Part shown: positions 1 to 64,000 of the stretch, in pieces
How the letters are laid out: the number at the start of each line of letters is the position of its first letter
Numbering within the stretch: position 1 is the stretch's first letter
Assembly (NCBI GenBank): GCA_963707635.1
Contig: OY970173.1
Span: 832,001 to 896,000 of the forward strand
Length of the DNA stretch: 64,000 nucleotides
Reading direction: 5' to 3'
Source of the DNA: Candidatus Latescibacterota bacterium
Lineage (GTDB): Bacteria > Krumholzibacteriota > Krumholzibacteriia > WVZY01 > JAKEHA01
Notes under the pieces: generated by a model
What the model saw: only the letters and a program-made list of their open reading frames with translations
Database searches by the model: none
What the model was told of the DNA's origin: nothing
Translations under genes and position numbers: made by a program

Positions 1-1662
1 GCGTCTTGAGCGGGCGCTACCCGGTTGAAGCCGAGACCATCGACGAACTCAAGCAGGCGCATGCGTCGGGCAAACGCGCCTCAATCCGTTCCTTCGCGCC
101 CCAGGTCTCGCCGCGCCTGGCTCGCGCCCTGGACCGCGCCCTCGAATCCGACCCGGCGAAGCGATGGCCGAACGCGCAGACGTTCCAGCGCGCGCTCGAC
201 GACGTCGCCGATCCGACGCGCCGCATTCGCGCGCGCGCCACGGCGATCGGAGCCGGCGTTGCGGGTTTGGCCGCCGTGGTTGTCGTCGCGATTCTGATCG
301 CCCGGCCGGGGCCGGGACCGCTCACGCGTGGAAAACTCACCACACCCGAAACGCCGGATCTGCTGCGCGTTGCCTGGCGCCGCCCGGGCCCCGGCGCCAA
401 CCTCGGGTATCACTATTACACCGGGATCAGCGACTTGGACGGCGATGGGCGCGACGATCTGCTGACGGCCGAATCGCACTGGACTGGGGCGGATGTCACG
501 GGAATGGGACGCATCTCGGTGTTTTACGGCGCGGTGGGTGGTGCGGACACGACGGCCGGCGCAGCCATCACCGCACGCGACACCGAATTCCTGATGGGGA
601 AGGGTGTGGTGCGCGCGGGCGACGTGAATCACGACGGCTTCGAAGACCTGCTCGTCGCCGAGGAATCCCCGCAGGCGCTGATCGGTCGCGTTTCACTCTA
701 CATGGGCGGGCTTCGGGGACAGGAGCTTTCGCCGGTCTGGACCGTGTTGGGATCGAGATACGATTCCGGCCTGGGTCGCTCGATGACATCGGCCGGAGAC
801 GTGAACGGCGACGGATATGCCGACGTGGTGATCGGAGAGCTGTCGCGCGTACGATCCGCTCGCGGAAGAGGGCGTCGATCGTTTGTACCTCGGCTCGGCA
901 GCCGGTCTCTCCGTAACACCCGCGTGGAGCGCGCACGGCGGACAGGATCACATGGAGCTGGGTTCCTGGATGGGGCCGGCGGGTGACGTCAACGGCGACG
1001 GCCACGACGACATTCTGCTCGGCGCACAGCTCTGGGATGGCCCGAAAGGGGTCGACTGTGGTCTCGCGCGACTCCACCTCGGCAACAAGAACGGCGCGGA
1101 CGCGACGCCCGTGTGGTCGCACGAGGGTGACGGTCCGAGTTTCCTGCTTGGCTGCTGCACGTCGGGCGCAGGAGACGTGAACGGCGATGGCTTCGACGAT
1201 CTCCTGATCGGCGAGCGACTGTACTCGGACGAGCACCGACCCGAGCGCGGCCGGGTCCTGATCTTTCACGGCGGTGTGCACGGGCCTTCGACCACGCCGG
1301 ACTGGGTCGCGCTGGGTCCCGGTCCGTACGCGCATTTCGGTTTCTACCTGGCGGGAATCGGCGATGTCGACGGCGATGGCTTCGACGACGTCGCCATCGG
1401 CGCGCCCGACTACACTGCCGGCAAGCTGAAACACTGCGGCTTCGTCGAGGTGTACCGCGGGGGTCGCACCGGCTGCGAAACCCGGCCCGCCTGGCGCGTC
1501 GTGGGCGACAGCGACGGCGCGTTGATGGGCTTCTATATCGCCTCCGGTGACCTCAACGGCGACCATGTCCCGGATCTCATTGTCAAAGCGTCGCTCTGGA
1601 GCGACTCGGTTCCCGAACGGGGCCTGCTCCTCGCCTACCTCGGGCAACCCCGGCGCCGATAG
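1..1662 (+). CDS. C-terminal part of a Ser/Thr protein kinase with a TM helix and extracellular FG-GAP (integrin-alpha-like) repeats; 5'-truncated, frameshift near 845
   Basis: ORF 6..986 begins with kinase C-lobe-like 'RALESDPAKRW', then a hydrophobic helix (AGVAGLAAVVVVAILI) and DLDGDGRDD/GDVNGDGYAD repeats. The repeats continue in another frame (883..1662). Confidence 0.75.
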
Positions 1663-1749
1663 TCACAAATAGGGCGTCGGCCGGCCGAAGAAACTTCGAT
1701 CACGCGCAAGGTGGTCATTGCGCGCCAGGGCATGCGGCCCGCGGCCCGC

Positions 1750-1779
1750 TTGACGCGCGCCGCATCACGGACGTACACT
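1750..1779 (+). promoter_or_regulatory. Putative sigma70 promoter (TTGACG-18-TACACT)
   Basis: Near-consensus -35/-10 upstream of a GGAGG RBS (1790-1794) and GTG at 1803. Confidence 0.5.
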
Positions 1780-1802
1780 CTTTGCAACCGGAGGTGGACA
1801 TC

Positions 1803-2618
1803 GTGAGACTCTGCTCGATCCTCCAGTCCCGCACCTCGTTGCTGGCCGGCAGCGCACTCCTCGTGTACGCGCTCGGCTGTTCGCATACTCCCATCACGAC
1901 CGAACAATCCCTCGAGCTGCATTCTTGTATCGATGGGGCCCGTTCCGTGCGATTCATGGCCGAGGTCGGTCCGATGGTGAGTACGGCGGACGCGCAGGCG
2001 GGGTCGACCAACATCATTGGAACGCCGGACGTCCAATTCTTCGGCTTCGGCGTCCAGGTCACCGCCGAGCTCGACACCGTCCCCCTCGGCGACCCGGTGA
2101 CGTTCCTGCTTTCGGCGACCTCGCTGGGCTACGAGGTGTCGGTCACCGTGATGGACGTCGCGTTCTACACGGTTCCACCGGATCAGATTCCGCCCGAGCC
2201 GGAATGCATACCCTCGTCGTCGCCCGAGTTCACACTGGCGAACGAAACCGCGCTCGGCCTTGGTCTCGTGCTCAACGTGTCGAACCCCACATCGCAGCCG
2301 ATGATGCTCACCATGCTCGACCTCACCGAGAGCCCGAACGTGCTCCCGCCTTCGTCGCTCGACTGGACGAACCCGGACTTCAACGCGCTGCCGTGGCACC
2401 CGGCCGTCGGCGGAGGCACTTCGCTCGACCCGGCGGCTCCGCCGCTGGTCATCGACCTTCCGGACACCGCCCCCGGCGCGGAGGCGGCCCTGCTGCGTTT
2501 TTCCTCGTTCTCCGAAGGCGGACCGATGCGCGGAATCCTGCAGGCGAGCCTGGTGGAGGAACCCCTGGCGACAACGCCGACGACGTGGGGCGCGGTGAAG
2601 GCGCTCTACCGAAACTGA
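1803..2618 (+). CDS. Hypothetical exported protein or lipoprotein with C-terminal TWGAVKALYR tail
   Basis: GGAGG RBS before GTG; N-terminal hydrophobic stretch ending 'ALGC'; C-terminus 'ATTPTTWGAVKALYRN'. Confidence 0.7.
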   Translation: MRLCSILQSRTSLLAGSALLVYALGCSHTPITTEQSLELHSCIDGARSVRFMAEVGPMVSTADAQAGSTNIIGTPDVQFFGFGVQVTAELDTVPLGDPVTFLLSATSLGYEVSVTVMDVAFYTVPPDQIPPEPECIPSSSPEFTLANETALGLGLVLNVSNPTSQPMMLTMLDLTESPNVLPPSSLDWTNPDFNALPWHPAVGGGTSLDPAAPPLVIDLPDTAPGAEAALLRFSSFSEGGPMRGILQASLVEEPLATTPTTWGAVKALYRN

Positions 2619-2684
2619 CCCATCGACATTCTCGCACTTCGGCAAGAGGTCGCGTCACGTAGTTCCACGATCGGGGCTTGAGCC

Positions 2685-5503
<2,819 letters not shown>

Positions 5504-5525
5504 CCAGTAGACGACCGGCTCCGGC

Positions 5526-5564
5526 CTTGATATCTTCTTGATGGCCGCACGGGTGTCCTTGACA
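5526..5564 (+). promoter_or_regulatory. Putative KdpE-type direct-repeat operator overlapping a TTGACA -35
   Basis: CTTGA at 5526, 5537 and 5558 (11- and 21-bp spacing), directly upstream of the kdp transcription unit. Confidence 0.5.
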
Positions 5565-5597
5565 CCATGCTGATGCGCGGATGCGCATACTGCGGTC

Positions 5598-6413
5598 ATG
5601 AAACACACACACCGGTCCGATCTGCGCTGGCTCCTTGCCGGCTTCGTTATTCTCGCGCTGCTCGTCGTTGTGGCCCTCGAGGCCCGCGACGCGCATGCAA
5701 CCGCGTCCACCACATTTTGGGCTCCGTCGACGCCGTATGTGCAGCCCTACGAAGTGCTCCACCTGACCTACGACACGTACTTCGGCTCCCGCGCCGTGTA
5801 CCCGATCGACACCGGGCTCACGATGGGCGTGATCCCGGGACAGAAATTCCAGGCCGAAGTCGGCTTCGATCTGTTCTACTCGACAGTCGCCAACGGAGAG
5901 GGAATCGAATTTCCGATCGTGCTCAACGCCAAAGTCGGCGCGCCCGAGGACGTGTACTTCCACAATCAGCCGGCGTGGTCGTTCGGGATCTTCGGAGTCG
6001 GGTTCGAAGAGAACGTCAACGACCAGAACGCGCTCTACTTCATGCTGGGCAAGACCCTGCCGAAGGTAGGGATGCCGGAGATCGGCGTCTACTATGGCCT
6101 CAACGAGGATCTGTTCCTCTCGGCCAGCGGCGAGGACGAGCGCTTCGGCGTGCTGGCGGGCTGGTATTTTCCGGCCATCGACGTGGGGCTCATCGACAAG
6201 CTGGTTTTTTGCTGGGACATCCAGACCGGTAGCAACGCGCTCGGCGCCACCGGCGCCGGCGTGAGCGCGTACATCACACCCGCCATCGCCGTGTTGACCG
6301 GCCCGGTCTGGTTCCTCGAGAAGGAACTGCAGCCGGGCGGGACGGAGTGGATGTGGAGCGTGCAGCTTGACGTCGACGTGGATCTCCTGTCGGGAGCCGG
6401 CGCGTCAGAGTAA
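5598..6413 (+). CDS. Exported protein, possible outer-membrane beta-barrel, first gene of the kdp locus
   Basis: Signal peptide ending 'AHA'; alternating aromatic/hydrophobic strands; C-terminal 'WMWSVQLDVDV'. Confidence 0.6.
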   Translation: MKHTHRSDLRWLLAGFVILALLVVVALEARDAHATASTTFWAPSTPYVQPYEVLHLTYDTYFGSRAVYPIDTGLTMGVIPGQKFQAEVGFDLFYSTVANGEGIEFPIVLNAKVGAPEDVYFHNQPAWSFGIFGVGFEENVNDQNALYFMLGKTLPKVGMPEIGVYYGLNEDLFLSASGEDERFGVLAGWYFPAIDVGLIDKLVFCWDIQTGSNALGATGAGVSAYITPAIAVLTGPVWFLEKELQPGGTEWMWSVQLDVDVDLLSGAGASE

Positions 6414-6445
6414 TTGAGTGATTCCTTCGACCCAGAGGCAATACC

Positions 6446-6526
6446 ATGGACTTCATTTTTGTCGGGATTGTTTTGGTCTTCTTCCTGTTGTGCTGGGCGT
6501 TCGTGCGCCTGTGCGAGAAGGTGTAA
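6446..6526 (+). CDS. 26-aa hydrophobic kdp-associated micropeptide (MDFIFVGIVLVFFLLCWAFVRLCEKV)
   Basis: Manual translation; GAGG upstream; single TM; stop 4 nt before kdpF. Confidence 0.65.
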   Translation: MDFIFVGIVLVFFLLCWAFVRLCEKV

Positions 6527-6530
6527 TGCC

Positions 6531-6623
6531 ATGAGTATCCTGACCATCATCGGGGGCGTGATCGCCGCGCTTCTGCTTGGCTATCTCCTGGTCGCCCTGC
6601 TCTTCCCGGAGAAGCTGTCATGA
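6531..6623 (+). CDS. kdpF: K+-transporting ATPase subunit F
   Basis: 30 aa ending '[14 protein letters not shown]'; ATGA overlap with kdpA. Confidence 0.9.
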   Translation: MSILTIIGGVIAALLLGYLLVALLFPEKLS

Positions 6624-8368
6624 CGCAGAACGCCGTTCTTCAGTGCGTGCTCTACCTGGTTCTGCTGGTAGGGCTCGGTATTCCACTCGGCGCCTACATG
6701 GCGCGCGTGTACGAGGGACAATCGAAGCTGGGCAACCGCCTGTTCGGTCCGCTCGAGCGGCTCGTCTACCGGGTGGCGCGCATACCGGCCGAAGTCGACA
6801 TGAGCTGGAAGCGCTACGCGATCGCCGCGCTGGCGTTCAACTTCCTCGGCGCCGCTCTCGTGTACGCTATTCAGCGCTTGCAAGGCGTGCTGCCGCTCAA
6901 TCCAGCGCACCTGCCGGCCGTCGTTCCGCCGGTGGCCTTCAACACGGCGGTCAGTTTCGCCACCAATACCAACTGGCAGGCCTATGGCGGCGAGACCACG
7001 CTAAGCTATCTGACGCAGATGGCGGCTCTCACAGTGCAGAACTTTGTGTCGGCAGCCACGGGGATGGCGGTGCTGGTGGCGCTCATCCGCGGTTTCGTCC
7101 GTCGCTCGGCCAATGGGGTGGGCTCGTTCTGGATCGACCTCACGCGCAGCACGGTCTACATCCTGCTCCCGCTTTCCATCATTCTGGCGCTGCTGCTGGT
7201 GTCGCAGGGCGTGGTGCAGACGTTCGCTCCTTATAAGGAGGTGGCGTTGCTCGATCCGCTGGCCACCAGCGATTCCACGACGGTCACCACCCAAACGCTG
7301 GCACTCGGACCCGCGGCTTCGCAGATCGCCATCAAACAGCTCGGCACCAACGGCGGCGGTTTCTACAACGTCAACTCCGCGCATCCGTTCGAGAACGCCA
7401 CGCCGTTCTCGAACCTGCTCGAGCTGCTCGCGATCCTGATCATTCCGGCGGGGCTGTGTTTCACGTTCGGCTCGATGGTGCGCGATCGCCGCCAGGGCTG
7501 GGCCGTTCTCGCGGCCATGTTGATCATCTTTGTGCCCCTCCTCTATGTCGCCGTTCATTCCGAGCAGACGCCCAATCCGATTCTCACCCACCTGGGTGCG
7601 GATGCGACGCCGGGCCTCCTGCAATCGGGCGGCAACATGGAGGGGAAGGAAGTCCGTTTCGGGATCACCAACAGCGCGCTCTGGGCCACCGCGACCACGT
7701 CCGCGTCCAACGGTTCCGTCAACTCGATGCACGACAGCTTCATGCCGCTCGGCGGCATGGTGCCGATGTGGCTCATGCAGCTCGGTGAAGTCGTATTCGG
7801 CGGCGTCGGCTCCGGCCTGTACGGAATGCTGATGTTCGCAATCGTCGCGGTGTTCATTGCGGGGCTCATGGTGGGACGCACGCCGGAGTATCTCGGCAAG
7901 AAGATCGAAGCCTACGAGATGAAGATGGCGTCGCTCGCCGTGCTGGTGCCACTATTCGCGGTGCTGGTGGGGACGGCGCTCGCGTGTATCGTGCCCGAGA
8001 CGCAACGGGCCATCGCCAACCCGGGCATCCACGGCTTCAGCGAAATCCTCTACGCCTTCTCGTCGTCGAGCAACAACAACGGCTCCGCCTTCGCCGGCCT
8101 CACCGCGAGCGGAATGTTCTACGCCACCGCGCAGGGCATCAGCATGCTGATGGGCCGTTACTGGATCCTGGTGCCGGTGCTCGCCATCGCGGGCTCGCTG
8201 GCGCGCAAGAAGTACGTACCGCCCAGCGCAGGGACGCTGCCGACGCACACGCCGCTCTTCGTGTTCCTGCTGGTGGGAGTGGTCATTATCATCGGTGCGC
8301 TCACGTTCTTCCCGGCGCTCGCGCTCGGTCCCATCGTCGAGCACCTGCAGCTCGCGCATACCCTGTAA
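6620..8368 (+). CDS. kdpA: K+-transporting ATPase subunit A
   Basis: TNTNWQ, GTNGGG, SNGS and NNGSAF selectivity-filter motifs. Confidence 0.98.
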
Positions 8369-8378
8369 GGAGAGCTTT

Positions 8379-10454
8379 ATGTCGACCCATGCCCATTCAC
8401 GGCCGCTGTTCGAACGCGCGATCGTCGCACGCGCGGCCGTTGACTCGTTTCGAAAACTGAACCCGCGCCGCATGGTCCGCAACCCGGTCATGTTCGTCGT
8501 GATGGTGGGGAGCGCCTTCACCACCGTGCTGTTCGTGCACGCCGCGGCGAGCGGAAAGGGCGAAGCCGCCCCCGGCTTCATTCTCGCCATTTCGCTCTGG
8601 CTCTGGTTCACCGTGCTCTTCGCTAACTTCGCCGAAGCCATGGCCGAGGGCCGCGGCAAGGCCCAGGCCGACGCGCTGCGCAAGGCCCGGAAGGCCGTCA
8701 TTGCCAAACGGCTCGAGGCCCCCCGCATGAACGCGACGCGCAACGTGGTCGCGTCCGCCGATCTCCGTCAGGGCGACTTCGTGCTGGTCGAGGCGGGCGA
8801 CCAGATTCCCGGCGACGGTGAAGTGATCGAAGGCGTGGCGTCGGTCGACGAGAGCGCCATTACGGGCGAGAGCGCGCCCGTCATCCGCGAGACCGGGGAA
8901 GACCGCAGCGCCGTCACCGGCGGGACGCGGGTGCTTTCCGACTGGCTCGTCATTCGTATCACCGCCAATCCGGGCGAGACCTTTCTCGACCGGATGATTG
9001 CGATGGTCGAGGGCGCGAAGCGCCAGAAGACGCCCAACGAGATCGCCCTCGACATCCTGCTCGCCAAGCTGACGATCGTATTCCTGCTGGCGACGGTTAC
9101 GCTCCTGCCGTTTTCGATCTACGCGGTGACGAGCTCGGGTCAGGGCTCACCGGTTACGTTGACGGTGCTGGTCGCCCTGCTCGTGTGCCTGATCCCGACC
9201 ACCATCGGCGCGTTGCTTTCGGCGATTGGCATCGCCGGGATGGATCGCATGATCCAGGCGAACGTCATCGCCACCTCCGGGCGCGCGGTGGAAGCGGCGG
9301 GGGACGTCGACGTGCTTCTCCTCGACAAGACCGGGACCATTACCCTGGGCAACCGCCAGGCGTCGGCATTTCTCCCTGCGCCCGGCGTGAGCGAGTCGGA
9401 GCTGGCCGACGCGGCGCAGATTGCCTCGCTCGCGGACGAGACCCCGGAAGGGCGCAGCATCGTGGTGCTCGCCAAGGAGAAGTTCAACCTGCGCGCGCGC
9501 GACGTGCACGCGCTTGGCGCCACCTTCATTCCCTTCAGCGCGCACACGCGCATGAGCGGCGTCGACGTGGACGGCCGGCAGATTCGAAAGGGGGCGGCCG
9601 AAGCCATCGCCCGCTACCTGGACGAGCGCGGCGCGCGCATCCCGGCCGAGGTGCTGCAGACCGTCGAGCAGATCTCGCACCAGGGTGCGACGCCGCTGGT
9701 GGTGGTCGAGAACAACCGCGCGCTCGGCGTCGTGCAGCTCAAGGACATCGTCAAGGGGGGAATCAAGGAGCGCTTCGCCGAGATTCGCCGGGTCGGCATC
9801 CGCACCGTGATGATCACCGGCGACAACCCGCTGACCGCGGCCGCCATCGCGGCCGAGGCTGGCGTCGACGACTTCCTCGCCGAGGCCAACCCGGAGAAGA
9901 AGCTGACGATGATCCGCGACTACCAGGCGAAAGGGCACCTGGTTGCGATGACGGGTGACGGCACCAACGACGCGCCTGCGCTCGCGCAGGCGGATGTCGC
10001 GGTGGCGATGAACACCGGCACCCAGGCGGCCAAGGAAGCCGGGAACATGGTGGACCTCGATTCGAACCCCACCAAGCTCCTCCAGATCGTCGAGATCGGG
10101 AAGCAGATGCTCATGACGCGCGGTTCGCTCACGACTTTCAGCATCGCGAACGACGTCGCGAAGTACTTCGCCATCATCCCGGCCGCGTTCGCGGGGACCT
10201 ATCCAGTGCTCGGGGCGCTCAACATCATGCATCTTCATTCGCCGACGTCGGCGGTGCTGTCCGCGGTGATCTTCAACGCGCTCATCATCATCGCGCTCAT
10301 CCCGCTGGCGCTGCGCGGGATCAAGTACCGCCCGGCGCCGGCCTCCGCGCTGCTGCGCCGGAATCTGATCGTCTACGGCCTCGGCGGCGTGCTGATGCCG
10401 TTCCCGTTCATCAAGCTCATCGACGTCATCCTGGTCGCGATGGGCGTCAAGTAG
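8379..10454 (+). CDS. kdpB: K+-transporting ATPase subunit B
   Basis: [31 protein letters not shown] before ATG 8379. Confidence 0.98.
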
Positions 10455-10470
10455 CGCCGAAAGGAAACCC

Positions 10471-11046
10471 ATGTCGCTCGTGCGTCCTGCTCTCATGCTC
10501 CTGCTGGTGTTTACCGTGCTCCTCGGGATCGTGTACCCCGCGGTCATGACGGGTGTCTCCCGCGTGCTCTTCCCCGCGCGGGCGTCCGGGAGCCTCGTGC
10601 GCGAGGGGGACCGCGTGGTTGGCTCCTCGCTGATCGGTCAGCCGTTCGACGACCCCCGCTACTTCTGGGGGCGCCGGTCGGCGACGGGACCGGTGCCGTA
10701 CAACGCGGCTGCCTCCACGGGCTCGAACCAGGGCCCGTCCAACCCCGCCCTGCACGACGCCGTCGCCGCCCGCATCGACGCGCTTCGCGCCGCGGACCCC
10801 GGGAACGACGCACTCGTGCCGATCGACCTGGTCACCGCCTCGGGAAGCGGGCTCGACCCGCACATCTCGCCCGCGGCGGCGTATTACCAGGTGGCGCGCG
10901 TGGCGCGCGCGCGTGGTCTGTCCGAGCTACGGGTTCGCGCGCTGGTTGACGCGGCCGTCGAGGGTCGCACGCTGGGCATGATCGGCGAACCGCGCGTGAA
11001 TGTGCTGCGCCTCAACCTGGCGCTCGATCACGGCAGCGGTTCGTGA
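10471..11046 (+). CDS. kdpC: K+-transporting ATPase subunit C
   Basis: [30 protein letters not shown]. Confidence 0.98.
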
Positions 11047-11077
11047 CGGACGCGGGTACTGGTGATAGACTGACCGC

Positions 11078-13806
11078 GTGAGCCCGGAAACCCGACGCCC
11101 CGATCCCGACGCATTGCTCGAGCGGGTGACCGCGGAAGCCGAACGCGAGCACCGCGCCAAGCTGCGGATTTTTTTTGGCTTTGCCCCTGGGGTCGGCAAG
11201 ACCTACCGCATGCTCCAGGTGGCGCGCGATCTCGTGCGCCAAAAGGTCGACGTCGTGGTCGGCGCGGTCGAGACGCACGGCCGCTATGACACGGGCGGGC
11301 TCCTGCTCGGGCTCGAGATCCTGCCGCGACGCAAGGTCGCCTATCGGGGTCGCGAGATGGAAGAGTTCGACCTCGACGCCGCGCTGGCGCGGCGGCCGCG
11401 CGTGTTGATCCTCGACGAACTCGCCCACACCAACGTGCCCGGCTCGCGCCACACCAAGCGCTGGCAGGATGCCATGGAGCTGCTCGACGCCGGGATCGAC
11501 GTCTACACGACTCTCAACGTCCAGCACGTCGAAAGCCTCAACGACGTGGTCGCGCAGATCACGCGCGTCCAGGTGCGCGAGACCGTCCCCGATTCCGTTC
11601 TCGAACGCGCCGACGCGATCGAATTGGTCGACATCTCCCCCGAAGAACTCCTGGCTCGCCTGCGTGAAGGCAAGGTCTACCTCCCGGATCAGGCGGCCCG
11701 CGCTGCCACGCACTTCTTCCAGCGCGGCAACCTGCTTGCGCTGCGCGAACTCGCGCTGCGGCATACCGCCGAGCAGGTGGAAGCGGACGTCATGGAGTAC
11801 CGCGAGCTGGAGGGAGTGGAAGGGGCGTGGCCGACGTCGGAACGCATCCTGGTCGGCATCGGCGCCTCGCCGACGTCGGGGCGGATCTTGCGCGCGGCCC
11901 GGCGCATGGCGGCGGGGCTGCGAGCGCCATGGGTGGCCGCGTTCGTGGAGCCGCTCGGCATCGCGCCTCTCGGCGAGGGCGACCGAAAGCGTCTCGAAGA
12001 ACACCTGCGTCTCGCGGAATCGCTGGGTGCATCGGTCGTGCAGCTCACGGGCCCGAGCGTGAGCGAAGCGATCCTGGACTACGCGCGCAAACACAACGTC
12101 ACCCGACTCATCATCGGTAAACCGAGGCACACCCGGCTGCGCGACCGTTTCCGGGGTTCGCTCGTGGACCACATCGTCGCGGGCAGCGGCGACATCGACG
12201 TTCACGTCATCTCGGGCGACCCGGAGGGGCCGGCCGAAGTACGCGAGGAGACGGTGCGCCGGGGCCTCGCCGCACCGTGGAGCGCCTACGTGTGGTCGGC
12301 GGCATTCATCGCAGGGACCACCGGACTCGCCGCCGCGGTGCGAGCGGTCTATCCCGTGCCCGATCTCGAGATGATGTATCTCGTCGCCGTCATGCTCACG
12401 GCGTTGCGCTTCGGGCGCGGACCGTCGTTGCTCGCCGCCGCACTCGCCGTGGCCGCCTACGACTTCTTCTTCGTTCCGCCGCGCTTCACGTTTGCGGTGT
12501 CGGATTGGCGTTACCTGCTGACGTTCGGGATGATGTTCGGCGTCGGCTGGCTCATCAGCACGCTGACGATCCGCATTCGCCGGCAGGAGCACGACGCGGT
12601 TGCCCGGGAAGAGCGGACCCGGGCACTGTTCGAGCTGGGTCGCGAGCTCGCGAACGCGCGGACGGTGGCCGCTGCCGCCGACGTGGCGGCCCGGAACGCG
12701 GCCCAGGCATTCGACGCGGCCGCCACCGTGCTCATGCGCGGTCCGGGAGAGGAGCTCGCGCCACGCGCATCGTTTCCGCCCGACGCGAATCTCGACGCCG
12801 GGGACCTCGGAGTCGCGAAGTGGGTATTCGAGCACGGGCGCGTCGCCGGCCAAGGAACCGACACGCTGCCGGGCGCCCGGGCCATTTGCGTCCCCTTGCG
12901 CACGACCGGCGACCCGGTCGGGGTGCTGGCACTCCTGCCGCGGCGCGCGGTTTCGCTGGACGCCGACCAGCGCACGCGCCTCGACGCGCTGTGCACGCAG
13001 GTGGCGTTCGCGCTGGAGCGGGCGCAGCTCGCGCGCGAAGCGGAAGCATCCGCACTGCGGGCGAAGACGGAAGAGATGCGCAGCTCGCTCTTGAGCGCCG
13101 TGTCGCACGACCTGCGCACGCCACTGGCCGCAATCACCGGCGCGGTGTCGACGCTGCGCGACGAGTCCGTGCGGCTGCCCGAGGCGCAACGAGACGAACT
13201 GCTCGCCGCCATTCACGAGGAAGCCGAGCGGCTCGAGCGGCTGGTCGCCAATCTGCTCGACATGACGCGCGTCGAATCGGGCAGCCTGCACGTGCGGCAC
13301 GAGTGGGTGCCGCTCGAAGAACTGGTGGGCGCGGCGTTGACCCGGCTGGAGCGCGTGCTCGACGACCGGCCGGTGCGCGTGTCCCTGGCCGCGGGGCTGC
13401 CGCTGCTGTCCGTGGACCCGTTGTTGTTCGAACAGGTTCTCGTCAACCTGCTGGAGAACGCGGCCAAATACACGCCCGCGGGGTCCGCGATCGACATCGA
13501 GGGCCGCGCCGAGGGGGACGGGGTGGTGGTCGAGGTCAAGGATCGCGGCCCGGGAATCGCCGCCGGAGACGAGCAACGCGTGTTCGAGAAATTCTATCGC
13601 GGGGACAAACCGGTGGCGGTGGGAGCGGGGCTCGGGCTGGCCATCTGCAAGGGAATCGTGGAAGCGCATGGCGGCGCGATCCGCGTCGAGAGCCGGCCCG
13701 GCGAGGGGGCCACGTTTCGCGTGACGCTTCCCCGGGTCGGAGAGGCGCCGTCGGTGGACGCGAATGATGCCGGCTTGCCGCCCGGTGCCGACCGGGGTGA
13801 CGCGGC

Positions 13807-13810
<4 letters not shown>
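11078..13810 (+). CDS. kdpD: Sensor histidine kinase KdpD
   Basis: GVGKTY, DELAH, Usp-like domain, 4 TMs, GAF, SHDLRTPL H-box. Confidence 0.97.
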
Positions 13811-14502
<692 letters not shown>

Positions 14503-14511
14503 GACTTTCTC

Positions 14512-16140
14512 ATGCGACTCATGAAAAAAGAGCGCCGCCAGGAGCACACGACAGAACACGGACGCGAACAGGTCACCCTGATGCGGCCCGAAGGTCCCGA
14601 CCGGGGTCGCGGGCTGTCCTCGGGATTCCCGGCCGATCTCTTCGAACAGGCCCGCGGGCGTCTCCGGCTCCTGGCGGGTTTCTTCTTCTGCGCCTTCCTG
14701 TTCGACGTACTGGTCTTTGTCAGCGTGATGGCGGTCACCCGGTCGCTGCCGCGCGAGAGTTTCCGTACGATCCCCATCCAGGTCGCCGCCCTGGTTGCCG
14801 CGGTGATGTCAGCCGCCGTGTGGTGGGCGGCGAAGAGTCCGCGCATTTCCGCGTCCCGCATCCACGCGGTGGGCCTGGTCTATGAAGTGGTGGTGTGCTC
14901 CATCGCGGCCACGTCGACCTACCTGCAGTACTACCACGATACCGGGCTGGTCCCGTTGCTGACGTGGGTCCCCGCGATCGTCATCATGTTTCCCCTGATC
15001 ATGCCGGGGCCGCCGCGGCGAATGCTCGCGGCCGCGATCATTTCGGGCGCGACGGGACCGCTGGCGCTGTTCCTGCTCGACATGACGGGCAGAGTCGAAG
15101 CCGGTGACGGGTACGTTCCGTCCGTCGTCAGCTCGACGTTTGCGGTGATATTCGCGTACATGGGTGCGCGCGTCATCTACTCACTCGGGCGCGAGGTGGC
15201 CCGGGCGCGCGCGCTGGGGAGTTATCAACTCGAAGTGCGCCTGGGAGAGGGCGGCATGGGGGAGGTCTGGCGCGCGACCCATCGCCTGCTGGCCCGCCCG
15301 GCGGCGATCAAGCTCATTCGGCCGTCGCTGGTGGGAAGCGCGAGCACCGGGGTTTCGGACGAGGCGCGGCGGCGCTTCGAGCGGGAAGCGCAGGTCATCG
15401 CGAGTCTCCGCTCACCGCACACGGTCGACCTGTTCGACTTCGGAGTCGCGGACGACGGCTCCTTCTACTACGCGATGGAGCTGCTCGACGGACTCGACGC
15501 CGATGTGCTCGTGCGCCGCTTTGGTCCCGTCCCAGCGGAGCGCGCGGTGCACCTGCTCCGCCAGGTGTGCCACTCGCTCTCCGAGGCGGAATCCCGCGGC
15601 CTGGTCCATCGGGACATCAAGCCGTCGAATGTATTCGTGTGCCGCTACGGCGAGGACCACGATTTCGTTAAGGTGCTGGATTTCGGCATCGTGAAGTCGC
15701 GACACGATGCGGCCGGCCTGGGACCGGCGCTGACTCGTGAGACCGTGATCCACGGCACCCCCGCGTTCATGGCGCCCGAACAGGCGCTGGGCGGTGACAG
15801 TATCGACGGGCGCGCCGACATCTATGCGGTCGGCTGCGTGGCCTACTGGCTCCTGACCGGACAGCTCGTGTTCACCGCCGACACGCCGTCGGCGTTGCTT
15901 TTGCAGCATATCCAGGCGGTGCCGACCCCGCCTTCGGCACGCGCCGAATTGCCGATCCCCTCGTCCCTGGATGCGATTGTGCTGGCGTGTTTGGCGAAGA
16001 GCCCGGCCGATCGTCCCCGGTCGGCGAAGGAATTGTCGAGCCGGCTGGCAGGTGTCGAAGGGGCGGGCGTGTGGACCGAGGACCGCTGCCGGGAATGGTG
16101 GGAGAAGCACCAGCCGGCCCCGCGCAGCGCGTCGAACTGA
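14512..16140 (+). CDS. Multi-TM Ser/Thr protein kinase
   Basis: About 6 N-terminal TM helices; GEGGMGEV, AIK, HRDIKPSN, DFG, GTPAFMAPE. Confidence 0.93.
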   Translation: MRLMKKERRQEHTTEHGREQVTLMRPEGPDRGRGLSSGFPADLFEQARGRLRLLAGFFFCAFLFDVLVFVSVMAVTRSLPRESFRTIPIQVAALVAAVMSAAVWWAAKSPRISASRIHAVGLVYEVVVCSIAATSTYLQYYHDTGLVPLLTWVPAIVIMFPLIMPGPPRRMLAAAIISGATGPLALFLLDMTGRVEAGDGYVPSVVSSTFAVIFAYMGARVIYSLGREVARARALGSYQLEVRLGEGGMGEVWRATHRLLARPAAIKLIRPSLVGSASTGVSDEARRRFEREAQVIASLRSPHTVDLFDFGVADDGSFYYAMELLDGLDADVLVRRFGPVPAERAVHLLRQVCHSLSEAESRGLVHRDIKPSNVFVCRYGEDHDFVKVLDFGIVKSRHDAAGLGPALTRETVIHGTPAFMAPEQALGGDSIDGRADIYAVGCVAYWLLTGQLVFTADTPSALLLQHIQAVPTPPSARAELPIPSSLDAIVLACLAKSPADRPRSAKELSSRLAGVEGAGVWTEDRCREWWEKHQPAPRSASN

Positions 16141-18432
16141 TCAGCCTTCCTCGACGCGCTTGCGGACTTCGGCCAGGTTCAGCTCGATCGACTGGCTCGA
16201 ACGCATCAGATCCTCCAGGACGACTTCACGCGGGCGCGTGCCCGGGGTCTTCCCCCGCGTGTCGTCGAGCAACGGACTCAAGCTGTTCCATATCTCGCGT
16301 GGAAGAACGCTCTCCAGATACTCCAGCCCGGTTCCGCGCAGCACGACGTCGGTCGTGAGCAGTCCCTTGAACGCAATCAGCAACGGGGCGCGCGGGATCA
16401 CGAGCGACAGGATGGTGAACACGTGCTCCATCCGGCGGCTGGCACGCCCGTGCAGCGATTCGTCGATCAGCGCGGGCTCGTCGTTCGCCGGCTCGTCGAT
16501 AAGCTGCTGATCCTCCCAGAGTGACTTGTCGACACGCGTCTCTTTCAGCACCGCCGCGTATACCGTCGCCGCGTCGACCGGCAGCGACGGGAGTCGTTCG
16601 TGGATTCGGGCCAGCGCCCGCGCCGTCTGGTAGCGCACCTCGAACCGGCTGTCGGCGAGCGCGGCTACGAGCCCGTCGTAGGCGCGTGAGGTCGTGCAGG
16701 TGCCGAGGATGCGGGGGACACGCCGGCGGATGGCGAAGTCCTCGTTGGGATCGAGCAGACGGTCGATGAGTTGACCCGTCACCGCCGGCGCGGATTTGGC
16801 CAGCGCGCGCGACGCCCAGCCGGTCACCTCGTCCCAGGCCAGGAGCGAGATCACCTGGGCGGCGAGCGTCGGCGTCAGGGCCCGGGTCTGGCGCAGCTCC
16901 GCGTGCACGCGCCGGGCGTCGCCGGAACGAAGCGCGATCAGGGAAGCAAGCTCCGGGTCCGCCACGGGCGCGAGGGGCTGCGTCGGCGCCGTTTTCAACT
17001 CGGAGATGGCCCCGTCGTCCGCGGATGGGTCCGACGACGAGCCCGGGGAGTCGCCGCGGAGCTCGCCCAGTCGCGCGCCGTCGATCGACATCGACAGGTC
17101 GATGCCGGTGAACGACTCCATCATCATCGTGCGCACGCCGACGGGCTCGTCTCCCTTGATGTCGAGCACGCTGGCCCGCTTGATCAGGCTCTCCTCGAGC
17201 GCACGGATGTATCCCCGGCGCAGCGCTCGCACCACCACGAAGCCCAGCGCCGAAATCAGCACCGCCAGGCCCATGAGGACGTGGCTGGCGATCGCCACCG
17301 GCAGGAGTATGACCGCGCGGATGACCGCGCCGCCGACGACATCCCCCATGCGATCCGCGCCCACGTCGACGATGGTCTTGGTGCTGCGTTTTTCTTCGGG
17401 GGCGACCGGGGTGAAGAGCAGTTCGTACCCGGACCGAAACAACGAACTCTGAATGACCGCTTCGAGGGCGCGCAGAATCCCCAGGCCCGTAAGCCCCATC
17501 ACCGGGAGCGTGACCAGCCCGCCGACGGCCACGATCGCCGGGCGGACGGCCAGCGTGTTTGCAATCCCGGCCCCCTCCAGGAGACGTCGCGTCATGCCGG
17601 CCTGCACGGCGAGCGAGACGACGGACACGGCCGTGTAGAACACCGCAAAGAACCGAACCAGGTCCGCGCCGTTCGCGAAGCTCTGCGCGGCGCGCGCCTT
17701 GAAGAGATAATCGATGAGAGTGGCGGCCACGTTTCCCAGCAGAACGATGAGCGCGAGATTGCGCAGGTAGCCGACGCGCATCAGCACGCGGAAGCCGGAT
17801 TCAGCCGCGCGCTCGTGTTCATGCCTGGCGCGGCCGTCCGGCGGCGACTTCGGGTCCGCGCCGGCGGGCGGCAAGCGGACGAGAAGCAGCCCGCAGACCA
17901 CGTTGAGGCCGGCGATGATCGGCAGCACCCACAGCAGACCGGCGTAAGCACCCACCCGTTCCGCGAGCAGGCCTCCGAAGAGCCCGCCCACCGTGGCCCA
18001 TCCGACGATCCGTCCGATACTGCGTTTGGCCGTCCGGGGGTCGAAGTGTTCGTTGAGGATCGACCAGAATCCCGAAATCAGAATCGAGCCGATCACCGCG
18101 ACGTGGAGGTATACGAGGACCGAGGCCGCCTTCGGGCTGCGCGTGGCGAGAAACCACTCGGCGACGAGCAGGACGCCGCTGGCCACGAAGAACGGCGGCA
18201 TCACGCGGTGCGGTCCGAGCGAGGTCATGGCCCGCGCGGTGAGCAGCACGGCGCCGATCGACAACAGCGCCGACGCGATTAGCACCAGCGGCAGTGCGGA
18301 TACTTCGAAATTGGTCAGGAACAGAGCGTCGCGCGTGGCCTTGGCCGCCACCTGCGTCGCGATCATCGCGAACGCGCAGGCCGATGCGGTGGCGACCGAC
18401 GCAGCGCCGGCCCGCCGGCCGGGGCTAGCCAT
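16141..18432 (-). CDS. Npt1/Npt2 (TLC/NTT)-like nucleotide transporter domain fused to HEAT-like repeats
   Basis: 'KATRDALFL', 'FWSILNEHFDPRTAKR', 'LIDYLFK' and 'KTIVD' in a ~12-TM N-half; helical repeats 'LADSRFEVRYQTARAL' in the C-half. Confidence 0.7.
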   Translation of the reverse strand: MASPGRRAGAASVATASACAFAMIATQVAAKATRDALFLTNFEVSALPLVLIASALLSIGAVLLTARAMTSLGPHRVMPPFFVASGVLLVAEWFLATRSPKAASVLVYLHVAVIGSILISGFWSILNEHFDPRTAKRSIGRIVGWATVGGLFGGLLAERVGAYAGLLWVLPIIAGLNVVCGLLLVRLPPAGADPKSPPDGRARHEHERAAESGFRVLMRVGYLRNLALIVLLGNVAATLIDYLFKARAAQSFANGADLVRFFAVFYTAVSVVSLAVQAGMTRRLLEGAGIANTLAVRPAIVAVGGLVTLPVMGLTGLGILRALEAVIQSSLFRSGYELLFTPVAPEEKRSTKTIVDVGADRMGDVVGGAVIRAVILLPVAIASHVLMGLAVLISALGFVVVRALRRGYIRALEESLIKRASVLDIKGDEPVGVRTMMMESFTGIDLSMSIDGARLGELRGDSPGSSSDPSADDGAISELKTAPTQPLAPVADPELASLIALRSGDARRVHAELRQTRALTPTLAAQVISLLAWDEVTGWASRALAKSAPAVTGQLIDRLLDPNEDFAIRRRVPRILGTCTTSRAYDGLVAALADSRFEVRYQTARALARIHERLPSLPVDAATVYAAVLKETRVDKSLWEDQQLIDEPANDEPALIDESLHGRASRRMEHVFTILSLVIPRAPLLIAFKGLLTTDVVLRGTGLEYLESVLPREIWNSLSPLLDDTRGKTPGTRPREVVLEDLMRSSQSIELNLAEVRKRVEEG

Positions 18433-20071
18433 TCACGACCGTAGGCGCGCCCGTGTCCAGCCTGTGACCGAGGGGCGCCGCGTGGAGGTGGGGGAGGTGC
18501 ATTCGCCACCATTGCTCGGCACGCTGCTGCGTCCAGGCGGGAAGCGTGGCGGCGAGCTCCGAGAGCATTTCGCCGAGCTCCTCCGCGGAGCCCGGCCGGT
18601 CGTCCGGATCCTTCTCCAGACAGGCGAGCACGATCTCCTCCAGCCGCGGCGGCACCTCGATCTCGGTACGCGAAGAAACCGTGGGGGGCTTCTCCTTCAC
18701 GTGCTGGATGAGAATCGACATGGGAGTGTTGCCGGCGAACACCAGCTGCCCGGTCAGCAGCCAGTAGGCGACGCAGCCGAGTGCGTAGATGTCGGCGCGA
18801 CCGTCCACCGGCGCATCCCCGGTCACCATCTCCGGCGCCATGAAGCCCGGGGTTCCGCTGGTGACGCCGGCGCCCGTCAGCTGGGTGATCGTGTCGCCCG
18901 GGTCCTTGACGCTCTTGACCAGGCCGAAGTCGAGCACCTTGATGAAGTCGAAATCGCGGCCGCGGCGGCAGGTGAACATGTTGGCGGGTTTGATGTCCCG
19001 GTGTATCAGGCCGCGGTCGTGGGCGTCGGCGAGAGAATCGCACGCGGCGCGCAGGAAGTGGACCGCCCGCTCCGCGGGTATCGGTCCGGACTCCTGGATC
19101 AGCGACTTGAGGTCGCGACCCTCGAGAAACTCCATTACGTAGTAGAAGACTCCATCCTCGCCGATGCCGAAATCGTAGAGCATGATGGAATGTTGCGACG
19201 TGAGCATCGCCGTCGCCTGCGCCTCGCGCTCGAAACGCCGCAGCAGCGTCCGGGCGGCGGTCCCGTCCCCGGGGGTGCCCAGGGACTCGGGCCGGATCAG
19301 TTTTACCGCCGCCGGGCGGGCGAGCATCCGGTGTTTCGCCCGCCATACTTCGCCCATGCCGCCCGATCCGATCTTGTCGGTGAGCTGATAGCTGCCGAGG
19401 CGCCGGGCCTTGGAAACATCCCGGGCCAGGCGAAACACCCGATACGCAATGGCGTACGCGATGCCGGCGCAGATCAGGACCGGCAGCGCGAGGCGAACCA
19501 TCGCGATCCACGGGGAGCCCTCGAAATCGGCCGGAACACCGTGGACAGCCAGCGAGAGGATGGCGACGGCCGGCACGGTGGCGAATGCCAGCAGGGAGCC
19601 GATGAGCATCTGCCTGGGCGCGAGCGTGACGATGCTCGGATACGCCACCAGCCAGACTCCCACCCAGTTGACGGACTCGATCTCGAACTTCGAGACGCTC
19701 TCCCATCCCCACGACTGGACGGCGATGCCGAGCGCGGACACCACCAGGTAAAACATCGACATGCCCGCGAAGACGCAGGCTTCGCACTTCGTCCTGACGC
19801 ATCGGTAAACGACGACCAGCGAGTAGGTGATCGCGATCAGGGAGGTGACGGTGTCGAACGCGGGGAGAAAAAGGAAGTGACCGGCGTCGGCTATCCAGGT
19901 GATCCAGTCGGCGACGTAGCCGAGAAAGAAAACCGCCGCATAGATCGTCGCGGCAGCGGCGAGCCCGTGAAAGGCGCTCTGCTGCGTCTGGGAATCCAGG
20001 TCGGCGAAATTCGACGGATCGCTTGGACTGCTCGGCTGACTTTCAGCCCGTATGTTGAATTGTGCGGCCAC
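18425..20071 (-). CDS. Multi-TM Ser/Thr protein kinase, paralog of 14512..16140
   Basis: GSGGMGEV, HRDIKPAN, DFG, GTPGFMAPE; GGGAGG RBS before GTG 20071. Confidence 0.92.
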   Translation of the reverse strand: MAAQFNIRAESQPSSPSDPSNFADLDSQTQQSAFHGLAAAATIYAAVFFLGYVADWITWIADAGHFLFLPAFDTVTSLIAITYSLVVVYRCVRTKCEACVFAGMSMFYLVVSALGIAVQSWGWESVSKFEIESVNWVGVWLVAYPSIVTLAPRQMLIGSLLAFATVPAVAILSLAVHGVPADFEGSPWIAMVRLALPVLICAGIAYAIAYRVFRLARDVSKARRLGSYQLTDKIGSGGMGEVWRAKHRMLARPAAVKLIRPESLGTPGDGTAARTLLRRFEREAQATAMLTSQHSIMLYDFGIGEDGVFYYVMEFLEGRDLKSLIQESGPIPAERAVHFLRAACDSLADAHDRGLIHRDIKPANMFTCRRGRDFDFIKVLDFGLVKSVKDPGDTITQLTGAGVTSGTPGFMAPEMVTGDAPVDGRADIYALGCVAYWLLTGQLVFAGNTPMSILIQHVKEKPPTVSSRTEIEVPPRLEEIVLACLEKDPDDRPGSAEELGEMLSELAATLPAWTQQRAEQWWRMHLPHLHAAPLGHRLDTGAPTVVNG

Positions 20072-20195
20072 GAGCCTCCCGGTGTGCGCCGGCGCGGCGT
20101 TGGCTCCAACCCCGCGCCCGGGCAGCGGTACGCGCAAGGTTATCACGGGGCGGCGAACAGGACAACGGGGTGGTGGGATCCCGGTTTTCGGCCGG

Positions 20196-22779
20196 CTAGA
20201 ACGAGAGACCCGCGTGGATGTAGACCCCGGTGCCTTCCTCGCTCGACGCGATGGAAACGCTCACCGTGTTCGCCGCGTCGAGCAGCGCAAACCAGAACCC
20301 GCCGCCGGCCGCGCTGTGCCACTGATTGGACGATTCTCCCGTGAAGTAGACCCGTCCGGTGTCGCCCAGCGCAAACACGCCCAGACTCCCGGGTACGAAG
20401 ATGTAGACGCGGGCGATCGGGATACGAAGCTCCGCGCTTCCATACAACGAGCCGTCCCCGGCGAAGCGCTGTTGCGGGAATCCTCGCAGCGTGGCACCCC
20501 CGCCCACGTAGGCGGCCTCATCGTAGGGGTAGGCTCCCCACACCCGTTTGCCACCCGCCCGCAGGGCGAGGGTCGGTGTGGTGGGAATCGGAAGCGGCTG
20601 GTACAGGGCGCCCTCGCCATGAACCTCGCCGAAGGTGGTTTCGACGGCTCCGACCGGTGGGTACACGTTACCGTCGACGGCGAAACGGACGCCGCGCGTG
20701 GGAGCCACATCCGAGTCGCGCGTGTCGATGGATAGTCCCGCGCCCGCGCCGGCCTGGAAGAAGTCCTCCGCGCCGTACGGGGGCGCGGTCGTGATGTAGC
20801 GGTCGGGCTCGAGGTCGGTCTTTTTGTACTGCGCGTTGACCTGCAGGGTCGCGGTCCAATGCTGGCCGACCGGCAGGAGCAGCGACGGCTCAACGACGTA
20901 CTGGGTGTGCTTCACCTTGTAGAAATCTTCGTCCTCGCTGGCCTCGGTCTCGTTTCCGTATCCATAGAAGTGCAGAAAGTCCAGCCCCGACGCCCGCACA
21001 TAGAGGCCTGTCGCGACGCGCGTGTTCTCGCGACGGAATTCGCCCCGGTAGTCCGCACCGAAGGATCCGGCCCGGGTGGCGTAGCCGACGCGGATGGTTT
21101 GTTTGCTCGCGTACGGGTCCTTGCGGAATCCGTATCCGAAGGATTGCAAACTGGCGAGGAACAGCACACCCAGGTCGCTGTTGCCGCCGATCCACGGAAT
21201 GAAGATGTTTCTCCGCCCCCAGTCGCGCGGCGGGATCCAGGGGGCCTTCTCGCGTTTCGGAGGCGTGTACGGGCGGGTGTCCAGTTTCGTTCCGGATCCG
21301 CGCAGCACGTCGTTGGTGCCACTCGCGTCCGAGACGAGAAGTCCGGTCCCGGCGCTATCGTCGAAGGTGTCATCGCCACCGCCGCCGATCACGCGCACGG
21401 TGATCTTGCCCGGGCGGCCGGTGGCGGTCAGGCTGTCGTTGCCGCCGCCGAGGTAGATTCGAATCTCGTCGGTTTCGTCCGGATGAAACACGCGATGCAC
21501 GTACGGAGTGCCGGCCGCCGCGACGGACACCTCGACATCGCCATTCTCGCGATGGCCGACCGTCACGACCTCGTCCTGGTCCGTGGCCCGAATGTCGACC
21601 TTGCGCGCGAGGAAGCGATAGAAGCGATCCGCCTCGGCCGCGAGCTGGTCGCGCCGATGGCGCAGCGCGGCTTCCATCCCGGCACCCTCCAGGGCGCGGT
21701 ACTCGGCGGGAATGCGCGCCACCGCCTGCGCGATCACGGCGTCGGTGATGCGCGCCTGCAGACCCGTCGCGACCTCGTCCCAGACCGGTTTCTCCAGCTC
21801 GACCAGGATCCGGCGGTCGCCGTCGCGGCCGTTCCACGTGAGTCCTTCGATCCCGGGATAGTCCTCGCCGAAGCTCACGAACTGGGGTGCGCGCTGACGC
21901 CCCGCGACGACCACCAACCCTTCGAAGCGAACGAAGGCCTGATCGCGGTCCTCGGGAATCGGGCGCCATCGTTCGTCAGCCGGCAGCTTCGCCCACCGCC
22001 ACTGCCCGCGATGACGATCCCAGTCGCCGACGAGGATGTCGACCAGCCGGGCGGTGAGAAACGCGCGCGAATCGGGGCGCGTGGCCGGACTCTCGTCCAT
22101 CCGTTTCCACATCTCCGCGCCGTCCACGATCTCGGTGGCGCCGGCGAATCCGGGCCGCGGGTATTCCTCGAACGTTCCGAGCACCCCGGCGAACACGGAT
22201 TGAAACTCGCCCAGCAGCGAGTCGTCCGGCATCACCACCAGCATCGGATCCGCGTGCAGCACGCCGGCGGCTTCCAGCAGCGGTGGCACGGCCACGGCGC
22301 CCGCCGGGGAAGCTGGACGCGATCTGATCCTGCAACAGTTTGTCGACGAACGTGCCGTGTAGCTCCGGCGGCAGTATCTCGGTGGGATCCTTGTCGAGGC
22401 CGCGGAAGGTGTAGTCGCGGCCGTCGGCGCCCTTCATGGCGAGACCGAGTGTCTGCTGACCGCCCACGCGCCTCACCGGCTGCAGTCCGCCCGCGAAGCG
22501 GTGCAGGTCCAGTTCCGGGATTTCGACCGGCGTCGTCCACAGGCGGCGATAATCGCTTCCCAGCAGGAACCGGTGCAAGTCCCCCGCGTGGTAGTGCTCG
22601 CCCGCGACCACGGTGCGAACGCGCGGGGCGATGGCCGCCGTGCTGTCGGGCGCGCCGCCCGCGTCGGCCGATCCAGCGCTGCCGGCAACGGTGAGCGCCA
22701 GGCCATTCGCGAGCAGCCCGGCCACTGCGCCGGCGCGCTTTCGCCGCGCGGCGCTACTCCTGCGGAACAGGATCGACAC
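20196..22779 (-). CDS. Omp85 (BamA/TamA-like) beta-barrel protein with an N-terminal atypical kinase-like domain; frameshift near 22300
   Basis: Signal peptide; 'GGQQT', 'GDWDRH', 'IPEDRDQAF'; C-terminal 'LRGF..QRFAGD' loop-6-like motif and terminal F. Removing one G joins ORFs 21976..22779 and 20196..22295. Confidence 0.8.
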
Positions 22780-24112
22780 GTTGCACCTCCATCAGCGCCC
22801 GGTGACGCCGGCCAATGCCGATGACGATGAGCAGCCATACCAGAATGAACGCCATGTTGACGATGGCGAAGTCCCGGGGTTGCAGCGCGAGCAGGGTTCC
22901 CAGGAATACCAGACCCGCGGACGAGAGGTCGCCGGCGCGCACGAACAGCGTGTCGATCGCGGCCTTGGCCTTGTACTTCGCTTCTCTAGCCGTCGGCAGG
23001 AAGAGTGCCTGACGCGCGGTGTTGTTGAGCGAATAGTCGAGTGAATTCTCGCTGATCTTCGCCATCCGGATGAGCGCGAGCACCGGCACGAACGCGAGTA
23101 TCCCGTACGCGCCCAGCGCGACCACCGGCAGCACATACAGCGCCACCCGCACGCCGAAGCGGCGCAGGAAACGCCCGACCAGGAAGATCTGGATGACGGC
23201 CGTGATCGTGGCCACCCAGGTGAAGTAGTCCGCGTAGAACCTGCCGATGAATTGCTTCACGAAATCGTCGGCGGCCACGCCTTCCATCCTGCCGGCGGCG
23301 GCGAATCGCACCGCCTCGCCCGACACCACCCGGCCGAGGATGTATTCTCCGTTGGTGTTCACGAAGTTGAGCAGCAGCAGCAGCATGGCGATCAAGAACA
23401 GATAGCGGTCCCGCGCCACCAACGCGAATCCACCGCGGCGATCGATCATGGGTGCGGTGGCGGCAGGGTCGTGTGCGACTCGTTGCGTGCGGCGTTGGAC
23501 GATCAGGATGAGCAGCAGATAGCCACCGAGAATGGCGGCGGCAACGAGCATGAGTTGATAGACGTGGAGGCGCCCGATCAGCGCCTTGGAGATGAACCCG
23601 CCGGTGGCGGCGCCCAGGGTCTGGCCGAATCCCAGGATGGCGAAGAGCCGGCGGCCCTGTTCCGGCGTGTAGACGTCGTTGGCGAACGACCAGAACTGGG
23701 CGATGATCATGAGGTTGAAAATCCCCACCCACACGAAGAAGGCGACGCCCAGGCCGGGCGTTCTCGCGACCGCGAGGAAGTAGAAAACCAGGAGGTTGGA
23801 GATGAAGAACAACGTGACGATGCTGATCAGGCGGATGCGATTGACCCGATTCGCGATCGCACTGTAGGCGGGCACCAGAAAGAGGAGTAGGACCGCCTGC
23901 GCCGCCGAGGTATAGCTCTTCAGTTCCGCTCCGCCCCCCGAGAGAATGAGCGGCTCGCGCACGACCTTGAGCACGTAGTACGCGGTGAGCAGCAGGAACA
24001 CCGCAAGCATGAGCAGAACCGCGTTCGTTCCTTCGCCGGCCCTGAGGAACGCGAACGGCCGCAGCATGCTGTCGAGAATTCCTCGATGATTCCGGGGAGC
24101 GCTCTCGCTCAT
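22754..24112 (-). CDS. Npt1/Npt2 family (TLC/AAA) nucleotide transporter
   Basis: 'YYVLKVVRE', 'QFWSFANDVY..EQGRRLF', 'ENSLDYS', 'KYKAKAAIDT..R.GD'; ~12 TMs. Confidence 0.85.
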   Translation of the reverse strand: MSESAPRNHRGILDSMLRPFAFLRAGEGTNAVLLMLAVFLLLTAYYVLKVVREPLILSGGGAELKSYTSAAQAVLLLFLVPAYSAIANRVNRIRLISIVTLFFISNLLVFYFLAVARTPGLGVAFFVWVGIFNLMIIAQFWSFANDVYTPEQGRRLFAILGFGQTLGAATGGFISKALIGRLHVYQLMLVAAAILGGYLLLILIVQRRTQRVAHDPAATAPMIDRRGGFALVARDRYLFLIAMLLLLLNFVNTNGEYILGRVVSGEAVRFAAAGRMEGVAADDFVKQFIGRFYADYFTWVATITAVIQIFLVGRFLRRFGVRVALYVLPVVALGAYGILAFVPVLALIRMAKISENSLDYSLNNTARQALFLPTAREAKYKAKAAIDTLFVRAGDLSSAGLVFLGTLLALQPRDFAIVNMAFILVWLLIVIGIGRRHRALMEVQRVDPVPQE

Positions 24113-24282
24113 TTGCGGCAGTGTACCGCATGGCGGCTGCCGCGGAAAGATGCGACGCCCCGGTGCGGCAGGCGGGATCGACGGGCCGCAAGCGGCGGCA
24201 TCCGTGGGTGCACCGGATGTGCTACAATCCTCCCCCCGCAAGAATGTGCCCCCATGGTTCCCGCACGTAAGGAGGAGAGGTC

Positions 24283-24930
24283 ATGAATCGAATCATCCCA
24301 ATACTACTGATCGCAATGATGGCGACGGTGGGCTGCTCCAAGAAGGCCCTGATCGCCCAGAAGGACGCGGAGATCGCCAGTCTGCAGAGCGACGTGACGG
24401 AGCTAAAGGGGCAGGTCAGTGAACTCCAGGCCAGTCTCGACCAGCAGCAGCAGATGAACGCCCAGTTGAACACCGACCTGGCCGACCTGCGCGAAGAGAA
24501 GCGCATCCTGATCGAGGAGAAAGAAGGCCTCACGCACATCACCCTGGACGGGGCAGCGACGTTCGGCACGGCGCAGGCCGACCTGACCGACGAAGCCAAA
24601 GAAGTCCTGGACCGGGTCTGGAATGTGCTGGCGGACTACCCGGACCGCCGCATCCTGATCGAAGGGCACACGGACAGCCGTCAGATCGCGATGACGTACC
24701 GCGAGAAGTTCGCGTCCAACTGGGAGCTGTCATCCGCCCGCGCGCATTCGGTGCTCCACTATCTGCAGTACCAGCACCACGCGGATCCGAACCGCCTGGC
24801 CGCGGTCGGCTACGCCGCGAGCGAGCCGGTGGCCGACGACTCGACGCCGGAAGGACGGGCCCAGAACCGGCGCGTCGTGATCACGGTGGGCAGCGAAATG
24901 GACGTCGAGGCGAGGATTTCCAACCGGTAG
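24283..24930 (+). CDS. OmpA/MotB-type peptidoglycan-binding lipoprotein with coiled coil (copy 1)
   Basis: Lipobox 'TVGC'; EGHTD, NWELSSARA, RAQNRRV. Confidence 0.9.
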   Translation: MNRIIPILLIAMMATVGCSKKALIAQKDAEIASLQSDVTELKGQVSELQASLDQQQQMNAQLNTDLADLREEKRILIEEKEGLTHITLDGAATFGTAQADLTDEAKEVLDRVWNVLADYPDRRILIEGHTDSRQIAMTYREKFASNWELSSARAHSVLHYLQYQHHADPNRLAAVGYAASEPVADDSTPEGRAQNRRVVITVGSEMDVEARISNR

Positions 24931-24943
24931 CGTCTGGATCGAT

Positions 24944-25039
24944 GGCGGACGACATGTCGGACTCCGCGCTCATGCACTCGCGCGCAAACGTCTGCAGCGC
25001 GCCTCGTGAAATCGCACTTCGCCCGACATGTCGTCCGCC
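24944..25039. repeat. 96-bp element with perfect 17-bp terminal inverted repeats (copy A)
   Basis: GGCGGACGACATGTCGG (24944-24960) and CCGACATGTCGTCCGCC (25023-25039) around a 62-bp core shared with 30398..30489. Confidence 0.9.
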
Positions 25040-25069
25040 GAAGTTGCGCGGCGGGATTGAAATCAAGCG

Positions 25070-25972
25070 TCATGCCCGCATGTAGCCCTCGAGGTACTGG
25101 GCGCGGGTCGAATGGCGCAGGCGCTGGATCGCCCGCTCCTTGATCTGACGGACGCGCTCGCGCGTGAGCTTCAGGCGCTTGCCGATCTCCTCGAGCGTCA
25201 TGGGGGCGTCGCCGCTCAAGCCGAAGTAGAGCGACAGGATGTGGCGCTGTCGTTCGGTCAGCGTGCACAACACCCGCGCGAGGTCGTCGCTCAACGCGGC
25301 GGCGTAGGCGCCGGCATCCGGCGATGCTTGGGTTTCGTCGGTGAGATAGTCGACCAGCGCGGTGTCGTCCCTCTCGTCCGAGCGCGGGTCGTCCAGCGAG
25401 ACATGCGTGTTCGCGATGGCCATCGTGTCGGCGACTTCCTTCGCCGGGAGGTCGAGCCGCGCCGCGATCTCGTCGGCGCTCGGCGCCCGGCCGAGTTCCT
25501 GGTCGAGCTGGCGCGACACCTTGCCGATCCGGTACAGCGTGCCCGCCCGGTTCAGGGGCAGGCGCACGATCCGCGAGTGCTCGGCCAGCGCCTGCAGCAT
25601 CGCCTGGCGGATCCACCACACGGCGTAGGAAACGAACTTGAACCCTTTTTCGCCGTCGAAGCGATGCGCCGCCTTGATCAGGCCCAGGTTCCCCTCGTTG
25701 ATGAGGTCCTCCAGCGACAGGCCCTGATTCGCGTACTGCTTCGCGATCGAGACCACGAAGCGGAGGTTGGCGCGAACGAGCCAATCTAGCGCGTCCTTGT
25801 CACCGCTGCGAATCCGGATCGACAGGTCCCGCTCCTGCTCGCGCGTCAACAGCGGCGTGCGATTGATTTCGTGGAGATAGAGCACCAGGCTCCGACTGCC
25901 GGCCCCGGTTGTCGGCCTCCTCGCGACACTGGCTCGCGACGTCCAACGTTCGCTCAATTCGTGTGCTCGCAT
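25070..25972 (-). CDS. RNA polymerase sigma factor, RpoD/SigA-like family lacking region 1.1
   Basis: 'YLHEI..TPLLT', 'ANLRFVVSIAK', 'DLINEGN', 'YAVWWIRQ', 'TLEEIG..LTRERVRQI'. Confidence 0.93.
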   Translation of the reverse strand: MRAHELSERWTSRASVARRPTTGAGSRSLVLYLHEINRTPLLTREQERDLSIRIRSGDKDALDWLVRANLRFVVSIAKQYANQGLSLEDLINEGNLGLIKAAHRFDGEKGFKFVSYAVWWIRQAMLQALAEHSRIVRLPLNRAGTLYRIGKVSRQLDQELGRAPSADEIAARLDLPAKEVADTMAIANTHVSLDDPRSDERDDTALVDYLTDETQASPDAGAYAAALSDDLARVLCTLTERQRHILSLYFGLSGDAPMTLEEIGKRLKLTRERVRQIKERAIQRLRHSTRAQYLEGYMRA

Positions 25973-26107
25973 GTTGTCATCCTCCTTAGCGGTTTGTTTT
26001 GGCGGGCGGCCAGCCGTACCAGCGCCCCCTTATACCGGTGAAGACCGCTGTACGCCGGTAACGGCTGCCCCGCCCGCCTCCCGACCGGAGAACCCGGATG
26101 TCGCTGG

Positions 26108-26515
26108 CTATCGCCCCTCCATGCCCAGCGAATCCGGGCTGACACGGACGCTTTGCTGCCGAACGGTGTCCGTCAGATCCACGTACCGTTTCTCCAAATC
26201 GAGATACTCGGACTCCAGGCTGGTCTTGGCCTCGCTCCACTGCGGCTCCGAAGCGTCTGACAGCGAAGCCACCCTCGCCCGGAACTCGCGCTGACTACGC
26301 TGCAGATTCGAGATCTCCCCGGCGCGCGCAACCGCGACCGTATCCGCGGCTTCGCGCGCAAGCGCATCGGTTCTCCGTTCGAGCTGGGCCAGCTTGGTTT
26401 CCATCACGATCTGGAATTGCCTCTTCTGTTGTCGGGCCTGCGTCTGCTCCCGTCCGCCGCATCCACCCGCGAGAGTGGCCACGAGCAGCAACGACAGCCC
26501 GTAGCGCGGCGTCAT
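26108..26515 (-). CDS. Hypothetical coiled-coil lipoprotein
   Basis: Lipobox 'LAGGC'; GGAG RBS; helical composition. Confidence 0.65.
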   Translation of the reverse strand: MTPRYGLSLLLVATLAGGCGGREQTQARQQKRQFQIVMETKLAQLERRTDALAREAADTVAVARAGEISNLQRSQREFRARVASLSDASEPQWSEAKTSLESEYLDLEKRYVDLTDTVRQQSVRVSPDSLGMEGR

Positions 26516-26552
26516 CGTCTCGACTCCTTCTTGTTCATTCCGCTCCTGCCGA

Positions 26553-27293
26553 CTACGCGCCGGTCGCGCAGATCGACGTTCGGTACAACCCCTCGGGATC
26601 GTGCACGCACAAATGGCGGTCGTGAACGCCGAGCCACCCTCGCCGCCGGAACTGATTCAGCGTGCTGCTGGTAACCTCGCGCGTCGCGCCGGTCATGTTC
26701 GCGATGTCCTGTTGCGTAAACAGCACGCTGATCGTCGTCCCGCAGGCGAGCGCGCTTGGAAACTCCTTGCACAGCCGCAGCAAAATGCGGGCGGTTCGCG
26801 CCGGGACCGTGCCGACGCTCAACTCGTCCAACCGGTCTTCCATCTGTAGAAGCCGAAGTTTTCGGATCTGGGAGATGTCGGACATTAGCTTCGTCGGACC
26901 GACGATCTGCTCGAGGTCACAAGACCGCATGCACGCGGTGACGCACGGCTGGAGCGCCACGGTGTTGACGTCGACCCGGGTGCCCGACACGGCGGCGCCG
27001 AAGTACTCTCCGGGCTTGATGAGATAGAGAAGGGTTTCCGTCCCGTTGCTGTCGAGCCGGGACGCCTTGGCGAGTCCGTGGGTCAGGAAGCACAGGCAGC
27101 CGCTGGTGTCCCTCGGCAGGGGAATTCGCTGCCGCCTCTCGACGACCTGGAATCGCGCGACCCCGGCCACCCGCAAGAGATCCGCGGGGGACAGATTCTG
27201 GAATGGCTCGAGTCTTCGCAGCGAGGCGAACTCGAGAGTGCGTCGCGCATCGTCGCGCGTCGTGTTCCGGGTCTGAAGCGATAGGCTTGACAT
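26553..27293 (-). CDS. Crp/Fnr family transcriptional regulator
   Basis: cNMP-like 'PGEYFG' and HTH 'TQQDIANMTGATREVTS'. Confidence 0.9.
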   Translation of the reverse strand: MSSLSLQTRNTTRDDARRTLEFASLRRLEPFQNLSPADLLRVAGVARFQVVERRQRIPLPRDTSGCLCFLTHGLAKASRLDSNGTETLLYLIKPGEYFGAAVSGTRVDVNTVALQPCVTACMRSCDLEQIVGPTKLMSDISQIRKLRLLQMEDRLDELSVGTVPARTARILLRLCKEFPSALACGTTISVLFTQQDIANMTGATREVTSSTLNQFRRRGWLGVHDRHLCVHDPEGLYRTSICATGA

Positions 27294-27370
27294 GAGTCGC
27301 CGCCTTTCTGTTCTCCGGCCGATTCCGCGGCTGCCTTCGAGAACGATAGCGCAAAGCTGTTGAACCGGTA

Positions 27371-27397
27371 CTTAATTCGAGGTTAAGATACGTTCAT
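27371..27397. promoter_or_regulatory. Putative OmpR-family (PmrA/QseB-like) direct-repeat box
   Basis: CTTAAT-N5-GTTAAG-N4-GTTCAT in the AT-rich divergent Crp/response-regulator intergenic region. Confidence 0.4.
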
Positions 27398-27449
27398 CTC
27401 CGTCTAATCCGCTCGCCCAGTTGCCACCCAGCAGGAAGAGGTCCGGCCC

Positions 27450-28139
27450 GTGCGCGTACTCGTCCTCGAAGACAATCCCAAGATGGCGGAAGCGATCCGC
27501 AAGGGGCTGACGCAGCACAATCACACCGTGGACGTGCACAACAGCGGGTTCGAAGGCGAGGAAGCTGCTGCAGGAAGTGCCTACGACGTCATCCTCCTCG
27601 ACCTGATGCTGCCCGACCGCGACGGTATCGACGTCTGCCGGAACCTGCGCCGGCGAGGCGTGGCGACGCCCATCCTCATGCTGACCGCGTTGTCCGACAC
27701 CGAGACCAAGATCGCCGGGCTGGACGCGGGAGCGGACGACTACCTGACCAAGCCGTTCGAGTTCGAGGAACTGGTGGCGCGGATTCGCACGCTCGCGCGA
27801 CGCGGACAACCATCCGAAGCCGCGCTGCTCAAGTACGAGGACCTGGAGTTCGATCTGAGCAAGCGGGCCATCACCCGGGCGGGGCGCCCCATCCGCCTGT
27901 CGGCGAAAGAGACAGCGCTGCTCGAGTACTTCATGCGCAACCCGGACCGCGTGCTGACGCGACAGACGATTGCGGAGAAGGTCTGGGCGCTGGACTACCA
28001 GCCGGGCAGCAACGTCATCGACGTCCACGTTTCGGCGCTGCGGAAGAAGGTCGATCGGGGTTTCGATGCGACCTTGATCCACACCGTGGTCGGAGCCGGC
28101 TACCGATTTGGAAAGACCGACGGTGATCCCACCGTCTGA
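27450..28139 (+). CDS. OmpR-family response regulator
   Basis: REC (DLMLP, GADDYLTKPF) plus wHTH 'SNVIDVHV..LRKK', 'HTVVGAGY'. Confidence 0.95.
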   Translation: MRVLVLEDNPKMAEAIRKGLTQHNHTVDVHNSGFEGEEAAAGSAYDVILLDLMLPDRDGIDVCRNLRRRGVATPILMLTALSDTETKIAGLDAGADDYLTKPFEFEELVARIRTLARRGQPSEAALLKYEDLEFDLSKRAITRAGRPIRLSAKETALLEYFMRNPDRVLTRQTIAEKVWALDYQPGSNVIDVHVSALRKKVDRGFDATLIHTVVGAGYRFGKTDGDPTV

Positions 28140-28146
28140 TGCGGAA

Positions 28147-29562
28147 ATGGCGAAACTCCCGATTCGTTTCAAGCTGACCCTGTGGTTTCTGGCCATATTC
28201 GCCTCGATCTTTCTCGGGGTGAGCGCCACCATGTGGTTCCTCGGGCGCAACGCCCAGCGGCGCCTGCTCGACGACGGATTGCTCAGCCTGGCCAAGGGAG
28301 TCGGCACGTTGCTCGTGAAATTCGAAGGCGATTTCTCGGACCTCGACCTTCGCCCGTACCAGCCCGTGGACCGGGAATTCAGCCTGCTCGCCGTTCGCGA
28401 CAGCGTCGGCACGGTGCTGACGTCGGATATCCGGGTGGACACGGCGGCGCTTCCACCCATTCCGGAGTCCCCCTCGGAAAGCGTCATCAACAAGATCGAC
28501 GGCGACGTGGCGCGGCGGCTGGTCGGGCGCGCGATCGAAACCCGCATGGTCACGCACCGTCTGGTGTCGGCGGACGGCGGCGTGTTCTATCTCGACTTGG
28601 CGAGAACCACCGACGTCGGCCGCCGGCAGCGCCTGTTCTTCTCCGACGTTCTGTTCATGGCCGGGCTGGGCGGCCTGCTCTCGTCGACCATCGCCGCATG
28701 GATCCTGCTCGGGCGCGCCACGAGTCCGATCCTGCGGCTCGCCGAAGCGGCGAGGCGCGTGGGTCCCGAGGGGGAGCTGCGCCTGCCCGTCGATTCCAGA
28801 AGCAGCTACAGCGGCAGCGAAATCGAGCGCCTCCAAACCGCGCTCAACGAGGCGCTCGGACGGCTGGAGGAGGGTTATCGGGTGCGACAACAATTCCTGG
28901 CCAACGTGGCGCACGACTTGAAAACGCCCGTCAGCGTCATGCTCACACAATCGCAGGTTCTCCAGCCGGATGGGGCCAACCTGCAGGAGTTTCAGGCCTA
29001 CCGGCAGAGCATGGTCGACGAGTTGCGCCGGCTGCGCGGCATCATCGAAGGCATTCTCACGCTCTCCCGCGCGGATCAGGGCGAGGGCCTGCTGCGCCGC
29101 ACCGCCCTCTCCGTCAACACCATCGTGTCGCAGTGTGCCACCCGCGCTCGGCCGCAGGCGGAAGCTGCCAACGTCCGCGTCAAGACGACCCTGCTGGAAC
29201 GGTCGGAGCAGGGCGAGCTGAACGGCGACCTCGACTTGCTCTCGACGATGCTGGACAACCTCGTCCGCAACGCCATCCGTTTCTCGCCGCACCACGAGAC
29301 GGTCGACATTCGTGCCGAGCGTTCCGGCCACCACGTGCGTATCACGGTGCGGGATCGCGGGCCCGGCATCCCCCAGGCCTACGTCGACAAGATCTTCGAT
29401 CGTTTCGTCCAGGTCCCGACCACGGACGGCCGTCCTCGGGGAACCGGGCTCGGCCTGGCAATCGCCAAGGCGGTGTCGCTGGCGCACGGCGGCTCGATCG
29501 AGGTGCGCAACTGCGACGACGGGGGATGCGAATTCGCGCTGACGCTGCCGCTGCGTGATTGA
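28147..29562 (+). CDS. HAMP-domain sensor histidine kinase
   Basis: Two TMs, HAMP, 'AHDLKTP', 'NLVRNA', 'DRGPG', 'GTGLGL'; start could be as early as 28108. Confidence 0.93.
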   Translation: MAKLPIRFKLTLWFLAIFASIFLGVSATMWFLGRNAQRRLLDDGLLSLAKGVGTLLVKFEGDFSDLDLRPYQPVDREFSLLAVRDSVGTVLTSDIRVDTAALPPIPESPSESVINKIDGDVARRLVGRAIETRMVTHRLVSADGGVFYLDLARTTDVGRRQRLFFSDVLFMAGLGGLLSSTIAAWILLGRATSPILRLAEAARRVGPEGELRLPVDSRSSYSGSEIERLQTALNEALGRLEEGYRVRQQFLANVAHDLKTPVSVMLTQSQVLQPDGANLQEFQAYRQSMVDELRRLRGIIEGILTLSRADQGEGLLRRTALSVNTIVSQCATRARPQAEAANVRVKTTLLERSEQGELNGDLDLLSTMLDNLVRNAIRFSPHHETVDIRAERSGHHVRITVRDRGPGIPQAYVDKIFDRFVQVPTTDGRPRGTGLGLAIAKAVSLAHGGSIEVRNCDDGGCEFALTLPLRD

Positions 29563-29695
29563 CCGGTTTTTCCCCCGCCTCGGTCCCCTCGTGTAAGCGA
29601 GCGTACAGACTCCCGCCCGCCTGGACGCATTCTTACCTGTGCGAATCCTCGAACACTACACCTGCCCTCAAGGACCCAACCGCGGGAGGAACCAC

Positions 29696-30370
29696 ATGAA
29701 ACCCATAGGAATCGTGCTCGTGGCCGTGACGATGGTGATGGCAACGGGTTGCTCGAAGAAGGAGCTCATCGCCCAGAAGGACGCCGAAATTGCAGGACTG
29801 CGCGCGGATGTATCGCGCCTCGAGAGCGAAGCCGCCGAGCAGAAACGGGTGACGGACGACCTCAATACCCAGCTGGCGGACCTGCAGGAACAGAAGCGCG
29901 TGTGGGTGGAAGAAAAGGACGGCTTGACGTTCATCACCCTGGACGGATCGGCGACCTTCGCCACGGCCCAGGCCGACCTGACCACCGAAGGAACGGAGGT
30001 CCTCGACCGCGTCTGGAGCGTGCTCCAGAACTACCCCGACCGCCGCGTGCTGGTCGAGGGCCACACGGACAGCCGGCCCATCGCGCCGAGCTTTCGCTGG
30101 AAGTATGCGTCGAACTGGGAGCTATCGTCGGCGCGGGCCCACGCCGTGCTCCACTATCTGGAAGGCAAGTACGCCATCGAACCCACTCGTCTCGCAGCCG
30201 TCGGGTACGGCGAGAACGATCCCGTCGCCGACAACGAGAGCCCGGAGGGGCGCGCGCAGAACCGTCGCGTCGTCATCACCGTGGGGAGCAAGGCGTCGGT
30301 CGAGCAGCGCAAGTCGGAGGCACAGGTCAGCGCCGTCGGGGCGCCGGACCTCGAGCGGAGAAGCGACTAG
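29696..30370 (+). CDS. OmpA/MotB-type peptidoglycan-binding lipoprotein (copy 2)
   Basis: Lipobox 'ATGC'; clearly paralogous to 24283..24930; GGAGG RBS. Confidence 0.9.
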   Translation: MKPIGIVLVAVTMVMATGCSKKELIAQKDAEIAGLRADVSRLESEAAEQKRVTDDLNTQLADLQEQKRVWVEEKDGLTFITLDGSATFATAQADLTTEGTEVLDRVWSVLQNYPDRRVLVEGHTDSRPIAPSFRWKYASNWELSSARAHAVLHYLEGKYAIEPTRLAAVGYGENDPVADNESPEGRAQNRRVVITVGSKASVEQRKSEAQVSAVGAPDLERRSD

Positions 30371-30397
30371 GAGCAGGTGTGGTCAGAAGCAACTCAG

Positions 30398-30489
30398 TGG
30401 ACGATATATCGGGCGGAGCGCAATTTCACGAGGCGCGCTGTAGACAGTTGCGCGCGAGTGCATGAGCGCGGAGTCCGATATATCGTCCA
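30398..30489. repeat. 92-bp element with perfect 15-bp terminal inverted repeats (copy B, inverted relative to A)
   Basis: TGGACGATATATCGG (30398-30412) and CCGATATATCGTCCA (30475-30489); the 62-bp core matches copy A at 56/62 in reverse complement. Confidence 0.9.
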
Positions 30490-30500
30490 TCGAGCGGTCG

Positions 30501-32534
30501 CTAACGAACCACGACGAACTTCCGCGTCGCCTGCTCCTGGCCGGCGCGCACACGGATGAAGTAGACGCCCGCCGCCAGCGACGACGCGTCGATCGTCTCG
30601 GCCCCGGAGCCCGCGACGACGCTCTTCGCGGGGCGTGATAGCACACGGCGACCGGCGATGTCGAAGACGTCCACGTCGAGGGCGCCGTCCCGGTCGACGA
30701 CGTACTGGAACGTGAACGAATGCCGCGCCGGGTTCGGGAGCAGCGAGGTGACGGTCAGGAACGTCGGCGCGCGGTCGGCCACCGCCGTGGCGATGCTACC
30801 GCGCAGGATCTTGTTGTCGGGGTCGATCGCCACCGAAGTCGGCTGGGCTGCGACCGTCAGCTCGAATGTCTGTCTGCGCTGGTCGTTCTGGACCGTGAAT
30901 CGCTGTTCGCCTCCCGTCGTCTGCACCGCGATCACAACCGGCATCACGAACACGCTGATGTTCGATTGCCCCGGATTCGAGCCCGGTTGCTGGTATTGTT
31001 CGAGCGTGACCCACACCTTGTAGACCCCCAGATAGGGCTGCGAGAAGTTGTACGCGCGATACCGAGGGTAGCCGTTGCCGGTGGTCACCCACTGGCTGAA
31101 GAACACGTCGAGGTCCATCCCAGATACGGTTTCCGCCACGCGCTGAAAGTCGCTGGTCGTCGCCACGCCGTAGTGCACCGCCGGGTCGGCGGCGTAGGTC
31201 TTCAGGATGTCCTTGAAGTCCGCGTCGCCCACCACGTAACGAAGCATGTGCAGGACCACGCCGCCCTTCGCGTAGACGCGGTTGCCGTTGAACATGTTGG
31301 ACACGCTGGTGGTGTCTTCCAGCACCAGCGTGCCGACCGCGTCCAACGCACTGGTGTAGCGCGAGGCGATGAGCGTGGCGGCCGTGCCCGGATACGTGGC
31401 GGCTCGTTCTTCGAAGTAGATGATCTCCGCGTAGGTGGCGAACCCCTCGTTGAGCCACAGGTGCGGCCAGGTCTTCGGCGAGATGTTGTCCCCGAACCAC
31501 TGGTGCGCGAGCTCGTGCGCCACCAGCCCCGGCGTTGACCCGCCCAGCGATCCCATGGTCTGGTGCTCCATGCCGCCGCCGAACGTGCACTCGCTGTGAC
31601 CGTATTTTTCGTCCGCGAACGGGTATGGCCCGAACCAGTTCTCGAACACGTCGAGGTCGTCGCCCACGTTCGCCCAATTGGCGAAGAGGGCCGATGAGCC
31701 GTCGTTGTAGACGAGGTTGTCGAGCGGCATCGAGAGGACGCCGTAGAGCGCGGTGAGACCCGGAGAGCGCGTGTAGACACTCTGGTAACGCACGTACTCG
31801 CCGACCGCGACCGACACGAGGTAGTTCGATATCGGGTAGCGGGAGACCCAGTCGTAGGTGGTCATGCCGCCCCCGGACGTCTCGCCTTCGAGCAGCCCCT
31901 GGGATCCCACGCGGTACTGGGATGGCACGGTGACGGTCACGCGGACCGAATCGGCCTTGTCGGACGGGTGGTCCTTGCACGGCCACCACTCGCGGGCACC
32001 GTACGGCTCCGACAGGCTCCACGCCAGGAGATCGTCATCGGGGCGAATGCCGAACACGAAGTTCCCGAATCCACCCTGGATCGGCGTTCCGGAATAGGTC
32101 ACGTCGACCGCGACGGCGCCGCCGATCCCGACCGGAGCCGGCAGCGTAATATTGAGCGCGGCGCCGGGGTGCGCGAACACCAGCGGCGTGGCGTTCGGGA
32201 GCTTGACGGCGCTCACGGCCATCCCGTTCGCGAGGTCCAGGGTCAGCACCGACATCGATGACCCGACGACGGTGCCTTCGATACGGACCGTGCCCGCGAC
32301 GATTCGATTGAGGAGATCGATCGAGAGCGCGAGGTGATAGTAGGAGATATCGATGTTGGTGCTGGCGATGGAGGTCGGTTCGTGGTGCGGAAGGTCCGCG
32401 AGCTCCATCTTGGCCTCGGCGCACTGCGCCGCGCCGTCGCCGATCGACGGGTCGATCTGGGTGCCCGAGGGCGGCGTTTGCGCCAGGGAAATGACCGGGA
32501 GCAGGAGCAGTACGGCCCACATCGTGCGTCGCAT
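30501..32534 (-). CDS. Secreted M1-family zinc aminopeptidase with T9SS/FlgD-like C-terminal domain
   Basis: Signal peptide; GGMEH, HELAH...NEGFA, YAKG; CTD 'PNP...VFDIAGRRV...LAAGVYFIRV'. Confidence 0.92.
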   Translation of the reverse strand: MRRTMWAVLLLLPVISLAQTPPSGTQIDPSIGDGAAQCAEAKMELADLPHHEPTSIASTNIDISYYHLALSIDLLNRIVAGTVRIEGTVVGSSMSVLTLDLANGMAVSAVKLPNATPLVFAHPGAALNITLPAPVGIGGAVAVDVTYSGTPIQGGFGNFVFGIRPDDDLLAWSLSEPYGAREWWPCKDHPSDKADSVRVTVTVPSQYRVGSQGLLEGETSGGGMTTYDWVSRYPISNYLVSVAVGEYVRYQSVYTRSPGLTALYGVLSMPLDNLVYNDGSSALFANWANVGDDLDVFENWFGPYPFADEKYGHSECTFGGGMEHQTMGSLGGSTPGLVAHELAHQWFGDNISPKTWPHLWLNEGFATYAEIIYFEERAATYPGTAATLIASRYTSALDAVGTLVLEDTTSVSNMFNGNRVYAKGGVVLHMLRYVVGDADFKDILKTYAADPAVHYGVATTSDFQRVAETVSGMDLDVFFSQWVTTGNGYPRYRAYNFSQPYLGVYKVWVTLEQYQQPGSNPGQSNISVFVMPVVIAVQTTGGEQRFTVQNDQRRQTFELTVAAQPTSVAIDPDNKILRGSIATAVADRAPTFLTVTSLLPNPARHSFTFQYVVDRDGALDVDVFDIAGRRVLSRPAKSVVAGSGAETIDASSLAAGVYFIRVRAGQEQATRKFVVVR

Positions 32535-32671
32535 GGCGTTCCTCGTATGGACAGGGTTCACGGGTTCAACGGCGCGGTGGGGAGCTCCGATCGACGTAAG
32601 TATACGACACCACCCGGGTTCGCGCAAACGCGACGCGGTCGGCGGTGCGCCGGCCGTGATACAATGTATGT

Positions 32672-34492
32672 ATGGAGTTCGAGGGATCATCGCGAGCGCC
32701 CGCGCTCCGCGGCCTCGTTTTTTTCGTTCTCGCCCTGTCGTGCCTGGTCGGATGTTCCGAGGATGGCGTCACGCCGCCCCCGGATGAAGCGTCGCGGTCC
32801 TGGCGGGTCGCCCTCGCGCACCACGATTACACGGACTTCTGGGGCACGCAGCCGAACGTTGTCCTCGCCACCGACGGGGCGGGTGGGCGCGTCCTGCGCT
32901 ATGTGAACGGCGCCTGGACCCCGTTCAAGGACGGCCTGGGAACGCTGACCGCCATCGACGGTATCGCGCCCAACGACCTGTACGTGGCGAGCGAATACGC
33001 CGCCTACCACTACGACGGCACGGCATGGACGCAGCTGCCCGGGGCGGTCCAGCGGCTCACCTCCGTGTACGCGCGCGCCCACGACGACGTCCTGTTCACG
33101 GGCTGGTCGTCGCTCGGCGGGTACATCTTTCACTACGACGGGGTTTCCATTTCGCCCGTCACGGTGCCGGGCGTGGACGGTCTGTTCGGCATGTGGGGGC
33201 GCGGCGACGAGGTCTTTGCGGTAGGTGAATCCGGCACCGTTCTCCGCTTCGACGGCGCCGACTGGAGCGTCTCCGCCGAGTCGCCGAACCACCTCTTCGA
33301 CGTGTGGGGCGCCGGCCTCGCCGACGTCTACGCGGTGGGGCTCGCCGGCACGGTGCTCCATTACGACGGTGCCGACTGGAGCCTGGCCGGTCCCGGAGGC
33401 GCGCACGACTTTCTCGACGTCTGGGGAACCTCGGGCAGCGACGTGTATGTGGTGGGAGCGCAGGCCGGCAACGAGGCGGAAGGCATCATCTATCATTTCG
33501 ACGGGGTCACGTGGAGCGAAGTCTACCGCGACAGCAACGACGTTCGCCTGTCGTCGGTCGGCGGGCTCCCGGGCATGCCCGTGTTCGCGGGCGGCGACGG
33601 CGTCCTGCTGCAATCCTCGGGCACGGGATGGAAGACGCTCGAGCGCTCGACCAACCAGGCCCTCGCGTCGGTGTGGGCCTCGACGTCGGATGATGTGTAC
33701 GTCGCCGGCGATCTCTCCGAGCTGCTTCACTACGATGGCAGTGTGTGGGCGCGTTTGCAGCCGGGCACGAAGCCGGAGAACTTGAACTGCATTCGGGGTA
33801 GCTCGAGCGGGAGCGTGTACGCGGTTGGAAGCAGCGGAACGCTGGTTCGCTACGACGGCAACGCGTGGCAGACGATGGCGGGTCCCACCAGCGATTCGTT
33901 CACCGACGTGTGGGAAGTGGCGCCGGGTAACCTGATCGTGACCGGCACCGGCGGGCTCATCGCCCGCCACGACGGCACCCAGTGGTCGATCGAGCGGCAG
34001 TCCGCCGGCGGTGTGACCGGGGAAACGGTGCTGGGTCTGTGGGCGTTCGCGCCGGACGACGTCTATGCGATCCGGAACACCCGCAACGCGACCGAAATCT
34101 CGACCAACCTGCTCCACCACGACGGCGCCGGCTGGAGCGACGTGCCCCTCGGCGTCAACCTGCCCGAGATCGATCAGTTGTACGGACTCTGGGGCAGTCC
34201 GACGGGCGATTTGTTCGCGACCTCCACGCGCTGGGTCGGGCGATTCGACGGCGCAGCGTGGCAGGAGATGGATCCCGGCGTCGCGGTGGATTTCACGGCG
34301 GTGTGGGGGACATCCAGCAGCGACGTCTACGTGGGGGGCGGCTTCGGCGTGATCGAGCACTACGACGGCCTCGCGCTCACCCGGATGACCACCGGCATCG
34401 AGGACGAGGTCCTGTCGATCTGGGGATCGACCGACGGAGACGTCTTCGCGGCGACGAGCGCGGGGTCGGTGCTCCGATTCGGCCATCGGTAG
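32672..34492 (+). CDS. Beta-propeller repeat lipoprotein (WD40/YVTN/BNR-like)
   Basis: Lipobox 'LVGC'; many ~40-aa repeats 'VWG...DVYAVG..G..LHYDG..W'. Confidence 0.8.
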   Translation: MEFEGSSRAPALRGLVFFVLALSCLVGCSEDGVTPPPDEASRSWRVALAHHDYTDFWGTQPNVVLATDGAGGRVLRYVNGAWTPFKDGLGTLTAIDGIAPNDLYVASEYAAYHYDGTAWTQLPGAVQRLTSVYARAHDDVLFTGWSSLGGYIFHYDGVSISPVTVPGVDGLFGMWGRGDEVFAVGESGTVLRFDGADWSVSAESPNHLFDVWGAGLADVYAVGLAGTVLHYDGADWSLAGPGGAHDFLDVWGTSGSDVYVVGAQAGNEAEGIIYHFDGVTWSEVYRDSNDVRLSSVGGLPGMPVFAGGDGVLLQSSGTGWKTLERSTNQALASVWASTSDDVYVAGDLSELLHYDGSVWARLQPGTKPENLNCIRGSSSGSVYAVGSSGTLVRYDGNAWQTMAGPTSDSFTDVWEVAPGNLIVTGTGGLIARHDGTQWSIERQSAGGVTGETVLGLWAFAPDDVYAIRNTRNATEISTNLLHHDGAGWSDVPLGVNLPEIDQLYGLWGSPTGDLFATSTRWVGRFDGAAWQEMDPGVAVDFTAVWGTSSSDVYVGGGFGVIEHYDGLALTRMTTGIEDEVLSIWGSTDGDVFAATSAGSVLRFGHR

Positions 34493-34500
34493 CACGCACC

Positions 34501-35406
34501 ATGAAATTCGAGGAAATCACTCAACGTGCACGACGGCTTTCGACGTCGTTTCGCGTCTCCAACGGGGCGCGGTTTCATCTGCGCGACTTCGATCCCGGCG
34601 ACACCCAGCATTTCGGTTCCGCGGATAAGCCGCGCGCCAGGGAAGCGCTCCAGATGGGCATCGAGGTGCTCGCCGAGCTGCAGGATCGTCTCTACGCCCA
34701 GAACCGCTGGTCGCTGCTCCTCATCTTTCAGGCGATGGACGCCGCCGGCAAGGACAGCGCGATCAAGCACGTGATGAGCGGCGTCAATCCGCAGGGCTGC
34801 CAGGTGGCGTCGTTCAAGGTTCCCTCCGAGGAAGAGCTGGACCACGACTTTCTGTGGCGCTGCCAGCGGCACCTCCCGGAGCGCGGGCGGATCGGAATCT
34901 TCAACCGTTCCTACTACGAAGAAGTCCTGGTGGTGCGCGTGCACCCGGAGCTGCTCGCGAAGCAGCGAGTCCCTGCGGAACTCGTCGGCCCGAACATCTG
35001 GAAGCAACGCTATCGGGACATTCGCGGCTTCGAGCGCTATCTGGGCCGCAACGGAACCCTGGTCCGGAAGATCTTTCTCCACGTGTCGCGGAGGGAGCAG
35101 AAACGTCGCTTTCTGGAGCGGCTTGCCAACCCGGAGAAGAACTGGAAGTTCTCGGTCGACGACACGAGGGAGCGCACGTTCTGGAAGGACTACATGCGCG
35201 CGTACGAGACGATGATTCGCGAGACGGCGACGAAGGCGGCGCCCTGGTACGTCGTGCCCGCGGACAACAAGTGGTTCACGCGCATCGTGGTGATGGCCGC
35301 GGCGGTCGACTCGCTCGCGGCCCTGGACCTGCGCTACCCGAAGGTCACCCGCGACAAGCTGAAGGATTTCGCCGCGGCGAAACGGGCGCTGCTCGCGGAG
35401 AAGTAG
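34501..35406 (+). CDS. ppk2: Polyphosphate kinase 2 family protein
   Basis: 'QAMDAAGKD', 'HDFLWR', 'FNRSYYE', 'APWYVVPADNKW'. Confidence 0.93.
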   Translation: MKFEEITQRARRLSTSFRVSNGARFHLRDFDPGDTQHFGSADKPRAREALQMGIEVLAELQDRLYAQNRWSLLLIFQAMDAAGKDSAIKHVMSGVNPQGCQVASFKVPSEEELDHDFLWRCQRHLPERGRIGIFNRSYYEEVLVVRVHPELLAKQRVPAELVGPNIWKQRYRDIRGFERYLGRNGTLVRKIFLHVSRREQKRRFLERLANPEKNWKFSVDDTRERTFWKDYMRAYETMIRETATKAAPWYVVPADNKWFTRIVVMAAAVDSLAALDLRYPKVTRDKLKDFAAAKRALLAEK

Positions 35407-37134
35407 GTGGCGCGGACTCGCCGCCTGCCGACATCGCCTTCGGTCACGCCCGTCTGTGAGGGCTTCCTGATCGACGTCGGACCCCGCGGGGCGAGCCCGG
35501 CCCGGCGACTCGCCCTCGCGAAACGGGTCGCGCGCCGCACGCTCCCCGGCTCGTGGCGGGTCGAGCCGCTTTCGAAACACAGCGCGTTCTTCGAGGTCAC
35601 GCGCCGCGCGCGCGCGAAAACCGTCGCCCTCTCGACCGCCTGGAATCTCGTCCACGCGCTTAAAACCGACCGCGACGTTCGCTCGGCCGAACCCGCCCTC
35701 ACCCTGCAGGGAATCGAACCGCACCCCGCGCACCGGCGGGAGCAGCTCACCGCGCGGGAATCGGCGAGGGCGAAATCGTCCGGCGCCGAAACGAACAAGT
35801 CCGGCTCCGCCGATCCCGACTGGAGCATCCGCAGGGCCGGCATCGACCGCGCGTGGAAACTGCAGCCCGCGCACGGCAAGCGCTTCGGCGAAGGCGTCGT
35901 GGTCGGGCATCCCGACACCGGGTATACGCTCCACCCGGAAATCTGGAACAACCCGGGCGGCTGGCAGCGCGTGCGCTGGCAGACGGGTTACGACTTCGTC
36001 GACGACAAACCCTACCCGGTGGATCCGCTGGTCGATCCGCACCCCTCGCACGGCACCAAGACGGCGAGTGTGATCATGAGCGACGCCGGCGCCGGTCCCG
36101 GGGCGAGCCAGTGGGTGTCCGGCGCCGCGCCGCGAGCGCTCCTCATTCCGTATCGCGTCATCAAGAGTGTGGTCGTGTTCAACTTCGCCGGCGTGGCGAA
36201 GGCGATCTTCCGCGCCGTCGACAACGGCTGCCACCTGATCTCGATGAGCCTGGGCGGCCCGTTGCACAGCCAGGCGCTCGAGGACGCGGTTCGCCACGCG
36301 GTCGCGCGCGACGTGATCGTGCTGGCGGCGGCGGGAAACGTGTGGCCATTCGTCGTCTATCCCGCGAAGCTCGAACAGGTGATCGCGGTGGCGGCGACGC
36401 ATTGCGACGACGGGCCGTGGAAACGGTCCGCGCACGGGGACGCGGTCGACGTGTCCGCGCCCGGCGAGTCGGTCTGGCGCGCGGAGACCCTCGATGCGCC
36501 GGCGCGGTATGCGCTGGGCCGCGGCACCGGCACATCGTTCGCGGTGGCGACGGCGGCGGGAGTCACCGCGTTGTGGCTTGCCTACCACGGACGCGACCGG
36601 CTGATATGGCGCTTCGGCGCCGGCAACCTCGCGAGCGTTTACCGCGAGCTGCTCGTCACGCGCGGGGTGCGCCGCCCGGCGGGCTGGGACACGGACGACT
36701 ACGGCGCGGGGATCATCGACGCGGAAAAATTGTTGAAGGCCGCCCTCCCGGACACCGCGCCGGCCGCCGCCGCGGGTGGCCCGAAACGAAAGGCCCGCCG
36801 GACACGCGCGGGGGTGGTGTCCGACATCTCCGACTTCTTTCCCGGGATGTCGCCGTCCCGCGTTCGTGCCGCCCTCGCGAAAGAACTCCGCGCGCGGGAC
36901 GACGAGCTGGACTCGCTCCTGGCCGAGATGGGCGACGAAGTCGTGTTCCACATCGCGACCGACGCGGCGTTTCGCGAAGCGCTCCAGGAGCGGGCCGCGG
37001 GAGCCGGGTTGCGACCCGTGTCGCGCCGCGGGGCGAAGGGACGGAAGGAGGCGCGGGTGCGGCGCGCGCCGCGCAGGCGCAACCAGGTGGCGAAGCGTGC
37101 GTCGCATGCCTTGAGAAAGCGCATGGGCCTCTAA
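35407..37134 (+). CDS. S8 (subtilisin-like) serine peptidase, no signal peptide, basic C-terminal tail
   Basis: Triad motifs 'PDTG', 'HGT', 'GTSFA' and oxyanion motif 'AAAGN'. Confidence 0.9.
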   Translation: MARTRRLPTSPSVTPVCEGFLIDVGPRGASPARRLALAKRVARRTLPGSWRVEPLSKHSAFFEVTRRARAKTVALSTAWNLVHALKTDRDVRSAEPALTLQGIEPHPAHRREQLTARESARAKSSGAETNKSGSADPDWSIRRAGIDRAWKLQPAHGKRFGEGVVVGHPDTGYTLHPEIWNNPGGWQRVRWQTGYDFVDDKPYPVDPLVDPHPSHGTKTASVIMSDAGAGPGASQWVSGAAPRALLIPYRVIKSVVVFNFAGVAKAIFRAVDNGCHLISMSLGGPLHSQALEDAVRHAVARDVIVLAAAGNVWPFVVYPAKLEQVIAVAATHCDDGPWKRSAHGDAVDVSAPGESVWRAETLDAPARYALGRGTGTSFAVATAAGVTALWLAYHGRDRLIWRFGAGNLASVYRELLVTRGVRRPAGWDTDDYGAGIIDAEKLLKAALPDTAPAAAAGGPKRKARRTRAGVVSDISDFFPGMSPSRVRAALAKELRARDDELDSLLAEMGDEVVFHIATDAAFREALQERAAGAGLRPVSRRGAKGRKEARVRRAPRRRNQVAKRASHALRKRMGL

Positions 37135-37153
37135 CCGAACGGGGAGCAAGAGC

Positions 37154-38735
37154 ATGGAACGATCCAGGAAGGTCATCGTCACCAACCGCGCGGCGCTCCA
37201 GCGTAAGCACGGCACGGCCGGCATGAAGAAGATCGAGGCGGCGCTCGGAAGGCTTTCGCGCGCCGACGCGAAGCGCGGCGTCGCCACCCGGTGCATCGCG
37301 ATCGATCGCGCTGCCGACATGGCACCATTCGGCGGCCGCGTCACCAATCGAAAAGACGCGCGCCAGGCCAAGCGCGCCGTCGACGCGATCTGCCGCGCGC
37401 TGAAACCCGACTACGTCATGATCCTCGGAGCGCCCGACGTGATTCCGCACGTACGGCTCAAGAATCCCGATGGCCGCCAGCCGGGACAGCGATCGCCGGA
37501 TCGACAGCGATCTCCCGTACGCGTGCGACGCGCGATACAGCACGACCATCAACGATTTCCTGGGACCCACGCGCGTCGTGGGCCGGCTTCCGGACGTGAT
37601 GGGCGCGGGCAACACGGAGCACCTGGTTCGTCTGCTCGACACGGCGCGGACCTGGAAGAGCCGGCCGCGCTCGGACTACGGCGACTATTTTTCGCTCAGC
37701 ACGGCCTCGTGGCGACGCTCCACCCAGACGACGACACGCAAGCTGTTTGGAAACGACGAGTGGGTCCGGCTCTCACCCAGCGAGGGACCCTACTGGACGG
37801 CCGGCGACCTGGAGGGCCGCGTGCACCTGATCAACTGTCACGGCGACACGGCCGACCCGCAGTTCTATGGAGAGGACGAGGTCGACCCGGACGACCAGCC
37901 GAGCGCGCACATGGCCGTGCACCTGCCGGGAAGGATCGAGCCGGCGACGGTGGTGGCGGCGGAATGCTGCTACGGCGCCGAAATGTACGAACCCATCGCC
38001 GGACGCTCGCTCGGCATCTGCCAGACCTACCTCGGCGAGGGCGCGTGGGCGTTCTTCGGCAGCACGACCGTCGCCTACGGGCCGGCGGAAGGAAACAACT
38101 TCGCGGACCTGATCTGCGGCAGCTTCCTGCGCGAAGTGCTCGCCGGGGCGTCGGTCGGACGCGCGGCGCTGGAGGCGCGCCAGAAGTACATCCGGCTCGG
38201 CGGTTACATGGAAATGGTCGACCTGAAGACCATCGCGCAGTTCCTTCTCCTCGGCGACCCTTCGATCCACCCCGTGCGGGCGACGGCCCGCGCCGGTCGC
38301 GCGGCGGAAAAGACCGCTCGCGCCGTCGGCGCCCGCCGCATGCGCCGCAAACGGCTCGCGCGTTCTGGCACCCGGCTCGGAAGAACGACTGCGTTCGTGG
38401 CCTCACGCGCCGACGCGAGAACGCCGCGCCGCCTCCGGAGCAGGCTATGCAGGCTGGCCGCCGCGTGCGACGCGAGCGCGCAGGCGATCGAAAGCTTCAA
38501 GCTGCACGCACCCGCAGAGCGGGTCCAGGCCCGGGAAGGGCGCCAACTGGTCGCGCGACACGCGGTGTTCCATGTTATCGTTCTCAAGGAGAAAGAACGC
38601 CGTTCCGCACCCGCCAGACGCCTCGCGGCGCGGCGGACGGCAGACGGCGACCGCCGCCCGCAAGTCCAACGCCTGCTCGTGGTGCGCGAAGTGGGCGGCG
38701 TGATCAAGCGCGTCGTCGAAGCGGTGCGCCATTGA
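37154..38735 (+). CDS. C25 (gingipain-like, clan CD) cysteine peptidase; frameshift near 37467
   Basis: 'YVMILG..DVIP', 'SDLPY', 'VGRLP', 'NCHG', 'ECCYG', 'LLGDP'. Removing one C at 37466-68 joins ORFs 37154 and 37470..38735. Confidence 0.75.
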
Positions 38736-38757
38736 TGCCCACCGCAGCCGAGGCAAC

Positions 38758-39006
38758 GTGACCGACAGCGAACGCGAGAAGCGATACACCGGAGACGTCG
38801 TCAAGAAGCCCTTTGCGACCGGCTCGAAGAGCGAACGCAACGCCGTGATGCTCTCGACCCGGTGGGGCGACTTCGTGCTGCGGCGCATGGACGCCCACGC
38901 GCTCGTCGACCCCGAGCTGGACAAGCTGGTCGGAAAGCGGATTCGCGTGCTCGGCATCGTCCACCGCCACACGCTCACGATCCTGGAGTGGGAGGAAGTC
39001 CGCTAG
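38758..39006 (+). CDS. Small hypothetical protein (GSKSE motif, OB-fold-like)
   Basis: GAGG RBS before GTG; 82 aa; 'LVGKRIRVLG'. Confidence 0.7.
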   Translation: MTDSEREKRYTGDVVKKPFATGSKSERNAVMLSTRWGDFVLRRMDAHALVDPELDKLVGKRIRVLGIVHRHTLTILEWEEVR

Positions 39007-39034
39007 AGTCGCTACCGTGTGCTATGATTCGGGC

Positions 39035-39562
39035 ATGATCACACCCGAATCCATCCAAAGAATCAAGAGCGCCTTCGAGCGAAATGGCCGCGCCATCGAG
39101 CTGCGGCCGACGCTGGGGCAGAAGACGGCCGTCACCAAGGCGCGGGTCGTCGACGGCGTCCGGTGCGAGACGGAAGAGGGGCGCTGGAAGCTCACCATTG
39201 ATGCGAGCGAGAAATCCGGCGGCACCGGGGCGGGCCCGGACCCGGGCTTCGTCGTGCGCTCGGCGCTGGCGGCGTGCTTCGCGATGGGGTATGTGACCTG
39301 GGCCGCGCACCTGGACGTGCCGATTTCGAACGTGGAGGTGGAGCTCCAGGCCGACTTCGACGCGCGCGGGCAGCACGGCATGGGCGACATTCCCGCGGGT
39401 TACAGCGAGATTCGCTACCTGGTTCGCGTCGAGTCCACGGCGCCGGAAAGCGACATTCAGCGCGTCGCCGAGGCCGCCGATCGCGCCAGCATGGTGGGCG
39501 ACGTCTTCGCGCGCGCCCACCGGCTCGTGCGGCAGCTCGTCGTTTCCCGCCCGGCCGCATAG
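39035..39562 (+). CDS. OsmC/Ohr-like family protein
   Basis: 'GG.GAGPDPG..ALAAC', 'VELQADFD.RG'. Confidence 0.8.
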   Translation: MITPESIQRIKSAFERNGRAIELRPTLGQKTAVTKARVVDGVRCETEEGRWKLTIDASEKSGGTGAGPDPGFVVRSALAACFAMGYVTWAAHLDVPISNVEVELQADFDARGQHGMGDIPAGYSEIRYLVRVESTAPESDIQRVAEAADRASMVGDVFARAHRLVRQLVVSRPAA

Positions 39563-39564
39563 TG

Positions 39565-40385
39565 ATGGACCAGCGCCTCCAGCAACGCGTTCAGCGCTAC
39601 GGCTGGGACCGAGCCGCTTCCTATTATGAGAGAAGCTGGCAGCGCCAGCTCGCTCCCGCCCAGGACCTGCTGATGGAACTGGCCGCACTCGCGCCGGGGG
39701 AGCGCGTGCTCGACCTCGCCTGCGGCACCGGGCTGGTCACGTTTCGCGCCGGGGCCGCGGTGGCCCCCGCGGGCAGCGTCGTGGGCACGGATATTTCGGA
39801 CGCGATGATCGAACAGTGCCGGACCGCGGCGGCGCATCGTGGCGTCGCGAACGTCACCTTCGAGCGCATGGCGGCCGAGCAGCTCGCGCTTCCCGACGCG
39901 TCGTTCGACGCTGTTCTGTGCGCGCTCGGCATGATGTACGTCGTTGATTTCGAGGGATCGATCCGCGAAATGTTCCGCGTCACTAGACCCGGCGGCCGGG
40001 CGGTGTCCGCGGTGTGGGGGCGCCGCGACCGCTGCGGCTGGGCGCCGATCTTCGAGATCGTGGAGCGCCGCGTCCAGAGCGACGTGTGCCCGATGTTCTT
40101 CCAGCTGGGAACCGGCGACATGCAGAAGCGTTGTTCGAAACGACGGGGTTCGTGAACGCGCGCAGCGAGCGCATCGATGCCACCCTGGAATACGACACCG
40201 GCGAGGAAGCGTGTGTCGCCGCCTTCGCGGGTGGGCCGGTCGCGATGGCGTACTCGCGCTTCGACGAACCGACGCGCGCGAGCGCGCATGCGGAGTACCT
40301 GGAGTCGATCGCGGCCTACCGGCGCGGCGAGCGCTACGAGATCCCCGGCGAGTACGTGGTGACGATCGGATCCCGGGCGGAGTGA
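39565..40385 (+). CDS. Class I SAM-dependent methyltransferase; frameshift near 40127
   Basis: 'VLDLACGTG', 'GTDIS', 'PDASFD', 'RPGG'; C-terminus continues in the frame of ORF 40014..40385. Confidence 0.85.
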
Positions 40386-40510
40386 AGACGGTGCATTCCC
40401 TCCGTCCGTGCGCCGGAGCCGGTGCACTCCCTCGGTCGCCGTCCTCCCGCGCACAATGTTGAAATGCGCGACTGCGGATTGGCTTCGAGGGAGTGCACCG
40501 TCTCCTGCGG

Positions 40511-40834
40511 CTATATTTCTGTCGTGTCCGGCTTCTTCGACTTCTTGAGAATCGCGCGCAGCGTCTTGTCGGCGTCGAGGTGGGCGAGCAGGAGCGCCAC
40601 CTCGTCCCCGTTCAGGTAGATGCCGTGGCAGGTCCGGCACACTTCGTAGTGGATCCCCATCGTCCGGTTGACGAACATGTCGCCGCCGCACTTCGGGCAC
40701 AGGAGCCAGTAGTGCGCCCAGAGCATCTTCTTGCGCTGCTTCGCGCGTTTGGTGTCCAGGCGCGCCCGCGCCCGGGCAAAGTCGGGCGCGGCAGCTCGAG
40801 GCTTGCGTCGGGATGGTTTTCGGGCAGCGGCCAT
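40511..40834 (-). CDS. Small zinc-ribbon (zf-TFIIB-like) protein
   Basis: 'CPKCG...C..CHGIYL..DE'. Confidence 0.75.
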   Translation of the reverse strand: MAAARKPSRRKPRAAAPDFARARARLDTKRAKQRKKMLWAHYWLLCPKCGGDMFVNRTMGIHYEVCRTCHGIYLNGDEVALLLAHLDADKTLRAILKKSKKPDTTEI

Positions 40835-40890
40835 GGTGTATGATGAGGCTACCGCGGTAGTCTTGCACGGTCGCCCGAAAACGTCAACGC

Positions 40891-41589
40891 ATGGTGAAGC
40901 CAGCGCAGTCATCGCAGCCCCGCGGCGCCGCCACGTCGCCGGCGCGAATTGCCCGCGTGCTCGACGGCATGCGCGCCGCGACCGCATCCGGGAAACTCCC
41001 GTCGGTGTCGGAGATCGCGCGGCGCGACCGCGACCCGTTCCGTATCCTCGTCTCCACCCTGCTCAGCCTGCGCACCAAGGACGACGTCACGGAAGCCGCC
41101 TCGGCGCGTCTGTTCGCGCTCGCCGATACGCCGCGCGCGCTCTCGCGCCTGGCCACCCGGACTATTGCGCGCGCGATCTACCCGGTTGGATTCTATCGCA
41201 CCAAGGCGCGCACGGTTCGCGACGTCTCCCGTCGTCTCGACGAGGAGTATGGCGGTGTGGTTCCGGATAGCATCGATGAACTGCTGGCGTTCAAGGGGGT
41301 GGGCCGCAAGACGGCGGCGCTCGTGGTTTCCCTCGGATTCGGCAAGCACGCGATCTGCGTCGACACGCACGTGCATCGCATTTCCAACCGCCTCGGGTGG
41401 ATCGCCACCCGCACGCCGGCGGAGACCGAGCAGGCGCTGATGCGCGTGCTTCCGCGCACGCGATGGATCGCCGTCAACGAGATCATAGTGGCATTCGGGC
41501 AGCGCGTGTGCACGCCGCTCTCGCCCCATTGCTCGACCTGCCCGGTCGCGGCGCACTGTCGCCGCGTCGGCGTGGAACGCCATCGCTAG
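40891..41589 (+). CDS. nth: Endonuclease III
   Basis: HhH 'GVGRKTA', 'VDTH', Fe-S motif C-X6-C-X2-C-X5-C. Confidence 0.93.
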   Translation: MVKPAQSSQPRGAATSPARIARVLDGMRAATASGKLPSVSEIARRDRDPFRILVSTLLSLRTKDDVTEAASARLFALADTPRALSRLATRTIARAIYPVGFYRTKARTVRDVSRRLDEEYGGVVPDSIDELLAFKGVGRKTAALVVSLGFGKHAICVDTHVHRISNRLGWIATRTPAETEQALMRVLPRTRWIAVNEIIVAFGQRVCTPLSPHCSTCPVAAHCRRVGVERHR

Positions 41590-41662
41590 CGGGCGCGCCG
41601 GGTTGCGCCCGCCCGGGGGCTCTGCTATGATGCCCGCCTCAAACGCGAAAGGAACTCCCGGC

Positions 41663-42658
41663 ATGAAGAAACGTGTGTGCGTCGCGGTCGCCCTCACGGC
41701 GGCGGTGGCGCTCGGGCTCGGCGCCTGCTCGAAGAAGAAGGCGGAACGCGCGCAGGCGTTTCCGGACTCGCTGGTCGCGACGGAAGTCGTAGCCATCGTC
41801 AACGGTGACTCCATCTATGCAAAGGATCTGATCGTGCTGGCCTACACGACCACGCCGGCGAGCCAGGATTCGATGAAGAGCCGGTCGTTCAATCTCCTGC
41901 TGCTCGACCAGATGGTGGACCGCAAGCTGTTCGTCCAGGAAGCGCGGGCCGTGGGGACGACGCTTCCGGATTCCGTCATCGATCGCGTCATGGACCAATT
42001 CGTGGGGCAGTTCGGAGGCCCGGAGCGCACCGATCAGGAGCTCGCGAAGGTCGGGTTCACGCGCGCGGACGTGCGGGCGTCGATCCAGCGCGACCTGCTC
42101 ATTCGCGCCTACGTGCAGCAGAACCTCGAACCGACGGTGTCGGTCAACGAGGCGGACGTCCACGCGTATTTCGACCAGAACCCCACCATGTTCGCCGGGC
42201 GGGACAGCGTGCGCGTGCGGCACATCATCCTGCTCGTCAACAAGAGCGATACCGACGATCGCAAGCAGGAGCGCCGCGCGTTTCTCGAGAAGCTCCGCCA
42301 GCGCATTCTGAAGGGCGAGGAGTTCGCGCGGGTCGCGCAGAAGTACTCGGAGGACGGCTCCTCGACCCGGGGTGGAGATCTGGGGTACTTCGCCCGCGGG
42401 TCGATGGTGCCGGAGTTCGAGGACGCCGCGTTTGCGCTGAAGCGGGGCCAGATGAGCGACATCATCGAGACGCGCTTCGGGTATCATCTCATCAAGTGCG
42501 TGGATACGAAGAAGGCGGCGCCTGCGAACTACGACGCGTCGAAAGCAGAAATCGAAGCCATGCTCAAGAATAAGGCGCTGGGCACGGAGCTTCAAAACCG
42601 ATTGAAAAAGAACCGCGAGAACGCGATAATCACGCGCAACTACGACACGGGGGCTTAA
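41663..42658 (+). CDS. PpiC-type peptidyl-prolyl isomerase lipoprotein (PrsA/SurA-like)
   Basis: Lipobox 'LGAC'; 'RHII', 'YSED...GGDLG', 'FEDAAF', 'FGYHLI'. Confidence 0.92.
   Translation: MKKRVCVAVALTAAVALGLGACSKKKAERAQAFPDSLVATEVVAIVNGDSIYAKDLIVLAYTTTPASQDSMKSRSFNLLLLDQMVDRKLFVQEARAVGTTLPDSVIDRVMDQFVGQFGGPERTDQELAKVGFTRADVRASIQRDLLIRAYVQQNLEPTVSVNEADVHAYFDQNPTMFAGRDSVRVRHIILLVNKSDTDDRKQERRAFLEKLRQRILKGEEFARVAQKYSEDGSSTRGGDLGYFARGSMVPEFEDAAFALKRGQMSDIIETRFGYHLIKCVDTKKAAPANYDASKAEIEAMLKNKALGTELQNRLKKNRENAIITRNYDTGA
42602..42630 (+). promoter_or_regulatory. Putative tRNA promoter inside the PPIase CDS (TTGAAA-17-GATAAT)
   Basis: Near-consensus sigma70 elements 18 nt upstream of the tRNA 5' end. 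Confidence 0.5.
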
Positions 42659-42723
42659 CTCAGCGGTAGAGTACTATCTTCACACGGTAGGAGTCACTGG
42701 TTCAAATCCAGTAGCCCCCACCA
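42649..42723 (+). tRNA. tRNA-Val (anticodon CAC)
   Basis: Acceptor stem GGGGGCT/AGCCCCC; anticodon arm CTATC-TTCACAC-GGTAG; T-loop GTTCAAATC; encoded CCA. Confidence 0.97.
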
Positions 42724-42728
42724 TCCAG

Positions 42729-42768
42729 GCGGCCGCGATGCGCACGAGCGTCGCGGCCGCGGTGTTTT
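42729..42768 (+). terminator. Hairpin terminator after tRNA
   Basis: GCGGCCGCGATGC...GCGTCGCGGCCGC followed by GGTGTTTT. Confidence 0.55.
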
Positions 42769-45065
42769 CATCCCCCCTGCGGGGGCGCCGGCTTGATGCT
42801 CAGTTTCTTGTCGATGTAACTCTGGAGCGTTCGCGCCCTCTGCAGCAGGGCCGGATCGCGTTCCTGCGCGAAGAGGAGCGTCAGGTACGGCCTGGCCGCG
42901 TCCGGCCGCTCGAGCTGCACTTCCAGATACGCTGCATAGTAGAGTGCGAGCGAATGGTCGGGCGCGTAGGCAAGCACGTCGGCCACCTGCGCGCGCGCCT
43001 CCTGGTAGCGGCCGAGGCTGATCAGCACGTCGGCGAGCGCCATGTGGGCGCGGGTGAATCTCGGCGCCTGTTTCACGCACCACGTCAGGCGCGTGCGAGC
43101 GACCTGTGAATCCCCGGCCGCACCCCGGTTCATCGCCTCCGCGCAGGTAATGATGAGATGGACCACGCGCTCGCGAAACTCGCCGAGGTTTCGTCCTGCC
43201 TGCTCGAAAAGATCTACTTGATAGAACAGCGGGTGGTCGGTCAGAAACACGGGCTCTGGCGCGGCGGTGACTTTGAACAGCCGGTAGTGGTCGTTCTCGT
43301 AGACGAGCGTGAAGTGGCGGATCGACGCGGGGTCGAAGTGCATCCGATACGCGACTGACGCGGGGTCGACCGACGCCACGCCCGCCAGGTAGCGCGGCGA
43401 ATACGGGCCCGCGTCCAGCAGGACGTCGATCGAGTACAACACGTAGTCGATGCGCAGGCGCCGGCACGTCTCGTAGAGCGCTTGCTCGTCGCCGCACAGG
43501 GCCCGCGTCAGGGCGACATGGCGTTCGCACGCGGCCCGCGACGTCGCCCCGGGGAGCTGCACGATGGTCCGCCCCGAAAACGCGAGCAGGAGCGCGGAGA
43601 GACCGTCGGGGGCGAGAACGGATTCGCTCACGGACGTCCGCGTGGCGACGAAGCGGATCAGCTCGCGGTCCGTGTTCTCCAGGCTCACCCACACGAAAGC
43701 ACCCGGATCGCGGTAGGCCACGCCGGCGGCCCGGGCGAGCTGAAACGTCGGGTCCGCGACCGAGCCGCGCAGCGCCACCGAGGAAAAGGCGACGAAGCCG
43801 CCGAGGGCCACGAGGACCGGGCGCATCCACGGGCCCGATTTCAGCGCGCGCACGCCGCCCGACGCGAAGGGAATCATGGCAATAGCCGCGACGGGAAGCG
43901 CGCTGCGGTCGATCGCCGCCGCGGCCGCCGCCGCGATCGCGGTCACACCCGCCGCGACGAACTGGGGACGGCGCGCGCGGCACGCCCGGCACAGCAGGGT
44001 GGCGCCGGCCAGCAGGCCGAGCGGCACGAACAGCTGGAGGGCCGGGTGTGGTGCGAGCGGCGCGTGGTCGAGCGACCACAGGGAGCGCATCCAGTCCGAG
44101 AGCGTGGTCGCGGACTCCGGACGGCCGAAGAGGAAACGCAACCGGGTGAAGACGTACGTGATCGCAGGGAATTGCTCCGGCGCGCCCGTGCGAAGCGGAG
44201 TCGCGAGCACGGCCAGCACCGCCGTGCCGACCAGCAGCAACGCCGCCGGACGCCAGGTGCCGCGCCGGCGTTCGGGCAGCGCCGCCACCGCGATAGAGGC
44301 CAGTGCCAGTGCCGTGGTCCAACCGGCGAGCGCACGCGTGGACACGAGGTGGGGGAAGAGAGCGCCCGCCGCGGCAAGCGCGACGGCGTGGGCGCCGACG
44401 AATACCACCCGGGCGCCGCGTTCGATTCGCGACAACGCCACCGGTACGATCCACGCGAGCAGCACAATCGAAGCCGGCTCCCACGCTGCGCACAGGCCGG
44501 CGGCGATGACCGCGGCGCCGAGCGCCCAGACGCGCGACCGGCTGGTCAGGGCGCGCAACGCGACGACGGCGTGCAGGCTGCCCACGAACATCGCGAAGAC
44601 GGAGTGGGAGAACACGCGACCGTTGGTGGCGCCGATCAGCGGAGCGAGGAAGGCGACCAGAAACGCGGCCGTCAATCCGGCCGCCTGGCAGTCCCACAGC
44701 CGGCGCGAGAGCGCGTACGCGGTGAACACACACAGCGCGGCGCACAAGGCAGTCAGCCGGCGCGTGAAGGGCCGCCCGTCGGTCTCGCCGAAAAACCTCG
44801 CCAGCCGGAACGCGTGGCCGGTCGTGATTTCGACACCGGAAGCGCGCACCCGGTCGGGGACGAAGCCGTCGGGGTGGGCGGCCTTCACGTCGCGCGCGGA
44901 CAGGGAGACGCCGTCCGCCACCTCCATCGCGTGACGGTAGTCCATTGCCGCCGTGCCCTTGAAATAGGGGGAGTCCAGCCGGTTCGTGCTGGCGTGGCGG
45001 GTCACGAGCGCCGCGAGCAGGAGGGCGAGCAGAGTGACGGAAACGACCGGTTTGGAAAGCGTCAT
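42768..45065 (-). CDS. Polytopic membrane protein, GT-C/STT3-like architecture, with C-terminal TPRs
   Basis: More than 10 TM helices, a periplasmic 'IDYVLY' segment and a TPR-like tail; family assignment tentative. Confidence 0.5.
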   Translation of the reverse strand: MTLSKPVVSVTLLALLLAALVTRHASTNRLDSPYFKGTAAMDYRHAMEVADGVSLSARDVKAAHPDGFVPDRVRASGVEITTGHAFRLARFFGETDGRPFTRRLTALCAALCVFTAYALSRRLWDCQAAGLTAAFLVAFLAPLIGATNGRVFSHSVFAMFVGSLHAVVALRALTSRSRVWALGAAVIAAGLCAAWEPASIVLLAWIVPVALSRIERGARVVFVGAHAVALAAAGALFPHLVSTRALAGWTTALALASIAVAALPERRRGTWRPAALLLVGTAVLAVLATPLRTGAPEQFPAITYVFTRLRFLFGRPESATTLSDWMRSLWSLDHAPLAPHPALQLFVPLGLLAGATLLCRACRARRPQFVAAGVTAIAAAAAAAIDRSALPVAAIAMIPFASGGVRALKSGPWMRPVLVALGGFVAFSSVALRGSVADPTFQLARAAGVAYRDPGAFVWVSLENTDRELIRFVATRTSVSESVLAPDGLSALLLAFSGRTIVQLPGATSRAACERHVALTRALCGDEQALYETCRRLRIDYVLYSIDVLLDAGPYSPRYLAGVASVDPASVAYRMHFDPASIRHFTLVYENDHYRLFKVTAAPEPVFLTDHPLFYQVDLFEQAGRNLGEFRERVVHLIITCAEAMNRGAAGDSQVARTRLTWCVKQAPRFTRAHMALADVLISLGRYQEARAQVADVLAYAPDHSLALYYAAYLEVQLERPDAARPYLTLLFAQERDPALLQRARTLQSYIDKKLSIKPAPPQGG

Positions 45066-45099
45066 TCGACCCGCGCCTGATTCGAACGTTGCGGGAGAA

Positions 45100-45867
45100 T
45101 CAATACCCGGTCGGCGCCGGAAGGAACACACCCGGCAGCCCGAAACGGCGTTGCACGTGACGATCGAGCGCCTTGAGCCCGACGGTTTCGGTGGCGTAGT
45201 GGCCGGCGAAGACCAGATTGATCCCGGCTTCCTTCGCCGGATGCACGGCGGCGTGCGCCGACTCGCCCGTCACCAGCACGTCGCAGCCGGCGCGTGCCGC
45301 CGCCTCTGCGAACATCGCGCCGCCGCCCGACACGATCGCCACGCGCTTGATGTTCGCCGGCCCGAACGCCAGCAGGTCCACCTTCACGCCGAGCGCGTTT
45401 TCAATAGAACCGACAAGCACGGCGCGCTTGAGCGCCCGCGGCGCGGTCGCGACCACGCCGATGTCGACGCCCTTGTAGTCGCCGAAGGTCGCCGTCACTT
45501 TCAACCCGAACAGGCGGGCGAGTTCCACATTGTTCCCGACTTCGCCATGACAGTCCAGGGGTAGGTGCGCGCAGTACAGGGAGACGTTGGTCTCGATCAG
45601 CGCCTTCACGCGCCGGTGCAACGTGCCGATGATCCGTTCGCGGCGTCCCCACCACAATCCGTGGTGAACGATGAGAAAGCCTGCACGCGCTCTTTTCGCC
45701 GCTGCGATGGTATCCACCGCCGCGTCGACGGCGTACGCGACGCGGCGTACGCGGTCGGCGCCCTGCACCTGCAGACCGTTCGGGGATGAGTCGTGGATGG
45801 CGGCGACGCGCAGATAGCGATCGAGATAGGCGACGAGTTCGTCGCGGAGAACGGGTTGCTTCACCAT
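45100..45867 (-). CDS. Nif3-like dinuclear metal-center protein
   Basis: 'NGLQV', 'VHHG', 'HLPLD.H...GNN', 'GHYATE'. Confidence 0.93.
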   Translation of the reverse strand: MVKQPVLRDELVAYLDRYLRVAAIHDSSPNGLQVQGADRVRRVAYAVDAAVDTIAAAKRARAGFLIVHHGLWWGRRERIIGTLHRRVKALIETNVSLYCAHLPLDCHGEVGNNVELARLFGLKVTATFGDYKGVDIGVVATAPRALKRAVLVGSIENALGVKVDLLAFGPANIKRVAIVSGGGAMFAEAAARAGCDVLVTGESAHAAVHPAKEAGINLVFAGHYATETVGLKALDRHVQRRFGLPGVFLPAPTGY

Positions 45868-45875
45868 CGCCGTCG

Positions 45876-48800
45876 CTATTTGAAGCGTTCGTAGCCGCGC
45901 AGGCGTGAGTACAGGGTGGGCTTGGTGATGCCGAGCAGGCCCGCGGCCTTGGTCTTGTTGTCGATGTGTACCGACATCTTGCTCGCGAGCAGGGTTTCGA
46001 TCTGCGGCATCAGCGGATTGGAATCGGAATAGGCGCCGCTCTCCACCATCTGCTGCGCGAGCTGTTCGAGCGACTCCCAGCGCTGGCGCCCGCCTCCCGC
46101 CGCGCGCTTCAGAAAATCGTCCGGAAGCGACGCCGGTTCGACGATGTCATCGTCGCACAGCAGCACGATCTGTTCGAGCACGTTTTGGAGCTCGCGCACG
46201 TTGCCGGGCCACTTGTACTTCTGGAACAGCTTGATGGTTTCGCTGGAGAGCCGCTTCAGCGCTTTGCCCTGCGCGTGGCAGCGCTTCTTGACGAACTCCT
46301 GGGCGATCAGGATCAGGTCCTCCTGGCGGTCGCGCAGCGGCGGGAGCTCGATCTGGATCACCTTGAGGCGGTAGTAGAGGTCTTCGCGGAAGCGACCCTC
46401 CTTCACCAGCCGCTCGAGGTCCTCGTTGCTGGCCGCGATGATGCGAACGTCGGTCGAGATCTTCTGCGTTCCGCCCAGGCGCGTGAAACTCTTGGTTTCC
46501 AGGTAGTGCAGGAGCTTCGACTGGGTGTCGAACGGCATCACGTTGACGTCGTCGAGGAACACGGTGCCGCCATCGGCGATCTCGCAGCGCCCCATCTTGC
46601 GCTGCACCGCCCCGGTAAATGCGCCGCGCTCGTGGCCGAACAACTCGCTTTCGAGCAGGCTGTGCGGAATCTCGGCGCAGTGGATCGACTGGAAGACGTG
46701 CCGCCGCCGCGGACTGTTGTAATGAACGGTCCGCGCCAGCTCGGTCTTACCCGTCCCGCTCTCGCCGAAGATGAGGATACCCGTGTCCATGTCCTTGATC
46801 TTGTCGATCATGCGAAACACCTTGCGCATCGACTCGTCGCGCCCGATCAGGCTCTGGAAGCGGTGGGGCTCCGCCGCGGGCGCACCCAGCTCGTCGAGCT
46901 CGCGCTCGAGGCTGCGCTCCTTGTGGGAGCGCTCGTCGAGGTGGATGCTCAAGCGCAGGTCGCCGGCGACGTGGCGCCCGATGCAGGAGATGAATGCGAT
47001 CTCTTCTTTCGACTCCGGCACCGCCGCGGCCGGCACGTGGAGGACGACGCAGCCGAGGTCGCGGCCCATCGATTTCATCGGGACGATCACGAGCCGGAGG
47101 TCGGGGTCGGCGGGAGGCGCGGTCCCCATGATATCCGTAATCTCCGGCGATCCGCCGTGGAGCACGGTGCCCAGCTGCAGCGCGCGGGTGAGCACCGCCT
47201 GCATGGTCGGGTCGGTAATCGGCTCCTCCTCACCCGTCGCGCTCACCCCGGCGAACCGTTCGTCGTCGGCGCGCAGCGCCAGTGTGCAGCGGGTCGCACC
47301 CGCGAGGTCCTTGAACACATGAATGATGCGCCGCACGAACGAGCCCTTGTCCTCGGCGTACTCCGAGAGGCTGGCGAGTTCGTAGAAGGCGTACAGGAGT
47401 TTCTGGGACTCGGTCCCCGACGCGCCCGACGGGAGCGGATTCTCGCGCAGGGTCTGCTGCAGGGCGACGATCTCCTGCGGAATCTCGTGGCCGATCTGCG
47501 ACTTGATCAGGTCCTGCGCCCGGTCCAGGTAGCGCTTGGCGTCGAGCGTCTTGCCCGAGCGAGCGTGCGCGAGCCCGGCCTTGGCGAGGCAGGCCGCCGC
47601 CATGCGGTTCTTCGAGAGGGTCGCGTAGAGGGTGGTGGCTTTCTCGAAATGATCGACCGATTCGTCGTGCAGGTCCTCCGCCGCGCGAAAGTCGCCCCAG
47701 ATTTCCTCCGTCTGCGCCTGCTCGTAGCGCGATCCGATCTGCTGCGCCAGCCGCGACGCCTCGCCGATGGCCGCGCGCGCGTCTTCGTGCCGACCCCGGC
47801 GGATGTAGAGCTTGGCCAGCCGCTTCTGCGCGCCCATCTCCTCGTTCACGGTCGCGAGCCGGTGCGCGTGCTCGAGCGCGCGCAGGTAGTGCTGCTCGGC
47901 CTCGTCGAGCTGGTCGCGGCTCAAGACGATGTCGCCGAGCGTGTTGTGGTTCTCCGCGACCAGCTGGGCCAGCCCGAGCCGCGAGCTGATGCGCAGACTC
48001 TCCTGACACTTGCGTTCCGCTTCGTCGGAGTTGTGCACCTCGAGATAGAGGCACGCCAGGTTGAGGAACCCGCCGGCGATGCCGGCCTCGTTGTTCTGGC
48101 GGCGCTTGAGGTCGATGCTGCGGTGGAGGTGGTCGAGGGCCTTGTCGTATTCGCCCTTCGCCTGGTAGGCGAGCGAGAGGTTGTTGTACGAACCCGCCAG
48201 CGCGTTCTGGTCTTCCTCGCGCTGGCGCAGGAACGCGCTCTGCTCGTAGTTCGAGATCGCCTCGTCGTAGCGGCTGGTGTTGAACGCGATCACGCCCAGC
48301 AGGTTCAACGCCTGCGCCACCACCAGCGGGTGCTCGTTGGGGTTGAGCGTGTTGACGGTGAACTTGCACGAATCGACGCAGCTCGAATAGTCGCCCAGCC
48401 GGTACTGGAGCCAGCCGATGTCGTTCAACAGACGGGCCTGTTCGGCGAGGCTCAAGTACGCAGCCACGTCCTCGCGGGTATCCTCGAGCAGCTCGAGCGC
48501 TTCGCGGATTCGGCCGCGCGCGGACCACGCGTCTGCGAGAAGCCGCGTGGCTTCGCAGGCGAGCGCTGCGTTCGCCCGCGCGTCGTCGCCGGTCGCGCGC
48601 AGGGAACGCGCGCGCGTGAGGATCGTCTCCGCCTCCGACTGGCGGCCGCGCGCGAGCAGGTCGTCGCCGAGCCGCACCAGCAACACCAGTTGCTCGCCGT
48701 AGGGGAGGTGACGGTACAACTCGTCCTCGACCACGTCCCGGAGCAGCCCGTCCAGGAACGGGGCGCGCTGCGGGCGCGTCGAATGCCCGACGAACGCGGC

Positions 48801-50321
48801 CGCGGCCGCGGCCGCGGCGTCGCCTTCCCCGGCGCACACGAGGTGTTCGTACACGAACATCGGGGGGAAGATGCCGCGTTCTTCGGCGATGCGGGCGACG
48901 GAACGGTGGAGATTGCGCCGCCGCGACTCCGGGATGTGTTCGCGCACGTGCCGTCGTAGCGTCGCGCCCGGCACGCGCAACGTGGTCAACGAATTACCCG
49001 ACGGCGGCAGCCGCCGTGTTTCGACCGCCAGGAGACCGGCGCCCGCCAGCGCGTGGATGTGGCGGTGCACGACGCGGTCGGCGCCGGGATATATCGAGAG
49101 GACCATGTCGAAGGGGAGCGGCACCCCGGCCACCGCCACCAGCTCCAGCAGCTGCCGGGCCTGCGGATCGAGAGCCTGGAGGTCGTCGAGCGAGCGCCCG
49201 GGAGCCGGCCCGAGGTCGATCCGGTGCACGCCCCGCGGCGAGCGGCTCTGAATCGCGTCCAGAAACGCGTCCGGCGCGCCGTCGGCCGTGGCAATGGCGA
49301 CGACGAGCCCCGTCCCGGGCCGCTTGTCGAGGTTCGCGATGTGTTCGAGCAGCGGGGCGTGGAGGAGGCGCCGCTCGTCGGCGTCGTCGACGAGCCACAC
49401 CGACGCCCGCGACGTCGCGTCGCGCGTCGTGCCCCGGCGCCGTGCCGGACCGGGCAGGTCCCATTCATCGAACCAGTGCGCGTCCACCCCGCCCGCGCGC
49501 AGGTGGTCGAGGATGGCGGCCAGCGCCGCCGTGCGACCGCTGCCGGCGGGCCCCGAGACCACGACCACCCGGGCGCCTTCGATCGCGGCCGCGGCGGCCG
49601 CCGCATCGATGGAGGGCGTCGCAGGTGTTGCTCGAGGCGTGTGCGGGCCCGGCGTGGCGGAGGCGAAGAGGAATTCAGCGGCCTCGGCGGTCGAGGCGAT
49701 GCGCGCAGCGGACACTTCCGTCGCGAGCGCGCGTATTCGCGCCGCCCGCGCGGCGGAGGCGCTCGCTGCGAGCGTTGTGGCCGTCGTCACGAAGCCTGCC
49801 ACGTGCACGGCTCGTCCCCACCGTGCCGAGCCGACGGGGTCGCTGGTGCGCACCGTGTCGGCCACATCGGGCGGGAACGAATAGGCGCCCGGAAGAATGA
49901 CGATCCGGCCGCACTCGTCGACGCCGAGCAGTTCCGGCGACAGACGCGTGGCGAAGAAGGCGTTCGCTTCCAGGGTATCGAGCGCGCCCGCGAGTGACTT
50001 CAGCGCGCTCTCGACGGCGGCTTCGGTGTGTATCGATGCGAGCGGTGCCGCGTAGGGAGTCAGGATCTCGAGGCGTCCTTCGTTGGCAATGACTTCGAGC
50101 GCCGGAAGACAGACGTCCGGTGCGATCGCGTGCGCCGCTTCGCAGCGGAACATGAACGCGCCCACGTCGGCCCGCACGACCGTCTCGATCGGGGCCCAGC
50201 TCACCAGGTAGCGCCGCTCGCTGATGGGGTCGACGTGACCGGTCATCCGCCAGGGCAAGGCCGGACGCACCTCCTCGAACGGCTCGAGGTTTCTCCGGAA
50301 TGCGCGGATCGAGGATTCCAT
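45876..50321 (-). CDS. Large sigma54-dependent enhancer-binding protein (degenerate kinase-like/P-loop, TPR, GAF-like, AAA+, HTH)
   Basis: GESGTGKT, ESELFGHERGAFTGA, FREDLYYRL, WPGNVREL and a C-terminal HTH; TPR array; N-terminal 'GPAGSGRT'. Confidence 0.92.
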   Translation of the reverse strand: MESSIRAFRRNLEPFEEVRPALPWRMTGHVDPISERRYLVSWAPIETVVRADVGAFMFRCEAAHAIAPDVCLPALEVIANEGRLEILTPYAAPLASIHTEAAVESALKSLAGALDTLEANAFFATRLSPELLGVDECGRIVILPGAYSFPPDVADTVRTSDPVGSARWGRAVHVAGFVTTATTLAASASAARAARIRALATEVSAARIASTAEAAEFLFASATPGPHTPRATPATPSIDAAAAAAAIEGARVVVVSGPAGSGRTAALAAILDHLRAGGVDAHWFDEWDLPGPARRRGTTRDATSRASVWLVDDADERRLLHAPLLEHIANLDKRPGTGLVVAIATADGAPDAFLDAIQSRSPRGVHRIDLGPAPGRSLDDLQALDPQARQLLELVAVAGVPLPFDMVLSIYPGADRVVHRHIHALAGAGLLAVETRRLPPSGNSLTTLRVPGATLRRHVREHIPESRRRNLHRSVARIAEERGIFPPMFVYEHLVCAGEGDAAAAAAAAFVGHSTRPQRAPFLDGLLRDVVEDELYRHLPYGEQLVLLVRLGDDLLARGRQSEAETILTRARSLRATGDDARANAALACEATRLLADAWSARGRIREALELLEDTREDVAAYLSLAEQARLLNDIGWLQYRLGDYSSCVDSCKFTVNTLNPNEHPLVVAQALNLLGVIAFNTSRYDEAISNYEQSAFLRQREEDQNALAGSYNNLSLAYQAKGEYDKALDHLHRSIDLKRRQNNEAGIAGGFLNLACLYLEVHNSDEAERKCQESLRISSRLGLAQLVAENHNTLGDIVLSRDQLDEAEQHYLRALEHAHRLATVNEEMGAQKRLAKLYIRRGRHEDARAAIGEASRLAQQIGSRYEQAQTEEIWGDFRAAEDLHDESVDHFEKATTLYATLSKNRMAAACLAKAGLAHARSGKTLDAKRYLDRAQDLIKSQIGHEIPQEIVALQQTLRENPLPSGASGTESQKLLYAFYELASLSEYAEDKGSFVRRIIHVFKDLAGATRCTLALRADDERFAGVSATGEEEPITDPTMQAVLTRALQLGTVLHGGSPEITDIMGTAPPADPDLRLVIVPMKSMGRDLGCVVLHVPAAAVPESKEEIAFISCIGRHVAGDLRLSIHLDERSHKERSLERELDELGAPAAEPHRFQSLIGRDESMRKVFRMIDKIKDMDTGILIFGESGTGKTELARTVHYNSPRRRHVFQSIHCAEIPHSLLESELFGHERGAFTGAVQRKMGRCEIADGGTVFLDDVNVMPFDTQSKLLHYLETKSFTRLGGTQKISTDVRIIAASNEDLERLVKEGRFREDLYYRLKVIQIELPPLRDRQEDLILIAQEFVKKRCHAQGKALKRLSSETIKLFQKYKWPGNVRELQNVLEQIVLLCDDDIVEPASLPDDFLKRAAGGGRQRWESLEQLAQQMVESGAYSDSNPLMPQIETLLASKMSVHIDNKTKAAGLLGITKPTLYSRLRGYERFK

Positions 50322-50392
50322 TCACCACCCTCGTTCAGTAAGCGGTAGCAGGGGCCAGCAGTCACCCGGACAATAATTATCCGGGTTAAATT

Positions 50393-50420
50393 ATTTTACC
50401 ATAGCGGCGGGGAAAGGCAA
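50393..50420 (-). promoter_or_regulatory. Putative sigma70 promoter of the EBP gene (TTGCCT-16-TAAAAT, TG extension)
   Basis: AT-rich intergenic segment; followed by an ACCCGGA-N9-TCCGGGT inverted repeat at 50364-50386. Confidence 0.5.
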
Positions 50421-50458
50421 GGGGGTAGGTCGCCAGCCGGGCCGGATTTGCGAAGATT

Positions 50459-50818
50459 CTAGGTGAAATACAGGATCCGCCCGCAGCTCTCGCAGGTCAT
50501 GACTGCGTTCTTTTCGTAGCGGAAAGAGGTCGGAACCTTGGCGAAGCACCCGGTGCACAGCTCGTTGACGACGGGGACGACGGTGCGGTCGTAGTTCTGC
50601 GAGACGCGCTGGTAGCGGTTCAGAAGCTGGGGTTTTACGTGTTCGGTGAGTTCGGCTCGCGCCTTCTTCAACTCCGAGAGACCGTCCTGGGGAAAGCCCA
50701 TCTCCTGCATTTTTGCCGAGTGGCCGCCGTCCTCCGCTTCCTTGATCATGTGGTCGAGATCCTGCAGCGCGACCAGCAACCGGGCCTGGTCCTGTTTCCT
50801 CGCCGGGTGTTCGCTCAC
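50459..50818 (-). CDS. C4-type zinc-ribbon protein (zf-RING_7/DUF164-like, short form)
   Basis: 'LQDLD' N-terminus; 'CTGCF...CESCGRILY'. Confidence 0.85.
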   Translation of the reverse strand: MSEHPARKQDQARLLVALQDLDHMIKEAEDGGHSAKMQEMGFPQDGLSELKKARAELTEHVKPQLLNRYQRVSQNYDRTVVPVVNELCTGCFAKVPTSFRYEKNAVMTCESCGRILYFT

Positions 50819-51300
50819 AAGCCCTTCCCTTCGATGATGGTTTTCAATTCCGAAAAATTCGACGCCCTCGCCACCTGCTCGCGGGACGCGTCGTCCTTGA
50901 TGAGGTCCACGACACGGCCGAGGACCTGGAGATAGAGATTGTCGCGATCCTGCGGGGGCGCGATGATGAGGAAGAACACGTGCGTGGGTTTCTTGTCGAC
51001 CGAATCAAAGTCGATTCCGGCGACCGAGCGTCCGAAGACGATGGAAAGCTCGCGCACCGCGAGCGTGCGTCCGTGCGGGAACGCCACCCCTTTGCCGATG
51101 GCCGTGCTGCCGAGGCTCTCCCGGTTCAGGAGCATCTCCAGGATCAGGCCGCGATCCTTGATCTCCCGTTCGGAACAAACCGCTTCGACCATCTCGGCCA
51201 GCGCGTCACGTTTGGTGGCGGCCTTGAGATCGAAGATGCAGAGAGATTCCCGAAAGTACGAAGCGAGTTCCTGTGGAGTCATCACCAGTGTGGACGTCAT
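50815..51300 (-). CDS. PTS EIIA (Fru/Ntr-type) domain protein
   Basis: 'RESLGSTAIGKGVAFPHGR', 'GIDFDSVD'. Confidence 0.92.
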   Translation of the reverse strand: MTSTLVMTPQELASYFRESLCIFDLKAATKRDALAEMVEAVCSEREIKDRGLILEMLLNRESLGSTAIGKGVAFPHGRTLAVRELSIVFGRSVAGIDFDSVDKKPTHVFFLIIAPPQDRDNLYLQVLGRVVDLIKDDASREQVARASNFSELKTIIEGKGL

Positions 51301-51420
51301 TGAGCCGCCGACGCGCGTGGCGGCCAACGTACAGGGTGGAAACTATCAGAATCGGGGAGTATCCTCAACCTCAATTTGCGGCAACTCCCGTCCGCGGTTC
51401 CAAACCGGCCCCGACCCGCC

Positions 51421-52359
51421 ATGGAAGAAACACCCGTTAACGGCCTCGTGATTCGTGTGACCGGGGGCGAGGTCCGCGTACGCGTGGGCTCCGAGGTGGT
51501 GGCGTGCTCGCTCCGCGGCCGCTTTCGGGTGAAGCAGGCGGACATCCAGCTGGTCGCCGGGGACCGGGTCGCCATCCTCCGCGAGGCCATCGCCGGCGTG
51601 GCAACTGGCGTTGCTACTATCGAGAGCGTCGAGCCCCGCGTTTCCTGGCTTTCCCGGTACGTGGAGCGCGAGGGCAAGACCCGCGCGGTGGTGGCCAACA
51701 TCGACCGGCTGTTTGTCGTGACCGCGCTGGCGGACCCCCCGCCCCGGCTGGCGTTCCTCGACCGGGTTCTGGCGTCCGCGGAGTGGGGCAACGTACCGGC
51801 GTGCGTCGTATTCAATAAGAGTGACCTGGCCAAGGGCGACGACCTCGGCCGCTTTCAGGCGATGTACGAAGCGTGCGGATACGACGTGGTTGCGACCAGC
51901 GCGACCCAGGGTCGCGGTCTCGATACGCTCGAGCCTCTGATCTCGGACGGCATCTACGCCTTCGTCGGCGAGTCCGGCGTGGGGAAGACGTCGCTGGTCA
52001 ACCGCCTCGACCCCAGCCTCGACCTGAACGTGCAGGAAATCGGGGAACGCACCGGTCGCGGCCGGCACACCACCTCGTACTCGCAGCTCTTTCCGTTCCG
52101 CGGTGGATACATGGCCGACACGCCGGGCATGCAGACGTTCAGTTTTCCGGGCAACGACGCAGGCGAGCTGGCGGCGTGCTTTTCCGACATGGCGGCGGTG
52201 GACGCGCCGTGCCGGTTCAACCCGTGCACACACACCCACGAACCGGGTTGCGCGGTGAAGGCGGCGCGCGACGCCGGCGCCATCGCGCCGTCGCGCTACG
52301 AGAGCTTCCTCGCCATCCTCGCGGAGATCAACGAACGGGCCAAGAGAAAGCGCTGGTAA
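51421..52359 (+). CDS. rsgA: Ribosome small subunit-dependent GTPase A
   Basis: NKSD, GESGVGKT, GRHTT, DTPG, CRF..C.H..EPGC. Confidence 0.95.
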   Translation: MEETPVNGLVIRVTGGEVRVRVGSEVVACSLRGRFRVKQADIQLVAGDRVAILREAIAGVATGVATIESVEPRVSWLSRYVEREGKTRAVVANIDRLFVVTALADPPPRLAFLDRVLASAEWGNVPACVVFNKSDLAKGDDLGRFQAMYEACGYDVVATSATQGRGLDTLEPLISDGIYAFVGESGVGKTSLVNRLDPSLDLNVQEIGERTGRGRHTTSYSQLFPFRGGYMADTPGMQTFSFPGNDAGELAACFSDMAAVDAPCRFNPCTHTHEPGCAVKAARDAGAIAPSRYESFLAILAEINERAKRKRW

Positions 52360-52362
52360 CCG

Positions 52363-53490
52363 ATGGGCCGCGTGAAGACGCTCGAACGCTCGGGCAAGCG
52401 GGCGCTGATGCGCGCCATCGGGCGCCTGCTCCACGCCCGCCCGCTCTCAACTGAAGAATTCCGCGCCCTGCGTTTCGATCGCATCCTCGTCATCCGGCAG
52501 CACAACCAGATGGGCGACATGATGCTCGCCATTCCGGCGCTGCGCGCGGTCAGGGAAACCTATCCGCGCGCGCGGATCGGGGTGGTGTCGTCTACACTCA
52601 ACGCCGGCGTGCTGGCCAACAGCCCGTTCGTGGATCGCGTGTTCACGTACGACAAGGCGCGCCCCCTGACTGGTGTGCGCCTGCTGCGCGAGTTGCGCGC
52701 GGAGCGATTCGACCTCGCCATCGTGCTCCACACCGTGTCGTTTTCGTTCACCAGCGTGATGCTCGCCGTCCTGTCGGGCGCGCGCATCCGCATGGGGTCG
52801 ACGTCGCGCGCGCTCGGCGACTCGCTGACCGGCTCGTACTTGAACATGACCCTGCCGCTGCCGGACCCGGCGGAGCTCGATCGTATGAACGAGGCCGAAC
52901 ACAACCTGTTTCCACTGCGCGCGGCGGGGATCACGACCGACGACCTCGCGCCGCTGATGGTCCCCGCGGCGGCGAGCGAGCGCTGGGCGGAGGCGTTCGC
53001 GCGCGAGCACTGGCGCGAGGGGTCCCTTCGGCTCGCCGTGCACCCGGGGGCGGGAAAGATCCAGAACATCTGGCCGCCGGAGAACTTCGCAGCGGTGGTG
53101 GATGCGTTGAGCGGGCGTCGTCCGGTAAGCCTGGTGGTCGTGGAAGGGCCGCGGGATGCATTGTCCGTTGCCGCCTTCGCACGCGCGTGCTCGGTTACAG
53201 GTACCGTGCTGCGCGGGAGGTCGATCGTGGACGTCGCCGCGTTGCTCAAGCGCGCCGACCTGGTCATTTGCAACGACACCGGTGTGATGCATGTGGCGGC
53301 CGCGGCGGGCGCGCGCGTGCTGGCGGTTTTCGGGCCGACGGACCCGGCACGATGGGCGCCGCTGTGCGACGGCTTGACGGTGGTGCGAGCGCCGGAGGGG
53401 AACTTACAGGCGGTAACGCCAGAGATGGTGGTGGAAAGGGCGGTGGGAGTGTTGGTGGGGCTCGACTCTCAAGCGGCGATCGACAAGTGA
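52363..53490 (+). CDS. Glycosyltransferase family 9 (LPS heptosyltransferase-like)
   Basis: 'MGDMML', 'HPGAG', 'NDTGVMHVA', 'FGPT'. Confidence 0.92.
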   Translation: MGRVKTLERSGKRALMRAIGRLLHARPLSTEEFRALRFDRILVIRQHNQMGDMMLAIPALRAVRETYPRARIGVVSSTLNAGVLANSPFVDRVFTYDKARPLTGVRLLRELRAERFDLAIVLHTVSFSFTSVMLAVLSGARIRMGSTSRALGDSLTGSYLNMTLPLPDPAELDRMNEAEHNLFPLRAAGITTDDLAPLMVPAAASERWAEAFAREHWREGSLRLAVHPGAGKIQNIWPPENFAAVVDALSGRRPVSLVVVEGPRDALSVAAFARACSVTGTVLRGRSIVDVAALLKRADLVICNDTGVMHVAAAAGARVLAVFGPTDPARWAPLCDGLTVVRAPEGNLQAVTPEMVVERAVGVLVGLDSQAAIDK

Positions 53491-53497
53491 GCTTGCA

Positions 53498-53701
53498 ATG
53501 AACGCAGCCTCCCTATTCTGGGGTTTTCTCTTCGGTTCCATCGGGGTCGGCTTCTTCATTTATGGTAAGAAGCAGCAGAGAATGGTTCCTCTGTTCTGCG
53601 GCGTGGTCTTGATGGTCTTTCCCTACTTTGTCTCCAACCCCATCCTTATTGTTATCATCGGCGCGGTGCTCATGGCCGTTCCTTACTTCGTCAGAATGTG
53701 A
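53498..53701 (+). CDS. Small hydrophobic membrane protein
   Basis: 67 aa, 2-3 TMs, 'YGKKQ', 'FPYFV'. Confidence 0.7.
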   Translation: MNAASLFWGFLFGSIGVGFFIYGKKQQRMVPLFCGVVLMVFPYFVSNPILIVIIGAVLMAVPYFVRM

Positions 53702-53821
53702 GCGAGGTCCCTCCGTAGGCCAGACCGTTGTCATTCCCGCCCACAGGAGGGCTTATTTCCTTGCGGCTCGGGGGTGGTCGGGTGCATGTTGGGTATTCGG
53801 GCCGCTAGTAAGGAACAGACC

Positions 53822-54331
53822 ATGCACCGTCGAATGCGGAGCGACCCCGCCCCGGTTCTGTTCGCGTTATTGCTCCTGATTGCAGCTTCGCCGTCGGCGC
53901 AGGCCGGCGATGCCTCTGAAACCATCGCCGTGATGGATTCCGTCGCGGTCGATTCGATTCCCCTGATCGGCAATGTGGTCTATCTCGACTTCTGGGCGTC
54001 GTGGTGCGTTCCCTGTCGGGAATCGTTCCCATGGATGAAGGGGCTCGTGGACAAGTACCGGGCGCGCGGGTTGCGCGTGATTACGGTCAATCTCGACAGG
54101 GATCCCGCCGCCGGAAAGAAGTTCCTGCAGGAGCTGCAGTCACCCTTGCCGGTCGTGTTCGATTCCAAAGGATCGCTCGCGAAGCTCTACCACCTCGACG
54201 TACTTCCAACCTCCTTCATCTATGGACGCGACGGCAAACTCAAAACGCGTCATGAAGGATTCCATGCCCCGGAAACGGCATTTCTCGAGGCCCTGATCGA
54301 CACTCTTCTTGAGGAGAAACCAAAAAAATGA
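53822..54331 (+). CDS. TlpA-family thiol:disulfide oxidoreductase
   Basis: Signal peptide; 'DFWASWCVPC', 'LPTS'. Confidence 0.92.
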   Translation: MHRRMRSDPAPVLFALLLLIAASPSAQAGDASETIAVMDSVAVDSIPLIGNVVYLDFWASWCVPCRESFPWMKGLVDKYRARGLRVITVNLDRDPAAGKKFLQELQSPLPVVFDSKGSLAKLYHLDVLPTSFIYGRDGKLKTRHEGFHAPETAFLEALIDTLLEEKPKK

Positions 54332-54561
54332 AAACCGTCGGACGTTTGGCAGTCATGTTGGCAGTCACCGTCGCCGCGGCGTTGCTTGGCGCCTGCTCGA
54401 CGGTCGGGGTCGAGGTCTGGGAACGCGACATCCTGGCAAGACCGGAGATGGGGCCGGACTACGCCCGCGTGGACAGGGCGCTCGACGATCACATCTACTT
54501 CAGCAAGGAAGCATCGACTGGCGGGCGTGGACTCGGTGGTGGTGGCTGCGGATGCAACTGA
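54328..54561 (+). CDS. DUF4266-like lipoprotein
   Basis: Lipobox 'LGAC'; 'WER..LA..EM'; C-terminal GGGGCGCN. Confidence 0.9.
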   Translation: MKTVGRLAVMLAVTVAAALLGACSTVGVEVWERDILARPEMGPDYARVDRALDDHIYFSKEASTGGRGLGGGGCGCN

Positions 54562-55850
54562 ACCGCCCCGAGCGGATCGCAACCGCGTTGAGCGCGTTTA
54601 CCGCCGCGCTGCTGGGATCCGGAGCGAGTGTGTCGGCGGACTCCGGGAGGGTCGACTCCTCACTGCTCATCTATTCCGAGGTGGACCGGGTCAAGGCGGC
54701 GGAGGCGGTCATCGATTACCGGAAGACCGTGAGCGAGCATCGAAGCTTCGGGCTTCGGTTGACGCTGGACGCCCTGACCGGCGCGTCGCCAAATGGCGCC
54801 ACGCCGTCGAGCAATGTTCAAACCTTCACGGGAGCGTCCGGGAGCACGGGATACACGGCCCCGGCCGGACAGATCCCGCTGGACGATACCTTCACCGACC
54901 AGAGACTCGGTCTGGACGGCTCCTTCGCCGAGTCCCTGGATCGCCTCACGGTGCTGACGGTGGGCGGCCACTTTTCCATTGAACACGATTACTCCTCGGT
55001 CGGCGTAAGCGGCGGACTCAGCCGGGACCTCAATCACCGGAATACGACGCTGAGCGTGTCGGGGTCCTACGACCACGATACCGTTTCACCGATCGGCGGG
55101 GCGCCGGCCCCGTTTTCGGCGATGCCACCACCGACTCCCAGTTCGGAAGAAGAAGAAGACGAGGGCGAGGGTGGTGGATCCGGGCCCGGAGAAGGCAAGG
55201 ACGTCCTCGACGCCGTCGTCGGAGTCAGTCAGGTGTTGTCCCGGAAAACTATTCTACGGATGGACTATTCCTGCGGCCGGTCATCCGGGTACCTGAATGA
55301 CCCGTACAAGCTGCTCAGCGTGGTTCAGGACGAGAGTGGGACCGCGCCCGGCGAACCCGTCGACTACATCTACGAGAGCCGACCCGGTGCGCGAGTCAGG
55401 CAAGCGCTGTTCTCGGAGTTGAGGCAATACGTCGCGAGAAGCACCGTCGACGTGTCCTACCGGTATTTCTGGGATGATTGGGGAATCGTCTCGCACACCG
55501 TCGACCTGCTTTCCACTCTCCCGTTGGGAGGCGGCAGGAGCATTGAGCCCCACGTCCGCTGGTATCGGCAATCGGCCGCGGACTTCTATCACACGTACCT
55601 GGTTCAGAATCAACCCTTCCCTGAGCGAGCTTCAGCGGACGTCCGACTGGCCGCGTTCGATGCGATGACCTTCGGTCTGAAATTCTCGTTTCCGGTGAAC
55701 GAACTCGATCATCTGGGTCTGACCGCGGAGTACTACACCCAGATGGGAGAGCGAAGCCCGCCCGATGCAATTGGCATACTGAGCCAATACGACCTGTTCC
55801 CCCAACTCGACGTCTTCATGTTCAGAGTCGGTTTCGAGCATGGTTTCTGA
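54552..55850 (+). CDS. DUF3570-like outer-membrane beta-barrel protein
   Basis: 'MQL' start overlapping the DUF4266-like gene; 'DALTGASPNGA', 'GYLNDPY', 'YRYFWDDWGI', terminal F. Confidence 0.85.
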   Translation: MQLNRPERIATALSAFTAALLGSGASVSADSGRVDSSLLIYSEVDRVKAAEAVIDYRKTVSEHRSFGLRLTLDALTGASPNGATPSSNVQTFTGASGSTGYTAPAGQIPLDDTFTDQRLGLDGSFAESLDRLTVLTVGGHFSIEHDYSSVGVSGGLSRDLNHRNTTLSVSGSYDHDTVSPIGGAPAPFSAMPPPTPSSEEEEDEGEGGGSGPGEGKDVLDAVVGVSQVLSRKTILRMDYSCGRSSGYLNDPYKLLSVVQDESGTAPGEPVDYIYESRPGARVRQALFSELRQYVARSTVDVSYRYFWDDWGIVSHTVDLLSTLPLGGGRSIEPHVRWYRQSAADFYHTYLVQNQPFPERASADVRLAAFDAMTFGLKFSFPVNELDHLGLTAEYYTQMGERSPPDAIGILSQYDLFPQLDVFMFRVGFEHGF

Positions 55851-56742
55851 AGCGGCGCAACCGTTCTCGCTCCGTCGCGCAGATTCTCACTGGGTCGCCA
55901 CGTACGCCGCGATGGCGAGCCCGTGTGAAATACACATGCGCTGCGACGACGCGAAAGACGCCCATCGACTGGCGGTGCTCGCGTATCAGGAAACCACTCG
56001 CATTGAGGCGAAATTCAGCCGGTATCGCAGGGACAACATAGTTCACGCCATCAACCACAGTAACGGGGCCACCGTGCGCGTGGATGACGAGACGTCGAGT
56101 CTGCTGCGCTACGCGGGGCAGTGTTACCAGGTCAGCGATGGGCGTTTCGACATTACATCCGGGGTATTGCGGCGCGCATGGGTATTCGACGGCCGGGAAG
56201 CGAGACCCGACCCGGCGCTGATCCAATCGCTATTGGACCGGGTCGGGTGGAACCGGGTCGAGTTCGATGGAAGCAGCATCCGGTTGATGCGGGATATGGA
56301 GGTCGATTTTGGGGGCATCGGCAAGGAATACGCCGCCGATAAGGTTGCGGGTCTGCTCGCCGCGTCCGGAGACATCGCCGTGATGGTCAATCTGGGGGGC
56401 GATATTCGCACCGTCGCCCGCGGAGAGGCACAGCGATCGTGGAGCATCGGCATCGAGGACCCCACGGGAAAGAATGTCGCGGTTGGCCAGCTCGAACTCG
56501 CGAACGGCGCTGTCGCGACCAGCGGAGATGCCCGTCGCTTCTGTTATGTCGATGGCGTGCGTCTGGGACACATCCTGGATCCGCGCACCGGTTGGCCCGT
56601 CGCCGGCGCGCCTCGCAGTGCGACGGTGATCGCCGACACCTGCAGCGCGGCCGGTTTCCTGGCGACTGTGGCCATGCTTCATGGCACCGACGCGGAAAAG
56701 TTCCTGGACGCACAGGGAGTCACCTATCATTGCGTCCGGTGA
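55840..56742 (+). CDS. apbE: FAD:protein FMN transferase (ApbE family)
   Basis: 'FDIT', 'DFGGIGK', 'NLGGD', 'ATSG', 'HILDPRTG'. Confidence 0.92.
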   Translation: MVSEAAQPFSLRRADSHWVATYAAMASPCEIHMRCDDAKDAHRLAVLAYQETTRIEAKFSRYRRDNIVHAINHSNGATVRVDDETSSLLRYAGQCYQVSDGRFDITSGVLRRAWVFDGREARPDPALIQSLLDRVGWNRVEFDGSSIRLMRDMEVDFGGIGKEYAADKVAGLLAASGDIAVMVNLGGDIRTVARGEAQRSWSIGIEDPTGKNVAVGQLELANGAVATSGDARRFCYVDGVRLGHILDPRTGWPVAGAPRSATVIADTCSAAGFLATVAMLHGTDAEKFLDAQGVTYHCVR

Positions 56743-56814
56743 TCATGGGCTTGCGGCGCCACTGGCAATCGTGCTCGCGACGCGCAAGGAACGACGCCGC
56801 CATTCCGGCGCCGA

Positions 56815-58638
56815 TCAGTAGCGGGGGCTCAGCGTAATGTGCAGCGGGAGCGTTTCGTTGGCCTCGATAGAGACCTCCGACGTCCACGTGAAGTAGTTCA
56901 GCTTCTTGATCATTAGCGTGTGCGTCCCGGCCGTCACCTCGATGGGGTGGCGGATCGGTGTGGTGCCGACGAATTCGCCGTCGATGTAGAACTCGGCGCC
57001 TTCCTGTGTGGCCAGGCTGATGATCCCCTTGAGCTTCTTCAAGATGATGGTGCGCCGCGACATTTCGCCCGCCACGATGCGGAGGGTTTCCGAGTACGGT
57101 TCGTGCTTCGGATACCGGCACTCGATGGTCTGCTTGCCTGCCGGCAGCGTGAGCCGGAGCGTCGGGGACGCGTCGCCGCGGTAGGTACCATTCACGTACA
57201 CCTGCGCCAGCGGTTCCACCTCGAGGGTCAGATAACCGTCGCGTTTCGGCCGCTCGACGGGCTCGCTTTTCTGCGTCGCGGGCGTTTCTGTGGGTGTCAC
57301 CGGCTGGGCTTTGTCGGTCCCAGTGGTCTCCACCGGCGGATCGTTTGCGGGTTTCGAGGACGGGTCCGCGCGCCAGGGCATGGCGGGCGGCGCGGACGGA
57401 CCCGCCGGCTCTGCGGCGGTCGTCTCCGAGCGGGCGAGGGTCGATTCCGGAGCCGACGTCGCGGCGATCGACGTGTCGGTCGCGGACGCGGCCGCGCTGT
57501 CCGGCGTCGACAACGGCGTCGCGATGAAGTCGAGCGCGCCTTCGGTAACGGTTGCCTGCTGGACGCCGGGCGTGGGGTCGAGATTAGACGCGCCGGTCGA
57601 GCGCGCCCGCGGCCAGAAGAACCACCAGCCGGCCCCGCCCATCACCAGCGCGACCACGATCATCGTCACCCAAAGACCCCCGTGGGAACCATGCTTGGCG
57701 GCGGCGGTGCTCTTCGCCCACGATGCCGAGGTAGCCCCCTTCGTGGGCTTGGTTCGCGGCAGTATCCGGGTCTGCGTGTCGCGCTCGAGGAGGGCGGGAA
57801 GCCCCTTGGTAGCGGCACTGAGGCCTTCCAACCCCAGCACCGCCTCGATCGCTTCGCGAAACATTCGCGCCGACTGAAACCGTTCTTCGCGGTTCTTGGC
57901 GAGGGCCTTCATGACCATGGCGTCCACCGCGGGTGGCACCTGGGAGTTGATTTCCTTCACCGACGGCACGCGCCCGTGGATGATGTTCTGGATGACGCCC
58001 ATGTAGTTTTCGCTCGCGAACGGCTGGCGCCCGGTGAGGAGCTCGTAGAGCACCGTGCCGAGCGAAAAGAGATCGCTGCGCTGGTCGACGCTTTCGCCGA
58101 ACGCCTGCTCCGGCGACATGTAGAGCGGGGTGCCGAGGATCGAATCCGCCGCCGTCTGGACGGTGTTGCCGTGGGTGAGCTTGGCGAGTCCGAAGTCCGT
58201 GATCTTCGCGACCCCGCTCTTGGTCAGCATGACGTTGCCCGGCTTGATGTCGCGGTGGACGATGCCCTTGGAGTGCGCGTGCTCGAGACCGCGCAGGATC
58301 TGGTGCGCGAGGGCGAGGGCGAGTTCGGGCTGGATGGGGCGCCAGCGCTCGAGCACTTCCTTGAGGCTCTCGCCCTCGACGAACTCCATCACCATCTGAT
58401 AGCTGCCGGCCTCGACGCCGAAATCGATCACCCGCACGATGTTTTCGTGGTCGAGGGACGCGGCCGCCTTGGCTTCGAGCACGAAGCGGCGCGTGAAATT
58501 CTCGTCCTGCGTGAGGTGCGGGTGCAGGCGCTTGACCGCGACCACGCGGTCGAGCGAAACCTGGACCGCCTTGAACAGCACGGCCGTCCCGCCGGTGGCG
58601 ACGGTCTGGATGATGTTGAAGCTGGGATTCTCGCTCAC
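56815..58638 (-). CDS. Ser/Thr protein kinase with TM and PEGA domains
   Basis: HRDIKPGN, DFG, GTPLYMSPE; TM helix; 'YIDGEFVGTTP' PEGA-like repeat. Confidence 0.93.
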   Translation of the reverse strand: MSENPSFNIIQTVATGGTAVLFKAVQVSLDRVVAVKRLHPHLTQDENFTRRFVLEAKAAASLDHENIVRVIDFGVEAGSYQMVMEFVEGESLKEVLERWRPIQPELALALAHQILRGLEHAHSKGIVHRDIKPGNVMLTKSGVAKITDFGLAKLTHGNTVQTAADSILGTPLYMSPEQAFGESVDQRSDLFSLGTVLYELLTGRQPFASENYMGVIQNIIHGRVPSVKEINSQVPPAVDAMVMKALAKNREERFQSARMFREAIEAVLGLEGLSAATKGLPALLERDTQTRILPRTKPTKGATSASWAKSTAAAKHGSHGGLWVTMIVVALVMGGAGWWFFWPRARSTGASNLDPTPGVQQATVTEGALDFIATPLSTPDSAAASATDTSIAATSAPESTLARSETTAAEPAGPSAPPAMPWRADPSSKPANDPPVETTGTDKAQPVTPTETPATQKSEPVERPKRDGYLTLEVEPLAQVYVNGTYRGDASPTLRLTLPAGKQTIECRYPKHEPYSETLRIVAGEMSRRTIILKKLKGIISLATQEGAEFYIDGEFVGTTPIRHPIEVTAGTHTLMIKKLNYFTWTSEVSIEANETLPLHITLSPRY

Positions 58639-58642
58639 GCCG

Positions 58643-59374
58643 TCACCTCGCGAGCACGAGCCGCTCCGCCAGGTACGAAGGCAACCCGTTCGAGAGAATC
58701 TTCCCCTGCGAGGTCGAGATATCGTAGGGAATGCGGATGAACTCGAGGCTGCGGGCCTCCTCGTCGAGCAGCACCGCGCACGCGTCCGGGTTGGAGTCGC
58801 GCGGCTGGCCGATCGAGCCGACGTTGACGAAGTAGCGCGTGTCGTCGTCGAGTTTCGCTTTCGAGTCGCGCTGGACCTCCATGCGGCCGGTCTTCTTGCT
58901 CATCGTGACCAGCACCGGCAGGTGGGTGTGGCCGACAAAGCAGAAGCGCTGGCCGATGTGCGCGAACACGTCGGCGACTTCCTCGAGCGTGCGGATGTAC
59001 GCAAACCGTATCGGGTCGAGCGGCGACGCGTGGGTGTAGCAGTAGTCTCCGTCGACGTACTGCAGCGGCAGGTTGCCGAGCAGGTCCTTGTCTTCCGCGT
59101 TCAACTGCTCGCGCGTCCATTCGATGGAGCGCTTGGCGATCGCGTTGAATTCATCGGTCGGGATGACGCCCGCGACCGCGAGGTCGTGGTTGCCCGCGAG
59201 CATGAGGTTCGCCTTGTCGCCCACCAGGTCGATACACGGCTGCGGATCCGCGCCGTATCCGACCACGTCGCCCAGGCACATCAACTGGTACGGCTCGAAC
59301 TTGCGCGCGGCCTCCAGCGTGGCCTGGAGCGCTTCGAGGTTCCCGTGGATGTCGGAGATCAAGAGGTAACGCAT
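58643..59374 (-). CDS. Metallophosphoesterase (calcineurin-like)
   Basis: DIHGN, GDVVGYG, GNHD, GHTH, NVGSIGQPRD. Confidence 0.93.
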   Translation of the reverse strand: MRYLLISDIHGNLEALQATLEAARKFEPYQLMCLGDVVGYGADPQPCIDLVGDKANLMLAGNHDLAVAGVIPTDEFNAIAKRSIEWTREQLNAEDKDLLGNLPLQYVDGDYCYTHASPLDPIRFAYIRTLEEVADVFAHIGQRFCFVGHTHLPVLVTMSKKTGRMEVQRDSKAKLDDDTRYFVNVGSIGQPRDSNPDACAVLLDEEARSLEFIRIPYDISTSQGKILSNGLPSYLAERLVLAR

Positions 59375-59402
59375 CGATGCCTCCGCGCTGGATGGTGCCG
59401 AA

Positions 59403-60872
59403 TTACTCGTGAAAAACGATCAGCTCGTTGGCGAGCTGGATCTCGTCGTTGTCCTGGAGTTCGACTTCTTTGACGGACCGGCCGGCGACCCGGATCGGCC
59501 GCAGGCCTCCGACGCGGCGCAGGATCACGCGCTCGTTTTCGCGCACGATCTCGGCGTGGCGGGCGCCCACGAACAACCCTCCGACCCGCACGTCCGCGGT
59601 CTCGTGGCTGCCGATCGTCACCGCGACCTCGGTGACCTCCAGCACGCGGTCGCCGTGGGCCGTGCGCACGATCAGGCGCGGTCGGCGTCGCGACGCGACG
59701 GTTGCGGTCGCGCCGCCGGCGACCCCCTGGGGTACCGACTGCGCCTTGGGGTCGTGGCTGCGCGACCGAGCCAGCTCAATAGCCTTGGTCGCCACCGCGG
59801 AGTCCGCGGTTTTTTCGCCCGCGGCGCCGTGCATGCCGCCCGCCGCCATTTGGCTGCGCGAGAACACCATGGTCTGATCGAACCCCGGGATTTCAGGCTC
59901 GGCCACCGCGTGGCCGCTCTGGGTGCGGAACTGGATCGTATGCTTGCCGATCGTGATCTCGTCGCCGTCCACGAGCGTGCGGCGGGTGACGCGCTCGTGG
60001 TTGACTTCGGTGCCGTTGAGGCTGTCGCAGTCGCGCACGACGTAGCTGCCGCGGTCCTCTTCGATGACGGAATGCAGTCGCGACACCGCCAGATTGTCGA
60101 TCACAATGTCGTTGTCGGGGGTGCGGCCGATGCGCAGGCGCGGACGGTCCATCTCCCAGCGCCCGATTTCACGATCCTTGAAACGCAGGATGACGAGCGG
60201 CGGTTTGGAAAGAAACACGTCCTCGAAGCGACCCACGAACGAGTCGGGGAGATTCTTCGCGTCCGGCGCGAAGGACACCAGGAAGTCCTCGTACAGGCTG
60301 ATGGTGAGCGGCTTCTCCGCGGCGCAGGTGTAGACCTTGACCAGGAACTCTTCGCGGAACGTGCCCTCGCGCGGCGCGGCGAACGACTGCTCGTGGCAGA
60401 ACGCCGCGGTCTTGCCCTTTTCGTAGCGCAGCACGGCCAGAAACGAGTCGCGCGCCGCGGCGACGATGCAGCTCTTGCCCTCGGCCTCGATCTTGTCGAG
60501 CAGCTCGTCGAGGTCGACGAGGTTCGTCATCACGCGCAAGGCGGGTTTCTTCTGGGCCACCACCAGGAACGAATGCAGCAGCTTCGTGCTGAGCTCGAGA
60601 ATCGCCGCGCGCGGAAAGTTCATGTTGGTCGCGCCGACCAGGAAGTCGCGAATCGAGGTCGGCCCGAGCTGCCCGGCGACGGCCTCGGCGGCGGCGTAGA
60701 TCTGCCGCTCGCGCAGCAGGAGAAAACGCTGCGCGGTGGCGTCGTAGATCTCGAGCACGGTCGGCTTGGTCGCGCTGGCGTCGAGCGCGCGACGGATCAG
60801 GTCGTTGATCGACGACTTGGTGACGTCGCCCGTTTCCGCGACGATGCCGACGTATGGGATGGTGATTCTCAC
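59403..60872 (-). CDS. Double FHA-domain protein
   Basis: FHA1 'IGR...NDI...AVSRLH...SLNGT'; degenerate FHA2 'IGS...VGARHA'; GTG start after AAAAGG. Confidence 0.85.
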   Translation of the reverse strand: MRITIPYVGIVAETGDVTKSSINDLIRRALDASATKPTVLEIYDATAQRFLLLRERQIYAAAEAVAGQLGPTSIRDFLVGATNMNFPRAAILELSTKLLHSFLVVAQKKPALRVMTNLVDLDELLDKIEAEGKSCIVAAARDSFLAVLRYEKGKTAAFCHEQSFAAPREGTFREEFLVKVYTCAAEKPLTISLYEDFLVSFAPDAKNLPDSFVGRFEDVFLSKPPLVILRFKDREIGRWEMDRPRLRIGRTPDNDIVIDNLAVSRLHSVIEEDRGSYVVRDCDSLNGTEVNHERVTRRTLVDGDEITIGKHTIQFRTQSGHAVAEPEIPGFDQTMVFSRSQMAAGGMHGAAGEKTADSAVATKAIELARSRSHDPKAQSVPQGVAGGATATVASRRRPRLIVRTAHGDRVLEVTEVAVTIGSHETADVRVGGLFVGARHAEIVRENERVILRRVGGLRPIRVAGRSVKEVELQDNDEIQLANELIVFHE

Positions 60873-60940
60873 GGTGCAACCTTTTTGCCGACTTGCGCGG
60901 CGACCGGGCCCGGAACACGTTGTCGACGCGACGAAAAAGG

Positions 60941-60955
60941 GCAAGTTCCATGCCA
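60941..60955 (-). promoter_or_regulatory. Putative sigma54 -24/-12 promoter (TGGCATGGAACTTGC)
   Basis: TGGC-N7-TTGC consensus, ~70 nt upstream of the FHA gene start. Confidence 0.65.
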
Positions 60956-61162
60956 CGGTTTGCGCGCGATCGCGCGTGTCGACGGCGAGAACGTGGCGTC
61001 CGGACGGCACAATCTCGAGCGGGGTCGCGGGCGTTGCGGGGAGCGATCGAGCGACGGGCGCGGAATGCAACCGTGTGCCCGGAGCACGCGGCCGGCGGCG
61101 GCGTGGGCTGCCCCGTCGTGTGCGATGATGGCGCTCCCATGCACCGAACGCCGCATCGTGCC

Positions 61163-61192
61163 TTGACGTTCCCGCCCGCGACGTGGTATACT
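61163..61192 (+). promoter_or_regulatory. Putative sigma70 promoter of csp (TTGACG-18-TATACT, TG extension)
   Basis: Near-consensus elements, giving a ~120-nt 5' UTR typical of csp genes. Confidence 0.6.
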
Positions 61193-61319
61193 GAACCTCG
61201 TTTCAGGCAAGGATGAGCCACGTGTTTTGCAGCCACTGTGTGACGCAGTCATAGGGGATCCATCGCGCGCTTCGGTGCCCGCGGTGGATTCTGGCTTTTA
61301 GGAAAGGGGGACTGACGCT

Positions 61320-61565
61320 TTGCGCACTTCTGGTAAGGTGAAGTGGTTCAACGAGAATAAGGGCTTTGGCTTCATCGTCGGGGAAGAAGGCGGACGCGAC
61401 ATCTTCGTCCACTATTCCGAGATTCGTGACGACGGCTACCGCACGCTCGCGGAGGGAGAGCTGGTCGAATACGAGTTGATGGATAGCCCGAAGGGGCCGC
61501 AGGCCAAGGCGGTGCTGCGCAGTCAGAAGCACGGGACGGAGCAGGCAGCGGCCGACGCTGCCTAG
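61320..61565 (+). CDS. Cold-shock domain protein
   Basis: 'GKVKWFN..KGFGFI', 'DIFVHYS', 'KGPQA'. Confidence 0.95.
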
Positions 61566-61585
61566 GCGCTCGTCGTCTTCGCGCT

Positions 61586-61638
61586 AAACACAGATCCCCG
61601 TACCAGCGCGTGGCGCGGGTACGGGGATCGTGTTTTTT
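61586..61638. terminator. Intrinsic (probably bidirectional) terminator
   Basis: GATCCCCGTACC...GGTACGGGGATC stem followed by a T-tract, between convergent genes. Confidence 0.8.
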
Positions 61639-61675
61639 CTGGAGCCGGTGCGCGAGACCGCGCGCGGCGCCGGCG

Positions 61676-62983
61676 CTACGATTCGTTGAGGCTTTTCAGG
61701 CTCCGCTGCGCCTTCTCGTTCGCGGGGTCGAGCTCGATCGCCCGTTCCCACGCCCGCCGCGCATCCTCCCGGTTGCCGAGCTTGAAGTACGCGTTGCCGA
61801 GATTCGTGTACGCCGAGCTGTTGTTCGAGCTGCGGCTCAACGCCTCGTTGTACATGTCGACGGCGCGGTCGTAGCTGCCCTGCTTGTAGAACACGTAGCC
61901 CAGGTTGTTGTACGCGGCGTGCAGGTCGGGGTTGAGCTTGATCGCCTTCTCGAACGCCTCGGCCGCCTTGACTTCTTCTCCCAGCTCGGTGTTGACGAGT
62001 CCGAGGTTGTTGTAGCACTCCGCGAACGACTCGTCGCGCTTGACCGCCTCCAGGAACTGCTCGCGGGCGAGCTTGAGGTCGCCGTTGTGGAAGCTGGTCA
62101 CGCCGAGGTTGTTGAACTTCATCGCTTCGCGGCGCTTCGCCTGCATGGTCGCGGGGTCCTCGGTCTTGGTGCGCTTGTCGTTGCGGATCAGGTCCACCAT
62201 TTCGGCCCAGTGACGCTCGAGCCGGTCGATACTCTCGGTCGATTTGGAGATGGTCGACTCGACGCGTTCCACGCGCGGCGCCATGTTCTCCAGCGCCGCG
62301 ATCCGCGTCGCCAGCTGCTCCCACTGGCTCTTGACGAGCTTGAGCCCGTCTTCGAAGCTCACCACCAGATCCGAGACGGTCATGGTGAGGGTCTCGAACC
62401 CGTCGTTGCGGGCGTCGATGGTATCCTTGATCTCCGCGACGCCGTCGCGGATCGAGTACATGGTGTCTTCCTCGTCCTCGCTCGGAATCAGTGACTGGAG
62501 CTTCTTGTCCACGTCACTCTTGAGCTTGGTCATGTGCTCTTCCTGGCGTTTTTCGACTTCGGAGAAGCTCGAGATCATCTCGGCGGCACTCTGGGTCTGG
62601 AACTTCCAGAACTTGTCGAGTTCCTTCGCGACCATGTTCGCGGTGGGGTCATTCTTCTCGGCGTTCGCCGCGCGCTCGGCCTGCTGGTTCGCGAGCTCCG
62701 CCTGCGCGGTGATGCCCGAGAGAATCGCGTCGAAGGAGCAGTCGCCGTTGTCGGCCCGGTAGAAGCGGCAGGTTTCGCGCAGGCAATAGAGGTGCGACGC
62801 CTGCGGGCTCGATTCCTTGGCCTTGGCGTTTCCGCGCGGCTTGCGCTGGGTCTTGACGCCGACCGCGCTGTCGCCGTCGTACCCCAGCACGACGACGTCG
62901 TTGTTTCCGGCCGGCTCGTTGATTTCGAGGACGCTCGTCCCCTCGCTCCCGAGCATGTGCGACATGAACGGACAGATCTTCAT
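61676..62983 (-). CDS. Cys-motif/coiled-coil/TPR protein
   Basis: GGAG RBS; 'KICPF...CLRETCRFY...C'; long coiled coil; four canonical TPRs ('AYNNLG'). Confidence 0.85.
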   Translation of the reverse strand: MKICPFMSHMLGSEGTSVLEINEPAGNNDVVVLGYDGDSAVGVKTQRKPRGNAKAKESSPQASHLYCLRETCRFYRADNGDCSFDAILSGITAQAELANQQAERAANAEKNDPTANMVAKELDKFWKFQTQSAAEMISSFSEVEKRQEEHMTKLKSDVDKKLQSLIPSEDEEDTMYSIRDGVAEIKDTIDARNDGFETLTMTVSDLVVSFEDGLKLVKSQWEQLATRIAALENMAPRVERVESTISKSTESIDRLERHWAEMVDLIRNDKRTKTEDPATMQAKRREAMKFNNLGVTSFHNGDLKLAREQFLEAVKRDESFAECYNNLGLVNTELGEEVKAAEAFEKAIKLNPDLHAAYNNLGYVFYKQGSYDRAVDMYNEALSRSSNNSSAYTNLGNAYFKLGNREDARRAWERAIELDPANEKAQRSLKSLNES

Positions 62984-63097
62984 AACGAGTTCTCCTTGAC
63001 CCCATGCCTGCGACGGCGAGTCATCGCCCCGACGACTCCGCAAAGTATTCGGTGATTTCTAGCAATGTCCGTGCCGCTGTCCCGCGAAGCGGCGCGC

Positions 63098-64000
63098 CTA
63101 ATCGAGCGTTGTCGTTTTTTCGAGCATGGTCGCGGCGCTGGACTGCTCGCTCAGATACTGTTCGTAGTTGCGCTGCGAGAGCCGCTCGTACTCGGCTACG
63201 CCAGGGAAGGCCTTCACCAGCCGCTCGAGCGTCCGCTTGGCGGCCTCAAAATCGTGGGTCGAGCGCTGGCACGCCGCGGTCTTGAACCAGACGCGGCGTT
63301 TCTGTTCGTCGGAAAGGGACGGCGTGTCGAGGGCCACGAACAGCTTCAGCGCCTGCAGCGGCCGGTTCGCGAGCAGCTGGTACTCGGCCTGATAGTAGGA
63401 CCGGGCAAATTCTTCCGCCTCGTTCGCGGGTACGAAATCGAGCAAGTCGTGCAGGTCGTCGACGCGACCATCCTCGGCGGCGCGCTCGAGCTGGGCGATT
63501 CGGGATCCGGCGCCCGGTGTGTCGGGCGCGACCGCGTCGGGGGTGGGCGGCGTCACGATCGCCGGCGCGGCGGCCTCGGGCTCGGAGTCGAGGTCCAGGG
63601 TGCGAGTGATCGGGTCGTTGCCCGCCTGGGGGTCGCCGAGGCCGGCTTCGCCGTCGACATGAAAGAACGCCGAGGCGCCGGCTTCGTACAGTTTCTGGGC
63701 GACGCGGTTGACGTGCACTTCCGTGATTTCGCTCCCGCCGGACAGGGTCGGGCGCTTGCCCGCGGGCGCAGCAGGCGTGGCGGGCACGTCGGGCTCCGAC
63801 GGCTCGGGCGCGCCGGTATCGTCGAGCGACAGCTCCATGGCGTCCATCAGCCCCTTCTTCGGCACGAATTTCTTCGGCGCTTCCGGCTCCGGCGCGGCCT
63901 TCCCGAAACGCGCGTCCACGCCCTTGCGGGGCATGGACGACGTGGTTTCGAACCCGTCCGCGTTTTCGAGGTGGAACTCCTTGTTCTCGAACATCTGGAA
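63098..64000 (-). CDS. C-terminal part of a protein with acidic/Pro-rich linker and TPR-like end; 5'-truncated
   Basis: Open frame runs to the window edge; helical TPR-like C-terminus. Confidence 0.65.
   Translation of the reverse strand, partial: FQMFENKEFHLENADGFETTSSMPRKGVDARFGKAAPEPEAPKKFVPKKGLMDAMELSLDDTGAPEPSEPDVPATPAAPAGKRPTLSGGSEITEVHVNRVAQKLYEAGASAFFHVDGEAGLGDPQAGNDPITRTLDLDSEPEAAAPAIVTPPTPDAVAPDTPGAGSRIAQLERAAEDGRVDDLHDLLDFVPANEAEEFARSYYQAEYQLLANRPLQALKLFVALDTPSLSDEQKRRVWFKTAACQRSTHDFEAAKRTLERLVKAFPGVAEYERLSQRNYEQYLSEQSSAATMLEKTTTLD

Follow-up and report, generated by a model that had tools for sequence, protein, structure and literature searches.

A 64,000-nt stretch of DNA (the window) carries a gene module that joins an NTT-type carrier, a predicted kinase domain fused to an Omp85 barrel, a membrane Ser/Thr kinase (STK) and a second carrier with a HEAT-type extension. 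The module is real, conserved across several phyla and previously undescribed: its parts all come from known families, while the combination of NTT, kinase-Omp85 and membrane STK was not found in literature searches.

Gene organization of the locus

Reading frames and a Pfam search of the window confirmed five genes as real at the positions claimed earlier. On the minus strand they run in the order NTT, kinase-Omp85, membrane STK, NTT-HEAT, with a further STK convergent to them:

22754..24112, minus strand: NTT, a single-domain NTT/TLC-family carrier of 452 aa (Pfam TLC 46.2 bits, cut-off 21)
22303..22779, minus strand: 5' part of kinase-Omp85, signal-peptide-like N-terminus and kinase N-lobe
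22300..22306, minus strand: extra base splitting the kinase-Omp85 frame, which none of the 8 congener orthologs aligned here has
20196..22295, minus strand: C part of kinase-Omp85 as an open frame, downstream of the frame split
21609..22295, minus strand: kinase C-lobe with catalytic loop and metal-binding motif
21261..21608, minus strand: linker domain, all-beta and not POTRA-like (DSSP of the model)
20196..21260, minus strand: Omp85 beta-barrel, 16 strands in the model, RGF loop-6 motif, C-terminal residue Phe
18425..20146, minus strand: STK_B, membrane-anchored (5–6 TM) Hanks Ser/Thr kinase (Pkinase E 6.9e-41)
16141..18432, minus strand: NTT-HEAT fusion, 763 aa (TLC 42.3 bits, weak HEAT_2 match)
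14512..16140, plus strand: STK_A, convergent STK_B paralog and optional member

The original prediction also described the gene junctions correctly. The kinase-Omp85 gene begins with a GTG at 22779, 26 nt within the 3' end of NTT, with GGAGG upstream and with an N-terminus that aligns with its ortholog P0002 from residue 1; STK_B overlaps NTT-HEAT by 8 nt; and the end of STK_A at 16140 abuts the NTT-HEAT stop at 16141. STK_A starts 9 nt past the kdpE stop. The promoter scan of the locus returned 0 sites, the terminator predictions at the locus all fell within genes and no RNA data set was listed as containing the stretch.

The convergent STK is indeed a paralog of STK_B (43% identity over 490 aa), and in both proteins five hydropathy peaks precede an intact Hanks kinase with Gly loop, AxK, alphaC Glu, HRD, DFG and APE all present. 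The TM domain of STK_B matched no Pfam family and gave a MASE8-like lead only; the true start of this protein may lie about 25 codons later. Although both STK genes are real, their presence as a fixed pair was not borne out: an STK_A ortholog adjoins the operon in three of the nine complete congener loci, and the second STK is an optional member.

The kinase-Omp85 gene, real and correctly placed, is not the single open frame that had been assumed, since one extra base at about 22300 was overlooked, which splits the kinase domain. The 5' part is 82–89% identical to the N-termini of the intact P0002-P0004, and both halves are 82–93% identical to intact P0002. The gene might be a recent pseudogene in this strain, which would concern the local copy only and is compatible with any of the readings discussed below: its frame is broken in the sole sequence available, and no sequencing run contained half of the words of the stretch. 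We regard this as unlikely, however, because the lesion is single, with both halves still close to P0002, because the extra base sits in a short G/C run and because the same single-contig assembly has further frame splits, in a ParA gene and in 4 of 24 Ser/Thr kinase loci. Two X1 contigs, from related organisms only, are without one base at 22306 and were not counted as proof; none of the contigs aligned at the site was a near-identical one spanning it. Programmed frameshifting was ruled out, being shared by no ortholog. The extra base is probably an assembly error, and this kinase-Omp85 copy is likely to be intact in vivo.

Domain structure of the kinase-Omp85 protein

The kinase label was backed by structure prediction, according to which the N-terminal domain would have an atypical kinase fold (CtkA, PI4K-II, CotH). 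The AF2 model of the congener domain (pLDDT 93.5) showed a bilobed kinase fold with CtkA as the best Foldseek match (E 4.5e-6), followed by PI4KIIa (4.9e-5) and CotH (2e-4), and the full-length model gave VIA matches to PI4KIIa (Z 15.2, rmsd 3.9, 248 aligned) and CotH (Z 14.7, 4.1, 245). Neither the window protein nor the congener matched CotH (PF08757) or HipA (PF07804) in Pfam, and the nearest named clusters in the Atlas scored only 0.76. The N-lobe contains a Gly loop (GGQQT, 22464-22450) and the motif YTFRGLDK (22413-22390), and the C-lobe a catalytic loop (DWDRHRGQW, 22025-21999) and a metal-binding EDRD motif (21956-21939), all on the minus strand. The latter two motifs are invariant in 108 of 108 homologs, as are R103, K107, D231, D254 and D256 (P0003 numbering), whose roles were assigned by analogy. 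The domain, which comprises 3301 representatives at 50% clustering, has in common with ATP-using relatives the Gly loop, the invariant basic beta3 residues and the pair of Asp residues.

The linker between kinase and barrel consists of strands only (DSSP of model m613363dcb18c, residues 370–477). The barrel was recognized by Pfam (Omp85, E 2.5e-13) and by VIA (Z 25 to BamA/TamA), and its loop-6 RG motif aligns with BamA loop 6. A POTRA/BamA role was rejected, given the all-beta linker and a TIGR03303 score of 33 bits against a cut-off of 297. No PF00149 domain was found by Pfam in the window protein or in the intact congener.

A signal-peptide-like N-terminus (signal peptides were judged by eye) precedes the kinase domain, which, also by the precedent of the patatin-Omp85 protein PlpD, would lie in the periplasm, hanging from the inner side of the outer membrane. 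The domain might instead be passed through or displayed by the barrel, acting outside the cell on neighbors or on external ATP in the manner of the secreted kinases that it resembles; its best structural match, CtkA, has a similar catalytic loop, and the topology of such Omp85 fusions was left open by Heinz and Lithgow (PMC4104836). Such an arrangement appears very improbable, since the model has no POTRA domain, the enzyme domain of PlpD proved to be periplasmic (PMC11116518), and the steady partners of the kinase are inner-membrane carriers and exported phosphoesterases.

The two carriers

Both carriers passed the PF03219 gathering threshold, and neither reached the TIGR00769 cut-off of 387.2 bits (34.3 and 40.5 bits). 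In profile comparison with solved NTTs, NTT matched 9j3n (E 3.4e-18) and 9j3j (E 4.7e-12), and NTT-HEAT matched 9j3j (E 2.9e-11). The C-terminal region of NTT-HEAT scored 22.8 bits with HEAT_2, below the cut-off of 27.7, and matched HEAT-type alphaRep proteins down to E 9.5e-20; residue 440 in its linker is Ser or Thr in 61 of 67 homologs. No cNMP-binding domain was found, fused or adjacent, within the window.

At the position of AtNTT1 Lys527, NTT has Asp395 and NTT-HEAT has Asp364, and this Asp is present in 120 of 120 NTT and 66 of 67 NTT-HEAT homologs (L045 and L078 were left out of the NTT alignment as their reference sequences contained a stop). Asp395 aligns ungapped to Lys443 of 9j3j_A, which corresponds to Lys527 by an offset of 84, counted from printed alignments, that places all four named NTT residues on the correct letters. 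At two further canonical positions the usual residue is missing from its place in NTT: Glu245 aligns to Gly130 and Lys155 to Ser69, with an invariant Lys65 one turn upstream of the latter, which counts against the mechanism proposed below. Glu385 corresponds to Glu256 in ungapped alignment or to Asn252 by HMM alignment. In NTT-HEAT there is no Lys at the Lys155 position or one turn away.

Lys527 binds ATP/phosphate and, according to PMC2606016, is shared by every ATP/ADP transporter of plastids and bacteria. The acid mutant PamNTT1 K446E showed an increase in the Km of ATP-in/ADP-out exchange from 8.6 to 552 μM and a decrease in the Km of ADP-in/ATP-out exchange from 1401 to 29 μM, and the mutation blocked Pi transport; its authors cautioned that the latter signal may be ADP return and that the plant mutant also loses ATP export (PMC2606016). 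AtNTT1 K527E binds ADP, not ATP (PMC3306366). Because Asp replaces Lys527, both carriers are, as judged by this residue, not canonical ATP importers or translocases, and by the published mutant they would prefer ADP-in/ATP-out, the direction that the mechanism proposed below needs. As to the nucleotide role first suggested for NTT, this substitution is better matched by recovery of ADP, perhaps against outgoing ATP, than by plain ATP delivery.

Gene context in other genomes

In a gene-neighborhood survey the genes were found together in several arrangements and in several phyla, so that the first condition named for refuting the original prediction did not hold. Among the 14 congener genomes (Ca. 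Krumholzibacteria) with a close ortholog, nine had all four genes in the order of the window, and the remaining five agree as far as their contigs extend. In Gemmatimonadota they recur in shuffled orders (L079, L111, L112, L114, L193, L195, L197), and in Acidobacteriota and Anaeromyxobacter NTT adjoins kinase-Omp85 (L051, L052, L075, L078, L085). A membrane STK accompanied kinase-Omp85 in 17 of 17 loci with this type of NTT-HEAT, compared with 6 of the 86 in which no NTT was seen. In L024, an Omp85-STK ORF of 1427 aa appears to stem from an indel artefact.

The linkage of the kinase-barrel with NTT is recurrent, but the kinase-barrel family is not bound to NTTs: among 117 kinase-Omp85 loci an NTT-like gene was present in 31 and absent from the DNA covered in 86, whereas DUF4956 occurred in 36 and a separate neighboring PF00149 gene in 48. 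NTT and DUF4956 overlap in three of the 31 NTT-type loci. Gene context follows the kinase tree (FastTree), so that the locus counts are not independent and Fisher values overstate the associations. The co-occurrence of the module genes is far beyond chance. Repeated swapping of NTT and DUF4956, suggested by their near-exclusivity, was rejected as contexts follow clades.

Of 23 metagenome loci with NTT-HEAT of at least 8 kb, 14 hold either this kinase or an exported protein with kinase motifs (kinase B, a label resting on those motifs) beside a stand-alone Omp85; no exported kinase was seen in the other nine. One or the other kinase arrangement was likewise present in 6 of 12 NTT loci from other genera of the class. 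Since the profile comparison between the fused kinase and kinase B was weak (probability 4.2%), kinase B was treated as a separate family, and at the sequence level two different kinase families travel with the same carrier, as these loci hold one or the other. Kinase B as a simple replacement of the fusion was rejected, both being present in 4 of the 117 loci.

It is conceivable that the locus comprises two separate units, STK and NTT-HEAT being a cytoplasm-facing signaling or sensing pair, with the carrier possibly a transceptor, and NTT, exported kinase and Omp85 an envelope unit. NTT-HEAT with STK occurs without an exported kinase in L135, L153 and L178, NTT with Omp85 and kinase B occurs without STK in six loci, and the missing Lys of NTT-HEAT points the same way. 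We nonetheless hold such a division to be quite unlikely, as all four genes stay together through rearrangements in two phyla and overlap in the operon.

Four NTTs of the same subfamily, with near-identical pocket residues, sit behind small-molecule catabolic genes (CN-hydrolase and class III aminotransferase) and had no exported kinase in their available flanks, which speaks against a dedicated ATP role. They belong to the evidence for a salvage module, in which the carriers would import less-charged nucleotides (NDP, NMP, NAD, pyrimidine-type) from the periplasm, and the kinase-fold domain would use another donor, such as polyphosphate, or process scavenged compounds, with no ATP export. The conserved Asp at the Lys527 position and the loss of ATP binding in K527E (PMC3306366) agree with this, as do the sister kinase clades, which occur together with DUF4956, phosphoesterases and polyphosphate kinase, and the finding of Major et al. 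(PMC5381601) that PamNTT4, which carries NAD, groups with bacterial NTTs that are uncharacterised, a clade to which the present carriers may belong. Against it, DUF4956 had no match in this genome (96% complete), polyphosphate kinase occurred in 0 of the 31 NTT-type loci, and the kinase keeps the Gly loop, beta3 and Asp residues noted above for ATP-using relatives; salvage is, in our estimate, rather unlikely.

Proposed mechanism

The interpretation that we put forward, at slightly less than an even chance, is that the module runs nucleotide-dependent periplasmic phosphorylation, with NTT taking back the ADP made by the barrel-tethered kinase in exchange for cytoplasmic ATP. The exchange would proceed without phosphate and would be driven in the ADP-in/ATP-out direction by the inside-negative membrane potential. 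The phospho-acceptor could be an envelope protein, a lipid or a small molecule. The STK(s) may control the carriers through the HEAT domain or linker, a role suggested by gene linkage only.

More broadly, and doubtfully, free-living bacteria might possess a reverse-running class of NTTs, ADP-in/ATP-out carriers, made electrogenic by the loss of the phosphate-binding lysine, that fuel periplasmic barrel-tethered kinases under Ser/Thr-kinase control, with sister lineages using polyphosphate for the same kinase family and Bacteroidota fusing kinase, phosphatase and barrel in a single chain. If true, a phosphorylation cycle in the periplasm would be widespread and could draw on either of two power supplies. 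The periplasm is generally regarded as free of ATP. The module offers a direct test of this question and of the role of NTTs in free-living bacteria, as it names a carrier, a candidate consumer and one diagnostic residue whose published mutant predicts the direction of transport.

Comparison with known systems

Fam20C kinases of the secretory pathway are supplied by lumenal ATP import, and the mitochondrial ADP/ATP carrier exports ATP, driven by the membrane potential. The logic proposed here, a non-cytosolic kinase supplied by an ADP/ATP exchanger, would be shared with both, but the carriers are unrelated and the likeness is an analogy only.

With the NTT/TLC translocases (AtNTT1, PamNTT1, chlamydial NTT1; 9j3j, 9j3n) the window NTT shares a TLC match above the Pfam cut-off, the helix-1 basic pair, the FW motif and the K...D....R.G motif; it differs in Asp, Gly and Ser at the Lys527, Glu245 and Lys155 positions, in its free-living-type host and in its exported-kinase context. 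NTT-HEAT resembles the NTT-HEAT(-cNBD) fusions of Major, Embley and Williams (2017), with an NTT domain followed by HEAT repeats, but has no cNMP-binding partner in the window and overlaps a membrane STK gene. The accessible part of that paper describes such fusions as widespread and uncharacterised, names no kinase or Omp85 partners for them and assigns no known role to NTTs of free-living bacteria (PMC5381601).

The kinase domain shares its predicted fold and a D-R-H-type catalytic loop with the atypical kinases CtkA, PI4K type II, CotH, HipA and Fam20, from which it differs by low identity (about 8–16%), the lack of a Pfam match, a Gln at the position of the loop Asn and its tethering to a barrel. 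PlpD likewise carries its enzyme domain ahead of an Omp85 barrel, albeit with a patatin instead of a kinase fold and with POTRA instead of an all-beta linker. The Metallo Omp85 subfamily (Heinz and Lithgow, 2014) has the same kinase domain and barrel together with a phosphoesterase domain that the window protein lacks; the word "kinase" is absent from the main text of that paper (PMC4104836). All 120 long homologs of this type scored at least 330 bits with invariant catalytic residues, and they are mostly annotated as PF00149 plus PF01103 with the kinase domain unannotated. The named members examined were Bacteroidota, including the cultured Larkinella, Pontibacter and Pedobacter, so that the kinase domain can be studied without culturing the organism of the window.

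Genes of the module and the frame break

Five genes, two overlaps and abutting stops were located where they had been originally predicted:
14512..16140, plus strand, membrane Ser/Thr kinase (STK_A)
16141..18432, minus strand, NTT-HEAT carrier
18425..20146, minus strand, paralogous membrane Ser/Thr kinase (STK_B)
20196..22295 and 22303..22779, minus strand, halves of the kinase-Omp85 gene
22754..24112, minus strand, NTT carrier

The host genome was a single contig (3.2 Mb, 96% complete), in which the kinase-barrel gene was present in single copy and no TLC genes beyond NTT and NTT-HEAT were found; the closest homologs carry the label Ca. Krumholzibacteria. The kinase-Omp85 gene is not a single open frame: an extra base in 22300-22306, overlooked at first reading, distinguished it from 8/8 orthologs. 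The halves shared 82% and 93% identity with an intact congener ortholog (P0002), and 108 of the 119 homologs listed were at least 780 aa long. Frame-splits were also present in the same assembly at 4/24 Ser/Thr kinase loci and in one ParA gene:
209939-210836, 656307-657087, 684446-684962, 801051-801882 and 1028694-1029135 (host genome G000, contig C1), frame-split parA and kinase genes

Indels seem frequent in this assembly, and an assembly indel quite probably explains the extra base.

A kdpABCDE-like run (6620-14502, read from translations) stopped 9 nt short of STK_A and shares its orientation; several congeners instead have the module operon beside parA and an ABC-F (ettA-like) gene, indicating that it has moved. 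Paralogous coiled-coil OmpA/MotB-like lipoproteins were encoded at 24283-24930 and 29639-30370, with an extra sigma-70 factor, a Crp-family regulator and a two-component pair between them.

Predicted fold and probable location of the kinase-barrel protein

Intact homologs, not the interrupted copy, served for structure modelling. In the full-length model of a second congener ortholog (P0003, pLDDT 90.4), a disordered N-terminus leads into an alpha/beta domain that reaches about residue 368; an all-beta linker follows, and then a 16-strand barrel resembling BamA and TamA (Z about 25). The model's N-terminal domain matched PI4KIIa (Z 15.2, rmsd 3.9, 248 aligned), CotH (Z 14.7, rmsd 4.1, 245 aligned) and CtkA (Z 12.9, rmsd 4.6, 221 aligned), and the isolated domain model (pLDDT 93.5) retrieved CtkA (E 4.5e-6), PI4KIIa (4.9e-5), CotH (2e-4) and HipA (4.5e-4), which supports the kinase label of the original prediction. 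Across 108 homologs the Gly loop, R103/K107, DWDRHxxQW and EDRD showed little or no variation, and by eye the N-termini of these homologs resembled Sec signal peptides. This signal and the precedent of PlpD, a periplasmic enzyme domain ahead of an Omp85 barrel (excerpts of PMC11116518), lead us to infer that the kinase-fold domain is periplasmic; exposure at the cell surface is very improbable.

Carrier residues and transport direction

Both carriers scored above the TLC cut-off and far below TIGR00769. An offset of 84, counted on printed alignments to chain 9j3j_A, puts the AtNTT1 residues K155, E245, E385 and K527, named in excerpts of PMC4256464, on K71, E161, E301 and K443 of that chain. 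The Lys527 position was occupied by Asp395 in NTT (120/120 homologs) and, at the same motif position, by Asp364 in NTT-HEAT (66/67). NTT had Gly130 for Glu245 and Ser69 for Lys155, preceded one turn earlier by an invariant Lys, while Glu385 probably corresponds to Glu256; no Lys was found near position 155 in the 67-sequence NTT-HEAT alignment.

According to excerpts of PMC2606016, every ATP/ADP transporter keeps the Lys527-type lysine, to which the gamma-phosphate or Pi binds. The PamNTT1 mutant K446E changed in the ATP-in/ADP-out direction from Km 8.6 to 552 uM and Vmax 31.3 to 2.4, in the ADP-in/ATP-out direction from Km 1401 to 29 uM and Vmax 5.5 to 1.6, and lost Pi transport; the Vmax/Km preference computed from these excerpted values shifted from about 930:1 to about 1:13. 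Its authors cautioned that ATP export was perhaps impaired and the signal perhaps ADP return. Purified AtNTT1 K527E bound ADP and not ATP (excerpts of PMC3306366). Taken with these mutants, the aligned Asp rules out either carrier as a canonical ATP importer and favours ADP uptake. Asp-type carriers may also export ATP: without Pi, exchange would be electrogenic, with ATP driven outward by the membrane potential.

Gene neighbourhoods

The four minus-strand genes kept their order in 9/14 congener genomes with a close ortholog, the remaining 5 being interrupted by contig ends; an STK_A ortholog adjoined the operon in 3 of the 9 complete loci. Among the best 80 of 415 GTDB matches, the four genes were shuffled in Gemmatimonadota, and Acidobacteriota and Anaeromyxobacter had an NTT close to the fusion gene, so that the genes do recur together as had been proposed. 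The kinase domain occurred in 27/101 Gemmatimonadota genomes (even draw, including the unpublished G118, used nowhere else); 30 regions from 24 of these contained NTT in 5, DUF4956 in 13 and both in 0. The neighbours of 117 distinct kinase domains, many on short contigs, were NTT-like (31), DUF4956 (36), phosphoesterase (48), SdiA-regulated propeller (30) and polyphosphate kinase (14), counts that are not independent events since contexts follow clades on the kinase tree. A membrane STK was present at 17/17 of those loci holding this NTT-HEAT type.

On the carrier side, the top 80 of 480 matches gave 68 NTT-HEAT metagenome loci. Among the 23 of at least 8 kb, the STK membrane domain was present in 15, and 14 encoded the kinase of kinase-Omp85 or a separate exported kinase-motif protein beside stand-alone Omp85; the other 9 encoded neither kinase. 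The reading of the module as two separate, adjacent units is rather improbable. Outside the genus, 12 close NTTs of the same class were divided equally, 6 with Omp85 and the second exported kinase (B) and 6 without. Four of the latter (L224, L225, L226, L227) directly followed CN-hydrolase and class III aminotransferase genes (families scanned for two loci), which presumably resemble pyrimidine or polyamine catabolism genes, and their pocket residues were nearly the same as in the module NTT. These loci speak for salvage by the carriers without ATP export, a reading that is unlikely overall.

Several variants were observed. Loci L079 and L114 combined in a single cluster fused kinase-Omp85, separate Omp85 with kinase B, two membrane STKs, both carriers and a third exported protein (~350 aa, without Pfam match) that we take to be CotH-like. 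A CYTH-domain polyphosphate kinase fusion (~1050 aa) followed DUF4956 and the kinase-Omp85 gene at L070, L071, L077, L090, L102 and L105, and a DegP/HtrA protease gene recurred within NTT-STK clusters (L108, L111, L112, L130, L137, L174). A second kinase-Omp85 clade, linked to DUF4956/SdiA/phosphoesterase, was present in congeners (L029, L030; G015, G012), G012 holding both types.

Proposed function and relation to Metallo-Omp85

The envelope module is real, conserved and undescribed in the literature searched, where no paper was found that treats the kinase-Omp85 fusion or connects it with NTTs (subscription papers were mostly outside coverage); NTT and NTT-HEAT proteins of free-living bacteria are uncharacterised according to excerpts of PMC5381601. 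Most likely, although tentatively, the barrel would tether the kinase domain to the outer membrane on its periplasmic side, and the NTT would swap the ADP made there for cytoplasmic ATP, with STK and NTT-HEAT tuning the nucleotide flux; linker position 440 of NTT-HEAT (Ser/Thr in 61/67) is a candidate site. The module thereby offers a sharp biochemical prediction.

At an E cut-off of 0.001, the kinase domain had 3301 representatives. It was present with invariant catalytic residues in 120/120 long homologs of Metallo-Omp85 type, mostly annotated with PF00149 and Omp85 only, the named members being Bacteroidota. In P0389-P0507 (~1240 aa) the unannotated kinase-fold domain (median residues 413-758) sits between phosphoesterase and barrel, which places kinase and phosphatase on one chain. 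The word 'kinase' is absent from the excerpted main text of PMC4104836, whose 'Metallo' Omp85 subfamily corresponds to the architecture of PF00149 plus Omp85.
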